57,048 bases of DNA from a virus. Taxonomy: Duplodnaviria; Caudoviricetes. Below the pieces are notes generated by a model. It did no database searches, was not told the DNA's origin, and saw only the letters and a program-made list of their open reading frames with translations. The stretch lies in the IMG/VR virus record IMGVR_UViG_3300046820_001085, positions 1-57,048 of that record; one strand, 5' to 3'. The position numbers and the translations under genes were made by a program. Within the stretch, counting starts at the first letter, position 1. The number at the start of each line of letters is the position of its first letter. Of the stretch, positions 1 through 57,048 are shown piece after piece.

Positions 1-143
1 GACCAAGTGATGCTGACTTAGATCTAAGCGGTGCTTTAGATTTAGGACCAGCAGAAGGTGAAGGAGCCGAAGGTGCACCAGAAGTAGGCGCACCGGGAGC
101 CGCAACACCAGCGGCCGCTGGCGGCGCCGCACCAGCGGCATAA
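1..143 (+). CDS. Partial CDS, low-complexity Gly/Ala/Pro/acidic C-terminus, probably of the portal protein (gp20-like)
   Basis: Frame 3 is open from base 3 to TAA at 141-143 (PSDADLDLSGALDLGPAEGEG...APAA). It lies directly before the core/protease/scaffold/capsid genes, where T4-like phages place the portal. Confidence 0.5.
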   Translation, partial: PSDADLDLSGALDLGPAEGEGAEGAPEVGAPGAATPAAAGGAAPAA

Positions 144-156
144 ACTAAGATATCGG

Positions 157-162
157 TAAATA
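157..162 (+). promoter_or_regulatory. Late promoter box TAAATA, 5 nt before the ATG at 168
   Basis: Resembles the T4 late promoter TATAAATA. The motif recurs before structural genes across the window. Confidence 0.6.
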
Positions 163-167
163 GTGTT

Positions 168-374
168 ATGAGATTTAATGACTTAACTTTATTACAGAAT
201 GAAATCGAAGAGGAAGTAGACCCAGATGTTGCTTTCTTCGGTGACCTACGCAGAAAACGTCTAAGTCTAGAACATGTAAACAAATTAAGAAAGCTTAAAG
301 ATTTACGTGACTACGAGTCCAAACAGCGATTAAAACTTGTCAAACAGATGTACGCTAGGCCGCCAGCGGTTTAA
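168..374 (+). CDS. Small basic head-module protein
   Basis: 68-aa ORF between the putative portal and core genes, starting MRFNDL and preceded by a late promoter box. Confidence 0.7.
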   Translation: MRFNDLTLLQNEIEEEVDPDVAFFGDLRRKRLSLEHVNKLRKLKDLRDYESKQRLKLVKQMYARPPAV

Positions 375-506
375 CTTATCTTTCCTGTGATCTAAAGAAA
401 AACTCCGTTTTTTCTGCCATTTCTCCTTCTTTTGACTACGCCTTCTGTAAGTAGTTATTGGTAAAGCACGTTAATACGTGCGCCCCTTAGCGCAAGGAGA
501 ATATAA

Positions 507-1301
507 ATGACAAAAACAGTACTAGAGCAAGCGTTGGACCATCTTCTTAACAAAGAAGAAAGCAAAGCCGCCGCATTGTTACATGATTACTATGTTGGTG
601 TCGGCCGTCAAGTCTATGAAGACATTATGGCCGACGATATCGCTTTCGAAGACGAAGCCGAAATGGCCGCCAATGCGGTTGAAGATGTCGAATCTGATTT
701 AACAGAAGAAGGCAACGATGAGTTTGCTCCAGAAATGGGCGACGAAGAAGAAGCCACAGGCGACTTAGACGCTGAAATGGGTGGTGAAGAAGCCGCTCCA
801 GTTGACGCAGATGCCGCTGATGTTGCTGACGCTATGATGGATGTTGAGTCCGCATTAGCTAAACTAAAAGCAGAATTTGAAGAAATGGTTGGTGGCGAAG
901 AAGTTGAAGCCGCTGGCGAAGAAGGTGAGATGGACGGCGAAATGCCACCAGAAGACGAAGAATCACGTATTGGTGAAGCTTTAGAACTACAAAAAGTTTC
1001 TTTAGATGCCAACACAGAAGGTAGCCCAGTAGGTTCTGGTTCCGGCGCAAACAGCGTTACAGGTGCTACAAACACAACAAGCCCAGTTGCTAAACGTAAC
1101 CCAATGATGGCCCGTCCATCTACACAGTTCGGTGGTAGCACAAGCGGTGAAGGCACAGCTAGTGGTACAACACCAGCTAAGTCTCCTAAGTCACAAGACA
1201 TGGGCGGCACAACAAAGCCAGCATTAAGTAAAGTTGCTAGACCAGGTACAGCACCAGGTCGTGAAGGCGGCTCTAGCTCAAACGTATTACCTCGAGGTTA
1301 A
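507..1301 (+). CDS. Acidic prohead core protein (gp67/gp68-like position)
   Basis: Very acidic 264 aa with an AAGGAG RBS and TAAGTA at 448-453. Directly upstream of the protease, with several (L/I)xE sites. Confidence 0.6.
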   Translation: MTKTVLEQALDHLLNKEESKAAALLHDYYVGVGRQVYEDIMADDIAFEDEAEMAANAVEDVESDLTEEGNDEFAPEMGDEEEATGDLDAEMGGEEAAPVDADAADVADAMMDVESALAKLKAEFEEMVGGEEVEAAGEEGEMDGEMPPEDEESRIGEALELQKVSLDANTEGSPVGSGSGANSVTGATNTTSPVAKRNPMMARPSTQFGGSTSGEGTASGTTPAKSPKSQDMGGTTKPALSKVARPGTAPGREGGSSSNVLPRG

Positions 1302-1304
1302 ACC

Positions 1305-1946
1305 ATGATGAACCTACAGCCACTACGTGAAAATTTAAGTTTTGATCAAGCACAAATGGTTCTTGAGACTAAAGACACAGCCAGTGGCGGTAAGGATCTC
1401 TACATGAAAGGTGTTTTCATCCAGGGAGGTGTACGTAATCACAATCAACGTGTATACCCTGTAAACGAAATCACAAACGCTGTAGAGAGCATTCGTAAAC
1501 GATTAGATAGTGGCTTCTCTGTTCTAGGAGAAGCAGACCACCCAGACGATCTACAAGTAAACATTGACCGAGTAAGTCACATGGTTACTGAGATGTGGAT
1601 GGATGGCCCTAACGGTTATGGTAAGTTAAAACTTATCCCTACCCCAATGGGAAACATTATCAAAACATTGCTTGAAAGCGGTGTTAAGTTAGGTGTCAGC
1701 AGTCGCGGATCCGGCAATGTTACTGAATCAGGTAGCGTGTCGGATTTTGAAATTGTAACAGTTGACGTTGTAGCACAACCTAGTGCTCCAGAAGCCTACC
1801 CGACACCAATTTATGAAAGAGTAATGGGCAGTCGTAGACGTGCCGCTCTAATGGATGTGGCCTATGCGGCGACCTACGATAGGTCCGCACAAAAGTACCT
1901 CGAATCTGAGGTGTCTAGATTCATATCGAATCTAAAGAAAGTCTGA
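1305..1946 (+). CDS. Prohead core protease, T4 gp21-like
   Basis: Motifs GVFIQGGVRNHNQRVY, GEADHP, RVSH, GVSSRGSG and DVVAQPSAPEAY are typical of the T4 gp21 family. Confidence 0.93.
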   Translation: MMNLQPLRENLSFDQAQMVLETKDTASGGKDLYMKGVFIQGGVRNHNQRVYPVNEITNAVESIRKRLDSGFSVLGEADHPDDLQVNIDRVSHMVTEMWMDGPNGYGKLKLIPTPMGNIIKTLLESGVKLGVSSRGSGNVTESGSVSDFEIVTVDVVAQPSAPEAYPTPIYERVMGSRRRAALMDVAYAATYDRSAQKYLESEVSRFISNLKKV

Positions 1947-1956
1947 GGAAAAAACA

Positions 1957-3063
1957 ATGAGTAAATTTACAGAAATGTTAGGCAACTCTGTTTTATCCGA
2001 AGAGGTGCGTGAGAATATCAACGCCGCTTGGGAAAAACACTTGTCTGAAAGCCGTGAGGAAGTCACAGCAGAATTACGTGAAGAATTTGCTTCACGTTAC
2101 GAACACGATAAAGGTCAGCTAATTGAAGCTATGGATAAGCTAATGCAGGATACAATCTCTGCAGGTGCTACCGACCTAAAATCATTGCGTGAAAGCGCAT
2201 TAGCACAGCGTACAAAGTATGCCGCTAAAATTAAAGAAGATACAGCATTATTACAAAAGCTAGTTTTAGAAACTCTTTCAAAAGAAGTTGCTGAACTACG
2301 TAATGATCGCGCTACATCTAAAGCCGCTATTGCTCAACTTGAAGAGTTTGCATTACGTAAACTAACAGGTGAGTTAAGCGAATTGCATGAAGACCACAAG
2401 AGCCTAGTAAACGCTCGCGTTAAACTAGTTGCTGAAGGTCGTAAAGCAATTGAAGAAGCCAAGAGTGCATTTGTTAAGAAAGCTAGCGAAAAAGTTAACA
2501 CTATTGTTGCTGAAACTTTCAAGAAAGAAATCACTCAACTTAAAACAGATATCCGTGAAGCAAAAGAAAACAACTTTGGTCGTAAGATCATGGAAGCTTT
2601 TGCCGCAGAATTTATGGCATCTAAGTTTGCAGACGGTACAGCCGTTAGCCAACTTAACAAATCAATTATCGAAATTCAAGGTCAATTAAAAGAGGCTAAC
2701 ACAAAACTAACACAAAAAGAACAACAAATTAGCGAGTCGCTTCGTCGTCAGCGCATTGCGGAAGATCAAGCACAGCGAGTTCGCGTAATGCAAGAGTTGT
2801 GTGCTCCGTTGTCAAAAGACAAACGTGGCATCATGGAAGAGTTACTAGAAAGCACAGATACGTCTAAGCTAAAAGATCAATTCCAAAAGTTCTTGCCATC
2901 AGTCCTAAACGAAGAAGTTCGTCGTGAGAAGAAACAATTAGTTGAAGGACAACAATCGCAGAAGACTGTGATTACTGGTAACAAATCTCAAGTTGAGATC
3001 GTTGCCGCCCCAGCCGAAGCTGACGAAACTATTCGTCAACTACGTAAACTCGCTGGTATTTAA
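1957..3063 (+). CDS. Prohead scaffolding protein, gp22-like
   Basis: Long Glu/Lys/Ala coiled-coil protein between the protease and capsid genes, ending in RQLRKLAGI. Confidence 0.8.
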   Translation: MSKFTEMLGNSVLSEEVRENINAAWEKHLSESREEVTAELREEFASRYEHDKGQLIEAMDKLMQDTISAGATDLKSLRESALAQRTKYAAKIKEDTALLQKLVLETLSKEVAELRNDRATSKAAIAQLEEFALRKLTGELSELHEDHKSLVNARVKLVAEGRKAIEEAKSAFVKKASEKVNTIVAETFKKEITQLKTDIREAKENNFGRKIMEAFAAEFMASKFADGTAVSQLNKSIIEIQGQLKEANTKLTQKEQQISESLRRQRIAEDQAQRVRVMQELCAPLSKDKRGIMEELLESTDTSKLKDQFQKFLPSVLNEEVRREKKQLVEGQQSQKTVITGNKSQVEIVAAPAEADETIRQLRKLAGI

Positions 3064-3083
3064 GATTAAATTAGGAGACAATT

Positions 3084-4289
3084 ATGTCACAAGCTCTATT
3101 TGAAGCTAAAAATTGGTCTGCTACTAAAGAAGCTTTAGTAGAAGGTCTAAGTGGTCAACGTAAGACTACAATGGAAGTTGTTCTAGAGAACACTAAAAAG
3201 TATTTGACAGAAACAGCTACAACTGGTGCTACTGCCAGCGGTAACGTTGCTGTTCTAAACAAGGTTATTCTACCAGTTATTCGTCGCGTTATGCCAACAA
3301 CAATCGCTAACGAATTAGTTGGTGTTCAACCAATGCAAGGTCCAGTTTCTCAGATTCACACTTTACGTGTTCGTTATGCAGAAGCTATGGCTGAGAAGAC
3401 AGGTGGTAGCGCAGGTGCCGTTATCGGTGGTGCAGTAAGTGCTAACGATGAAGCCCTAAGCCCATTCAAGATTGCTCAACAATATTCTGGTTCTGCCGCT
3501 GGTACAGGCGCCGCAACAAGCGCACTTGAAGGCGTTGGCGGCAAGAAGATGAACATCCAGATCTTGAAAGAGACTGTTGAAGCTAAGAGCCGTAAGTTAA
3601 GTGCTCGTTGGACATTTGAAGCCGCTCAAGACGCACAAGCCATCCACGGTGTTGACGTTGAAGCTGAAATCATGGCCGCTCTAGCACAAGAAATCACAGC
3701 TGAAATTGACCAAGAAGTTATTGGCTCTTTGATCAACTTAGCTGGTAGCGCATATGGTACATACGACCAAGCCGCTGTATCTGGTACAGCCAACTTCGTT
3801 GGTGACCAACACGCCGCTCTTGCAGTATTGGTAAACCGTGCCGCTAACGACATCGCTAGCCGTACACGTCGTGGTGCTGGTAACTACATTGTAGTTTCTC
3901 CAACAGCATTGACAATTCTACAATCTGCTACAACATCTGCTTTCGCTCGTACAACAGAAGGTACATTCGAAGCTCCAACAAACACAAAGTTCGTTGGTAC
4001 ATTGAACAGTTCAGTTCGTGTATACGTTAACCACTACGCAGGCGATGCGGCTCCGATCCTAATCGGTTACAAAGGTGCTAACGAAATGGATGCTCCAGCA
4101 TTCTACTGCCCATACATCCCATTGATGAGTTCTGGTGTTATCCTTGACCCAGCTACATTTGAACCAACTGTCAGCTTCATGACACGTTACGGTTATGTTG
4201 AACTAAGCAACAGCGCATCTTCTTTAGGTAACGCTGCCGACTACGTTAACACAATCGCTATCGATGCTGGTAACCTAAGCTTCATCTAA
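3084..4289 (+). CDS. Major capsid protein, T4 gp23-like
   Basis: Motifs RRVMPTTIANELVGVQPM, VEAKSRKLSARWT, ITAEIDQEVI, FYCPYIPL, FEPTVSFMTRYG. AGGAG RBS and a likely maturation site YLTE|T. Confidence 0.96.
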   Translation: MSQALFEAKNWSATKEALVEGLSGQRKTTMEVVLENTKKYLTETATTGATASGNVAVLNKVILPVIRRVMPTTIANELVGVQPMQGPVSQIHTLRVRYAEAMAEKTGGSAGAVIGGAVSANDEALSPFKIAQQYSGSAAGTGAATSALEGVGGKKMNIQILKETVEAKSRKLSARWTFEAAQDAQAIHGVDVEAEIMAALAQEITAEIDQEVIGSLINLAGSAYGTYDQAAVSGTANFVGDQHAALAVLVNRAANDIASRTRRGAGNYIVVSPTALTILQSATTSAFARTTEGTFEAPTNTKFVGTLNSSVRVYVNHYAGDAAPILIGYKGANEMDAPAFYCPYIPLMSSGVILDPATFEPTVSFMTRYGYVELSNSASSLGNAADYVNTIAIDAGNLSFI

Positions 4290-4314
4290 TCCCTAAAAAG
4301 GTTAGTAGAAACTC

Positions 4315-4340
4315 GAAAAGGGCTCTTGGGAGCCCTTTTC
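4315..4340 (+). terminator. Intrinsic terminator after the capsid gene
   Basis: GAAAAGGGCTC-TTGG-GAGCCCTTTTC hairpin. Confidence 0.85.
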
Positions 4341-4357
4341 TATTGGTTAAGTATAGT

Positions 4358-4603
4358 ATGTTTACAGATATGAAAGTTCGCTTAGATAGAGCAAAAATAT
4401 GCCAAGGATGCGAGTACTATCGTCGTAGTACTAGGCAATGTACCGAGTGTGGATGCTTGGTTAATTTTAAAGTTATGATAGCAGATACAGAATGCCCAAA
4501 AGGTAAATGGGGCAAGGTTACAGAAGGCACAGATATGTTTGCTGAAATAGCCAATCAAGCTCAAAGGATATTCTTTAATAAAGAAGCAGGACCAAAAAAC
4601 TAA
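4358..4603 (+). CDS. Small Cys-rich putative metal-binding protein (DUF6171-like pattern)
   Basis: CxxC...CxxCGC...K...CPxxKW pattern. The ATG at 4358 lies 4 nt after TAAGTA. Confidence 0.7.
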   Translation: MFTDMKVRLDRAKICQGCEYYRRSTRQCTECGCLVNFKVMIADTECPKGKWGKVTEGTDMFAEIANQAQRIFFNKEAGPKN

Positions 4604-4635
4604 GCCTCTGGTAAATAACCGTAAGGAGGCCCAAT

Positions 4636-5082
4636 ATGCCAAAATTAGATGAATTTTTAGTAGCTGATAAAGCTGGTCCAATGAGTCCAGGTGCACAGGC
4701 TAGCATTGAAGCAAAAGTAGCCAGCGGTGGCTGGTCAAGTGCAGATGAAGCCGCAAAAACAAAAGCAGTAGCTGATGCGGCCGCACAAGTAGCAGTTCAA
4801 GGTGCTACAAACACATTAGAAACAGACGATAGATTCGGCAACTTTATTAACAGCAAGTGGCGCCCAATGATGGCGTTCATATATATGATTACATGTGCAA
4901 CTGACTTTGTTATATTCCCTGTATTATGGAGTGTATTACAAGCAGTTCAAGGTGGACAAGTTACGAGTCAATGGAGTCCACTAACATTGCAAGGCGCAGG
5001 TTTATACCACATTGCAATGGGTGCTGTTCTTGGTTTGGCTGCTTACGGACGTAGTCAAGAGAAAATTGCTGGTAAGTCATAA
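4636..5082 (+). CDS. Putative holin (GTA-type 3-TM holin-like)
   Basis: WRP motif followed by hydrophobic segments and the C-terminus LGLAAYGRSQEK. Strong AAGGAGG RBS. Confidence 0.65.
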   Translation: MPKLDEFLVADKAGPMSPGAQASIEAKVASGGWSSADEAAKTKAVADAAAQVAVQGATNTLETDDRFGNFINSKWRPMMAFIYMITCATDFVIFPVLWSVLQAVQGGQVTSQWSPLTLQGAGLYHIAMGAVLGLAAYGRSQEKIAGKS

Positions 5083-6194
5083 TGTCAATCAACACGAATC
5101 ACTCGCAGGAATCACTTACACCAGATTCTGGTGTCCTTACAATTAAAGGTACAGGTGCCTTAAAACTTCCTGCAGGTGGTTCGTCAGATCGTCCGTCAAT
5201 AAATGTTGGCGGCTACATCAGATTTGCTACAAACAATACAACCACAGAATATTTTGATGGTGCCAATTGGCAAACACTTACGTCTAAAGAATATGTTGAC
5301 AATGAACTCAACAATATTACATTAGACAAATTAGTTGATGTACAAAGTGCTACACCAACTGATGGACAGGTTATCTCTTATGATGCTAATCTTGGACAAT
5401 TTAGAACACAAACACAAGCATTAACTGTTATAACAAGATTGTTTTCAGGTACAGGTACAGCATTTGATTTTGATATCATTACAAGTGTTGGAAGTGTACA
5501 AAACTTAGTAGTAAGTGTTGATGGTATTCAACAAGAGCCGTTTTACAGCTATACATTAGTTGATGGCCACATTGTTAACTTTGACGAAGCACCAGAAGCT
5601 GGCGCACGTATTCAAGTTAAAATTTTAAAGAGTACTACTTCAACAGATAGAGCAAGACCTAGAGTTACTGGCGTAAGCTATAGCACTATTGGTCCTTACA
5701 CAACAATTTCTATTGTAGCAACAGACATTACATATGGCACTGGTGCTAGAATTGGTAATCAAGAAATCACACGCATTGATTACCCAACAGTTTCTACTAT
5801 GCAACTCATGGTAGAGACAAGTCGGGTCAGTGGTTCCTTATGGAATACTCCACAAGACTTGACACTGGTAGATACCAGCGGAAATGAATTTGTATTTCCG
5901 AATTTAATAAACTATGGCATGTCTAAGCCTTACTGGACTAATTCAAATTCCTATATCGGAACTTTTTCAGCCGGAGACACTATTAATTTTACACTTGGAG
6001 TAAATAATGCTACAAGTATTATAATTGATCCTGCTTATGCAGGTGAATCCGCAATTGGATGGTTATCCATCAGTAATGGACATATTGTAGGAACTGCTCC
6101 TAATAACAGCACTCCTAGTCGATATCAAATTACTGTCACTGCTAGCAACGGAAGCGTTAATATAACGAACAACTTCTGGTTACTAGTTATTTGA
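5082..6194 (+). CDS. Virion structural protein (fibre/baseplate-associated, C-terminal Ig-like domain)
   Basis: Beta-rich, with LxDV and VSVDGIQQEP modules shared with the next gene and a WLSIS...GTAP...ITVTASNG Ig-like ending. Confidence 0.6.
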   Translation: MSINTNHSQESLTPDSGVLTIKGTGALKLPAGGSSDRPSINVGGYIRFATNNTTTEYFDGANWQTLTSKEYVDNELNNITLDKLVDVQSATPTDGQVISYDANLGQFRTQTQALTVITRLFSGTGTAFDFDIITSVGSVQNLVVSVDGIQQEPFYSYTLVDGHIVNFDEAPEAGARIQVKILKSTTSTDRARPRVTGVSYSTIGPYTTISIVATDITYGTGARIGNQEITRIDYPTVSTMQLMVETSRVSGSLWNTPQDLTLVDTSGNEFVFPNLINYGMSKPYWTNSNSYIGTFSAGDTINFTLGVNNATSIIIDPAYAGESAIGWLSISNGHIVGTAPNNSTPSRYQITVTASNGSVNITNNFWLLVI

Positions 6195-6275
6195 TTATTC
6201 TCTATGTTGGTCTGACACCATACTTAAAATGTCAACAAGACTTCACTAGAAGTCTAAACAAGGGAAAAAAATAAA

Positions 6276-9200
6276 ATGCCTTTAATTAAAGCACGGTCAA
6301 GTTCGATTATCAATGATATCGACTTGCGCGGTACCCCTACCAGCCCAACGGCTAACAAAGGTACCAACACTACTCAAATTGCTTCTACTAGTTTCGTTAC
6401 TGGTGCTGTTAGCGACTTGATTAACTCTGCTCCAGCTGTTTTAGATACACTATCTGAATTAGCAACAGCAATTAACGACGATCAAAATTTTGCAACCACA
6501 GTTGCTAATTCTATCGGAACAAAAGTTGCCAGAGCTGGCGACACATTAACTGGATTCTTAACACTTCACGCTGATCCATCGAATTTGATGCATGCCGCAA
6601 CGAAGAACTATGTTGACAGTCAAATCAACGCACAAATGATTTATAGTACAGATGATGTTCCAGAAGGTTCATTAAATCTATACTACACAGACGCTCGTGT
6701 TCGTGGTGCATGGTCTTTACAAAGCGACAACACTAGTGTACTAGATTATGATCTAGTAACTGGTGTATTGTCTTACAATCACCCACTAAGCGATGGTATC
6801 TTAGAAGGTTCAACAAACCTATACTACACTGACTCGCGTGTACGTAATGCCATTAGCTTGACATCTGATGATAACCAAATTTTTGGTTATGGCGCACAAA
6901 CAGGTGCGTTTACATTTACAACACCTAACACTGATAAAATTGTTGAAGGTTCAACAAACCTATACTTTACAACAGCTCGTGCTCGTAACAGTATTGGTAA
7001 CGGTTCAAATATTGATTATAATGCATCAACTGGTACAATCAGTACACAAGCCGCAGTTTGGAGTGTTAACACACAAACTCATGATGTAGTATTGGACACA
7101 GATGATATTAGCGAAGGTACTACTAATTTGTATTTTACAAATGGTAGAGCCACAGCCGCCATCAGCTTAATAACAGATAACAGTAACATTTTATCTTATG
7201 CTAGTGGTACAGGTGCGTTTACATTTGTAACTCCGAACACTGATGCAATCAGCGAAGGTAGCACAAACTTATATTATACAAATGCTAGAGCACGTTTAGC
7301 AATCAGCGACAACTCTAACTGGCCTAATGTAAGTTATGATAACACAACTGGTGCTATTACTGTTAATGCTCCAAGTACAGATGATGTAACTGAAGGCACA
7401 ACAAACCAATACTTCTTAAACAGCCGCGCTCGTAACGCAGTTAGTTTAACAAGTGACAATCAAAGTGTTTTAGCTTATGATCCTACAACTGGTGTATTCA
7501 CATTCAGCTTAGGTAATCAAACAACTGATGACGTAGCAGAAGGTACAACAAACTTGTACTTCACAACAGGTCGCGCTCGCGCAAGTGTTTCTGTTACTTC
7601 TAGCTGGAACCTATTAAGCTATAACAGCACAAGTGGTGAAATCACTTTAACAACTCCAGATACAGATGATGTAACTGAAGGTTCAACAAACTTATATTAC
7701 ACTAATACTCGTGCTCGTAATGCAGTAAGTGCTACTCAACCAAGTGGTGATGGTGCATTCAGTTACGACAACACAACTGGTGTATTCACATATACAGGTC
7801 CAGATGATGCTGACTACCGTCAAGCAGTTAGTGCATATCGTGCTAGCGGTGATGGCAACTTATCATATGATAGCATGACTGGTGTATTCACATACACAGG
7901 TCCAAGTTCTGCAGAAGTTCGCGCACACTTCAGTGCTACAACAAGTGGTACTGGTTATGGTGGCTTGACATATGATAGCGTAACTGGTGCATTTACATAC
8001 GCTAAAGTAACATCAAGTGATATTCGCGGTGAATTAAGTGCTACAACAAGTGGTACTGGTTATGGTGGCTTGACATATGATAGCGTAACCGGTGTAGCTA
8101 CATTTGCTAAAGTTACAGCCGCAAACATTCGCGGTGAACTAAGTGCTACAAGTGCAAGTGGTGTTACATATAACAGCACTACTGGTGTTATTAACTTAGC
8201 AAGTATTCCTAACAGCAGTTTGACAAACAGTGAAGTTACTGTTAACGGTCATGCTATTGCACTAGGTGCTAGCTATACATTAGACACAGACGATATTGGC
8301 GAAGGTGCTACAAACAAGTATTGGACACAAGCACGTTTTAATACAGCCTTAGCTGGTAAAACAACTGATGATCTAGCAGAAGGTGCAAACCTATACTATA
8401 CACAGGCTCGTTTCAATAGCGCATTTGCCGCTAAAGATACAAGTGGTTTAGCTGAAGATCCAAGTGCAACAGGTACAAGCGGTACGCAGTATTTTACAAC
8501 AGCTCGTGCTCGTAATACGCTAAGTGGTGGTACAGGTGTTACATATACAGCTGGTACTGGTGTTATTGAAATTGGTCAACCAGTTGCTACAACTGACAAC
8601 GTTACATTCAACGATGTAACAGTTAGCGGTGACTTAACAGTATTGGGTACATTAACATCTATTCAATCTAACACAGTTGAAATCAATGACTTGAACCTAA
8701 CATTAGCAAAAGGTAGTGCAAATGCCGCCCAAGCTAACGGCGCTGGTTTAACTATTGATGGTGCCGGTGCTACAATCACTTATGCAAGTGGTACTGACAG
8801 CTGGAACTTCAACAAAGACGTTAGCATTACTGGTGGTTTAAGTTTAACAACTACATTGACAGCTCCTAGCTTTGTTGGTGACTTAACTGGTAATGTAACA
8901 GGTAATGTAACTGGTAACTTAACTGGCAATGTTACAGGTAATGTAACTGGTGATATCACAAGTACAGGTACAAGTTCATTCTCTACAGTTGACATCAATG
9001 GTGGTAATATTGATGGTACAGTAATTGGTGGCGCAACAGCGGCAGCTATTACAGGTACTACAATTACTGCTAACACTGGCTTCAGTGGAAACTTAACTGG
9101 TAATGTAACAGGTAATGTTACAGGTAACGTAACTGGTAACGTAACTGGTAATTTAACTGGTAACGTAACAGGCCAAGTCAGTGATGTGAGTAATCACACA

Positions 9201-10919
9201 ACTGATGATATTGCTGAAGGTACGACAAATGTATACTACACAGACACTCGTGCAAGATCCGCTTTAAGTGGTGGAAACAGTGGCACAGGTCACGGTAGCC
9301 TAAGCTATAACAGTGGTACTGGTGCATTTACATTTGCTAAAGTTACTGCAAGTAACATTCGCGGTGAACTAAGTGCAAACAAAGTCAGCGGTGATGGTAA
9401 CTTTAGCTATGACAGTACAACTGGTGTATTCAGTTATACAGGTCCAAGTGCAGCCGATACACGTCAACACTTCAGTGCAGTTGATGCTGGTGGTGATGGT
9501 AGCTTCAGCTACAATTCTGCAACTGGTGAATTCACATACACAGGTCCAAGCGCAAGCGAAGTCCGTGCTCACATTAGTGCAGTAACAGCCGAAGGTGTGA
9601 CATTTAGTGCAGGTGGTGCAATTGGTTTATCCAACGTTCCTAACAGCAGTTTAGCCAACAGTGATATCACAATCAACGGAACAACTATTGCCTTAGGTGG
9701 TAGCAATTCAATCGATACAGATGATGTAACTGAAGGTTCAACAAATCAGTACTTTACACAGGCTCGTGCTCGTACATCTTTAAGCAAGACAACATCTAAT
9801 GCTTCTATTTTCGACTATGATAGCACAACTGGTGCGTTCACATTTGACTTAACAGCAATGGACACAGATGATGTAGCTGAAGGCGCAACAAACTTGTACT
9901 TCTTAAACAGTCGTGCTCGTAGTGCAATCAGTGCAAGTTCTAACTGGTCTAATGTAAGTTATGACAACATAACTGGCGTTATTACTGTTACTGCCCCAGA
10001 TACAGATGATGTAACTGAAGGTTCAACAAATCAGTACTTTACACAGGCTCGTGCTCGTACAAGCGTAAGCTTAACAAGTGACAACCAAAGCGTATTGGCT
10101 TATGACAATACAACTGGCGTGTTCACATTCAATATGGCTAGCACAACAACAGATGATGTAACTGAAGGTTCAACAAACCTATACTTTACAACAGCTCGTG
10201 CTCGTAACAGCATTGGTAATGGTTCAAATATTGATTATAATGCATCAACTGGTATTATAAGCACACAGGCCGCTGTCTGGTCAGTTAACACACAAACTCA
10301 TGATGTAGTATTGGACACAGATGATATTAGCGAAGGTAGTACAAACCTATACTTCACTGATGCTCGTGCTCAGGCCGCTATTACTTTAACAAGTGATAAC
10401 AGCAACATTTTAAGTTATGCCGCAGGTGTGTTTACATTTGTAACTCCAGACACTGATGCAATTGCCGAAGGTGCAGTAAACTTATACTACACTGACACTC
10501 GTGCAGATGGCCGTATCGCAGCCGCAAGTGTATTTGACTTGTCTGACGTTGATTTGGGTGGAAACACACTAACTGACGGTTACACATTGGTTTGGTCTAG
10601 TGCATTAGGCAACTTTGTTCCACAGAACATTGCTGTTACAGCTACTACACTAAACTTTACAGGAACTGGTTCACAAACTAGCTTCAGTACTGGTGTTGAA
10701 GTAAGTTCAATTGATAACACGCAAGTTTTTATTAACGGTTTGATCCAAGCACCTACATACTCATATACATTGAGTACAGTAAGTGGTGTGTCAAGCATTG
10801 TGTTTGATGCCGCTCCAGAAGCCAACGATTACATCTTTGTTCGCGTAAGCTCTACTAGCACATTGACAGCTGGTGGTGTTCTAAACGAATCAAGTAACAT
10901 CGACGGTGGTACATACTAA
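6276..10919 (+). CDS. Long repetitive tail fibre / virion fibre protein (1547 aa)
   Basis: N-terminal GTPTSPT...TQIAST...APAVLDTLSELATAI fibre motif, roughly 20 TDDxxEGxTNLYxTxxRAR repeats and GNVT repeats. Confidence 0.8.
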   Translation: MPLIKARSSSIINDIDLRGTPTSPTANKGTNTTQIASTSFVTGAVSDLINSAPAVLDTLSELATAINDDQNFATTVANSIGTKVARAGDTLTGFLTLHADPSNLMHAATKNYVDSQINAQMIYSTDDVPEGSLNLYYTDARVRGAWSLQSDNTSVLDYDLVTGVLSYNHPLSDGILEGSTNLYYTDSRVRNAISLTSDDNQIFGYGAQTGAFTFTTPNTDKIVEGSTNLYFTTARARNSIGNGSNIDYNASTGTISTQAAVWSVNTQTHDVVLDTDDISEGTTNLYFTNGRATAAISLITDNSNILSYASGTGAFTFVTPNTDAISEGSTNLYYTNARARLAISDNSNWPNVSYDNTTGAITVNAPSTDDVTEGTTNQYFLNSRARNAVSLTSDNQSVLAYDPTTGVFTFSLGNQTTDDVAEGTTNLYFTTGRARASVSVTSSWNLLSYNSTSGEITLTTPDTDDVTEGSTNLYYTNTRARNAVSATQPSGDGAFSYDNTTGVFTYTGPDDADYRQAVSAYRASGDGNLSYDSMTGVFTYTGPSSAEVRAHFSATTSGTGYGGLTYDSVTGAFTYAKVTSSDIRGELSATTSGTGYGGLTYDSVTGVATFAKVTAANIRGELSATSASGVTYNSTTGVINLASIPNSSLTNSEVTVNGHAIALGASYTLDTDDIGEGATNKYWTQARFNTALAGKTTDDLAEGANLYYTQARFNSAFAAKDTSGLAEDPSATGTSGTQYFTTARARNTLSGGTGVTYTAGTGVIEIGQPVATTDNVTFNDVTVSGDLTVLGTLTSIQSNTVEINDLNLTLAKGSANAAQANGAGLTIDGAGATITYASGTDSWNFNKDVSITGGLSLTTTLTAPSFVGDLTGNVTGNVTGNLTGNVTGNVTGDITSTGTSSFSTVDINGGNIDGTVIGGATAAAITGTTITANTGFSGNLTGNVTGNVTGNVTGNVTGNLTGNVTGQVSDVSNHTTDDIAEGTTNVYYTDTRARSALSGGNSGTGHGSLSYNSGTGAFTFAKVTASNIRGELSANKVSGDGNFSYDSTTGVFSYTGPSAADTRQHFSAVDAGGDGSFSYNSATGEFTYTGPSASEVRAHISAVTAEGVTFSAGGAIGLSNVPNSSLANSDITINGTTIALGGSNSIDTDDVTEGSTNQYFTQARARTSLSKTTSNASIFDYDSTTGAFTFDLTAMDTDDVAEGATNLYFLNSRARSAISASSNWSNVSYDNITGVITVTAPDTDDVTEGSTNQYFTQARARTSVSLTSDNQSVLAYDNTTGVFTFNMASTTTDDVTEGSTNLYFTTARARNSIGNGSNIDYNASTGIISTQAAVWSVNTQTHDVVLDTDDISEGSTNLYFTDARAQAAITLTSDNSNILSYAAGVFTFVTPDTDAIAEGAVNLYYTDTRADGRIAAASVFDLSDVDLGGNTLTDGYTLVWSSALGNFVPQNIAVTATTLNFTGTGSQTSFSTGVEVSSIDNTQVFINGLIQAPTYSYTLSTVSGVSSIVFDAAPEANDYIFVRVSSTSTLTAGGVLNESSNIDGGTY
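6946..7118 (+). repeat. Intragenic duplicated module, copy 1 (copy 2 at about 10164-10338)
   Basis: Near-identical DNA encoding EGSTNLYFTTARARNSIGNGSNIDYNASTG.ISTQAAVWSVNTQTHDVVLDTDDISEG. Confidence 0.85.
7932..8089 (+). repeat. Direct repeat, about 53 bp identical, 105-bp period
   Basis: AGTGCTACAACAAGTGGTACTGGTTATGGTGGCTTGACATATGATAGCGTAAC at about 7932 and 8037. Confidence 0.85.
8878..9170 (+). repeat. Two tracts of 12-bp coding tandem repeats (GN[V/L]T)
   Basis: GGTAAYGTWACW-type units at about 8878-8952 and 9087-9170. Confidence 0.85.
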
Positions 10920-10938
10920 TTTTAACTGATTAGTACTC

Positions 10939-10968
10939 AAAGGGTGTAGTGAAAACTACACCCTTTTT
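10939..10968 (+). terminator. Intrinsic terminator
   Basis: AAAGGGTGTAGT-GAAA-ACTACACCCTTTTT. Confidence 0.9.
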
Positions 10969-11010
10969 CACTAAATAACGTATCGCTAAGAAGCACCAGG
11001 TTGCTAAAAA

Positions 11011-11511
11011 ATGCCAATTTTCCGCGGGAAAAACTTTGTAAGTGCTGTATCTGACTATAAAGATAGTGTCAGAGTCGCAGTTCGTTCCAATATAAACATA
11101 TCAGGAACCGTCTCTGTAGTTGACGGTGTTACTTTATCTGACAAAGATAGAGTGTTGGTTGCTGGCCAAAGTATTGCCACCCAGAATGGAATTTATGTAT
11201 GGTCCTCAGCAGATAGTAAACTAACCAGAGCAGAAGACGCAGATTCAATGTATGAATTAAGTGCCGGCAATCACATTTATGTTGAAGAAGGAAATACACA
11301 CTTAAAAAGTAATTGGGTTTTGATATCAACAGGTGTGATAGTTCCAGGTATTTCTAATATTGTATTTTCTAAAGAAAGCAGAGTTGGGCCAGTTGATTTG
11401 TCCGGCACATACGGCGCCGCAAATAAGTCTTTACAAATACAGTTAGAAGAATCTGGACAAGTTAACTCAATAACTGAAGTAGATATCGACTTAGATGGTG
11501 GTAGTTTCTAA
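11011..11511 (+). CDS. Tail fibre-related protein (short)
   Basis: KDSVRVA...VDGVTL...DRVLV..Q...QNGIYV...TRAED...VEEG is the N-terminal module of phage tail-fibre-related proteins. It ends in DGGSF, like the DGGTY ending of the previous gene. Confidence 0.65.
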   Translation: MPIFRGKNFVSAVSDYKDSVRVAVRSNINISGTVSVVDGVTLSDKDRVLVAGQSIATQNGIYVWSSADSKLTRAEDADSMYELSAGNHIYVEEGNTHLKSNWVLISTGVIVPGISNIVFSKESRVGPVDLSGTYGAANKSLQIQLEESGQVNSITEVDIDLDGGSF

Positions 11512-11638
11512 GATTACAATAGTATTACAACCATAATTAAACGGGCGTTTGAGCCCGTTTCTTATAGATCCAGGTAAATATTCACGAAGGGGTAATCTCG
11601 AGAAACTTACCCATTTCCGAAAGGGAGTATATACTCAA

Positions 11639-14600
11639 ATGGCCAATACAATTATTTTAAAGCGTAGTGCAACGCCAAGCAAAGTCCCAACGACTAGCCA
11701 GCTAGCATTAGGCGAAATTGCTATTAACACATATGACGGCTTGATTTACATCAAGAAAGATAATGGTACACCAAGTGTCGTTCAAATTGGTGGTGTTACT
11801 AGCGTAAACGGTGAAACAGGTTCAATTACATTATCCACTGATGATATCAGCGATAGTGGTCAAACCAACAAATGGTTCGCAAATTCTTTAGCTCGTGGCG
11901 CAATAAGTGCTGGTACAGGCATTAGCTACAACAGCGGTACTGGTGTTATCAGTACTGCACAAAGTATTACATCAAGTTCAAGCCCAACATTTGCTGGTTT
12001 AACATTAACTGGTAATATGGGCATTACTGGTAATATCATTCCAAGTGCAGACGTTACGTATGACTTAGGTAGTTCAACTAAGCAGTGGAAAGATATCTAC
12101 GTTGGTCCAGGTTCTTTGTATGTTAACGGACAGAAAGTTCTACAAGACGATTCTGGTACAATTACATTCAGTGCTGACGTGGACGAAAACATCCGTATCA
12201 AAACACTTGGTACAGGTATTTTACAATTAGGTTCTTCATCAACAACAATTCAAATTGATGGTACACTACAATTGTCAAGTGGCAAGCGTATTACTGATAG
12301 TGCTGGTACCAACGTTCAGTTCGGTAATCCGATCCACATGAACAGTAACAAGATTACTAACTTGGGTACACCGAGTTCTAATAATGATGCAGCCACAAAG
12401 GCTTATGTTGATACAGCAGTTAGCTCAATTAGTACAAGTACAATTAGCCAAGGTAACACTAACATTTCTGTTGTTGACACAGGTACAGGTCAAGTTCAAG
12501 TTAACGTTGACGGTACAACAGCTTTAACAGTTAGCGCAACAGGCGTTGTAGTTGCAGGTAACTTTACAGTTCAAGGTACAACAACAACTATTGAAGCCAA
12601 CACAATTAACTTGGCTGACAATATTATCACTTTAAACAGTGACACCACTGGTACACCAACACAAAACGCTGGTGTTGAAGTTGAGCGTGGCGACGAAGCA
12701 AATGTACAGTTACGTTGGAACGAAGGTTCACAAAAGTGGACATTCACTAACGATGGTGCAACTTATCAACCAATCGCCGCAACTACAACAGACTTGACAG
12801 AAGGTACAAACCAGTACTTTACTACAACTCGTGCTCGCGGTGCAGTAAGTTCAACTAGTGCAACTGGTGTTTCTTACAACAGTTCAACAGGTGTTATTAG
12901 TTTAGGTTCAATTCCAAACAGCGCACTAAGCAACAACAGCATTACAATCAACGGTACAAGCGTAGCACTAGGTGGCACACGTACTTTAGATACTGATGCA
13001 GTTAGCGAAGGTTCTACAAACACATACTTTACAAACACTCGCGCACGTGGTGCAGTAAGTGCTACAGCAGGCACAGGTTTAAGCTACAACAGCACAACTG
13101 GTGCATTTAGCTTGGCAAGTATTCCTAACTCAAGTTTGACAAACACAACAGTTACAGTTGGTACAACAGGTATTGCATTAGGTGCAACAAGTACAACACT
13201 AGCTGGTTTAACAAGTGTTACATCAACAGGCTTTACAGGTGCATTAAGTGGTAATGCTACAACAGCAACTACATTACAAAACGCTCGTACAATTAACGGC
13301 GTAAGTTTTGATGGTTCTGCAAACATTACAACATTGACAGCTGGTACAGGTATTAGCGTAAGCGGTACACAAGTTAGCTTAGACACATCAACATCTATTG
13401 ATAAGACAACTGCTCAAACATTGACTAACAAGTCTCTAAGCGACAGTTCAACATATATCATTGATGAAACTGATGCTACTAAGAAGTTACAGTTCCAAGT
13501 AAGTGGTATCACTACTGGTACAACACGTACACTAACAGCACCAGACGTAAGTGGTACAATTATCACAACTGGTGATACCGGTACAGTTACTAACACAATG
13601 TTAGCCGGTTCAATTGCTACAAGCAAGATCACTGGTTTAGCTACATCAGCAACAACTGATACAACAAATGCCGCTAATATTAGTTCTGGTACATTGCCAA
13701 ACGCACGTTTAGTTAGTGTTCCTGATAGCGCATTGGCTACAATTAGCACAGCTGGTAAAGTAAGCAATTCTGCTACAACAGCCGCAAGTGCTAATACAGC
13801 AAGTGCTATCGTTGCACGTGATGCAAGCGGTAACTTTACTGCTGGTACAATTACAGCTAATTTAACTGGTAACGTAACTGGTAATACAGCTGGTACACAT
13901 ACTGGTGCAGTAGTTGGTAACGCAAGTACAGCAACTACACTAGCAACAGCTCGTGCAATCCAAGGTGTAAACTTTGATGGTTCAGCGGCAATTACAGTTG
14001 TTACAGCTGGTACAGGTATTAGCGTAAGTGGTACAGCCGTTGCAGTTGATTCAACTATTGCTACTAAGTCTTACGTTGACTCAGCAGTACAAGGTAAAGA
14101 CAACACAGACGAAATCACTGAAGGTAGTACAAACCAATACTTTACAACAGCTCGTGCAAGAGCTGTAGTAAGTGCAAGTGGTGATTTAACTTATAGTAGT
14201 GCAACTGGTGTTATTAGTTTTACACAAAACAAAGCATGGAGTGTTATAACAGGTACACCAACAACAGTAGCTGGTTATGGCATCACTAATGCTTACACAA
14301 AAACTGAAGTTGATAGTGCTATTACTAACGCGGTTGCTGGGAAAGACAACACAGACGAAATTACTGAAGGTACAACTAACAAGTACTATACAGATGGTCG
14401 TGCAAGAGCCGCAGTAAGTGCAAGTGGTTCATTGAGCTACAACAGTTCTACTGGTGTATTCAGCTATACAACTCCAAGCACAAGTAGTATCAGTGAAGGT
14501 TCAAACTTGTATTACACAGATGGTCGTGCAAGAGCCGCAGTAAGTGCTGGTACAGGTATTTCTTACAACAGTTCAACTGGTGTTATCACTAACACAATTA

Positions 14601-15400
14601 CCAACAACAACCAACTTTCTAACGGTGCTGGTTATGTTACAAGTTCTGGTGTTACAGCAGTTACAGCAACTGGTCCAGTAGTATCAAGTGGTGGCACAAC
14701 TCCTGTAATTTCTATGGCAGCGGCAACAGCTTCTGTAGATGGTTACATGACGGCCGCATTTGCTTCTAAGTTAAACGGTATTGCCGCAGGCGCTACTAAC
14801 GTAACTAACACTAACCAGTTGACTAACGGCGCTGGTTATATCACTGGTATTACAAGTGGTAACGTAACAACAGCGTTAGGTTTCACACCATATAATAGTA
14901 CTAACCCAAGTGGATATGTCTCATCAAGCGGTGTTACCAGCGTTGCAACTGGTAACGGTTTAACTGGTGGTACAATTACTAGCACTGGTACACTAAGCCT
15001 AAGCGGTTCATACACTGGTACATGGGCAGTAACAGGTGGCATTACAGCTACTGGTGAAGTTACAGCTTACTTCTCTGATAAAAACTTGAAGAAGGATATT
15101 GTAGAAATTCAAGATCCAATTGCCAAGTTAATGAGCATTCGTGGTGTTACTTTCCGTCCTAACGAAACAGCTTTGGCTTTAGGTATTACTGATAAAGAAG
15201 AAGTTGGTGTTATTGCTCAAGAAGTTGAAGCAGTTTTACCACAATTAGTAACTCCAAGTGCTTTTGCAGGTTACAAAACTGTTAAGTATGACAAGTTAAC
15301 AGCATTACTAGTTGAAGCAGTAAAAGCGCAACAGCTACAAATCGATGCTTTAAGAGCAGAAATTGCTAAGTTAGGCGGTTCGGCGACAACTGAACTTTAA
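11639..15400 (+). CDS. Tail fibre/spike with an N-terminal Mtd-N-like domain and a C-terminal intramolecular chaperone (peptidase S74)
   Basis: Start reassigned to the ATG at 11639 (GGGAG RBS). N-terminus is MANTIILKRS...LALGEIAINTYDG. C-terminus has FSDKNLKKDI...GVIAQEV..VLPQLV...VKYDKL.ALLVEAVK and a coiled coil. Confidence 0.85.
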   Translation: MANTIILKRSATPSKVPTTSQLALGEIAINTYDGLIYIKKDNGTPSVVQIGGVTSVNGETGSITLSTDDISDSGQTNKWFANSLARGAISAGTGISYNSGTGVISTAQSITSSSSPTFAGLTLTGNMGITGNIIPSADVTYDLGSSTKQWKDIYVGPGSLYVNGQKVLQDDSGTITFSADVDENIRIKTLGTGILQLGSSSTTIQIDGTLQLSSGKRITDSAGTNVQFGNPIHMNSNKITNLGTPSSNNDAATKAYVDTAVSSISTSTISQGNTNISVVDTGTGQVQVNVDGTTALTVSATGVVVAGNFTVQGTTTTIEANTINLADNIITLNSDTTGTPTQNAGVEVERGDEANVQLRWNEGSQKWTFTNDGATYQPIAATTTDLTEGTNQYFTTTRARGAVSSTSATGVSYNSSTGVISLGSIPNSALSNNSITINGTSVALGGTRTLDTDAVSEGSTNTYFTNTRARGAVSATAGTGLSYNSTTGAFSLASIPNSSLTNTTVTVGTTGIALGATSTTLAGLTSVTSTGFTGALSGNATTATTLQNARTINGVSFDGSANITTLTAGTGISVSGTQVSLDTSTSIDKTTAQTLTNKSLSDSSTYIIDETDATKKLQFQVSGITTGTTRTLTAPDVSGTIITTGDTGTVTNTMLAGSIATSKITGLATSATTDTTNAANISSGTLPNARLVSVPDSALATISTAGKVSNSATTAASANTASAIVARDASGNFTAGTITANLTGNVTGNTAGTHTGAVVGNASTATTLATARAIQGVNFDGSAAITVVTAGTGISVSGTAVAVDSTIATKSYVDSAVQGKDNTDEITEGSTNQYFTTARARAVVSASGDLTYSSATGVISFTQNKAWSVITGTPTTVAGYGITNAYTKTEVDSAITNAVAGKDNTDEITEGTTNKYYTDGRARAAVSASGSLSYNSSTGVFSYTTPSTSSISEGSNLYYTDGRARAAVSAGTGISYNSSTGVITNTITNNNQLSNGAGYVTSSGVTAVTATGPVVSSGGTTPVISMAAATASVDGYMTAAFASKLNGIAAGATNVTNTNQLTNGAGYITGITSGNVTTALGFTPYNSTNPSGYVSSSGVTSVATGNGLTGGTITSTGTLSLSGSYTGTWAVTGGITATGEVTAYFSDKNLKKDIVEIQDPIAKLMSIRGVTFRPNETALALGITDKEEVGVIAQEVEAVLPQLVTPSAFAGYKTVKYDKLTALLVEAVKAQQLQIDALRAEIAKLGGSATTEL

Positions 15401-15430
15401 GATCTGGTAACTAGAAAAGGAGACTAAATT

Positions 15431-15622
15431 ATGGCAATCCTTCCAGCAACTGGATCAGCAATTACGTTTACAAACGTGCGTAAGGGTTATGGCAACACAA
15501 CCCCCGGCGCTGGCGCAAACGTAGCATTGCGTGGCACACTTGGCGGTTATGTTGGTATTAGCAGTGGTGCTATCAGTCTAAGTACAAACTTTGGCGGCAG
15601 AACAACTCCATACAATACATAA
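15431..15622 (+). CDS. Small fibre-associated protein
   Basis: 63 aa with an AGGAG RBS, Gly/Thr-rich, directly after the fibre gene. Confidence 0.7.
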   Translation: MAILPATGSAITFTNVRKGYGNTTPGAGANVALRGTLGGYVGISSGAISLSTNFGGRTTPYNT

Positions 15623-15635
15623 TAAGGCAAAAGGT

Positions 15636-15665
15636 AAAGAAAGGGCGGCAACGCCCTTTCTTTTT
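15636..15665 (+). terminator. Intrinsic terminator
   Basis: AAAGAAAGGGCG-GCAA-CGCCCTTTCTTTTT. Confidence 0.9.
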
Positions 15666-15715
15666 GGATAAATTTAATATAACACTATTGATACATAGTT
15701 AACAAGGAGCTCACA

Positions 15716-16228
15716 ATGGCACTAACACAATACGAAATCCTGGCAAAAACAAGAAACTTGCTAGGTCAGACACCATACAGAACAACATTCGAACGTGAAA
15801 ATTTTGTTTATGGTAATCTGTCAGGTCCTCGTTTATTAATCGAGTTATGTAAAGAAATCGAAAGATTAAATTCTGTACTTGATAGTTCAAAACAAGAATG
15901 GGAACGTTCTGCAATCTTAACAGAAATGGGCATCATTAGTGCTAAGATTGATGAAGTACAAAAAGAAGTTGGCAAAAATGTTGCCAAGGCATTAGAAGAT
16001 GCAGAAGGCGAATACTGGGTAGGTGAGCTAGCACGTAAAGCCGCAGTCGAAGCCATTTGCCAAACTGTAACAACAGAAAACATGGGTCAAATGTTAAAGC
16101 TACCAGCAGAGTTGTATGAAGACGCAATTACAAAGTGCCAAACTTTTTTAAATGTTATTAACAAAACAACTCGCTTGGCCGAACGCAAAGCAAATGTTTC
16201 TAACGTTAAATCTGATTCAGAAGAATAA
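15716..16228 (+). CDS. Hypothetical helical protein
   Basis: 170-aa ORF with an AAGGAG RBS, coupled to the glycosyltransferase gene by TAATG. Confidence 0.7.
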   Translation: MALTQYEILAKTRNLLGQTPYRTTFERENFVYGNLSGPRLLIELCKEIERLNSVLDSSKQEWERSAILTEMGIISAKIDEVQKEVGKNVAKALEDAEGEYWVGELARKAAVEAICQTVTTENMGQMLKLPAELYEDAITKCQTFLNVINKTTRLAERKANVSNVKSDSEE

Positions 16229-16884
16229 TGTTTGGTAAAAGCAAAAAAAACTTGTTTGATGTACAACCTGCACTAAGTGAGCAGGTTGTTATCTGCGTAC
16301 CAACAAATGGTATGGTACATTCGTTGTTTACATACTGTCTAGTTAATACTATACGTTATACTGAATCACAAGGTATTCCTGTTTTGCTAGACATGGACGC
16401 TGGCACGGTGTTAAGCAATCAGCGTCAAGTTTTACTAGATACCGCTATTAACAATCATCAAGCCGAACATATTATGTGGTTTGATAGTGATATGACGTTT
16501 CCAGAAGATGTTATTATTAAATTGTTGGAACATCGTAAAGAGGTAGTGTGCGCTACGTACTCAAAGCGAGTAGAGCCATTTCATCCCACAGCGTTTTCAA
16601 ACTTAGATCCAGTAGAAACAGTAGACACAAATGATCACGGGCTAGTGGAAGTAAGATATTCTGGTATGGGTTGCTTCTTAATGAAATCAAGTGCCGTTGA
16701 TGATATTCCTAGTCCGCATTTCCCGTTGACTTGGCATGCCCCAAGTGGCACTTGGCATGGTGAAGATATGGGATTATGTAACCTACTAGATGAGAATGGT
16801 ATTACAATTTATTGTGATTTAGATCTTAGTCGCGAGATTGGCCACATTGGTCAACAAGAGTTTTTTGTGAATCAGGCAAGCTAA
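16228..16884 (+). CDS. Glycosyltransferase, GT-A fold (family 2-like)
   Basis: VVICVP beta-strand, WFDSD (DxD) motif, GMGCFLM, GED catalytic motif and GHIG. Confidence 0.8.
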   Translation: MFGKSKKNLFDVQPALSEQVVICVPTNGMVHSLFTYCLVNTIRYTESQGIPVLLDMDAGTVLSNQRQVLLDTAINNHQAEHIMWFDSDMTFPEDVIIKLLEHRKEVVCATYSKRVEPFHPTAFSNLDPVETVDTNDHGLVEVRYSGMGCFLMKSSAVDDIPSPHFPLTWHAPSGTWHGEDMGLCNLLDENGITIYCDLDLSREIGHIGQQEFFVNQAS

Positions 16885-17257
16885 CAAAAAACGCACACCA
16901 GCGATTTAGTTTTTTAAGATTAACAGCGGCTGATATTTGGTATTCTGGATATGAGTCGTTGTTAATAACATCTCTCATTAGTGCGCCATCAATGAATGTG
17001 CTTTTAACAAGATGTGTTTTTAGTCGTTGATCATACAAAGCACTTAGCAACAATGGATGGTCCCACATTTCTTCGTGAACCATTCTTCTTATTTCCAAAT
17101 ACCAACGCTCAGTATAGCATACACTACTCTTGTATAGCTGATTAAGCAACGGATTAATTAAGTTTGGAGACCAACAAGCAATATAGGAAAGTTGTTGGTG
17201 CGGTCCTGTATAGACTACATTTTCTTGCTTGGTAGAATTTTTAATTACCCTTAGCAT
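16826..17257 (-). CDS. Hypothetical protein
   Basis: 143-aa ORF that overlaps the end of the NUDIX gene and, convergently, the end of the GT gene. Confidence 0.55.
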   Translation of the reverse strand: MLRVIKNSTKQENVVYTGPHQQLSYIACWSPNLINPLLNQLYKSSVCYTERWYLEIRRMVHEEMWDHPLLLSALYDQRLKTHLVKSTFIDGALMRDVINNDSYPEYQISAAVNLKKLNRWCAFFVSLPDSQKTLVDQCGQSRD

Positions 17258-17672
17258 CTTCCAACAGACCTTCTAACGCTTCTCGGAACCCACGACTACT
17301 AAACATCTTTGCTGTGTTTCTATGTAAAGGTTGTGGCCAATGCCATAAGTCAACCCAGCAATAGCCAGCACTCTCATGATCTATGATAGGGACAAATTCA
17401 TCTTCACACAAAATTAGATAGCTAACATGTCTAAAGCGTTTGTCTCTTGTGGTAAATGTATACACATGACTTACAGCAAGTGTATTAGGAACAGCAGGAA
17501 AACCAAGTTCTTCGCAAAGTTCACGTTTTAATCCCTCTAAGTCGCCTTCATCGTTTTCAAGCTTACCGCCCCAAAGTCCCCAGCACATGCTATGCGACTC
17601 GCTAGGGCTTCGCAATTGCATCATTGCTCTGCCTGTTTTCTTGCTAACAATAACTGCTCCAACTGCTCTCAT
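17241..17672 (-). CDS. NUDIX hydrolase
   Basis: Nudix box GGKLENDEGDLEGLKRELCEELG. Confidence 0.9.
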   Translation of the reverse strand: MRAVGAVIVSKKTGRAMMQLRSPSESHSMCWGLWGGKLENDEGDLEGLKRELCEELGFPAVPNTLAVSHVYTFTTRDKRFRHVSYLILCEDEFVPIIDHESAGYCWVDLWHWPQPLHRNTAKMFSSRGFREALEGLLEDAKGN

Positions 17673-17680
17673 ATATTAAT

Positions 17681-19024
17681 TTAGTTAACAATGCGCCATT
17701 GGCCTTGCTCAAACGTACCTTCAACAGCTAATACCCAATCATTACCAGTGAAGAATAATTTCTTCATTGTATTAGCATTTGTTGTGTAAGCACTACTTGT
17801 TTGTTCAGAAGCATCAAAACTTACTATCCAATCAGTTCCGTTGTACTCAATGATGTCGTTTGCGCTGGCAATTAAATCTCCCCAGTTACCATTTTGTACA
17901 ACATCGTTGGCCAACAGATAGCGTTGACCACGAGCAACAGGTGGTAAGTTTCCTGCGCCTGGGAAACTGCTGACTGGATTAATAACGCCATTGATCATAA
18001 CAACAGTATCATTGGGCAACGTAGTAGTATCAAGCGAATAGCCCAAGATGTTTTCATTGCCATCTATTTCGGCCACTCGCAATATTACTTCCACTGGATC
18101 TACAGGATCTCCTAGCTTTAGTCTAATTTCGGTAATTCCATTGTGTATACTGCCATAGTGACTAAAGTGTTCTTTCCAGCTTAGTGTGCCACCAGTGCCT
18201 AAATTGTTAATACCATTTTTTTGGTTAAGCAGTTGAATGTAATCTTCTGTTACCTTAATGTGTCTATCCTCAAATGTAATCCATTGTCTAGTTTGCATAG
18301 ATGATTCATTTAAAATAATATCATCAATAAAGCCGTAGTTGGCACTAACGTTGTTAAGAATGCTATGAATAAGAACCTGGCGCTTGACTTTGGCAGGTGG
18401 GCTTAGATAGATTGGCAGTTGGAAGATTAAACTTGCAACGTCAATGATATCATCGGTGCCTTGTGGAATACTGCGAGCAGTCCATGTAATGTTAATAAGC
18501 TCTACAACAGCCAAGCTGGTCCAGTCGTAGGGATTTTGACTGCTTTGCAAGTTAACACTTGGATTGAATAACAGCAACAACTGTTCAAGTAGCTGTAGCT
18601 TTTGTTCTGTATTACTGGTCCATATATCAACGTTAATAGTCAAGTCATATGGAATAGGAGCATGACGTTCTAGTGTATAAGTTTCACCAATTTGGTCAAT
18701 GTATGTTCCTGCGTTAGGATCATATGTCTTTTCATAAACCTGTACGCTATCTTGGAAAGTTGGATTTAATCTACGTTCAGCGTTGGGCACAAGTTCAGCA
18801 ATGTAGCAACTGATAGCAGGAACACTTAAAATTGTGTTTTCACTGTTATTGCGTAAGATGTGTTGGCTCATGCGGTTAGTATCACCGTAACGAACAGGCA
18901 CTTGATGATAGATGTCAGCACCATTTGCGTCCTTGCCCATCTTAACACTGAAGCCACCAAACAGGCGCATGAACTGTAACAGCCAGCGTCTTATCTGTTG
19001 ATCATAAAAATATTGTTGTGCCAT
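17681..19024 (-). CDS. Tail completion / sheath stabiliser, T4 gp15-like, with a C-terminal extension
   Basis: N-terminus YFYDQQIRRWLLQF..LF...VPVRYG...P, plus PIPYDL...DIW...QLLEQLLLLFNP, typical of gp15. Confidence 0.75.
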   Translation of the reverse strand: MAQQYFYDQQIRRWLLQFMRLFGGFSVKMGKDANGADIYHQVPVRYGDTNRMSQHILRNNSENTILSVPAISCYIAELVPNAERRLNPTFQDSVQVYEKTYDPNAGTYIDQIGETYTLERHAPIPYDLTINVDIWTSNTEQKLQLLEQLLLLFNPSVNLQSSQNPYDWTSLAVVELINITWTARSIPQGTDDIIDVASLIFQLPIYLSPPAKVKRQVLIHSILNNVSANYGFIDDIILNESSMQTRQWITFEDRHIKVTEDYIQLLNQKNGINNLGTGGTLSWKEHFSHYGSIHNGITEIRLKLGDPVDPVEVILRVAEIDGNENILGYSLDTTTLPNDTVVMINGVINPVSSFPGAGNLPPVARGQRYLLANDVVQNGNWGDLIASANDIIEYNGTDWIVSFDASEQTSSAYTTNANTMKKLFFTGNDWVLAVEGTFEQGQWRIVN

Positions 19025-20127
19025 TAATTGTCTGCCTTAGGTTTAGTGAACACTCTACTTAGTGGCTGACGTTGATCAATGGTTTCTTTGCTACCACTCA
19101 TACCATTGACACTGGTTGTAGCAGTATTGTTAATAAACTTACCAGCATTGTATGTGGCTGTTGACCAACCAACTTGATTTAAGTTGTCCATAACTCTATG
19201 CCAGCGATTTCCTCGATAAACAAATAGTCTATTAGGATTAAAGTCAACACGCATAAACAAGTCGCCTTGACCTGGGCTACCCGGGAAAGTCAATCCAGTT
19301 GATACACCTGTACTATCTCCATGACTGGCAACATACTCGCTGGTCTTGACAGCAGTATTTGGTATTCCGTCAGGGTTACCATCAAAGCCTTTGATAGTGG
19401 GTGCAAACGTTGTCATGTCGGTTGTTGTATAACCAGCACTAGGTGTTAATACTTCAGCACTAGCTAGTATGGCATTGGAAATTGCTATTTCCTTTTGATA
19501 TGTGCTTAATGCGTTTTTCAAACTATCCTCATCTTCTGGATTGCCTAATAGGCTACGATACTCTTGTGCATCATTGATTGGGCTAGCTTTAATTCTCCAC
19601 AGGTGCGGCCACCAAGTTGGGCCAAAACCTTCTGCGGCACGTGCCGCATCCTGAATGGAATAAAACTTGTTAATGCTCTTTGCTGTAGCATCCAACAACA
19701 GATCATCATTCAAGTGTGGAATTTCAATTACATCGCCGGGCATGAGTTTACGACCAATACGTTCTACCATTTCGTTTGTATGGAATGTAATAAACAGCGT
19801 ATCAGCATTTAGGAACAGGCCAAATTGACTCAAGTCAAAGTCTTGGTCTGTTACGTTGTAAGTTCCACGTAGCTCGTAAATTGTGGTATCATACACGCGG
19901 TCTCGGTTTTCCATGAACAGTACGTCTTGAATGTCCATTTCAGATATCTCGCCTTTAGCGGCTAAATTGGGCCTGGCAGGATCAGAACCATCTTCTGTAG
20001 TCGCAGGACCAAGATACTTGTGTATCAGTATAGTTGTACCACCGGCACCTACCGCTTCACGTATGATTCGGTCCTGATAGTAGTAGTCGTTAGTTTTGGC
20101 GTTCTTCCAAAGCGATATTTTTGGCAT
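19024..20127 (-). CDS. Neck protein, T4 gp14-like
   Basis: LFMENRDR, DLSQFGL...TLFITFH, GDVIEIPHL. Adjacent to the gp15-like gene. Confidence 0.65.
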   Translation of the reverse strand: MPKISLWKNAKTNDYYYQDRIIREAVGAGGTTILIHKYLGPATTEDGSDPARPNLAAKGEISEMDIQDVLFMENRDRVYDTTIYELRGTYNVTDQDFDLSQFGLFLNADTLFITFHTNEMVERIGRKLMPGDVIEIPHLNDDLLLDATAKSINKFYSIQDAARAAEGFGPTWWPHLWRIKASPINDAQEYRSLLGNPEDEDSLKNALSTYQKEIAISNAILASAEVLTPSAGYTTTDMTTFAPTIKGFDGNPDGIPNTAVKTSEYVASHGDSTGVSTGLTFPGSPGQGDLFMRVDFNPNRLFVYRGNRWHRVMDNLNQVGWSTATYNAGKFINNTATTSVNGMSGSKETIDQRQPLSRVFTKPKADN

Positions 20128-20185
20128 AATGTCCTCAGGACCAAAATGGTCCTATAATTGTAAGCTATTTACCGGTTCTAAGCAC

Positions 20186-20214
20186 TTGACAGGCCCGCAA
20201 AGATAAGTTATAAT
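20186..20214 (+). promoter_or_regulatory. Consensus sigma70-type early promoter
   Basis: TTGACA-17 nt-TATAAT. Confidence 0.9.
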
Positions 20215-20247
20215 AGACAAATCGCTTAACAACTTTTAGGAGTAAAA

Positions 20248-21456
20248 ATGGCTACAGCAACCAAAAAAGCACCTGTTAAAACTACACGGGTTACCAAAAA
20301 ACAAGTAACAGCATACAGGACCAAAACTGCCCGTGACAATAGCCCACATTGGGATGGTGCCCAAGACTGGGACGAGGCAAAATTTACTGGCCACTTCCGT
20401 ACAGCGATGTCTTATTATCGTCTTGAGTCTACTACAAAGGACCTGCGCCTAAAAGTTGTAGAGTGGATGGAACTAAACGGCTATGCCAAAGATGAAATTA
20501 ATACGTTCCGCAAACTCAAAGACAGTCGGTTGAATAGTACAATGTGTGCTATTGCCGCTTGCTTGCTTCGCGGTATGCCAGAAGTACATGAAAGCTTTAA
20601 CAGTGGTAAAGACACTGGTGCGTGGTTGCGCGGCGCCATTGCAGATTCTATTGCGTCCGGCACATATGATAACGATGAACCAGAGGAAGCAGTAGAAGCA
20701 AAGCCAGAAGTAAAGAAAGAAACAATTCAGGACCGTTTGGCAGAAAAGTTTGCGGAAGCAATGGGTGAGATTGAAGGTGCTATTGATGAGTTCCTTGCCA
20801 CAGGCAAAGAGTTTTCTGCGTACAAGTATTTGTCCGCACAAAATATTGCGGTGCAATACTCATCTAAGATTCCAGATATCATACAACAAAAAATTAATGA
20901 GATGAACGAGTTGCTGGAAGGTAAAGACGCCCAATTGCTTGAAGGTTACAAGCACATGGGCAAGCGTGAGATTAAGGCTTATGTCAAGTTCCTAGAAAAC
21001 ATTATTAATGATTCTGTAGCATACAAGACAAGTAAGCTTGCAACTCGTGCTAAACCCAAGCGCAAGCCAGTACCACCAGAGCGTCAAGTTAAAGGTCTCA
21101 AGTTCCTTAAAGAATTTGCAGAGCTTGGACTTAAGAGTATCAACCCAACAGAGATTTTGGGTGTAAGCGAGCTGTGGACTTACAATACTAAAACCCGTAA
21201 ACTAGGACGCTTTGTTGTTAGTATGCATGGTGACATGGCTATTAGTACACTTGGCGTTAAAGGTAGTGCTATCACAGGCTACGATGAGCTTAAGAGTACC
21301 TGCAAGACTTTGCGTAAGCCTGCAGAAAAGCTTGCAGAGTTTAAGACACAAGGCAAGCCTGGTTTGCGTAAGTTTATGGACACTATTAAGTCTGTAGAGA
21401 CCAAGCTAAAAGGACGCATTTCGCCAGAAACCATCTTGCTCCGAGCAATCAAGTAA
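20248..21456 (+). CDS. Hypothetical protein, likely expressed early
   Basis: 402 aa with an AGGAG RBS, a perfect sigma70 promoter and a basic C-terminal domain. Confidence 0.8.
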   Translation: MATATKKAPVKTTRVTKKQVTAYRTKTARDNSPHWDGAQDWDEAKFTGHFRTAMSYYRLESTTKDLRLKVVEWMELNGYAKDEINTFRKLKDSRLNSTMCAIAACLLRGMPEVHESFNSGKDTGAWLRGAIADSIASGTYDNDEPEEAVEAKPEVKKETIQDRLAEKFAEAMGEIEGAIDEFLATGKEFSAYKYLSAQNIAVQYSSKIPDIIQQKINEMNELLEGKDAQLLEGYKHMGKREIKAYVKFLENIINDSVAYKTSKLATRAKPKRKPVPPERQVKGLKFLKEFAELGLKSINPTEILGVSELWTYNTKTRKLGRFVVSMHGDMAISTLGVKGSAITGYDELKSTCKTLRKPAEKLAEFKTQGKPGLRKFMDTIKSVETKLKGRISPETILLRAIK

Positions 21457-21467
21457 GTTTTGCTACC

Positions 21468-21494
21468 AGTCTCCGGTAAATACTACCGGAGACT
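21468..21494 (+). promoter_or_regulatory. 11-bp hairpin with the late promoter at its loop and the gp13 RBS in its 3' arm
   Basis: AGTCTCCGGTA-AATAC-TACCGGAGACT, with TAAATA at 21477-21482 and ATG at 21498. Confidence 0.75.
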
Positions 21495-21497
21495 CTC

Positions 21498-22256
21498 ATG
21501 GCAGAACTAAACACAAATACAACACAACGGGCTAAAGCAATCAAGTACATCGAGTTAAACCTCGGTGGCGGTATGGTTGATATTGAGCTTGACAAAGAAC
21601 ATTATGACATGGCTCTTGATAGAGCCATTGGCTATTACCGTCAACGTAGTAGCAGGGCTGTTGAAGAAAGCTTTATGATTTTGCGCCTAAGCCCAGATCA
21701 AAGCAATTATAGATTACCCGATGAAGTCATTGAAGTTAGGGTAGTATATCGTAACAGCGCAGGCGGTGTAGGTAGCACAGCCACAAATTTTGAACCCTTT
21801 GAAGCTGGTTACTTGAACATGTACATGCTGAATGCCGCACGTGGGCAAGGTCTTGCCACATTTGAATTGTACATGGGACAGCGAGAAATGTTAGGCCGTA
21901 TGTTTGGTGCCAATGTAACATTTACATGGTCTAACTCATCTAAGATTTTAAACTTACATCGTAATGTCAAAACAGATGAAAGTACAGTACTACACACTTA
22001 TAACTATCGTCCAGATGAAAGCTTGTTTACAGATGTGTATGCTGGCCAGTGGCTAAGAGACTATGCTCTTGCAGTGGCTAAAATGAGTCTAGGACAAGCT
22101 CGTAGTAAGTTTGCTAGTTTAGCTGGTCCACAAGGTGGTGTACAACTTAACGGTAACGACTTGATCCAACAAGGCCAAGCTGAAAAAGACAAACTAGAAG
22201 AAGCATTGTTAAAGTACGAAGATGGTGGTACTCCATTAAGCTTTATCTTTGGCTAA
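21498..22256 (+). CDS. Neck protein, T4 gp13-like
   Basis: YIELNLGGGMVDIEL, WLRDYALAVAK..LG..RSKF, GPQGGVQLNG. Confidence 0.85.
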   Translation: MAELNTNTTQRAKAIKYIELNLGGGMVDIELDKEHYDMALDRAIGYYRQRSSRAVEESFMILRLSPDQSNYRLPDEVIEVRVVYRNSAGGVGSTATNFEPFEAGYLNMYMLNAARGQGLATFELYMGQREMLGRMFGANVTFTWSNSSKILNLHRNVKTDESTVLHTYNYRPDESLFTDVYAGQWLRDYALAVAKMSLGQARSKFASLAGPQGGVQLNGNDLIQQGQAEKDKLEEALLKYEDGGTPLSFIFG

Positions 22257-22263
22257 TTTACTA

Positions 22264-22292
22264 TTGATCTAGTTTAGCAATTGTGTTAAACT
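22264..22292 (+). promoter_or_regulatory. Sigma70-type promoter for the dNMP kinase gene (likely leaderless)
   Basis: TTGATC-17-TAAACT with TGn; ATG 5 nt downstream. Confidence 0.6.
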
Positions 22293-22297
22293 AAATC

Positions 22298-22918
22298 ATG
22301 ACTACAATTATTGGCGTATGCGGCTTTATAGGTTCTGGCAAAGACACAGCCGCAGATTATCTTGTTAATTTCCACGAGTTTCGTAGAGATTCATTTGCCG
22401 CTACGCTCAAAGACGCGGTTGCCGCAGTTTTTGGTTGGGACCGAGAATTACTTGAAGGTCGTACCAAAGAAGCCCGAGAATGGCGCGAACAAGTAGATAC
22501 GTGGTGGGCTAAAAAGTTAAACATGACAAACTTAACACCACGTTGGGTGCTACAATATTGGGGTACAGAAGTTTGTCGTAAAGGCTTTCACGATGATATT
22601 TGGATTGCCAGTTTAGAAGCACGTTTGCGTAACAGCAAAGACAATATTGTTATTAGCGATTGTCGTTTCCCAAACGAAATTAAAGCTATTAAAGAAGCAG
22701 GTGGCAAGGTAATTTGGGTACAGCGTGGGGAGTTACCAAGCTGGCACATTATGGCAGGCAAAGCTAACAACGGTGATGCTTTTGCTAGGGAGAAGCTCAA
22801 GCACTTGGGTATCCATGCTAGCGAAACAGCCTGGGTAGGCACAGAGTTTGATGCCATCATTGACAATAATGGTAGCATTGACGACTTGTATAAACAGCTT
22901 GCCAACGTTGTCCAGTAA
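22298..22918 (+). CDS. Deoxynucleoside monophosphate kinase (T4 gp1-like)
   Basis: P-loop GFIGSGKDT, SFAATLK, TPRWVLQYWGTE, ISDCRFPNE, HASE. Confidence 0.9.
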   Translation: MTTIIGVCGFIGSGKDTAADYLVNFHEFRRDSFAATLKDAVAAVFGWDRELLEGRTKEAREWREQVDTWWAKKLNMTNLTPRWVLQYWGTEVCRKGFHDDIWIASLEARLRNSKDNIVISDCRFPNEIKAIKEAGGKVIWVQRGELPSWHIMAGKANNGDAFAREKLKHLGIHASETAWVGTEFDAIIDNNGSIDDLYKQLANVVQ

Positions 22919-23020
22919 AATTTAAAAGCAAGTATTCCGCTAAATAGGTCCAGAAACGCTTGTATGAGCTAAATATCTCTGAAGAAGGGCAAGAATCCCT
23001 TAAAGAATGGAGATATTATA

Positions 23021-25402
23021 ATGGCTCAGTTAGTTTCCCCAGGCGTAAGCGTATCGATTATCGATGAAAGCGCATACGCATCTGCAGGCAACGGTACCGT
23101 ACCAGTTATTGTTTTAGCAACACGATCAGGCAAAACAGCGCCTGATGGTTCATCTGCTCAATATACTACAGCACCTTTTGCTAAAAAACCCCTAATTGTT
23201 ACTAGCCAACGCGAGTTGGTACAACTATACGGTGAACCAAAGTTCACTATCGTTGACGGTACACCTGTACATGGTCACGAATTAAACGAATACGGCTTGC
23301 TTGCCGCTTATTACTACCTGGGTATTGCCAACCGTGCTATTTTAGTACGTGCTGACTTGAACATGGAAGAACTAGAGCCACAAGCAGAAGCACCAGTTGG
23401 TCCTCCAGCTAATAACCAATACTGGTTAGATACAAATGATAGCCAATTTGGTTTATTTGAATCTGTTGGCGGCAAGTGGGTTTCTAAAACTGTTACAGTT
23501 ACTGATGGCACCCCAGGTGCAGGCATTGGTGCCAATGGCAACTACGCACTTGATGCATCAAGCTCAACAAGAAAATACTACAAAAAAGTAGACGGCTCAT
23601 GGCGAGAAGTTACTTCTGCTAGCCTAGTAAAGACAGTTACAGTTGCTCCTCACTACCAAGTACCTGATGCAAGCGTAGCCGGTAACGTATGGTTAAAAAC
23701 AACAAGCCCAAATGCTGGTTTAAACCTACGTATCAAGAAATATGCTTCTAAAACAGAAAGCTGGACTGTACAAAAAATTGGTCCAAGCAAAGCTGATATG
23801 TTAGTTGGTTATGAAGATAATGCTACTGCTACTGCTGAATTTGGTTCTGCCTTAGTTACAAATAGTTTATACATTCAGTTTGATGAACCAACAGCCGCTC
23901 GCTTTACAGTTAAGCGTTGGGATGGCGCAAGCTGGATTACTTTAGATCCAAGCGCAAGTGATGCCGCACCAACAGGTCCTATTGTTGATGGCCGTTTATG
24001 GTATGATGCTGGTACAAACGTTGACGTTTATGTTAAGGCAACAGTTAACGATACACCAATTTGGACAGCCGTAGAAAGCATTCACGTTAACACAACAGAA
24101 CCAAGTAGCGCAAGCAATGGTGATGTATGGATTGACACAAACGATATGGCCAATTATCCAGTAATCAAGTTCTATGATGGTACTGATTGGGTAACACGCG
24201 ATAACGCAGACCAAACAACAGAAGAAGGTTGCTTATTTGTTGACTTAACAGCAACAGCCGGCGACAACACTGGTATTGAAGGTGGCGCAACAGCCATGGA
24301 CGATCAAGTTCCAAACCCAGCCTACTACCCAGATGGTATGCTATTATGGAACAGCGCAGTAAGCTCTGGTAACGTTAAGAAGTGGAATGCCGCTGAAGAA
24401 TTCTGGCAAACAGAATCTGGTAACGTTGACAGTGGTTTCAAAGCAGGTGCTCCATACATGTTTGAAAAAGCTCAACGCCGTGTAGTTGTAAAACGTCTAC
24501 AAGCCGCTTTAACAGACAACGAAGATTTACGTGCAGAAACATTAGACTTCAACCTAGTGGCAACACCTGGTTATGTTGAATGTATGGACGAAATGATTAC
24601 ATTAAGCTTTGACCGTAAAGAAACAGTATTCGTCATTGGTGACACTCCAATGAAGTTGTCAAACAGAATGAGTGCAGTTCACACATGGGCAATGGGTACA
24701 GAAGCTGGTACTAACGGCGCTGATGGTTTAACAACACGCAGTGGTAATGCCGCAATTTACTACCCAAGCGCATTGTCTACAGACTTAGACGGTAATGATG
24801 TTGCAGTTCCTGCAAGTCATGCAGTTCTACGTGGCTATGCTTACAACGACCAAGTTGCTTATCCATGGTTCGCTCCAGCTGGTTTAACACGTGGTGTTCT
24901 AAGTGGCGTAAGTAACCTAGGTTTAGTAAACGCTGAAAACGAGTTCTTACCATTGGCATTGAACCAAGGTCAACGTGATACATTGTATCAGGACAACATT
25001 AACCCATTGGTTAATTTCCCAGGACAAGGTTTGTTTACATGGGGTCAGAAAACATTGTATCCATTTAGCTCTGCCCTAGACCGCGTTAACGTTGCTCGCT
25101 TATTAGTATATCTACGTAAGCAGTTTGACATTATTGCTCGTCCGTTCATCTTTGAACCAAACGACAAGATTACACGTGACCGCGTAATTAAGGTGTTCAA
25201 TGGATTTATGGCTGACATGGTATCAAAACGTGCTGTCTATGACTTCTTGGTAGTTTGCGATGAGACAAACAACACACCAACAAGAATTGACAGAAATGAA
25301 TTGTACATTGATATTGCAATTGAGCCAGTTAAGGCAATTGAATTCATCTACATTCCAGTTCGAGTTGTAAACACTGGCGCGATCGCCAATAACACTAAAT
25401 AA
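23021..25402 (+). CDS. Tail sheath protein, gp18-like
   Basis: LVSPGVSVSIIDES, PWFAPAGLTRG, INPLV, WGQKTL, SALDRVNVARL, FEPND, VVCDETNNTP. Confidence 0.95.
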   Translation: MAQLVSPGVSVSIIDESAYASAGNGTVPVIVLATRSGKTAPDGSSAQYTTAPFAKKPLIVTSQRELVQLYGEPKFTIVDGTPVHGHELNEYGLLAAYYYLGIANRAILVRADLNMEELEPQAEAPVGPPANNQYWLDTNDSQFGLFESVGGKWVSKTVTVTDGTPGAGIGANGNYALDASSSTRKYYKKVDGSWREVTSASLVKTVTVAPHYQVPDASVAGNVWLKTTSPNAGLNLRIKKYASKTESWTVQKIGPSKADMLVGYEDNATATAEFGSALVTNSLYIQFDEPTAARFTVKRWDGASWITLDPSASDAAPTGPIVDGRLWYDAGTNVDVYVKATVNDTPIWTAVESIHVNTTEPSSASNGDVWIDTNDMANYPVIKFYDGTDWVTRDNADQTTEEGCLFVDLTATAGDNTGIEGGATAMDDQVPNPAYYPDGMLLWNSAVSSGNVKKWNAAEEFWQTESGNVDSGFKAGAPYMFEKAQRRVVVKRLQAALTDNEDLRAETLDFNLVATPGYVECMDEMITLSFDRKETVFVIGDTPMKLSNRMSAVHTWAMGTEAGTNGADGLTTRSGNAAIYYPSALSTDLDGNDVAVPASHAVLRGYAYNDQVAYPWFAPAGLTRGVLSGVSNLGLVNAENEFLPLALNQGQRDTLYQDNINPLVNFPGQGLFTWGQKTLYPFSSALDRVNVARLLVYLRKQFDIIARPFIFEPNDKITRDRVIKVFNGFMADMVSKRAVYDFLVVCDETNNTPTRIDRNELYIDIAIEPVKAIEFIYIPVRVVNTGAIANNTK

Positions 25403-25421
25403 CGACAAGGAGAACTGAAAA

Positions 25422-25991
25422 ATGGCAGTCGATTTAAGTAAATTTAACGTACCAGGCGGGGCCGGTGGCCCTCTGGTACAGCCTAAGCTAAGTTATCGCT
25501 TTCGTGTCACACTCACTGGTTTCGGTGATGGCGATACATTGCAATTAACAAGCCAGGTAGTAAGTGTTGGCCGCCCAAGTTTAACACATGATGACGTTGT
25601 AGTAGACGTTTATAACTCACGTATTAACTTGGCAGGTAAGCACTCATGGGATCCAATCACATTAACTGTTAAAGATGATGTAACAAACGAAGTAGTTCGT
25701 GCTATTGGTTCACAGTTGCAAAGACAAGTAGACCACGCTAACCAATATTCTTCAAGATCTGGTGGCGGTTATAAGTTTGAAATGCTTATTGAAAACTTAG
25801 ACGGAAGTGAAGAAACACTTGACACTTGGACATTAGGCGGTTGCTACATCCAAAACGTAAACTACGGTGAAAACAACTACTCAACAAGTGATCCGTTAAA
25901 CATCACTATCGCTATCAAGTACGATAACGCTAACCATGAAGGCCAATTAGAAGGCACACAAGGTGGCGGCGATCTATCAACAGGTGGCTAA
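25422..25991 (+). CDS. Tail tube protein, gp19-like
   Basis: Follows the sheath gene. Motifs YRFRV, AGKHSWDPITLTVKDD, GCYIQNVNYG..Y, IKYDNA. Confidence 0.85.
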   Translation: MAVDLSKFNVPGGAGGPLVQPKLSYRFRVTLTGFGDGDTLQLTSQVVSVGRPSLTHDDVVVDVYNSRINLAGKHSWDPITLTVKDDVTNEVVRAIGSQLQRQVDHANQYSSRSGGGYKFEMLIENLDGSEETLDTWTLGGCYIQNVNYGENNYSTSDPLNITIAIKYDNANHEGQLEGTQGGGDLSTGG

Positions 25992-26059
25992 TAAAAGCTC
26001 ACTTTAATAAAGTGATAAGTAAGAGTAAGCAGAAATGCTTGCCCTTATTAGGAGAAAGA

Positions 26060-26087
26060 AATAAAGGGCGAGAAATCGCCCTTTATT
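26060..26087 (+). promoter_or_regulatory. Stable hairpin between an SD-like sequence and the start codon of the next gene (or a terminator)
   Basis: AATAAAGGGCGA-GAAA-TCGCCCTTTATT, with AGGAGA at about 26050-26055 and ATG at 26094. Confidence 0.6.
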
Positions 26088-26093
26088 ATTGAT

Positions 26094-27584
26094 ATGAATT
26101 ACTTCAAGTTTGAAAACGCGGCAACTAAAAAAATCCTTAACGGAACAGAGGTACATCCTGATGACACACCACTTGGCGATGGTTATCCTTACTTCAAGTT
26201 TGCGTATGAAGTAAAGTTCATAACCAGTGGAGGCGAGTATGGATTTGACACAACACCTGTGTTCTTAGCAAAAACATGCGAGCTTCCACGTTGGACTGCT
26301 GACACACAAGTAGTTAACGTATACAATCACAAAACATTGGTGCAAACTAAACTTACATTTGAACCAATTACAATGACCTTGTATGACCAGACTAACGATG
26401 CTGGTGATAAAATGATCTGGGCATGGGTACAAGAACAATTTGATTCAACTAATGGCAGTAAAGCCGCAAAGTTTAAACCATTTGAAGTTGAAATTAAGAT
26501 GAAAAATTTAAGTGCGCCAGGAGCAGGAGATAAAGTATACAAGTTGAAAAATGCATTTATTGTCGATGCCCAACACGATACACTAGATTACGCATCCAGC
26601 GAACCAGTTATGTGGTCACTTACAATACGTTACGAAGATTTAGAAGCGCCAGGCTTTACTGGACCAACACCAACTGCACCTGCACATATTAAGCCGTTGC
26701 CTAAACCACCAGCACCAGTCAAGCCAGCAGGCGGTAAGAAAACTCAAACTAGTACCTTTACACCAATTACAAAGCCTCCTAAGAAAGATGCAGTTAAAGC
26801 ACAAGAAGCTCCGGCTGAACAGCCAATGTACACTGACCCGATGGGTACAACAGATGGCGCCGCAATTATGAGTGTAGCTGGCACAGCACCTAGGAAAGAA
26901 ATATCTTGGCCAAGTTGGGTTCCTTTCCTTGGAAGGAAAAGTACAAATGGTAATATAACAAATAACACAGATGGCACGGTAAGGCCTGAAACATCTGCGC
27001 CTGTTTATAATAGCAATACTGGCACAGACAAAACAACATCCCCGACTAGACCGCCAGTTAGTCCAGCTACGGCAGATTTTATCTCTCGCCGAGAAAAAGA
27101 AATAAGCCAAGATGGTGGACTAAACCCTGAATATAAAAAAGCTTACATTGAAGCTCTTAAGAAAAATCCTCCTCTAACAAGTTCGGCTCAATCACAAGCT
27201 AGTGCGGATCAGCGAGCTCGGTTGATTGCTTTACAAACTGCTCCGCAGTATAAGAGTCAAACTAGAACAGTTGACAACGGAGTAATAGTAGATAAGTTAA
27301 ATGCAAACAATAGAGAACCATATGCACCGCCAGCCAGGGTAGGAAATACAAATACGAATGCCAATGTTAACGATAAGAAAGGCGATGCTATTGTTAATAG
27401 ACAAACGACACTTGAAAACAATGTTAGATCTGCTCAAAGCGTTAACGATCAAAATGCCGCACGTCAAGCATACTCGCAAGGCAAGTTAACACCATCACAG
27501 GTAGCCGAATACCAAAAAACTGGTAAGGTAACAGGCATCAAAGGTGCACCTGGCCATGACGCAAAAGATAAATCGGACTTCTAA
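26094..27584 (+). CDS. Tail tube-like protein (gp54/gp48/gp19 family) with a long low-complexity C-terminal extension
   Basis: The first about 185 aa are tube-like (KTCELP, FEPITMTLYD, HDTLDYASSEP, TIRYE), followed by a Pro/Thr/Asn-rich tail. Confidence 0.65.
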   Translation: MNYFKFENAATKKILNGTEVHPDDTPLGDGYPYFKFAYEVKFITSGGEYGFDTTPVFLAKTCELPRWTADTQVVNVYNHKTLVQTKLTFEPITMTLYDQTNDAGDKMIWAWVQEQFDSTNGSKAAKFKPFEVEIKMKNLSAPGAGDKVYKLKNAFIVDAQHDTLDYASSEPVMWSLTIRYEDLEAPGFTGPTPTAPAHIKPLPKPPAPVKPAGGKKTQTSTFTPITKPPKKDAVKAQEAPAEQPMYTDPMGTTDGAAIMSVAGTAPRKEISWPSWVPFLGRKSTNGNITNNTDGTVRPETSAPVYNSNTGTDKTTSPTRPPVSPATADFISRREKEISQDGGLNPEYKKAYIEALKKNPPLTSSAQSQASADQRARLIALQTAPQYKSQTRTVDNGVIVDKLNANNREPYAPPARVGNTNTNANVNDKKGDAIVNRQTTLENNVRSAQSVNDQNAARQAYSQGKLTPSQVAEYQKTGKVTGIKGAPGHDAKDKSDF

Positions 27585-27874
27585 TGATAACATATAAAGT
27601 AATACCACAAGTAGATTTTGATAAAGCAGTACAACGAGTACTATCTCTTGGACTGTCTAGAACACCAGCTGAAAATATAGTGTTAGCATTTTGGAAAGCT
27701 AGTCAAGACTTAAACTTAGATTTTAGATCGCTAATGGATGCATCAACTGAAAACGGAACTTTAGATGTTAGCCAAGACATTCTTGACAGATTAAATCTAA
27801 ACTTACCCGACACAATTAGATACTACAAAAATGTTCCTAAACCAGTATTACAGTTAGCCGCTAGGGAGTTTTAA
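27584..27874 (+). CDS. Hypothetical protein
   Basis: 96-aa ORF coupled on both sides by TAATG overlaps. Confidence 0.7.
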   Translation: MITYKVIPQVDFDKAVQRVLSLGLSRTPAENIVLAFWKASQDLNLDFRSLMDASTENGTLDVSQDILDRLNLNLPDTIRYYKNVPKPVLQLAAREF

Positions 27875-28323
27875 TGTCTAAGAATTATGCTCAGGGGTTT
27901 TATACTTTACTACACCCTGAAAAATATGTAGGCAAAGGGACTCCAAAATACCGCAGTGGCTGGGAATTGACTTTCATGCGATTCTGCGACAACCACCCCA
28001 GCGTTGTAAATTGGGCAAGTGAAAATGTACGTATACCCTATAGAAATCCTTTTACAGGCAAAGATACATTTTATGTCCCTGACTTCTTTGTAGTATATCA
28101 AAACGCAAGCGGTCGCAAAGCAGAGCTTATTGAAATTAAGCCCAAAGCACAGGCAGTAATGGAACTTGCTCGTAGTCAACAAGAAAAAGCCGCTGTAGCA
28201 CTTAATATGTGCAAATGGGCGGCTGCACGTATTTGGTGCAAGCAAATGGGTGCTACCTTCCGTATATTAACTGAAGAAGATATCTATAATAACACCAATC
28301 CGACTAAGAAACGCCGCAAATAA
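27874..28323 (+). CDS. Head completion nuclease, T4 gp4-like (TnsA-type PD-(D/E)xK)
   Basis: PEKYVG...YRSGWE..FM.FCD, WASE, IPY, YVPDF, IEIKP, KWAAA, FRILTE. Confidence 0.88.
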   Translation: MSKNYAQGFYTLLHPEKYVGKGTPKYRSGWELTFMRFCDNHPSVVNWASENVRIPYRNPFTGKDTFYVPDFFVVYQNASGRKAELIEIKPKAQAVMELARSQQEKAAVALNMCKWAAARIWCKQMGATFRILTEEDIYNNTNPTKKRRK

Positions 28324-28336
28324 TCATAAGTACAGT

Positions 28337-28843
28337 ATGACCAAAAAATTAGAAGAGGTGTTTGGCTTTCCACCGATTGAGGAAGTTAACACCAATCTAG
28401 ACACACAAGAAACTCAAGTGCCTGAAGAAATTCAAGATGAGCTAGATGTTGCTCACGCTACAATTGACATGGCAAACCGTGTTGATATTGCGTTGCCTAC
28501 TGTAACAGATATGGCAACAGCTGAACGTGAGCTTGATAAACTAGCCAATACTGCTCAAGAACAGAGCGAGCGTTTGATGGATTTGGGATTTAACGTTGAC
28601 GATAGAAATGCAGGTAAAATCTTTGAAGTAGCGGCACAATTGCTAAAAACAGCAGTTGATGCAAAAACAGCTAAAATTGATAAAAAGCTCAAAATGGTTG
28701 AACTACAGTTGCGTAAAGCACGTATGGACAAAGAAAAGGGCAATGAAGAGCCTAATGTACTTGATGTAAGCGATCAAGGACTTGTAGGAAACCGCAATGA
28801 TATTGTCAAAGCCATCCTAAACCGTGTGGGTCAGAATAAATAG
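28337..28843 (+). CDS. Putative terminase small subunit (gp16-like)
   Basis: Helical 168 aa with IFEVAAQLLK..VDAK. Sits between gp4 and the large terminase, with TAAGTA 4 nt before the ATG. Confidence 0.55.
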   Translation: MTKKLEEVFGFPPIEEVNTNLDTQETQVPEEIQDELDVAHATIDMANRVDIALPTVTDMATAERELDKLANTAQEQSERLMDLGFNVDDRNAGKIFEVAAQLLKTAVDAKTAKIDKKLKMVELQLRKARMDKEKGNEEPNVLDVSDQGLVGNRNDIVKAILNRVGQNK

Positions 28844-28863
28844 TCTTATGAGAGGATTTAATT

Positions 28864-29490
28864 ATGCCCACACTATTAGAGTATATTAATCAATTACAAA
28901 AGGAGCATCGCTATCGCATCAAGATGGCGTTTGCCCCAAGTGAAAGACAGTTAGAAGTATTAGAGCGTCATATGAAAAAATATGATGCACTAGAAGTTAG
29001 CCGCCCAGAGAAGCTAATGCTACAAGCACAACCAATGGATTTTCCACAATTAGGTGGGCATGAAATTGTTATTGTTGATGTGGTAACACGTTTACCAGTA
29101 AGTATGCCAACATTAGAAACAGAGCTTCGTTCTTTGATGTTTATCAAAGATGGATTAATCAGAGTATTTGGTCGTGACGAACCTGTTGAGCAGGAAATCG
29201 AAGACGACAGCGAGCCAAATCATGAAGCTAAACTAGGCACAGACTACAGCAATGTTGAAGCTAATCCAGTCAAAGCTGAAGATGCAAGTGGCGACAAGTA
29301 TAACCAGAATTTGTTAAAAGAGCTTGATAAGAATCGTGCTGAAACAAAGGCTGGAATTGTTAAATCGTCTGCAAAGTCGGATGCTTCGGCCTGTGCCCCA
29401 ACATGGGAAGGCCCAGCAGATGGCAAAACTAGTCCGGTAAATTCTTCTATCAAGAATGAAATGCCAACAGCTAAAGGAATCAGACGATGA
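28864..29490 (+). CDS. Hypothetical late protein, possibly head-associated
   Basis: 208 aa with a TAAATA box at 28837 and a GAGGA RBS. Confidence 0.7.
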   Translation: MPTLLEYINQLQKEHRYRIKMAFAPSERQLEVLERHMKKYDALEVSRPEKLMLQAQPMDFPQLGGHEIVIVDVVTRLPVSMPTLETELRSLMFIKDGLIRVFGRDEPVEQEIEDDSEPNHEAKLGTDYSNVEANPVKAEDASGDKYNQNLLKELDKNRAETKAGIVKSSAKSDASACAPTWEGPADGKTSPVNSSIKNEMPTAKGIRR

Positions 29491-30419
29491 AAACAAATAA
29501 ACAATTAAACGAAGGCATTCGTATTGCCAAAGAAGGCATAGAAGAATGTTGGGATGACATGGGAGGTCAAACTATGACACAAGGTAATGGCGAACAAATG
29601 TCAGTAACAATTTCTATGCCAGGAAAGAATATTAGTGTTACTACAGATAGTGCCGAAGAAATCGGTAGCATTTTACGTTTAGCAGGTATCAACATTGGTG
29701 GCGGTAGCGTTGCCGGTGATGTTGATGGTGACGGAGATCACGACATAGCAGACCATGCCGCAGAATTATCTGGCGGTGACGAAACAGTAATGTACGTTGG
29801 TGCAGGCAATCCTGAATCAGGTCCAGAAGAAATGTCTGAACCAGAAGAAATGTCTGAACCAGAAGAAGAACCACGTGAAGCAGTGGGAGATACTTCAACC
29901 ACACACAAAGGTGGCACAGTAACACAAACAGCAACAGGCTTAAAGCACCAAGCTGGTTCTGGTAGCTACGGTGGTAGCGATAAAGAAGAAGAAGACAAGC
30001 CTACTTCTATGTACAAGCAAAGTGCAATTCCTGATAAGGAAGTTGAAGAGTCTAAGAAGCCAGATGATGATGGTGACGGTGTTCCAAATTGGGCCGACAA
30101 GCACGAAGGCGAAGATGACCAAGACTTCAAAGAGTCTGCACGTATTCTTCAACTTGCTGGTGTAACTAACGAAGCACAAAGCGCCGCACAAAAGGCCGCA
30201 TTTGCAAAAATGATTGCAAAGAAAAGTGGCAAGTCTGATGATTCCAATGACAGCGGCAGTGATGCATCTGACGATATGGGCAGTGACAAAGACAAAGAAG
30301 TTAAGGAAGAAGCTCCTGCTACTAACTCTGTATTCGGTCAAGGTGTATACGAAGCAATGCGTAACACTGGCGACGACATAGATGACATGGTTGAAGATTA
30401 CCTAGACTATTTAGAATGA
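29487..30419 (+). CDS. Acidic putative internal head protein with LAG motifs (N-terminal part)
   Basis: Low-complexity acidic sequence with ILRLAGI and ILQLAGV motifs, DxDxDG motifs and an 18-bp tandem repeat at 29823-29867. Confidence 0.65.
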   Translation: MKTNKQLNEGIRIAKEGIEECWDDMGGQTMTQGNGEQMSVTISMPGKNISVTTDSAEEIGSILRLAGINIGGGSVAGDVDGDGDHDIADHAAELSGGDETVMYVGAGNPESGPEEMSEPEEMSEPEEEPREAVGDTSTTHKGGTVTQTATGLKHQAGSGSYGGSDKEEEDKPTSMYKQSAIPDKEVEESKKPDDDGDGVPNWADKHEGEDDQDFKESARILQLAGVTNEAQSAAQKAAFAKMIAKKSGKSDDSNDSGSDASDDMGSDKDKEVKEEAPATNSVFGQGVYEAMRNTGDDIDDMVEDYLDYLE

Positions 30420-31141
30420 TGGACAAAAGCCGAGAAGAAGAAAAAGCAGAAATCCTGGCAAGTTTAGAAGCAGGACACTTGCATTCTAGCGAAATTGAGT
30501 ATGCGCTGTCAGGCACCAAGTGGGATCCACTTGCACCGCAAGGCGTAGGCGAAAGCCAAGCAGCTCGTATTATTGCATTGGCTGGCTTAGGTGAAGGCAA
30601 CGCATCTGCACACGACTATGTTGATTACAAAAACGCACGTGGTGAAGAACCACCAGAGCAATTGGTAATGCAACCTGGTGTTGAGTACGACCCTGACACA
30701 GGAATCATTTCAGTTAGAAATGCTACATCATTGGCAAACACGCATCGTTCAATTGAAGCGGCAGGTTGGCAAAAAGTACAAGGTGCGGCTCATCCAAATC
30801 CAGCAGGTGCCGGTAATGCACGTCAAGCAGGTGATACAGCTTATCAACTTGAAGCCGCTGAAGAAATGTCACGTATTGTTGCATTAGCAGGCTTAGACGA
30901 AGCACGTTTAATGAATGCTCCAGATGGCACAAGCATGCCAGAACCAAAAGAGTATACCATTACAAGCAAGCTAGGCAAAGGTGCAGGCCATAAAGACTAC
31001 GGTCAAAACCGTGCAAATGGCCAAGGAGAAAACCCAATGGGTATGCACACAGCAGACATTGACAGCGTTGAAGAAGCGTTTCAATCTGCTATGGGCGAAT
31101 ACCGCAAGTTTGTCGCTGAGAACGTTGCTCGTAAAAAGTAA
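30416..31141 (+). CDS. Putative internal head protein with LAG motifs (possibly a frameshifted continuation of the previous ORF)
   Basis: IIALAGL and IVALAGL motifs. ATGA overlap with no clear RBS. Confidence 0.6.
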   Translation: MMDKSREEEKAEILASLEAGHLHSSEIEYALSGTKWDPLAPQGVGESQAARIIALAGLGEGNASAHDYVDYKNARGEEPPEQLVMQPGVEYDPDTGIISVRNATSLANTHRSIEAAGWQKVQGAAHPNPAGAGNARQAGDTAYQLEAAEEMSRIVALAGLDEARLMNAPDGTSMPEPKEYTITSKLGKGAGHKDYGQNRANGQGENPMGMHTADIDSVEEAFQSAMGEYRKFVAENVARKK

Positions 31142-31153
31142 TAGGAGGCCCTA

Positions 31154-32704
31154 GTGGCTACTGAAAATACTTTTGTAAAGTCACCTTTCAAAGTAGAAAA
31201 GTTCACGGACGATCAAGTCCGTGAGCTTGCCTTATGTGCCCAAGATCCTGTGTACTTTATTGACACATACTGCTGGGTACAGCATCCAACCAAAGGTAAG
31301 GTACCTTTTAAACTATTTGATTACCAACGTGAACTAATTGATTGTTATCATAACAATCGTTATAGCATCAACATGCTGGGACGACAGATGGGCAAGACTG
31401 CATGTGCTGCCGCTTACCTTGTTTGGCGAGCTATGTTTATGTCGGATCAAACAATTCTAATTGCCGCGCACAAGTTTGCCGGTGCACAAGAGATTATGCA
31501 ACGTGTTCGTTATACGTACGAAACATTGCCAACTTTCTTAAAAGCTGGTGCTACTAGTTATAACAAGGGTAGCATTGACTTTGATAATGGTAGTCGTATT
31601 ATTTCAACTACCACAACAGAAACAACTGCTCGTGGTATGTCACTATCGCTAATCTATTGCGATGAGTTTGCATTCGTTAAGCCACGTATTGCTAGTGAGT
31701 TTTGGACTTCTATTTCACCTACATTGTCAACAGGTGGTAAGTGTATTATTACAAGTACTCCTAACCAGGATGATGACCAGTTTGCTCAGATCTGGAAGGA
31801 AGCTACAAAGAACATTGATGCGTTTGGAAACAAACAAGCACTTGGACGTAACGGCTTTGCCAGCATTAAATTTATCTGGAGCGACCACCCCGACCGCGAT
31901 GAAGCTTGGGCACAAGTTGAACGTATTAAGATTGGTGAAGAACGCTTCTTACGCGAACATGAATGTGAATTCATTATTGCAGATGAAACGTTAGTTAACT
32001 CAATGAAGTTGGTAACAATGGAAAGCCGCGAACCTAGTGGCAAGCTTGGACAAGTTAGAATTTTCAAATATCCAGAAAACCAAGGTGCGTATGTTATTGG
32101 CTGGGATCCGAGTTTGGGCACAGGCGGAGACCCTGCGGCTATTCAAGTGTTTAAGCTACCTGAGCTTGAACAAATTGCTGAATGGCAACATAACAAAACT
32201 GACATACAAGGACAGCTTAGAACTCTTGTTGCTATCTTAAAGTGGCTTAAAGATGAAACACATAACTCTGCTGAATTGTACTGGTCAGTGGAAAATAATA
32301 CAATTGGTGAAGCGGCACTTATTAGCATCCGTGAGTTTGGTGAAGAACATATTCCAGGTACGTTTGTACAGGAAGTTAGACGTGCAGGACAAAACAGAGG
32401 TCGCCGTGGATTTAACACAAGTCACAAAACTAAAATCTCTGCGTGTATGCGACTAAAGAACTATGTTGAAAGTGATAAGATGACAATTTACAGTCACAAC
32501 TTATTGCGTGAACTTAAGAACTTTATTGCCCGTGGAGCAAGTTTTGCGGCCAAAGACGGCGAAACAGATGACTTAGTAATGGCAACTATATTAACACTAC
32601 GTATGGTTGAAGTTATTATGACCTGGGATTCTAAAACATATGATAGGCTAATAAATGCCGGCACAGATGACGTTTTAAGACCTATGCCAATCGGCTTCTT
32701 ATAA
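31154..32704 (+). CDS. Terminase large subunit, gp17-like
   Basis: Walker A GRQMGKT, Walker B LIYCDEF, ITSTP, nuclease motifs GWDPS and DDLVMA. GTG start with an AGGAGG RBS. Confidence 0.95.
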   Translation: MATENTFVKSPFKVEKFTDDQVRELALCAQDPVYFIDTYCWVQHPTKGKVPFKLFDYQRELIDCYHNNRYSINMLGRQMGKTACAAAYLVWRAMFMSDQTILIAAHKFAGAQEIMQRVRYTYETLPTFLKAGATSYNKGSIDFDNGSRIISTTTTETTARGMSLSLIYCDEFAFVKPRIASEFWTSISPTLSTGGKCIITSTPNQDDDQFAQIWKEATKNIDAFGNKQALGRNGFASIKFIWSDHPDRDEAWAQVERIKIGEERFLREHECEFIIADETLVNSMKLVTMESREPSGKLGQVRIFKYPENQGAYVIGWDPSLGTGGDPAAIQVFKLPELEQIAEWQHNKTDIQGQLRTLVAILKWLKDETHNSAELYWSVENNTIGEAALISIREFGEEHIPGTFVQEVRRAGQNRGRRGFNTSHKTKISACMRLKNYVESDKMTIYSHNLLRELKNFIARGASFAAKDGETDDLVMATILTLRMVEVIMTWDSKTYDRLINAGTDDVLRPMPIGFL

Positions 32705-32716
32705 CTAAATATAACT

Positions 32717-33568
32717 ATGTCAACAAAAGATGATTTAACCCGCGAAATTGCTGCCGCTGTAGCAGGAGTTAGCCATGATGCTAATTTCAAAGACGAAGAC
32801 GGCAAAAGTACACTTGATCAAAGTAATGCCATTTATCAGTATCTTCCAAAGCAAGGTGTAATGGTAATGGTTAACCACGAAAACACTGATGTTGAAGTTT
32901 GGTTTGATCCAGACAAAACAGACAAAGATTGGTTTGAAGAAAAACTAAAGCCAATGGTACAATCCATTGCCCGCCGTTACTTGTACGGCACAACTGTTCG
33001 TAGCTACGCTGGCGATATTACACCTAAGCAAATGGCTCACAGAACCGATGTACACGAAAGTCGCAACAGTTTAAAGATTAGCTATCATCCGCTAGGTAGC
33101 ACTAAAATTCGTGTGGCACACTCTAAAAGTGTTACAGAAGAAAAGCCAGGCGCACGTAGTCGTAACATTAAGGCCCTGTTCATTGAGAAAGATGGAGAGC
33201 GTTTTCGTTTCCCATATAATCATTTGTTAGGTGCTAGAGTAATGGCACTACATGTTGAAAGTGGTGGCAAGCCCTGGGATGATGCCGGTTCTAAGATTTT
33301 AGAAATCAGTCGCCGCCGCAAAGACATGATGGAACTACTACGCTGGAGCAAGAAAGTTGAAAACAATGTTCAGCTTGATGAAATTCGTAAACGTGGGCAA
33401 GATGAAGTTATTATGCTTCGTCGTATGATGGAACGTGCCGCACGTACAGGTGACCTCTCTGGCGTAGTTGATTATAAACTGCCAGATAAAAATGCTGTTA
33501 CTGAACAGTCTTATGTAAACGAAGCTGTTAGTGAATTAGACGCTACACTAGGTAAGTTACTAGGTTAA
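32717..33568 (+). CDS. Hypothetical late protein
   Basis: 283 aa with TAAATA 5 nt before the ATG, followed by a terminator. Confidence 0.75.
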   Translation: MSTKDDLTREIAAAVAGVSHDANFKDEDGKSTLDQSNAIYQYLPKQGVMVMVNHENTDVEVWFDPDKTDKDWFEEKLKPMVQSIARRYLYGTTVRSYAGDITPKQMAHRTDVHESRNSLKISYHPLGSTKIRVAHSKSVTEEKPGARSRNIKALFIEKDGERFRFPYNHLLGARVMALHVESGGKPWDDAGSKILEISRRRKDMMELLRWSKKVENNVQLDEIRKRGQDEVIMLRRMMERAARTGDLSGVVDYKLPDKNAVTEQSYVNEAVSELDATLGKLLG

Positions 33569-33587
33569 CTCAATTTAACTTCCAAAG

Positions 33588-33612
33588 AAAAAGCCCCTTG
33601 CGGGGCTTTTTT
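33588..33612. terminator. Bidirectional intrinsic terminator
   Basis: AAAAAGCCCC-TTGC-GGGGCTTTTT between convergent genes. Confidence 0.9.
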
Positions 33613-33615
33613 GTT

Positions 33616-36567
33616 TTAAGGCTTGCCTAATGTATATCCTTGACTGTCTAGATATGCTAATTTAGCGGCTATTCGATTCAATGCTTCAGCTATTGTAGTA
33701 GGAGCTGGACTTGCCCAGTTAGCCGGAACTGCCGGAGCATAGCTACTACTACCACCTAATACACTTGCGCCGGTACTATCAACAATATCACCACCTGCTG
33801 GCAATGTTAAATCACCATCTGTGCCAAACTTCCAAACGCTGACTGTGCCTTCATTGATGCTGGAACCAATTTCAACACCTTGTGTGCTTGGTCCATAAAG
33901 TCCTGGCATCTTAACATAGTTGTAGTCGTCACCAAAGTATAAATCTGTTGAACTATTTTGTCCTGCTGGCCGCATAATGTGGAAGTGACTTGGGCCGCCG
34001 GGTTCTGGCAATGCACCAAACTCTAAACCACCACGACTTGTTACCATGCTCACAACACCATTTGTGCCCACGCTGACTGAATAGTTGTTAGTACCGTCTG
34101 TGTTTGTTATTTCGCTGATTGTTACAGCAGGAGCACTATCACCATATAAGCTGCCGGTGACAGCAACGCCATCGCCGTCAAAGCCGCTACTGCTGTTGTC
34201 GTTGCCATAGCCACCGTCCTCTCCGCTAGTACCAATAATGTTAATGTCAGCACCTGTGGCAAATACGCCAAAAATACCTGCTTGGTAGGTAACAACATAG
34301 TCACCACCGCCAAAAGCACTTGCGCCGGTCACTACATTGCCATCGTTATAACTAATTTCTGTTTCCAAATTGGTGTGAATGGCATTAGCACCATCGTATT
34401 CATCATCGCCGCCGTCATCGATACTATAATCTGGCCATATTTCACTAGGACGAGGCAATGTACCTGTTACAGTATAACTTAGAATTGCGCCAAAGCTCAC
34501 GCCAGTAATTGTTACAGTAACATCGTTGTCGGGTGTTAGCAGAAAATTGCCATTAGCATCTTGAATTGTGTTACCTGGAATGACATGCACATCGTTGACT
34601 TCGTGTGTATTTGGTGCACCTTGTCCCCAACTGCCTAGGTCCAGCGTGTCGTTGTTCATGTTATAGGATATACCACTAAAGCCAGCACCATCACCAGTAG
34701 TGTACTGAGGACTGATACTAAATTGATTATTAACATCGAAGAACTCTAGGTCAACTTTTGGATTGGGGATGATTGTGTTAAAGTTACTAAAGTTAGCGTA
34801 GAATGCTGTCTTCATTTCTGCGACATTATTATAAGTGCCTTCGGTGCCACCGTCTAAAATAACATTGTCAATCACTGCTTCGACAAATGTTTTTAATGTT
34901 GTTGTTTGTGTTTGAACATCCCAATCGGAACCATCACCGATTACAACTAACATTGCTACAATATCACTGCCAGTTAATCCTGTTACTTGGAAGTCATCAC
35001 TGTTAGTAGATGTGTCAATGGCACTAGTTGGTGTAACTGTATCTTTGTAAATTACTAGCTTGTTGATGGGACCGTTGTTATCATCGCCGTTGTTATACAT
35101 TGTACCATAGTGTGCTCTAAAGCCTTTGTATGGTGCTAGTAATCCGTTGCTGCCAGTAGTTGCTGAGATTGTAACTGTGCCATCACTTGAATTTGTTGTA
35201 ATAGCAATACCATCTCCTGCAACTAATGCTAATTCATTACCGGCTTCGTCGGCTAATACATCATCTTGGCCAAGCACAGCTACTTTAGTAAATCCACCAG
35301 CACTACTACCGCCGCCTAACACAGAGTTGCCATTACTGTCTTTGATGTCGCCACCTGCAGGCAGTGTTAGATTACCATCTGCGCCAAATGTCCATTCGTT
35401 TTGGTCACCGCTAAAATCTGTAGTTAAGATAATGTCAGTTGGTCTCAGGCTAAACTGTGTAGTTCTGTTGCCTGACTCCACATCACGGTTTTGTAGGCTC
35501 AGGGTTACGCCGCCTGGCTCGCCTTCGACTGTGGGATTGAATACTCTAAGATTCAAATCATTACCTTGTTGAGCAAAGATATGCCCAGGTGTAGTTAAAT
35601 TACCATCAGTTTCAAAACGCCAAACATTTTGATCGCCACCATTGTTATCATTGGTGCCAATCTCAACACCGTATGCTGGATTTTGACCATATGCGGCTGG
35701 GCGTTGAAGAACATAGTTGTAGTCGTCGCCAAAGTACAAGTCTGTGCCACCGCTGCCATTTTCCCCCATGGGTCGCATAATGTGGAAGTGTGTTGGGCCA
35801 CCTGGTTCTGGCTGTGCACCAAACTCCAGACCGCCGCGAGCAGTTACCATAGTAACAACACCATTAGTAGCCACACTAACCGAGTATGTACCTATGCCAT
35901 CTGTGTTGGTAATTTCACTTATATTACCGCTACTACCACCAGGTGTCACCCATTCAGTGTTGTAATCATCGCCGTCAATTTTAGCAAGAACTTGTCCAGT
36001 TGTACCTCCTGTTGGCACACCTTGGCCAGGTGCTCCATCATTGCCAGGTGCTCCATCGTTGCCGTTCATACCTGCGGCTCCTGTATCGCCTTTTGGTCCC
36101 TGTGCGCCTGCGGCGCCATCATTACCAGCAGGTCCCGTGGTCAATGTTGGCTTGCCAGTTAAGTCAGCATAAGCACCTGAGAACAATGTTGGCTTGCCAG
36201 TTAAGTCAGCATAAGCACCTGAGAACAATGCTGGCTTGCCAGTTACAGCGGTCCAGGCAACACTGGTAATAAACCCACTGTCGTTTGTTAAGTCGCTTAC
36301 TTTACTTGGGATACTTGGTTTGCTTGTTAAGTCAGCGTAAGATCCGCTTGTAGCAACAGCGGCAAAGCTTGGCTTGCCTGTAATGCTACTCCAGCTAGTA
36401 GGGCCTCCGCCACCACTACCTCCACCATTGATTAGTTCACCACCTGGGGTACTTCCGTTGTGGAAGTACAAATATCCGTCTCTATAGGTGATTTCACCAA
36501 AACGTCCCAAGTGGTCGTCGGGTGTTGTGTCGTTCACCCTGAACGTATAAATTTTACGAGCTGTCAT
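33616..36567 (-). CDS. Fibre-like virion protein with a collagen (Gly-X-Y) segment and a duplicated internal domain
   Basis: GPAGNDGAAGAQGPKGDTG... collagen run, GKPxLFSGAYADLT repeats and WxFxxDGxLTLP repeats. Late box TAAATA at 36612-36607. Confidence 0.75.
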   Translation of the reverse strand: MTARKIYTFRVNDTTPDDHLGRFGEITYRDGYLYFHNGSTPGGELINGGGSGGGGPTSWSSITGKPSFAAVATSGSYADLTSKPSIPSKVSDLTNDSGFITSVAWTAVTGKPALFSGAYADLTGKPTLFSGAYADLTGKPTLTTGPAGNDGAAGAQGPKGDTGAAGMNGNDGAPGNDGAPGQGVPTGGTTGQVLAKIDGDDYNTEWVTPGGSSGNISEITNTDGIGTYSVSVATNGVVTMVTARGGLEFGAQPEPGGPTHFHIMRPMGENGSGGTDLYFGDDYNYVLQRPAAYGQNPAYGVEIGTNDNNGGDQNVWRFETDGNLTTPGHIFAQQGNDLNLRVFNPTVEGEPGGVTLSLQNRDVESGNRTTQFSLRPTDIILTTDFSGDQNEWTFGADGNLTLPAGGDIKDSNGNSVLGGGSSAGGFTKVAVLGQDDVLADEAGNELALVAGDGIAITTNSSDGTVTISATTGSNGLLAPYKGFRAHYGTMYNNGDDNNGPINKLVIYKDTVTPTSAIDTSTNSDDFQVTGLTGSDIVAMLVVIGDGSDWDVQTQTTTLKTFVEAVIDNVILDGGTEGTYNNVAEMKTAFYANFSNFNTIIPNPKVDLEFFDVNNQFSISPQYTTGDGAGFSGISYNMNNDTLDLGSWGQGAPNTHEVNDVHVIPGNTIQDANGNFLLTPDNDVTVTITGVSFGAILSYTVTGTLPRPSEIWPDYSIDDGGDDEYDGANAIHTNLETEISYNDGNVVTGASAFGGGDYVVTYQAGIFGVFATGADINIIGTSGEDGGYGNDNSSSGFDGDGVAVTGSLYGDSAPAVTISEITNTDGTNNYSVSVGTNGVVSMVTSRGGLEFGALPEPGGPSHFHIMRPAGQNSSTDLYFGDDYNYVKMPGLYGPSTQGVEIGSSINEGTVSVWKFGTDGDLTLPAGGDIVDSTGASVLGGSSSYAPAVPANWASPAPTTIAEALNRIAAKLAYLDSQGYTLGKP
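36142..36245 (-). repeat. 42-bp coding tandem repeat, about 2.5 copies
   Basis: CAATGTTGGCTTGCCAGTTAAGTCAGCATAAGCACCTGAGAA at 36142 and 36184, partial copy at 36226. Confidence 0.9.
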
Positions 36568-36700
36568 ATAATTATGTCCTATTTTGCCAAAGAGATGGCG
36601 TCCATATATTTATCACTTTGCATTAGTTGGCTCATTTGTCCAGAATGACAGAAATTCATTGATTTGGCTATTGCTTTTTGACCACGATCATAAGTACAAT

Positions 36701-36734
36701 ACAACACATGCAAGACAATTCAAGCATGTGTTGT
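36701..36734 (+). promoter_or_regulatory. 5' leader hairpin upstream of the SSB gene
   Basis: ACAACACATGC-12 nt-GCATGTGTTGT, just after overlapping TTGCTT-18-TACAAT and TAAGTA promoter boxes. Confidence 0.55.
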
Positions 36735-36789
36735 TTGACTCAATAGAGACAAAACACTAACATTGGCTAATATATAAAGGAAAAACATT

Positions 36790-37776
36790 ATGGCTTCATT
36801 AGCAGAAATCCGCGCTCGCTTAGCCGAGCAAGCACAAAAATCCGGTGGTACTCAGCAGGGTACAGGCGATAACGCAATTTACGCACACTGGAATATCCCC
36901 GAAGGTACATCCGCAACGCTACGCTTCCTCCCAGATGGTGACGAAAGCAATACTTTCTTCTGGAAAGAGCGTCAGATGATCAAGATCGAGTTCCCAGGTG
37001 TTAAGGGACAAGACGAAAGCAAGAAAGTTGTTGTACAAGTTCCTTGCGTTGAGATGTGGGGCGAGACTTGCCCAATCCATGCTCAAATCCGTCCTTGGTT
37101 CAAAGATCCAAATATGGAAACACTGGGACGCAAGTATTGGAAGAAACGCAGTTATGTTTTCCAGGGCTTTGTTGTCAACAGCCCAATGGAAGAACAAAGC
37201 ACACCAGAAAATCCAATCCGTCGCTTCATCATCAGCCCACAGATCTTTACCTTGATCAAGCAAGCATTGATGGATCCAGACATGGAAGAATTGCCAACAG
37301 ACTACATGCGTGGCACTGACTTCCGTCTTAACAAGACACAAAAAGGTGGCTATGCTGACTACTCTACAAGTGGCTGGGCACGTAAAGAACGTGGCTTAAA
37401 CGAAGATGAGTTGCAGGCAATTGCCCAACACAACTTGTTCAACTTGAACGACTTTATGCCCAAGCGTCCTGGTACTGATGAGCTTCGTGCTATCGTTGAG
37501 ATGTTTGAAGCGTCAGTTGATGGTCAGTTGTATGATCCAGAAAAGTGGAGCAAGTTTTACCGTCCAAGTGGCGTTCAGATTGCCAACGCAACTGGCGCAG
37601 TCGCAGATCCGGATGAGGACACAGTAGCAAGCAAGCCGGCACCTGTTGCGGCCCGCCCTGCTCCAATTCCAGCACCTGCTCCACAGGCAACAACCACAGC
37701 CGCACCTGCCGCTGACGCAGGCGGTAAGCCCAGCGTTGACGACATCCTAAAGATGATTCGTAATCGTTCAAATTAA
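36790..37776 (+). CDS. Single-stranded DNA-binding protein, T4 gp32-like
   Basis: LRFLPD, PCVEMWGETCPI, YWKKRSY, GTDFRLNK, YADYSTS and C-terminal DDILKMIR. Precedes uvsX. Confidence 0.85.
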   Translation: MASLAEIRARLAEQAQKSGGTQQGTGDNAIYAHWNIPEGTSATLRFLPDGDESNTFFWKERQMIKIEFPGVKGQDESKKVVVQVPCVEMWGETCPIHAQIRPWFKDPNMETLGRKYWKKRSYVFQGFVVNSPMEEQSTPENPIRRFIISPQIFTLIKQALMDPDMEELPTDYMRGTDFRLNKTQKGGYADYSTSGWARKERGLNEDELQAIAQHNLFNLNDFMPKRPGTDELRAIVEMFEASVDGQLYDPEKWSKFYRPSGVQIANATGAVADPDEDTVASKPAPVAARPAPIPAPAPQATTTAAPAADAGGKPSVDDILKMIRNRSN

Positions 37777-37786
37777 TTGAACACAA

Positions 37787-37812
37787 AAGAGGGTAGTGAC
37801 CTGCCCTCTTCT
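37787..37812 (+). terminator. Hairpin or weak terminator between gp32 and uvsX
   Basis: AAGAGGGTAG-TGAC-CTGCCCTCTT. Confidence 0.55.
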
Positions 37813-37832
37813 TCATCTATAAGGATAATAAA

Positions 37833-38906
37833 ATGGCAAAAGCATTTGATGTCTCTAAATTTCGCAAGAGCATTACAAAATCAATTGAAGGCCTATCAGT
37901 AGGCTTTAACGACCCAACAGATTGGGTATCAACAAACAACTTTGCACTCAACTACCTGATCAGCGGTAGCTTTACCAATGGCATTCCATTAGGCAAGGTA
38001 ACAGTATTTGCTGGCGAGTCTGGTGCAGGTAAATCATTTATCTGTTCAGGTAACTTGGTTGCCAACGCACAAAAGCAAGGTATCTTCCCAATCTTAATTG
38101 ATACAGAAAACGCCCTGGATGAGAAGTGGTTACACGCACTTGGTGTAGACACAGCCGACGATAAGTTGTTAAAACTCAATATGGCCATGATTGACGACGT
38201 TGCTAAGATGATTAGCGAATTTGTTACGCAATACAAAGCCATGCCAGAAGACCAACGTCCCAAAGTCTTGTTTGTACTTGACTCGTTAGGTATGTTGCTA
38301 ACACCAACTGACGTTAACCAGTTTAACGCAGGTGATATGAAAGGTGACATGGGTCGTAAGCCTAAAGCACTTACAGCACTGGTTCGTAATTGTGTTAATA
38401 TGTTTGGTGACTTGAACTTAGGTTTGGTTGCTACTAACCACACATACGCATCACAAGATATGTTTGATCCAGATGACAAGATCTCCGGTGGTCAAGGCTT
38501 TATCTATGCCAGCAGTATCGTTGTAGCTATGCGTAAGTTAAAGCTCAAGGAAGACGAAGATGGCAACAAGATTTCAGAAGTTAAAGGTATTCGTGCCGCA
38601 TGTAAAATCATGAAGACACGTTATGCTAAACCTTTTGAATCAGTGCAAGTTAAGATTCCTTATGAAACAGGTATGAACCCCTACTCAGGCTTAACTGACT
38701 TAATCGAAGCCAAAGGCATGTTGAAGAAAGAAGGCAATAGTCTTGTTTACACAACAGCCGAAGGTGAGATTATTAAGAAGTTCCGTAAAGGTTGGGAACG
38801 CAATGACGACGGCTGTTTGGATACAGTAATGGCAAATATTACTGCTAATCCACATATCTTTGACAAGTCCGTTGCTGTAGAAGCTCCTGAAACAGTCGAG
38901 GAATAA
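37833..38906 (+). CDS. uvsX: RecA-like recombinase UvsX
   Basis: GESGAGKS, IDTENA, VLDSLG, NHTY, SGGQG, KTRYAKP. Confidence 0.92.
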   Translation: MAKAFDVSKFRKSITKSIEGLSVGFNDPTDWVSTNNFALNYLISGSFTNGIPLGKVTVFAGESGAGKSFICSGNLVANAQKQGIFPILIDTENALDEKWLHALGVDTADDKLLKLNMAMIDDVAKMISEFVTQYKAMPEDQRPKVLFVLDSLGMLLTPTDVNQFNAGDMKGDMGRKPKALTALVRNCVNMFGDLNLGLVATNHTYASQDMFDPDDKISGGQGFIYASSIVVAMRKLKLKEDEDGNKISEVKGIRAACKIMKTRYAKPFESVQVKIPYETGMNPYSGLTDLIEAKGMLKKEGNSLVYTTAEGEIIKKFRKGWERNDDGCLDTVMANITANPHIFDKSVAVEAPETVEE

Positions 38907-39344
38907 ATGTCATTTGACCATGAATCATGGTTGAGAACGCAAGGTGTAAAGATCATTGGTCGGCACACCTTGCGCCGCACAGTTAATCCTGGCTACATGG
39001 ACTGGGGCAGTAATTGGGTTGATGGCCGCATTGACTGGTCAGCTGAGCGATACACAGTACACGAAGAACAAGTATACCAGGTTGAACTTGATCAACAGAC
39101 CATTGAGCGGCTTGAACGCATGGAAGCTGACATACATCACGCTATCGACTATGCCAATCGCAAATATCATACAGCTCGAGGTTCGAGCGGATACAACGGC
39201 GGCCCAAGTGATGTAACTCAATTTTTTATTGACAACAAAGAACGTCACGAGGAATTGCTTAAAGAAAACTCAATGTACCGAGATGCTTGGAAACAGTTTC
39301 AATCCATTCGTGTCTTACTTGGTGAAAGTCCTCATTGGCCTTAA
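38907..39344 (+). CDS. Hypothetical protein
   Basis: 145-aa ORF directly after uvsX, with a GAGGA RBS. Confidence 0.7.
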   Translation: MSFDHESWLRTQGVKIIGRHTLRRTVNPGYMDWGSNWVDGRIDWSAERYTVHEEQVYQVELDQQTIERLERMEADIHHAIDYANRKYHTARGSSGYNGGPSDVTQFFIDNKERHEELLKENSMYRDAWKQFQSIRVLLGESPHWP

Positions 39345-39363
39345 CAGCAACTTGTGCTATAAT
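39335..39363 (+). promoter_or_regulatory. Sigma70-type promoter (likely leaderless)
   Basis: TTGGCC-17-TATAAT with TGn; ATG 6 nt downstream. Confidence 0.65.
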
Positions 39364-39369
39364 AGTCAT

Positions 39370-39582
39370 ATGCAACTTAAACTCTTGATCGAACAACTGC
39401 AAACGCTATATGAAGCTGAAATGGTTCATGCAGATGTTATGGGTGAACCAGAAATTATGATTGACTGTTTTAAGAAAGTTGAACAAGGTGTATTTCACTA
39501 TGCTGGCTTTAATGATCAAATAAAGATTGAAAGAAGCATTGATGGGGTATATCCTATACTAAGTGGGTTTACAGATGATTAA
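39370..39582 (+). CDS. Small hypothetical protein
   Basis: Start reassigned to the ATG at 39370 (MQLKLLIEQL), after the promoter. Confidence 0.6.
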   Translation: MQLKLLIEQLQTLYEAEMVHADVMGEPEIMIDCFKKVEQGVFHYAGFNDQIKIERSIDGVYPILSGFTDD

Positions 39583-40030
39583 AAAACTTATGCAACGGTT
39601 AGGCCGCCATAGAATTATCTTGGATAGGCAAAGCAATGAACCATTGCTTGAACGTTACTATGTGTTCCTAAAGGATCGCACATGGTTCCCGTTTAACATC
39701 TTTGTGCATAAGTTTCTTAAAAGTGATCCTGACGATGTTCATGATCATCCGTGGCCTTATGCCACACTAATATTGAAAGGTGGATACTATGAATGGATTC
39801 CTCAATTTGACAAGCAGGGCAACAAGTTCAGTGAAATCGCTGTATGGCGAGGACCCGGCAGTTTTCGTGTATGTGGCGCTAACAGCTATCATCGTATTGA
39901 GCTTGATCCTAGCGTAGAGTGCTGGACAATGTTCATGCCCGGCCCGCAAAAACGTGAATGGGGTTTCTTAGTAAAGAACAAATGGGTTCACAACGAAGAA
40001 TATCTCACTCAAATGGCAAAACAAAAATAA
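39575..40030 (+). CDS. Cupin-fold protein
   Basis: HDHPW...ILKGGYYE and HRIEL metal-binding cupin pattern. The ATG at 39575 overlaps the end of the previous gene. Confidence 0.7.
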   Translation: MIKKLMQRLGRHRIILDRQSNEPLLERYYVFLKDRTWFPFNIFVHKFLKSDPDDVHDHPWPYATLILKGGYYEWIPQFDKQGNKFSEIAVWRGPGSFRVCGANSYHRIELDPSVECWTMFMPGPQKREWGFLVKNKWVHNEEYLTQMAKQK

Positions 40031-40079
40031 CTGATTGACTAAGTATCGCAGTCAACTAAATGACAAAAACGGAGATTAC

Positions 40080-40319
40080 ATGATAATGAATGATTCAGGA
40101 GAAATGCTGGTGCAGATGTGGCTAGCTTTAAAACCATACATTGACAAGAAAGAACGATCTGATGCTGCCTTGGCATTTTTACATGCCGCAGGCGATTATT
40201 TAGATTTAGAAGTTGCCCGTGAAGATGGTGAAGGTTCTGATAGCTCGCTTGATTCAGCATTTGCTGAAATCTTAGGCGATGAGGAAGTTGAAGAAGACGA
40301 ATCTGAAGAAGACTATTAA
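40080..40319 (+). CDS. Small acidic hypothetical protein
   Basis: GGAG RBS at 40071, start at 40080 or 40086, coupled to uvsY. Confidence 0.65.
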   Translation: MIMNDSGEMLVQMWLALKPYIDKKERSDAALAFLHAAGDYLDLEVAREDGEGSDSSLDSAFAEILGDEEVEEDESEEDY

Positions 40320-40780
40320 TGAGTCAATGGTATAGAAAAGTTGTTGCTGATCTAAGTTGCCTTCCGGACTGTATCGAATGGTTTGAAGGCGAGCTTATTC
40401 AAGGCCGCATGGAATTAAAAATAGTCGGCAGCCTTGAAAAGGCCAGTAGAGAAATGCCAGGTATTGTTGAATACAGATTCAACCAGCTACAAGAAATTGA
40501 AGCTATACTTGAACAACTTAATATCCAACTTCGCAAAATTCGTAGTGCCAAGTTTAGACAGTTCACTGAACATTACAATCGTGCGCTAACAAGTCGTGAC
40601 GCAGAAAAGTATGTAGATGGCGAACCAGAAGTATGTGACATGGATGCCATTGTAAATGAGTTTGCTCTTGTTCGTAACAAGTTCTTGGGGCTTACAAAAG
40701 CACTTGACATCAAGCAATGGCAGTTGTCTAATGTTGTAAAACTGAGGGTAGCGGGCATGGAAGACGCAGAATTACGCTAA
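40319..40780 (+). CDS. uvsY: Recombination mediator, UvsY-like
   Basis: 153-aa helical protein (Y...LTSRDAEKYVDGE, KALDIKQWQLSNVVKLR.AG) between uvsX and uvsW. Confidence 0.75.
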   Translation: MSQWYRKVVADLSCLPDCIEWFEGELIQGRMELKIVGSLEKASREMPGIVEYRFNQLQEIEAILEQLNIQLRKIRSAKFRQFTEHYNRALTSRDAEKYVDGEPEVCDMDAIVNEFALVRNKFLGLTKALDIKQWQLSNVVKLRVAGMEDAELR

Positions 40781-40830
40781 TCTGCTTAAAAAATAGACAA
40801 TTTTTAGGGTAGTACTTAGTACTACCTTTT

Positions 40831-40983
40831 TGTGGCTTAAAAACCACAAAATTTACTATGGTATTCCCACAAAATTTACTTTGGTATTGTAAAATCAGTT
40901 GACATTTGGCTCAAGACCGCTTATAATCAATACATGGACAGCAAAAAAGAGGGCAAAACAACCCGTGTTGCTTAAAAACAACA
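40831..40983. promoter_or_regulatory. Two 18-bp palindromic operator-like sites and a 22-bp direct repeat
   Basis: TGTGGCTTAAAAACCACA (40831-40848) and TGTTGCTTAAAAACAACA (40966-40983). CCACAAAATTTACTWTGGTATT at 40844 and 40867. Confidence 0.65.
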
Positions 40984-41026
40984 TAACAAAAAAGAGGTTG
41001 CAAAGTGTCCCAAAAGCGCATATAAT
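40899..41026 (+). promoter_or_regulatory. Tandem sigma70-type early promoters
   Basis: TTGACA-17-TATAAT (40899-40927) and TTGCAA-17-TATAAT (40998-41026). Confidence 0.85.
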
Positions 41027-41066
41027 AGACAGTATTGTTAAACCATTCCACGCAAAGGAAATTAAA

Positions 41067-42122
41067 ATGTCAGCATACATTACTATCAAAAACGGCACGT
41101 ACCGTAACTTCAACATTAACAACCAAACATTCCAACTTGTTGCCGACTATAAAGAAGGCACCAAAGGTGGTTATGTTACAGTTCTTGCAGATGAGTCACT
41201 TGGCATCTTTGCAGGACGTGAAGTTCGCGTTAAAGTAGATTCCATGCAAGACGTGGAACCTGCTAGTGCCGCAGATTGTGCTACCACCAGCATCGAAGCC
41301 AATTACGATACCCCAAAGAAAAAGGAATCTAAAGTGCAGGAAACTGACGAACAAGCTATTGAGCGTATCCGTGAACGTTTTGACATCTTGGAAGAGATGA
41401 CTGAAGGTGCTGTTGATGGTACTGTCCGTGCTATGATCGTTGTAGGCCCTCCAGGCGTAGGTAAAAGCTTTGGTGTTGAGAAGGTGCTTGACAAGAGTGC
41501 CATGTTTGACAAGATTGGTGGACGCCGCCCACGTTATGAAGTTGTTAAAGGTGCAATGTCGGCAATCGGCTTGTATTGCAAGCTTTACAACTACAGCGGC
41601 GAAGGCAATGTCCTAGTATTCGACGACTGCGATAGCGTGTTGATGGACGAGCTGTCACTTAACATCTTGAAAGCGGCTCTAGACAGTTCCAAGAAACGTA
41701 CAATTTGCTGGAACACAGACAGCCGTATGTTACGCTCAGAAGGCGTGCCAGATCGCTTCGAGTTCAAGGGCTCTGCAATCTTTATCACCAACATTAAGTT
41801 TGAGAACGTGCGTTCTGCAAAACTTAAAGATCACTTAGGTGCTTTGGAAAGCCGTTGTCACTATCTGGACTTGACACTTGACACGGCACGTGACAAGATG
41901 TTGCGTATCAAACAGATTATGTTGGACGGCATGTTGGATCACTACGAGTTTGAAGAAGGTGCCAAGCAAGAATTGTATGAGTACGTTGACACTAACAAAG
42001 ACAAATTGCGTGAACTGAGCCTGCGTACAGTTATTAAGATTGCAGACTTGAAAAAGATGTGCGGTCCTGGCAACGACAAGTGGAAGCGTCTTGCAGAGAC
42101 CACTGTTATGAAACGTGCATAA
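41067..42122 (+). CDS. P-loop AAA+ ATPase
   Basis: Walker A GPPGVGKS, Walker B VLVFDDCD, FITN sensor and ALESR arginine finger. Start reassigned to the ATG at 41067 (AAGGA RBS). Confidence 0.85.
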   Translation: MSAYITIKNGTYRNFNINNQTFQLVADYKEGTKGGYVTVLADESLGIFAGREVRVKVDSMQDVEPASAADCATTSIEANYDTPKKKESKVQETDEQAIERIRERFDILEEMTEGAVDGTVRAMIVVGPPGVGKSFGVEKVLDKSAMFDKIGGRRPRYEVVKGAMSAIGLYCKLYNYSGEGNVLVFDDCDSVLMDELSLNILKAALDSSKKRTICWNTDSRMLRSEGVPDRFEFKGSAIFITNIKFENVRSAKLKDHLGALESRCHYLDLTLDTARDKMLRIKQIMLDGMLDHYEFEEGAKQELYEYVDTNKDKLRELSLRTVIKIADLKKMCGPGNDKWKRLAETTVMKRA

Positions 42123-42164
42123 GGTTACCGACAGCTGACTATTTGCGTGGAATGTGGTCGGTGG

Positions 42165-42193
42165 GAAAGGGTTCTTTGGAACCCTTTCTTTTT
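42165..42193 (+). terminator. Intrinsic terminator
   Basis: GAAAGGGTTC-TTTG-GAACCCTTTCTTTTT. Confidence 0.88.
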
Positions 42194-42327
42194 GGCAAAA
42201 ATATATTTTTAGGCCTGCTCAAAAAACCGGTGTTTTTACGGTAAGTATACGTAACCCCACTATCAGTTTCTCCGCTTTGGCATAATATGACTATACATTG
42301 CCGGCGGAGTGTGTTATTATAGATACT

Positions 42328-43785
42328 ATGCCAGGAATAACAAGACTAGAAATTAAAGACGAAGTAAATGTAAAGTTCCATGAACTGGATGCTAGTACAA
42401 GACGTCGTTGTGAGTCCAAATTAAAATACCAGTTGCCGTATGCTTACCACGTGCCTGCTTTCCGTTTAGGAAGGTGGGATGGTAAGATTGGATTTTTTAC
42501 TACTGCTGGAGCCACTTATATTAACTTACTGGATAGGATACTGCCTATCTTAGATGAGGAAGGTTGGCAAATTGAAATCGATGATCAAAGACAACAGCAC
42601 AATCTTAATTTTACAGAAGTTACCGAGGATACGTTTAGTCACATACTTTGGCCTAAAGGACACCCAGCAGAAGGTCAGCCAATTAAGATCCGTGACTACC
42701 AAGTAGAGTGTATCAATCGTTATCTTGCTAACCCGCATGGCGTCCAGGAAATTGCCACAGGCGCAGGTAAAACACTAATGACAGCGGCCATGAGTTTAAC
42801 ATGTGAGCCGTTTGGACGTACACTTGTTATTGTACCTAACAAAGACTTGGTTAGACAAACACATGCTGACTATGTTAACATGGGTCTGGATGTTGGTGTG
42901 TACTTTGGTGATGAGAAAGATCTAGGACATACACATACTATTGCAACATGGCAAAGTATTAACACACTTATCAAGAGACACAAGGAAGGTCTTAGTGAAA
43001 TAGGCATTGATGCTATTGTAGATGGTCTGGTTGCAGTTATTGTTGACGAAGTACACATGGCCAAGGCAGATGTGTTACGTACAATGCTAACTGGCCCGTT
43101 CGCACATATCCCAATTCGTTGGGGACTAACAGGTACTATCCCAAAAGAAGAACACGAGTACATTAGTTTGTTAGCATGTTTGGGTCCTGTGCTACACAGA
43201 CTACAGGCAAGCGAACTTCAGGACATAGGTGTTCTTTCTAACTGCCATGTCAAGGTATTACAGTTTGATGATAAAGTTGAATACAAAACTTATCAAGAGG
43301 AACTAACATACCTAACATCAAATGAAAAGCGCATGGACGAGCTTTCCAAAACAATTGATGCTATTAGTAAAACAGGCAATACACTTGTGCTAGTTGATCG
43401 TATTGCTTCGGGCAAGATGCTGGTTGAACGATTGCCAGAGAGTGTATTTGTTAGCGGCGCAATGAAAAGTAAAGACAGAAAAGACGAGTACGATGAAGTT
43501 ACCACTGCTGACAATAAAGTCATTGTAGCAACATATGGCGTGGCTGCTGTGGGTATTAACATTCCACGTATTTTTAATTTGGTTTTAGTAGAACCTGGCA
43601 AGAGCTTTGTGCGAGTAATTCAAAGTATTGGCCGAGGCATCAGGAAAGCACAAGACAAAGACTTTGTCCAAATATGGGACATAACAAGTACAGCAAAGTT
43701 TGCTAAACGGCATTTAGCCAAGCGCAAGAAGTTTTACGAAGAAGCAAACTATCCTTACCAAACAGAAAAGGTAATTTATAAATGA
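42328..43785 (+). CDS. uvsW: SF2 DNA helicase, UvsW-like
   Basis: RDYQ, ATGAGKT, DEVH, GLTGT, GINIP, QSIGRGIR. Start reassigned to the ATG at 42328, 7 nt after TGnTATTAT. Confidence 0.9.
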   Translation: MPGITRLEIKDEVNVKFHELDASTRRRCESKLKYQLPYAYHVPAFRLGRWDGKIGFFTTAGATYINLLDRILPILDEEGWQIEIDDQRQQHNLNFTEVTEDTFSHILWPKGHPAEGQPIKIRDYQVECINRYLANPHGVQEIATGAGKTLMTAAMSLTCEPFGRTLVIVPNKDLVRQTHADYVNMGLDVGVYFGDEKDLGHTHTIATWQSINTLIKRHKEGLSEIGIDAIVDGLVAVIVDEVHMAKADVLRTMLTGPFAHIPIRWGLTGTIPKEEHEYISLLACLGPVLHRLQASELQDIGVLSNCHVKVLQFDDKVEYKTYQEELTYLTSNEKRMDELSKTIDAISKTGNTLVLVDRIASGKMLVERLPESVFVSGAMKSKDRKDEYDEVTTADNKVIVATYGVAAVGINIPRIFNLVLVEPGKSFVRVIQSIGRGIRKAQDKDFVQIWDITSTAKFAKRHLAKRKKFYEEANYPYQTEKVIYK

Positions 43786-44288
43786 ACATTTTAACAGTAA
43801 ACAATCAGACATACGACTTAGATAGGTTGCCTGAGGAGATAGATGAGGATCTTCGTTACGGAGTACTAGACTACAGCAACAGTTCTGATGTTGACTATAT
43901 GTTTGTGCCATTGGTTTTCTTGGAAAGCTTCAGTTGCCCTGCGGCAGTACTACGAATAGGAAAGCATGAATTAAAGGTTCCACTGGATTGGTCACTGATC
44001 ATTGGCGAACCTGATCACGGAGAACCAGAAGTTATTAACGTAATGAGTTTGAACGACCGCGGCTTCTCGGCATTTGTGTTTAATCCCATCAATGGATACA
44101 AACCAGAGTGGCAAAAGGTTGAAGTAATCAACATCTATCAAGAAGTTAAATGGTATGTACCAAAGTTAAAGTTTGGTCATATCTTGGCTGTGCCACTTGA
44201 AAAGGGTGAGCAACCTATGTGTGCGTTCTTTCTCAAAGAGACAAATAAGATTCCAGAAGTACTTGACTTAAACAAGATTTGGTTTTAA
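43782..44288 (+). CDS. Hypothetical beta-rich protein, possibly a degenerate Hint fold
   Basis: 168 aa with an ATGA overlap with uvsW. The fold is a guess from residue pattern only. Confidence 0.6.
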   Translation: MNILTVNNQTYDLDRLPEEIDEDLRYGVLDYSNSSDVDYMFVPLVFLESFSCPAAVLRIGKHELKVPLDWSLIIGEPDHGEPEVINVMSLNDRGFSAFVFNPINGYKPEWQKVEVINIYQEVKWYVPKLKFGHILAVPLEKGEQPMCAFFLKETNKIPEVLDLNKIWF

Positions 44289-44297
44289 AATACTAGC

Positions 44298-44789
44298 ATG
44301 GCAACTAAGAAAAAAGAATCTGCTAGTGCAAAATACAAAGTTCCAATTGATCAAATTATGGCGGCAGTAGACCTCCGCAACGGAGCGTATTACTCTAAAC
44401 TTGGTGATGAGGACAAGAAAACTGTAAGTACTTACATGGCTCAGCGTTGGGCAAGTCAAGTACAAGGTACTAGGGATGTACAGGAAGAATACTTGGTTAG
44501 TGTCAATGAGTACAGTAATGTTGACTATATTGCTACCACCAGCGCACATGAAGAACTGAGATGGCGAGCTCTTGCGCTATGCGGATTAGGCTTTAAACAA
44601 CGCCACGAGTTCATCCCACCAATTGGTGTAAAGAAGGACAAGTTAACAGAGTGGTTAATTAAACAGTTCCCATCGATGAGCAATGAAGAGATTGACTTGT
44701 TTAAAACAATCAACGGCACAGATGTGTTTGAGGACATTGCTGTTTCCCAAAACATGGGTAATAAAGAACTTAAAGATTTGTTTAAATAA
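44298..44789 (+). CDS. Putative clamp-loader small subunit (gp62-like)
   Basis: The pattern YMAQRWAS...VNEYSN...H.EL.W...KQRHEFI resembles gp62-family proteins. Replication context. Confidence 0.5.
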   Translation: MATKKKESASAKYKVPIDQIMAAVDLRNGAYYSKLGDEDKKTVSTYMAQRWASQVQGTRDVQEEYLVSVNEYSNVDYIATTSAHEELRWRALALCGLGFKQRHEFIPPIGVKKDKLTEWLIKQFPSMSNEEIDLFKTINGTDVFEDIAVSQNMGNKELKDLFK

Positions 44790-45481
44790 TGACAATGGAT
44801 TATCAATGTAAATTTTGCGGTAAAGCTTTTACACGCGAACGTACCTTAAGTAGCCATATGTGTGAGAAAAAGCGCAGGTGGATGTGTAAGGACGATATGG
44901 ATAGTCGTATGGCGTTTAGTATTTGGACAGACTTTATGAAGTTTGTAAGTCCAAACACTAAGAAAGCCAAAACTGTCGAGGACTTTATACGTAGTCAGGA
45001 TTACATTGGTTTTGTAAAATTTGCTAATTACTTGATAGAGCTCAAGCCAGTTGAAAGTGACAAGTTTATACAGTGGATTTTTAAGATGGGAGTTCGATTA
45101 AGTGATTGGCAACGACCCGGGACCTATCAACTCTACGTTCAAGAAGCCGCTAAAAAAGAAACAGCTGAACGTGCTTTGGAAAGAGCCATACTCGTCATGA
45201 GAGAGTGGGGTGAGGCAACTGGACAAGACTGGCAAAAGTTTTTTAACAAGATTGCGCCTGTAACAGGAATGAACTTGATAGTCATGGGCAGAATTAGTCC
45301 ATGGATTATATATTCCACTGATGCGGCACAAACATTATTAGACAGGATGGAGCCAGGACAGGTTGATACAGTGGCAAAACATGTGGATACAGGATGGTGG
45401 ATAAAAAAACTAAAGACAAATCAGGACGAAGTCCAGTGGATCAACACCACGATGGCGCAAGCACTAGATACGCTATGCTAG
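44789..45481 (+). CDS. Hypothetical protein with an N-terminal C2H2/C2HC-like zinc finger
   Basis: YQCKFCGKAFTRERTLSSHMC, coupled by a TAATG overlap. Confidence 0.7.
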   Translation: MTMDYQCKFCGKAFTRERTLSSHMCEKKRRWMCKDDMDSRMAFSIWTDFMKFVSPNTKKAKTVEDFIRSQDYIGFVKFANYLIELKPVESDKFIQWIFKMGVRLSDWQRPGTYQLYVQEAAKKETAERALERAILVMREWGEATGQDWQKFFNKIAPVTGMNLIVMGRISPWIIYSTDAAQTLLDRMEPGQVDTVAKHVDTGWWIKKLKTNQDEVQWINTTMAQALDTLC

Positions 45482-45597
45482 AAGCACGCCTAGCAGAGTT
45501 TATTTCTAAGTTTGACACCATGGCAGATGAGATGTCTGATATTAAGAAACAACAGGCCGACTTGATTGAGTTTGTTAAACAACAATTTAAAAAATGA
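45394..45597 (+). CDS. Small coiled-coil protein (start uncertain, may be 45475)
   Basis: Bridges the zinc-finger gene and the polymerase-like gene (ATGA overlap at 45594). Confidence 0.4.
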   Translation: MVDKKTKDKSGRSPVDQHHDGASTRYAMLEARLAEFISKFDTMADEMSDIKKQQADLIEFVKQQFKK

Positions 45598-46181
45598 ATT
45601 TACCTGACGTTGATATTGACTTTGCTGACAGAGAACAAGTTCTAAGATTATTAAATCATGTTCCTGCATTGCAGGCAATGCCCAACGGCACAAAGCAAAA
45701 GCACAAGACAGGGGTGTACTTTCATCCAGTACCAGTTAATCCCTTTACAGGTTGGTGTGATGTTGATTATCAACATGCAGAAGAGTTGGGATTCTTTAAA
45801 GTTGACTTACTCAATGTAAGTTTGTACCAACGTGTACAGAGCAAAGAACATCTTACACGTTTAGCTGATCAGGAGCCATTATGGGACTTACTTCAACAGG
45901 ACGACTTTGTAAATCTGTTATTTCATTTGAACGGGCACGGGGATATACTGAGGAAGACTTGCCCTACTTCCGTGGAACAATTATCTGCCGTCCTTGCTAT
46001 GATTCGCCCCGCCAAGAGATACTTGATTGGGAAGCCTTGGACGACGATTATGAAGGAAGTATGGAAGAAACCAGAGAATGGCGAGTACTACTTTAAGAAG
46101 AGTCATGCCACAGCTTATGCAGTTGCCATTGTGGCACAGATGAATTTGATCTGCGAACAGATCAGCTACGGATACAGTTAA
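45594..46181 (+). CDS. Miniature DNA polymerase III alpha (DnaE, family C)-like protein with palm and finger motifs only
   Basis: PDVDIDF, KHKTGVY, GFFKVDLL, AVLAMIRP and YYFKKSHATAYA occur in DnaE order within 195 aa. Confidence 0.8.
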   Translation: MNLPDVDIDFADREQVLRLLNHVPALQAMPNGTKQKHKTGVYFHPVPVNPFTGWCDVDYQHAEELGFFKVDLLNVSLYQRVQSKEHLTRLADQEPLWDLLQQDDFVNLLFHLNGHGDILRKTCPTSVEQLSAVLAMIRPAKRYLIGKPWTTIMKEVWKKPENGEYYFKKSHATAYAVAIVAQMNLICEQISYGYS

Positions 46182-46552
46182 TTCATTTTACGCACTAGAC
46201 TAATTTGTCTGCGTTTGGTGCGTTTAGTGATAACATTGGTCAAGCTAGTTTGGTGTCCGTGTAGTACTTCAAAATCTTTGGTACTGTAAGTTTTAAGAGT
46301 ATACACAAATCTACGCATTGGTTCTTTTAGAACAATGTTAATTGGTATCAAACGGTTAGAACCCCACCACCATTCCTCGCCCATTTCGACGAATAGCATC
46401 TTGTCCGTTTCATCCTTGAGTAAGTTATAAACATACATAGTGACAACTACAGCATCACTATTTTGTATGATTCCTACCAATTCATTTTCCCCATAACGCA
46501 CCAAACTCATGAACGGGAAGCGTTCTAGGAATTCTTTTACTTTATTATCCAT
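46178..46552 (-). CDS. Hypothetical protein
   Basis: 124 aa with a WWWGSNRLIPIN motif. TAAGTA box 6 nt before the ATG. Confidence 0.7.
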   Translation of the reverse strand: MDNKVKEFLERFPFMSLVRYGENELVGIIQNSDAVVVTMYVYNLLKDETDKMLFVEMGEEWWWGSNRLIPINIVLKEPMRRFVYTLKTYSTKDFEVLHGHQTSLTNVITKRTKRRQISLVRKMN

Positions 46553-46598
46553 TGCTTTTACTTAGCATCGTAAAGATCCAGCTGTGCTAAATAATGCT

Positions 46599-47402
46599 AT
46601 GGCAACATTAAACTTATCTATTCCTTCAGCTACCTTAAACTATGCAGGTGCAGGCACTGGTCCTAGCACTACAAGACAGGTTGCAAGCTACACCGACCAA
46701 CGTATTGTTTGGTTTAAAGGCGTTGACAATATACTTGATATTAGTATTATTGGCACTGATCGTAGACCAGTTAGCTTACTTCGTAGGGAAGTTACACTAA
46801 CCATGTGGGATAGAACAACAGGTAGCACTATTTTCCGTAGACGTGTTATCCCAACAATTGCTGAAAACGGACAAGCCCGCTTAACTGTATTTGCTCGTGA
46901 TTTGATGACTCTGGGAAGTGGTATCTATTCTTTGGGTGCAACATTTGTCAATGCTGAAGGTTTAGAAACAGCGTTAACCTGGAACCGTGCTATGCAAGGT
47001 GCGTTTGATGTAGAAGTAAAAGATGCAGTTGTTCCGACCAGCAGAGCAACAGCCGAAATTACAGAATACCTTCAAACGCAGACCGCTGGCACATGGATAT
47101 CAACATCAATGAATGGTCCGCAGTTCTTTAAAAAGGACAGCTCATTGTTTACAGTTGGTGTTTATGCCAGCAATTGGACAGGAAGTATTGTTGTACAAGG
47201 TACAATGGACGAGTCTATTGCTACTTCTACACTATGGGCTGACCTAAAGCCCCAAGACTACACCACAGCCAAATTAGACTTTAATGGATACACTGGCATA
47301 GACCCATACAACTATTATGGTGGTGTTCGTTGGTTGCGAATCAAACGCATAGATAACCTATCCAACGCAGGTACTCTTGACAAAGTTGTTGTAAGAGTGT
47401 AA
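46599..47402 (+). CDS. Late beta-rich protein, probably structural
   Basis: Start reassigned to the ATG at 46599, 5 nt after TAAATA. Ends in GTLDKVVVR. Confidence 0.65.
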   Translation: MATLNLSIPSATLNYAGAGTGPSTTRQVASYTDQRIVWFKGVDNILDISIIGTDRRPVSLLRREVTLTMWDRTTGSTIFRRRVIPTIAENGQARLTVFARDLMTLGSGIYSLGATFVNAEGLETALTWNRAMQGAFDVEVKDAVVPTSRATAEITEYLQTQTAGTWISTSMNGPQFFKKDSSLFTVGVYASNWTGSIVVQGTMDESIATSTLWADLKPQDYTTAKLDFNGYTGIDPYNYYGGVRWLRIKRIDNLSNAGTLDKVVVRV

Positions 47403-47405
47403 ACT
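47377..47405 (+). promoter_or_regulatory. Sigma70-type promoter for primase/helicase
   Basis: TTGACA-17-TAAACT inside the 3' end of the upstream gene. Confidence 0.7.
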
Positions 47406-47414
47406 GTACTCTAT

Positions 47415-48383
47415 ATGAGTATAGTTGAGACAACGTTACGGGCACACCTGCCTGCATTAAAATCAAACACAAACGGTTGGCTGACTATGAATTGCCCTAT
47501 GTGCATTCAAAATGGGCAAGCACGACCAGATACAAAGCATCGTGGTGGCATTAAGTTTGAACAGGATCGTGTAGGCTACCATTGTTTTAATTGCGGCTAT
47601 ACTACAGGATGGCGCCCGGGACAAAGGCTAGGTATCAAACTTATTAAGTTAATGCGTGTGCTAGGCATTGATGAAGGAGATATCCAACGTTTAAAAATAC
47701 AACTATGGGACCAAGTAGTTGAAGATGAAACGTTTGTAGTGGAGCCTTACAAAAAACCAGAATGGCCAGAAATAACTTGGCCATGGACCGTAAGAGATTT
47801 AAACTTAGAAGCCGCAGAGTATCTTGACAGCAGAGGTGTGTTAGAACTAAGCGACTGGTATACTAGTGCAAGCCCTATACAAGGTATGGACAATCGTGTT
47901 ATACTACCTTACATGAGTGATGGCAAGATTGTAGGATACACAGCACGTTGGATTGGTGATGTACCGGATAAGAAAACAGCAAAGATGGTCACAAGCAGAC
48001 CACCAAGCTTTGTATTCAATTTAGATCATCAAAGTCAATATCGCAAGTACACAATCGTAACAGAAGGCGAATATGATGCACTAACACTAGATGGTGTTGC
48101 GGTTATGACCAACAGCATCAGTCCAGAGCAAGCAAAGATTATTGAAGACATTGATAACGAACCAGTGGTACTACCAGACAAAGATCGAGCTGGCATGACA
48201 TTGGCATTGCAAGCGGCAGAATTGGGTTGGAGTGTTGCCTTTCCAGATTGGCCAGATGGAGTTAAGGATGCCAACGATGCGGCACAGCAGTTTGGAAGAG
48301 TTGCTACACTACAAAGTGTGTTATCGGCGATTGAGAGCTCACCATTAAAGATTAAATTATTAGCAAGGCGATGGTGTGTATAA
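47415..48383 (+). CDS. DNA primase, gp61-like
   Basis: Zinc ribbon CPMC...HCFNC, GYTAR, and TOPRIM motifs TEGEYDA, PDKD, KDAND. Confidence 0.9.
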   Translation: MSIVETTLRAHLPALKSNTNGWLTMNCPMCIQNGQARPDTKHRGGIKFEQDRVGYHCFNCGYTTGWRPGQRLGIKLIKLMRVLGIDEGDIQRLKIQLWDQVVEDETFVVEPYKKPEWPEITWPWTVRDLNLEAAEYLDSRGVLELSDWYTSASPIQGMDNRVILPYMSDGKIVGYTARWIGDVPDKKTAKMVTSRPPSFVFNLDHQSQYRKYTIVTEGEYDALTLDGVAVMTNSISPEQAKIIEDIDNEPVVLPDKDRAGMTLALQAAELGWSVAFPDWPDGVKDANDAAQQFGRVATLQSVLSAIESSPLKIKLLARRWCV

Positions 48384-48573
48384 AGTAAAGGTAGTCTGGC
48401 GGCTAGGACAAGACTCCAGTGAATGGTGGAACCAAGTTTGCATTTGGGCAATAGAAGAATTTGGATTACCAGGCAACAAGTATAAAACAGAACTAACAGA
48501 AGATTATATGATTTTTAATTTTGAAGAACAAGAAAATGCCGCCATAATGGCCTTGCGATGGGGGAATAATTAA
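48376..48573 (+). CDS. Small hypothetical protein
   Basis: 65 aa coupled between primase and helicase, with the pattern W...FG...F.....A....LRW. Confidence 0.65.
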   Translation: MYKVKVVWRLGQDSSEWWNQVCIWAIEEFGLPGNKYKTELTEDYMIFNFEEQENAAIMALRWGNN

Positions 48574-50048
48574 TGGATAAAGAATATAGTGTAAGTACGC
48601 AAACCTTGTACTTGCAGTTTCTAATTAGCAGTAGAGACTTAGCGGCAAGATGTAATAACATTTTGGATCCTGATCACTTTGATAGACGTATTAGGAAAGC
48701 CGCTGAGTTTATTAAAGACTATGTTAGCCAACATGGTGATATTCCAGATCCACTGCAAATTAAAGCAGTTGGCGGAGTTGATATTGAAAACATTGGACCC
48801 ACAGCCACACAACATAGCGCATGGTTCTTGGAAGAGTTTGAAAAGTTCTCAAGATACAAAGCATTAGAAAAAGCTATCTTGACAAGCTCGGATATGCTAG
48901 AGAAGCACGAGTATGGTGCAGTTGAGAAGTTAATTAAAGATGCAGTACAAGTTGGATTGCCAAAGACATTTGGTACAGACTACTTTGCAGATCCGGTAGC
49001 ACGCCTTAAAGCAATTAGAGACAACAATGGACAAGTGTCTACAGGCTGGAAAGACTTAGATGACAAACTATACGGTGGCTTTAACAAAGGTGAGCTAAAC
49101 ATTTTTGCTGGAGCATCTGGTGCAGGTAAAAGTTTGTTCTTGCAGAACTTGGCATTGAACTGGGCACAAGCAGGCATGAACACAGTTTACTTTAGTTTAG
49201 AACTTAGCGAGTTGTTGTGTAGTCAGCGTATGGATGCTATGTTAACTGACATGAGCACACGTGACTTGTACAAGCGACTAGATGAAGTTGAGCTCAAGGT
49301 TAAGTCTGCAGGTAAGAAGGGCGGCCTGCTACAAATTGTTCAACTTACCAATGGTATTACAGCCAACGATGTGTTGGCTTGGGTGCGTGAATTCCAAACA
49401 CAACGCAACATTAAAGTGGATGCTATCTTGGTCGACTACTTGGACTTGATGATGCCAGCAAGTCAAAAGATCAGTGTAAGTGACATGTTTGTCAAGGACA
49501 AGTTGGTAGCAGAAGAATTGCGTAACTTGGTTGTAAGCGAACATCTATTATTAGCAACCGCGTCACAGTTAAATCGTAGTGCTGTAGAAAGTGTAGAGTT
49601 TGACCACTCTATGATTGCAGGCGGCTTGAGTAAGATTCAAACAGCTGACAACGTGTTTGGTATCTACAGTACTCCCAGCATGAAAGAACGTGGCACAGTT
49701 CAAATCCAGTTTATGAAAACTCGTTCAAGTTCGGGTGTAGGACAAAAGATTGATTTGAGCTTTAATCCAGATACAATGCGTATCTCTAACTCAGTTGACA
49801 GCGGTGGCAGCACTACAACAAGTACTAAAGATTTGTATAGTAAGATTAGTAGAACAAGCAATATGGGCACAAGTGTTGCAACGCCAACAAGCAGTGGCCC
49901 AACGTCTTGGGAAAAGCCTCAGGCAAAAGAAGGGTTTGATATATCAAAACCAAATTCTGGATTGCCCACAGAAAAGCCCTCAAGTGCTCCAGTTGCTACT
50001 AATGCTAACAGAAACGCCTTAAGGGCTATTGTAAGTAGAGATCTTTAA
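48573..50048 (+). CDS. Replicative DnaB-like helicase, gp41-like
   Basis: STGWKDLD, GASGAGKS, FSLEL, VDYLDLM, TASQLNR, MKTR. Confidence 0.93.
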   Translation: MDKEYSVSTQTLYLQFLISSRDLAARCNNILDPDHFDRRIRKAAEFIKDYVSQHGDIPDPLQIKAVGGVDIENIGPTATQHSAWFLEEFEKFSRYKALEKAILTSSDMLEKHEYGAVEKLIKDAVQVGLPKTFGTDYFADPVARLKAIRDNNGQVSTGWKDLDDKLYGGFNKGELNIFAGASGAGKSLFLQNLALNWAQAGMNTVYFSLELSELLCSQRMDAMLTDMSTRDLYKRLDEVELKVKSAGKKGGLLQIVQLTNGITANDVLAWVREFQTQRNIKVDAILVDYLDLMMPASQKISVSDMFVKDKLVAEELRNLVVSEHLLLATASQLNRSAVESVEFDHSMIAGGLSKIQTADNVFGIYSTPSMKERGTVQIQFMKTRSSSGVGQKIDLSFNPDTMRISNSVDSGGSTTTSTKDLYSKISRTSNMGTSVATPTSSGPTSWEKPQAKEGFDISKPNSGLPTEKPSSAPVATNANRNALRAIVSRDL

Positions 50049-50477
50049 TTACTTTGGTTCGTATTCAATGTTTGGATTAACATCGGCAGCAATGTTTTTA
50101 TTATTAACTGGTTTTAATCCGACTGTGGCATCGTTATCGGGTGCATCGGCAAAGTCAGCAATATCATTGCGTAAACGACTCATTAATGAGCTATCACCTA
50201 CAATAATATCTGCCATGCTTACAAAAGCAGAAGTAATTAACTTTGCTTCGCTTGCTGTAACTGGCTGTTCAGTTGCAATTTTATTTAAAACCATCATAAA
50301 ACGGCTTTGCATATCTTTGTCAACTAACGAACGTAGTGTTACTTTTAAGCGACTTAACTCGCTAGATGTAATATCTGCGTCAGGTTCGCCAGTGTCTACG
50401 CGAGTATCGTACTCGCTAATTTGCTGTAATTTATTAGCCAAGTTTCTTAAATCTTGGGCGCTTGGGGAAAGTTGCAT
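50049..50477 (-). CDS. Hypothetical late protein
   Basis: 142 aa with an AGGAG RBS and TAAATA at 50507-50502. Confidence 0.7.
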   Translation of the reverse strand: MQLSPSAQDLRNLANKLQQISEYDTRVDTGEPDADITSSELSRLKVTLRSLVDKDMQSRFMMVLNKIATEQPVTASEAKLITSAFVSMADIIVGDSSLMSRLRNDIADFADAPDNDATVGLKPVNNKNIAADVNPNIEYEPK

Positions 50478-50501
50478 TTTTCTTCTTGCTCCTGTTGAGA
50501 C

Positions 50502-50517
50502 TATTTATTCATAAATA
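50502..50517. promoter_or_regulatory. Back-to-back divergent late promoter boxes
   Basis: TATTTA-TTCA-TAAATA between divergent genes. Confidence 0.6.
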
Positions 50518-50525
50518 TAATTATC

Positions 50526-50777
50526 ATGCGTAAACAAACCCGTAGTATACTTGACGAAATTACCGGATTGGTGCCAAAACAAGACAAGCACCTTTTAGTT
50601 GAAGGCTTGGCTACACAAGCTATAGCCCGTGTAATTAATCTGGTAGAAGTTATCCAGCAGAATTATCCCTCTCATCAAGCAGATGAGTTAGTTAGACGCC
50701 TACAGTTAGCTATTAAAAACGGTGATCCTGCCAAGTTTACCCGTGGAGTAAGATCCATTAAGGAAAACGAGCAGTGA
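50526..50777 (+). CDS. Hypothetical protein
   Basis: 83 aa, first gene after the late box. Confidence 0.7.
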   Translation: MRKQTRSILDEITGLVPKQDKHLLVEGLATQAIARVINLVEVIQQNYPSHQADELVRRLQLAIKNGDPAKFTRGVRSIKENEQ

Positions 50778-52054
50778 AAATCAACGAATTAAAAAGAACA
50801 ACTTTAGAAGAAGGGTTTTTAGATAATCTAATTTCTAAAGCTCAAAATATGGCAGGTGGTGACGGAGTAACTGGTTTCATCCGTGCTTTACGTGGCCAAG
50901 GCGCCGCCCTAAACAAAGTAGCAGATGGTATTGCTAATCAGGTTGAAGGCCCGTTATTAAAACAACTTGGCAACAGCGTCCAAGCAATCAAAGCAGGCCA
51001 AGCAGATGTACCTGTTGCCGCTATTATTAAGCTAGCCCTACAAGCAGGTGTATCTGTTTCACAAGCAGATAATAATGCTGTAAGTGCAGAACAAATTGTC
51101 GGCTACTTACGTGACAATAAGCAAAACGTAGTTCAGGTTGCTGGCGGTGGTGTCAACCAAGTTGCTGATACAATTGCAACAGTTGCCACAGGCGGCGAAG
51201 CAGGCCCCATTGGGTCAATGAACTTTGACCAAACTATTAAAAATGTTAGCTTGGCAATTGCATCTTCTATTATTTTATTACAAGCAGATTCACAAAGTGC
51301 AGGTCCTTTTCAAGTAGACCCAGCAGAGAAACAAAAGTTTGATCAGTTAGGACAGCAAGTCATTGATACTTTGTTTGATCCTACTAGCCAAGACTTTAGA
51401 GCACTTAAACCAAACGAAGCTCTTAAAGAAAACTTATCTGGCTTGGTTGTACACATTATCAACACAGTACAAAATAAGTTAGTAGACTTGCCAGCAGAAC
51501 GATTACAAGCATTAGCTGGTAATCCTCCCCCTATTGTTACTGCTACACAATTAAAAACTTTACTAGCCGGACATGATGCTAGCATTGATCCAAATGCTGT
51601 AAACAACATTGTAACAAAAGTTACTCCGTTGATTCAAGAACAATTAAAGGCTTGGATTGTTATTGCCGCTAAAGAACCTAAACAAGGTAAGCCTGTGTCA
51701 TTCCAGTTGTATAAAGATTGGGGCGGTGATGCATTTGGCTTAATTGACAATATGAAATTTGGTGCAGGAGCCCAAGCCGCTGGCGAAGCCCCTGCCGCAG
51801 GTGGAACACCATCAAGTCCTGAAACTGGTGGCACACCAGCAAGCGCCGAAACTGGAACAACAGCTACAACAGAACCACCACCAACAACCTCACCGCCACC
51901 TGGTGATGCGGCAATCTTTACAGATCCACAAGCACTACAAGCTGAATGGCAAAAGTTCCTGGACTCAAATGGCAGGTTGATTACTGAACCGCAAGTACTT
52001 GAGTTACTAAAAGATATGTGGAAGTATGCTGGCGGCGTAGGAAATTTCAAATGA
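50774..52054 (+). CDS. Putative internal virion protein
   Basis: N-terminus MKINEL...LEE|G. Ala/Gln-rich helical body, P/T/A linker and a C-terminal module shared with the next gene. Confidence 0.65.
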   Translation: MKINELKRTTLEEGFLDNLISKAQNMAGGDGVTGFIRALRGQGAALNKVADGIANQVEGPLLKQLGNSVQAIKAGQADVPVAAIIKLALQAGVSVSQADNNAVSAEQIVGYLRDNKQNVVQVAGGGVNQVADTIATVATGGEAGPIGSMNFDQTIKNVSLAIASSIILLQADSQSAGPFQVDPAEKQKFDQLGQQVIDTLFDPTSQDFRALKPNEALKENLSGLVVHIINTVQNKLVDLPAERLQALAGNPPPIVTATQLKTLLAGHDASIDPNAVNNIVTKVTPLIQEQLKAWIVIAAKEPKQGKPVSFQLYKDWGGDAFGLIDNMKFGAGAQAAGEAPAAGGTPSSPETGGTPASAETGTTATTEPPPTTSPPPGDAAIFTDPQALQAEWQKFLDSNGRLITEPQVLELLKDMWKYAGGVGNFK

Positions 52055-55000
52055 AAATAAAACAATTAAACAAACTGACCGAGGCACTGATTGTTAGACA
52101 GCAGGTCTTAACTGAATCGTGCAAGGGGTTAACCAACGAGCAAGCATACGTTGTAAACAGAATCTACAAAGAATTTTCACCACTGGTTGAAGCTGTATTA
52201 ACACAAGATCAAATTAACAACATCTTTAAGGGCATTGAACAAGGTGCAACAGCAGGCGGCAATAACCGTACCATGGTTGGTAAAGGTGTTGATGTTGCTA
52301 AAGAAGTTAACAAGATTATGGACCAAGTTGGTACTTGGTTACAAGATACAGCACCTGTTCAGTTCTTTGACAAGAAATTTGAAGAACTAAAAACAAAAAT
52401 TAAAAGTGGACTTGGCGAAGACAGCAAAACCATGGGCTACATCAATGCGCTTGGGCAAGCCGCAAAAGATAATCCAGGAACAACCGCCGCAGTTATTGGT
52501 CTATTGACAGTTGTTGCTGGTTTAGTTGGAAGTCCTGCCGCTGCCACTTTAGTTGCTTATACATTACGATCAGGTGTTAGCTTAGTCAAAGGTGAAAAAC
52601 TTTCTACAGCAGTTGGACAAGGTCTAAAGACAGCCGCTATTACTTGGCTTACTGGTAAAGCATTTGAACTTGTCAAAGATGCTGTCATTGCAGTTGCAGA
52701 CAAACTAGTAGATCTTGTTAGCATTACTACAAATATTACGCCTGTCAATGATGTAATTGGTAATGTAAACATGAACGTAAACGTAGATGGGCAAAGCTAT
52801 ATCAACGTCACTGAAATGCCAATGCTTAAGGCAGACTACACTCAGCTAGACGGATTAAAACAATCATTCTATGATGCAATGCCTCCAGGTGGCAACGGAG
52901 CAGATGCGGCAACAGCACTACAAGCTTTCAATGCTAAGTTAGCAGAACTTACAACAGCTGAGTATGCACAAAAAGTAGCCGAAGCGGCTTCTGGCGCCGG
53001 AGCAGATAGCTCAACATTAGCCTTCACAACATACGACACAGTTCGTGACGGTATGAATCAAGTTGGCGATGCTGTAACAGCATTGGCACAAGGTGTTGCC
53101 GCAGGTGTTAGCGCAATGCCAAACAGCACAGACGCTACAACTACACCCGATACTACAACTACACCTGAACCACAAGGTACTACATTAGATACAGACGCTG
53201 GTAAAGAACAAAGTGGCCCAGGCAATCGAAAGGTCAATGATATTGTACAATTTGGCGCCAAAGGCGAACTAAGCAATGCTCGTTGGACAGGCGAAGAAGG
53301 AAAAGAATGGGAAATCATTGGTGGCTCATTGTTTAATAGAATTATTAACGATCCGTCCACTGATAGAATGAATAACATTCAACGTGATACATCTAGCAAG
53401 ATGCACAAGTTGTTTGTAGACAAAGATAGTGCTAAACGATTGTTTACTCTTGAAGGTAGACGTTTAGCACGTGGCCAACAACGAGCAGTATTTGAAGGCA
53501 TTCAATACATTTACGAAGAGCCCAACTTGCTTGCTAAGATTCAGCAAGGTGCTACAAACCTACTAGGAAAACTTGCAGTCAAAGGCGGCAACTTAACAAA
53601 TAAAGTTACAGCAGACAAGCTACAACAGGCTTGGGTTAAAGCTGGTAAGCCAATGGACAGTGATGACATCATGGACTTCTTGGTTAAACAAGGGGTTGAT
53701 AAAAACGTTGCTGGTTCTACATTTGACAGTTTAAGTATTCCAAGAACACAACCAGCGCAAAAGAAACCAGCACCAACGCCAGATACATCTACAACGCCTG
53801 CTACACCGGATGCTACAGCTACAACAGATGCTACTCCTGCCACTGACACACCAGCTACACCAGATGCTACAGCACCCGCGCCAGCAACAGCAGATGCTAC
53901 AGCAACAACTACTCCTGCTACTGACACGCCAGCAAAACCAGCCGCTCCTACAGGAAGTATCTTTAGCGACTTTAATAGACTACGTACAGCGTGGCAACAG
54001 TTCTCTGACTCAGGCGATAACAAATTACCTATCCAAGTTAAAGGTGTGCTAGGTGATATTCTTAAGACAGCGTTCAATACAGTTGAAAGTCGTCGTATCC
54101 TAAACAACAAGCTTATCAAGCTAACAGAAGCTAAAGCACGCATTGACCACCCAGAAGATTTAGTATTTGAAGAAGGCGCCGATGGTGCAATGCGAGCTCT
54201 TAATGCTATCAAGCACGCCGCAGTTGATCCAAAGTCAAACTCTGTAAAGTGGGATGGTACTCCTGCTATTATCTTTGGTCGTGATGAAGATGGCTTTATT
54301 ATGACAGATAAGGCAGGCTTTGGTGCCAAGAAATATGATGGTATGGCACGTAGTGCCAAGATGTTCCGTGACATGATTTACAATCGTAAGCCAGACGAGC
54401 AGGGACGATTAGAGTACTCTACACAAATTGCCAAACTATATCCAATGTTAGAAAAATTAGTTCCTGCTAAATTCCGTGGATTTATCCAAGGTGACATTAT
54501 GTGGATGAGCAAACCAGAAGTTCACGATGGTGCAATTGAAATCCAACCGTTAAAGGTAAAGTATACAATTGATCCAAGTAGTGATTTGGGTAAAAAGATT
54601 AAAGCAAGTAATGCTGGTATTGTTGTACACAGCTACTTTACAGATCGTGCAGAAGAAGAGCCACGTGCAATGACTCCTGCTGAAATCGAAGCTTTAAAGC
54701 CAAGCCCGGGCCTTGTAGTGTTAAGCCCTGTAATGCAAGTTAAGTCTGCACCATTTGAAATGGCACAAAGCGATATTCAAGTAATTGAAAACGAAATTGA
54801 AAAGAGTCGTGCTGGAATTAACAAGCTATTAGACAGCTTCTCTGTAAGTGCTTTAAAGATTTCTAACTTGTCTGATATCTTTAAAAGCTTCCTAAACTAC
54901 AAAGCGGGCATTGGCGAACACGGCCCAAGCGGCAAAGAGTTCCTGGATTGGTTGAAAGATCCAAGTAGAAGCAAGCTAACAACTAATAAGATTCAAAATG

Positions 55001-55233
55001 TACTTGATCATATCTCTAAGAATAAAGCAGGCTTTACCGCAGTATTCAAAATTGCCAATATGTTGGTTGAGTTAAAGTACAGATTGAAAGATCAACTTGA
55101 TGCACATGCTAGCCAAGGTGCCGCAGTTACAGCATCAGTTAGAGAACATCCTGGCCATGAAGGCTTTGTAGCAGACACACCACACGGTAAAATTAAACTA
55201 GTAAATAGACCTGTGTTTATGAAAAAGGTATAA
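52051..55233 (+). CDS. Large putative internal virion protein with a C-terminal KxDG ligase/nucleotidyltransferase-like domain (DUF6267-like)
   Basis: Start at ATG 52051 (MKIKQL..LTE|A). Hydrophobic segment, P/A/T linkers, and C-terminal HPED, VKWDG, FIQGD, HEGFV, IKLV motifs. Confidence 0.7.
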   Translation: MKIKQLNKLTEALIVRQQVLTESCKGLTNEQAYVVNRIYKEFSPLVEAVLTQDQINNIFKGIEQGATAGGNNRTMVGKGVDVAKEVNKIMDQVGTWLQDTAPVQFFDKKFEELKTKIKSGLGEDSKTMGYINALGQAAKDNPGTTAAVIGLLTVVAGLVGSPAAATLVAYTLRSGVSLVKGEKLSTAVGQGLKTAAITWLTGKAFELVKDAVIAVADKLVDLVSITTNITPVNDVIGNVNMNVNVDGQSYINVTEMPMLKADYTQLDGLKQSFYDAMPPGGNGADAATALQAFNAKLAELTTAEYAQKVAEAASGAGADSSTLAFTTYDTVRDGMNQVGDAVTALAQGVAAGVSAMPNSTDATTTPDTTTTPEPQGTTLDTDAGKEQSGPGNRKVNDIVQFGAKGELSNARWTGEEGKEWEIIGGSLFNRIINDPSTDRMNNIQRDTSSKMHKLFVDKDSAKRLFTLEGRRLARGQQRAVFEGIQYIYEEPNLLAKIQQGATNLLGKLAVKGGNLTNKVTADKLQQAWVKAGKPMDSDDIMDFLVKQGVDKNVAGSTFDSLSIPRTQPAQKKPAPTPDTSTTPATPDATATTDATPATDTPATPDATAPAPATADATATTTPATDTPAKPAAPTGSIFSDFNRLRTAWQQFSDSGDNKLPIQVKGVLGDILKTAFNTVESRRILNNKLIKLTEAKARIDHPEDLVFEEGADGAMRALNAIKHAAVDPKSNSVKWDGTPAIIFGRDEDGFIMTDKAGFGAKKYDGMARSAKMFRDMIYNRKPDEQGRLEYSTQIAKLYPMLEKLVPAKFRGFIQGDIMWMSKPEVHDGAIEIQPLKVKYTIDPSSDLGKKIKASNAGIVVHSYFTDRAEEEPRAMTPAEIEALKPSPGLVVLSPVMQVKSAPFEMAQSDIQVIENEIEKSRAGINKLLDSFSVSALKISNLSDIFKSFLNYKAGIGEHGPSGKEFLDWLKDPSRSKLTTNKIQNVLDHISKNKAGFTAVFKIANMLVELKYRLKDQLDAHASQGAAVTASVREHPGHEGFVADTPHGKIKLVNRPVFMKKV

Positions 55234-55234
55234 T

Positions 55235-55984
55235 ATGGAAGACTTTAGTTTTATCACGGAGAACTGTAACGAAAGCAAGATGTTTCGTAACAATTACCTA
55301 TCGCAGTTGACTCTACGAGATGCAGTTGATAGCGTATTCCTTAACTTGCTTACTGTATACTTGTTAAGCAAAGAGTTTGAAACAAAACCATTTGCACAAG
55401 ACTATGCAAGACGTACAATGCAGTTTGGTAATTTTAATTTGCCAAGAGTAAGTGGAACAGATTTGTATCAAGGTCTTCACATTATATTGAATCCAGAAGG
55501 CGCCATGGCTGGCAAGTTAAAAGCACATGAACAGAATACAGCACTTGCACAAGAACTTAAAACTAATAAGAAAATGATCTTAGATTTTTTAAGAAACATT
55601 TCAACAGGTCGTGCTGATGCAACCGCTGCCATTCGCATCATGTATCGTTTGGAAGGACAAATGGGCATTGACATCAGTAACTACAAAAGCCTGCGTCGAT
55701 TGATCACAGATTGGGATAATTTGTCTACTCATCAACGCGAACTATGTGTAACTCGTTTATTACAATATTATAAAATTAGAGGTAAGCATAGTGAACTTTA
55801 TCCAGTATTAGATAAGTTGGCCTCTGGTAAAGGTTATGTATTGCATGGAGTTGAAAATGCTGAGTTGGCTGCACTAGGTGTTGGCGCAATAGCAGGTTCA
55901 AGGTCAAGCAACAGCTTCTTATCTAGTTTGGCCAAGGCGGCCGCCATGGGCGCCGCAGGTTACGCAATAGGTAGAAACCTTTAA
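55235..55984 (+). CDS. Hypothetical protein, possibly virion-internal
   Basis: 249 aa with N-terminal ITE/CNE|S and a Gly/Ala hydrophobic C-terminus. Confidence 0.7.
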   Translation: MEDFSFITENCNESKMFRNNYLSQLTLRDAVDSVFLNLLTVYLLSKEFETKPFAQDYARRTMQFGNFNLPRVSGTDLYQGLHIILNPEGAMAGKLKAHEQNTALAQELKTNKKMILDFLRNISTGRADATAAIRIMYRLEGQMGIDISNYKSLRRLITDWDNLSTHQRELCVTRLLQYYKIRGKHSELYPVLDKLASGKGYVLHGVENAELAALGVGAIAGSRSSNSFLSSLAKAAAMGAAGYAIGRNL

Positions 55985-55987
55985 ATT

Positions 55988-56407
55988 ATGTCTGATAAAA
56001 AATCATGGATGGTGCCCGGGGCACATGTAGGTGCCGACCCAGAGTTCTTTACTGCCTGGACACTATTTGACATTGGTCCAGAATGTGAAGAAAGTCGCGG
56101 AAACTTAGCAGAGCTCATGAGTGTTATTGCCGCACGTGGGCAACCATTGCTGGCTGGTATTGAATGTATAGACAAACAGGATATTAGCAACAGCTTATTT
56201 GGGGAAAATGTAACAGGTGAGCATCGAGTATGGTGCTTCAAATGGATTGCAAGCGGTATTGGCCAAATGACAGAAGAAACACTTGCAAACGAATCAAATG
56301 GGCGCAAGTTAGCAACAGGTTTGTCCGAAACATATAACGGTGCCAACACAATTATAACAGAAGGTGCCGATACAAACACCTTTTTCATCCGTCACGATTC
56401 TTTTTAA
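55988..56407 (+). CDS. Hypothetical protein
   Basis: 139-aa ORF continuing the operon. Confidence 0.65.
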   Translation: MSDKKSWMVPGAHVGADPEFFTAWTLFDIGPECEESRGNLAELMSVIAARGQPLLAGIECIDKQDISNSLFGENVTGEHRVWCFKWIASGIGQMTEETLANESNGRKLATGLSETYNGANTIITEGADTNTFFIRHDSF

Positions 56408-56532
56408 TTCGGCTAAATATACTTAATTAAAACCCCCACGTAATCACAACTCACCCTGGCTCATTAGTATAAGACATATTTTCACAACAAACTTGAGTTT
56501 GGTTGTGATTTTGCACATGGATTAACCCATTT

Positions 56533-56814
56533 ATGATTACGGAACAAACAAGTCTGGAGATGCATGTTGAGCTATGTGCTGAACGTTACGGACGCTTAGA
56601 AGAAAAGTTTAAAACTGTAGAACATCGTCTTGATGCACTTCATGACGATTTTTCCACTTTTAAAACCGACAACCAAAAGAATCTTAGTGAAATTAAAAAC
56701 TTATTAAATGGTGCTAAGGACGAGAAGTTTAAGATAATGATTACTTCTACCGCTACAATTATTGTAGCACTTTTAGCAATGTTAGGTTATGTAATAACCC
56801 ACTTGCCCAAATAA
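56533..56814 (+). CDS. Coiled-coil protein with a C-terminal transmembrane helix (XhlA/holin-like architecture)
   Basis: HVELCAERY..LEEK coiled coil and a hydrophobic TATIIVALLAMLGYVI segment. Late box at 56414. Confidence 0.6.
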   Translation: MITEQTSLEMHVELCAERYGRLEEKFKTVEHRLDALHDDFSTFKTDNQKNLSEIKNLLNGAKDEKFKIMITSTATIIVALLAMLGYVITHLPK

Positions 56815-56862
56815 GTGGTAGTATTACACAAATAAGACGCTAAATAGATCACGGAGAACATT

Positions 56863-57048
56863 ATGAAATTTAATGACATCACAACAACAATTACACCAGC
56901 ACAAGCGGCACGTTCTGCACTTCGCAAAGAAAGCATTGTAGTAGAATCATTAGGCGGTAAACGCTTACGTGAAGAATTAGCTCGTGTAAGTCGCGAAATT
57001 GACACATTAGCTAGCAAGGGTGGTAAAGAATACACTCGTGCTATCCTT
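56863..57048 (+). CDS. Partial CDS running off the window, putative head-packaged protein
   Basis: TAAATA at 56841, GGAG RBS, MKFNDITTT...; open to the end of the window. Confidence 0.65.
   Translation, partial: MKFNDITTTITPAQAARSALRKESIVVESLGGKRLREELARVSREIDTLASKGGKEYTRAIL

Follow-up and report, generated by a model that had tools for sequence, protein, structure and literature searches.

A 195-residue protein of a freshwater phage as the probable C-terminal half of a split, minimal DNA polymerase III alpha-like module

The window, by which is meant the whole stretch of DNA analysed, is an entire viral record of 57,048 bp from a freshwater phage, estimated to be 17% complete. A T4-like core is visible in it, with a gp23-type major head protein (PHROG 138), sheath, tube and terminase, and it also encodes a gp32-like SSB, UvsX, UvsY, a UvsW-type helicase, primase and DnaB. 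The gene of interest (Table 1) opens with an ATG and encodes a protein of 195 residues, referred to below as the C-half, that begins MNLPDVDIDF and also carries KHKTGVY, GFFKVDLL, AVLAMIRP and YYFKKSHATAYA. The original prediction, made from the letters alone, had picked out these motifs as those of a miniature, apparently split family-C (DnaE-like) DNA polymerase, and the motif-bearing ORF is confirmed. It lies in a block in which the UvsW-type helicase is followed by three to four small ORFs, the C-half, an opposite-strand ORF of about 120 residues, a structural protein, primase and DnaB. This order is kept in the phages PA5oct, RaK2, Phosso, Atu_ph07 and Slickus01, and in RaK2 uvsW is annotated at the matching relative place. 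A DnaQ/epsilon-like exonuclease, placed near uvsW in earlier papers, was not found with Pfam among 23 further proteins of the window.

Table 1. Positions in the window of the C-half gene, its conserved motifs and the surrounding genes.
Feature	Position	Strand	Remarks
UvsW-type helicase, first gene of the conserved replication block	42298..43785	+	Pfam ResIII, DEAD, Helicase_C; PHROG 16
230-aa protein with N-terminal C2H2-type zinc finger	44789-45481	+	zinc finger under the Pfam cut-off, E 1.9e-4; PHROG 11058, E 7e-61
67-aa ORF (MVDK...)	45394..45597	+	stop overlaps the C-half start codon (ATGA); predicted helical
C-half of the probable split minimal Pol III alpha-like module	45594..46181	+	195 aa; putative metal- and template-binding half
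D5-V-D7-I-D9, DxDxD strand	45606..45620	+	aligned to the DnaE PDIDxDF metal-binding strand
K69-V-D71	45798..45806	+	aligned to DnaE K-x-D (LKMDFLGL in Taq), third acidic residue
R138-P139 finger motif	46005..46010	+	aligned to RP of DnaE
F167-K-K-S-H171	46092..46106	+	aligns with FNKSH in the DnaE fingers
Conserved 124-aa ORF, converges on the C-half	46178..46552	-	PHROG 11637, E 1.7e-30
Primase, 65-aa ORF and DnaB-like helicase	47415..50048	+	gene order as in PA5oct, RaK2, Phosso
Primase	47415-48383	+	Toprim_2; PHROG 47
DnaB-like helicase	48573-50048	+	DnaB_C; PHROG 19
1071-aa protein	52018-55233	+	DUF6267 match over the last 360 residues, E 1.7e-35

The C-half gene is tightly packed against its neighbours. 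The MVDK ORF, which overlaps the preceding zinc-finger gene by 88 nucleotides in another frame, is present at 66-68 residues in six close relatives, and the peptide is also seen at two other loci; it was not found in PA5oct, RaK2 or Phosso. The zinc-finger protein, just upstream of the C-half, occurs as well in PA5oct and in the MAG contig described below. On the other side the stop codons of the C-half and of the convergent ORF overlap, leaving no room for a terminator, and in PA5oct, RaK2, Phosso, Atu_ph07 and Slickus01 the two annotated genes overlap tail to tail by 4-26 nucleotides. The convergent protein gave no usable match in the Protein Atlas. Contigs from RNA libraries that are identical to the window cover positions 45555-45902 (two freshwater studies), and a relative of about 94% similarity covers 45763-46170 (RNA library from an estuary run). 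As DNA carry-over is possible these contigs give a weak hint of transcription only, and the uncovered parts are not evidence of silence.

No Pfam family matched the C-half at E <= 0.01, nor at E <= 10, and the Pfam model PF07733 does not reach into it. With the NCBIfam model TIGR00594 it scored 21.9 bits, far under the cut-off of 434.35. The one-chain C-family architecture (PHP, PF02811; palm, PF07733; thumb; fingers, PF17657; clamp and OB parts) is not that of this protein. It does match PHROG 11778, a family of 197 positions labelled "DNA polymerase", over its full length (residues 5-189 on profile positions 8-194, E 8.1e-62), and residues 152-185 match positions 775-809 of phrog_405, a polymerase family of 1190 positions. 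As a single sequence it gave three weak, colinear matches to DnaE1 of M. tuberculosis (E 0.076), in which residues 2-15, 91-140 and 163-177 pair with 412-425, 613-663 and 773-787, respectively. A profile was built from an alignment of the C-half with 91 full-length, diverse representatives that are 27-55% identical to it. Against the sequences of the PDB this gave 11 matches at E <= 1, the best nine all to Pol III alpha of Thermus, E. coli or M. tuberculosis (E 1.9e-5 to 1.2e-4) and the remaining two to unrelated proteins (E 0.7).

The DxDxD strand of the C-half aligns with residues 412-425 of M. tuberculosis DnaE1 and with Taq from residue 459 onward. All three acidic residues of the palm are present in the alignment, D7 and D9 corresponding to the DxD and D71 to the aspartate of K-x-D-F-L, and we take these to be the equivalents of D401, D403 and D555 of E. 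coli DnaE. The counterparts of R138-P139 and of the FKKSH motif in DnaE presumably sit beside the incoming dNTP and the template. Among the 92 aligned sequences K69, D71 and P139 are invariant, R138 is found in 91, D5 and D7 in 90, D9 in 88, and H37, G40 and H171 each in 89; K168 is kept in 84 and replaced by arginine in six more.

The AlphaFold model of the C-half, calculated from the same alignment, is very confident (mean pLDDT 96.7, pTM 0.88). When it was submitted to Foldseek, ranks 1 to 17 were all occupied by DNA polymerases of the DnaE/PolC type, five of them at E <= 0.001, and below these there was only noise, save for PolC again at rank 36. None of the top structural matches is to another kind of nucleotidyltransferase. 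Between 190 and 193 of the 195 residues superpose on DnaE/PolC structures at 3.4-4.0 A, and since the superposition maps to residues 398-784 of E. coli DnaE, the protein spans about 385 DnaE residues with 195, about half of the stretch being without counterpart. In the sequence alignment the parts of Taq that are missing are residues ~522-600, which we take to be the thumb, and ~706-808, presumably part of the fingers. The C-family likeness and the loss of the thumb together with much of the fingers, both of which had been read from the motifs, are borne out, and the resemblance to Pol III alpha reflects true homology. The palm fold and the motif order DxD, K-x-D, RP, FxKSH are shared with DnaE/PolC (PDB 2hnh, 2hpi, 3e0d, 5lew, 3f2b), whereas those enzymes have 900-1200 residues or more, compared with 195 here or about 365 together with the partner described below. 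The module also differs from them in that its palm is distributed over two polypeptides, the cut falling after the GS segment and ahead of the DxD strand, and in that the PHP, clamp-binding, HhH, OB and tau-binding parts are absent.

The small size is a property of the family. A word-indexed protein search, limited to proteins of 107-342 residues, gave 6068 matches at E <= 0.001, and the close homologues among the matches listed (120) all have 167-199 residues. An exhaustive search of representatives at 50% identity gave 410 proteins at the same threshold, with 149 of the 150 diverse representatives among the matches listed having 233 residues or fewer. No fused or longer form was significant among 574 candidates, which is weak evidence by the tool's own rating. 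The selection acting on the gene was estimated by the method of Nei and Gojobori from comparisons of the window gene with 25 relatives from viral contigs, chosen from 80 loci such that the match covers residues 1-195 without change of length. The dN/dS ratio was 0.049-0.094 in 21 of these, and synonymous sites were saturated in the other four. By tblastn the C-half was found in 96 deposited phage records at a query coverage of at least 80%, all below 60% identity. These are phages of the kind of RaK2, 121Q/PBECO4, GAP32, CBB, PA5oct, Atu_ph07 and XacN1, and the protein is annotated as "hypothetical", "DNA polymerase" or "DNA polymerase III alpha". Its ends are alike across phages with hosts from Agrobacterium to Escherichia. 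In cellular genomes, where the search reached close relatives only, there was one match, of 34 residues at the end of a 3.4-kb MAG contig that has a phage-like gene order and no fusion. The C-half is therefore a maintained gene and not a remnant, as had been argued from the clean pattern of motifs kept and lost.

A C-half that begins at the DxD strand lacks the GRGS segment that would lie just ahead of it, and a separate protein of about 170 residues carrying this segment, the N-half, is encoded in all six relatives whose records are complete or reach at least 86% completeness. These are PA5oct, RaK2, Phosso, Atu_ph07 and Slickus01, which are complete, and G001, a viral contig of 285 kb and 86% completeness whose C-half is 83% identical to that of the window. 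A search of PA5oct, RaK2, Phosso and Atu_ph07 with PF07733 gave exactly one above-cut-off match in each, the N-half matching only model positions ~18-98 of 260. The protein has 169 residues in PA5oct and ends ...GVGRGSSVAS...KEFLK; in RaK2 it has 172 and ends ...GLGRGSSVSS...NEFLKY. The general C-terminal pattern is ...GVGRGSS...KEF[IL][KR], so that the sequence ends just where the C-half of the window begins. On E. coli DnaE the N-half maps to residues 270-393, directly ahead of the C-half (398-784), and with one ending at ~393 and the other starting at ~398 the halves map back to back. A search of PDB sequences with the N-half profile gave no DnaE at E <= 1, but Pfam and the fold search do tie the protein to DnaE. 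The family gave 454 matches, of which the 120 listed have 148-189 residues and all contain PF07733, and in all of 70 sequences the GRGS segment is unchanged. Of the records in the phage collection, 88 contain the N-half and 96 the C-half, with a nearly equal breakdown by host.

The two genes lie 11-224 kb apart in the six relatives. In RaK2 and PA5oct the N-half is 34-44 kb beyond the C-half, and the window extends only 11 kb beyond it. Within the window no N-half was found: PF07733 gave no match, a GS-motif pattern run over 59 chosen ORFs returned low-complexity or unrelated matches only, and the N-half of PA5oct gave nothing at E <= 10. Nor was it seen in four further contigs, but these are fragments of 40-53% completeness and its absence from them carries no weight. 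Beyond the 3' end of the N-half gene in PA5oct, RaK2 and G001 there is an ORF of 113-132 residues and then a second of 108 (PA5oct), 124 (G001) or 172 residues (RaK2, counted from the first start codon) whose sequence looks GroES-like by eye.

A family-B polymerase (PF00136), as expected of T4-like phages, was matched in the same six relatives. The original prediction had called for a search of the rest of the genome for both a GRGS protein and such a polymerase; the two are present in every one of these relatives and neither is found in the 17%-complete window, where PF00136, like PF07733, gave no match. It had also suggested that, next to such a polymerase, the module may have a non-replicative role. 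The PF00136 match falls in one frame of 881-1013 residues in RaK2, Phosso, G001 and another contig, G002, and over two frames in Atu_ph07 (418 + 578 residues), PA5oct (825 + 379) and Slickus01 (578 + 322). From these reading frames it would seem that the main family-B replicase may also be split in some members. Alishewanella phage vB_AspM_Slickus01 (OQ508957.1) is complete at 141,644 bp, under the 200-kb threshold for jumbo phages, and has both halves about 11 kb apart as well as the family-B polymerase. As this 142-kb phage carries the pair, the split module is not confined to jumbo genomes.

The association of the two halves was modelled with the N-half of G001 and the C-half of the window, each with the alignment of its own family. 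The pair scored 0.91 in three of three runs, whereas the best of three controls scored 0.00. Of 157 solved complexes 116 attain the mark used for this test, compared with 2 among 215 mismatched pairs; these counts are only a rough guide here since our own alignments were supplied. The runs share at least 96% of their contacts, and the pLDDT of the partner is at least 91. The tightest predicted contacts are between residues 134-136 of the N-half, just before the GRGS segment, and residues 8-10 of the C-half in the DxD strand; N-half residues 142 and 160-162 are predicted to contact residues 169-174 of the FKKSH helix. Because both halves resemble one protein, DnaE, the pass may reflect likeness to solved structures. 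Taken as a prediction, it suggests that the N-half and C-half probably bind, in keeping with the proposal that the C-half is one piece of a split enzyme.

A single protein from outside the window, P0328, has 375 residues and consists of an N-half, a 7-residue linker and a C-half in one chain. The match to the N-half covers residues 69-180 (44% identity, E 1e-27) and that to the C-half of the window residues 188-370 (36% identity, E 7e-39), with PF07733 spanning the junction at 97-207. It is a singleton on one contig of 2,415 bp, and no relatives of it were found in viral or metagenome contigs. It may represent a genuine unsplit form or else an artefact of assembly or gene calling, and is better regarded as a lead than as proof.

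The split minimal form of Pol III alpha has already been published, and the discovery is not new. Iyer, Anantharaman, Krishnan, Burroughs and Aravind (2021, Viruses 13:63, PMC7824862) describe a split "minimal" Pol III alpha in the group 2.2 jumbo phages, suggest that it synthesises one strand or has a part in repair, and see in it a model for the ancestral enzyme. The N-half had been noted before as a "truncated" Pol III alpha, both in Atu_ph07 (gp316; PMC6102473) and in phage CBB (CBB_328, 172 compared with 1120 residues; PMC5259590). Nothing essential differs between the system of Iyer et al. and that described here. Their C-terminal unit, PHROG 11778, is likewise a standalone protein of about 190 residues that begins at the DxD strand and resembles Pol III alpha; the N-terminal NTP-binding unit is in a distant gene, as seen here in the relatives; and the phages are T4-related giants that also have a family-B polymerase. 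Given that the idea is in print, the copy in the window, from an uncultured freshwater phage fragment, adds only another member. Modest additions made here are the structural mapping of both halves, the figures for selection and conservation, a complex prediction that passes, the occurrence of the pair in a phage of only 142 kb and thus outside the jumbo class, a view of how large the family is in metagenomes, and P0328 as a candidate for a natural fusion. Other phages encode a full-length Pol III alpha (PHROG 405; group 3.2 jumbo phages, for example Bacillus phage G), which shares with the module that it is a phage-encoded C-family enzyme. According to Iyer et al. (2021, PMC7824862) that protein is host-like, has a PHP domain and is the replicase, whereas the module here is minimal, split and accompanies a family-B replicase. 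Full-text searches found no experimental test of any member. The minimal split form does not appear in the passages found of two recent papers, one a survey of bacterial polymerases from 2026 (PMC12926913) and the other a structural study of nucleotidyltransferase folds from 2024 (PMC11646218).

Taken together, the explanation that best accounts for these observations, to which we give a probability of about 0.8, is that the product of the ORF is the C-terminal subunit of a minimised C-family (Pol III alpha-like) nucleotidyltransferase made of two pieces, a module conserved among the T4-related giant phages of 'group 2.2', for example RaK2, 121Q, PA5oct and Atu_ph07. The C-half would supply D7, D9, D71, K69, R138-P139 and F-K-K-S-H171 together with a shortened finger region. 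The N-half of about 170 residues, encoded outside the 57-kb fragment, would supply the beginning of the palm together with the nucleotide-binding GRGS segment, its strand 134-136 being predicted to pair with the DxD strand of the C-half. Such a heterodimer would rebuild a Pol-beta-like active site and may be catalytically active, working beside the family-B replicase in, for example, primer extension, gap filling or repair. A role beside the replicase fits the position of the gene between the UvsW helicase and primase/DnaB. The computational evidence comprises homology, fold, the split, co-occurrence with the partner and with the family-B polymerase, purifying selection and predicted binding. 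It supports the original interpretation and makes the identity of the protein and the split architecture highly likely. Templated DNA synthesis by the pair is less assured, because the thumb, which holds the primer-template in DnaE, is absent along with the clamp-binding, OB and PHP parts; we put such an activity at slightly under an even chance. For the same reason, a polymerase of this make would probably be a short-patch, distributive one.

How far the module can be called a polymerase is where the main alternative enters. The pair may be an active two-piece nucleotidyltransferase that does not copy a template, adding nucleotides to the ends of DNA or RNA, nucleotidylating a protein or a modified base, or making or destroying a nucleotide signal in a conflict with host defences. 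The Pol-beta-like fold is common to many enzymes that are not polymerases (PMC11646218), the thumb, about half of the covered finger region and all processivity parts are gone, and these phages already own a family-B replicase. Against this, the finger motifs specific to DnaE, R138-P139 and F-K-K-S-H171, are kept besides the acidic triad, the gene sits inside the replication block between helicase and primase/DnaB, and the top structural matches are all DNA polymerases, so that this alternative appears rather improbable. A catalytically silent remnant, retained to scaffold or regulate the phage replisome by binding for example primase, helicase or the family-B polymerase, would explain why much of a polymerase is absent, why no activity has turned up in the literature and why the gene adjoins replisome genes. 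It would not be expected to preserve near-invariant metal- and nucleotide-binding residues at 27-55% identity to the query, nor a GRGS segment in the partner that is the same in 70 of 70 sequences, and we consider it very improbable.

Decay of a full-length dnaE captured from a host is the least probable of the alternatives, to the point of being negligible. The naming of the CBB N-half as 'truncated' (172 compared with 1120 residues; PMC5259590) would suit a pseudogene fragment. This reading is already contradicted by the lengths of the homologues (6068 at E <= 0.001 within 107-342 residues, the 120 listed all at 167-199), by a dN/dS of 0.05-0.09 and by ends that are the same in phages of hosts from Agrobacterium to Escherichia. 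The lack of a longer form among the 574 candidates, weak evidence in itself, points the same way.

With the two-piece Pol III alpha-like module as the preferred reading, a more specific role may be envisaged. The thumbless, two-chain module of about 365 residues might be an active, specialised second polymerase of the replisome that takes over from primase and hands off to the family-B replicase, much as DnaE hands off to PolC in Bacillus. This is speculative and, on balance, we think it doubtful. C-family polymerases, the replicases of bacteria, share no ancestry with their archaeal and eukaryotic counterparts, and the module bears on the questions of how small a working core of such an enzyme can be and what its ancestral form was. 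Here strong purifying selection has kept a conserved two-piece core of about 365 residues in thousands of genomes of phages that also carry a family-B replicase. The module thereby offers a ready-made test of the need for the thumb, PHP and clamp-binding parts, and of why a phage keeps two unrelated polymerases. If the pair is indeed an active DNA polymerase it would be the smallest of the C family known, with a split through which its assembly could be regulated, and it would stand as a living model of the Pol III core in its ancestral form.
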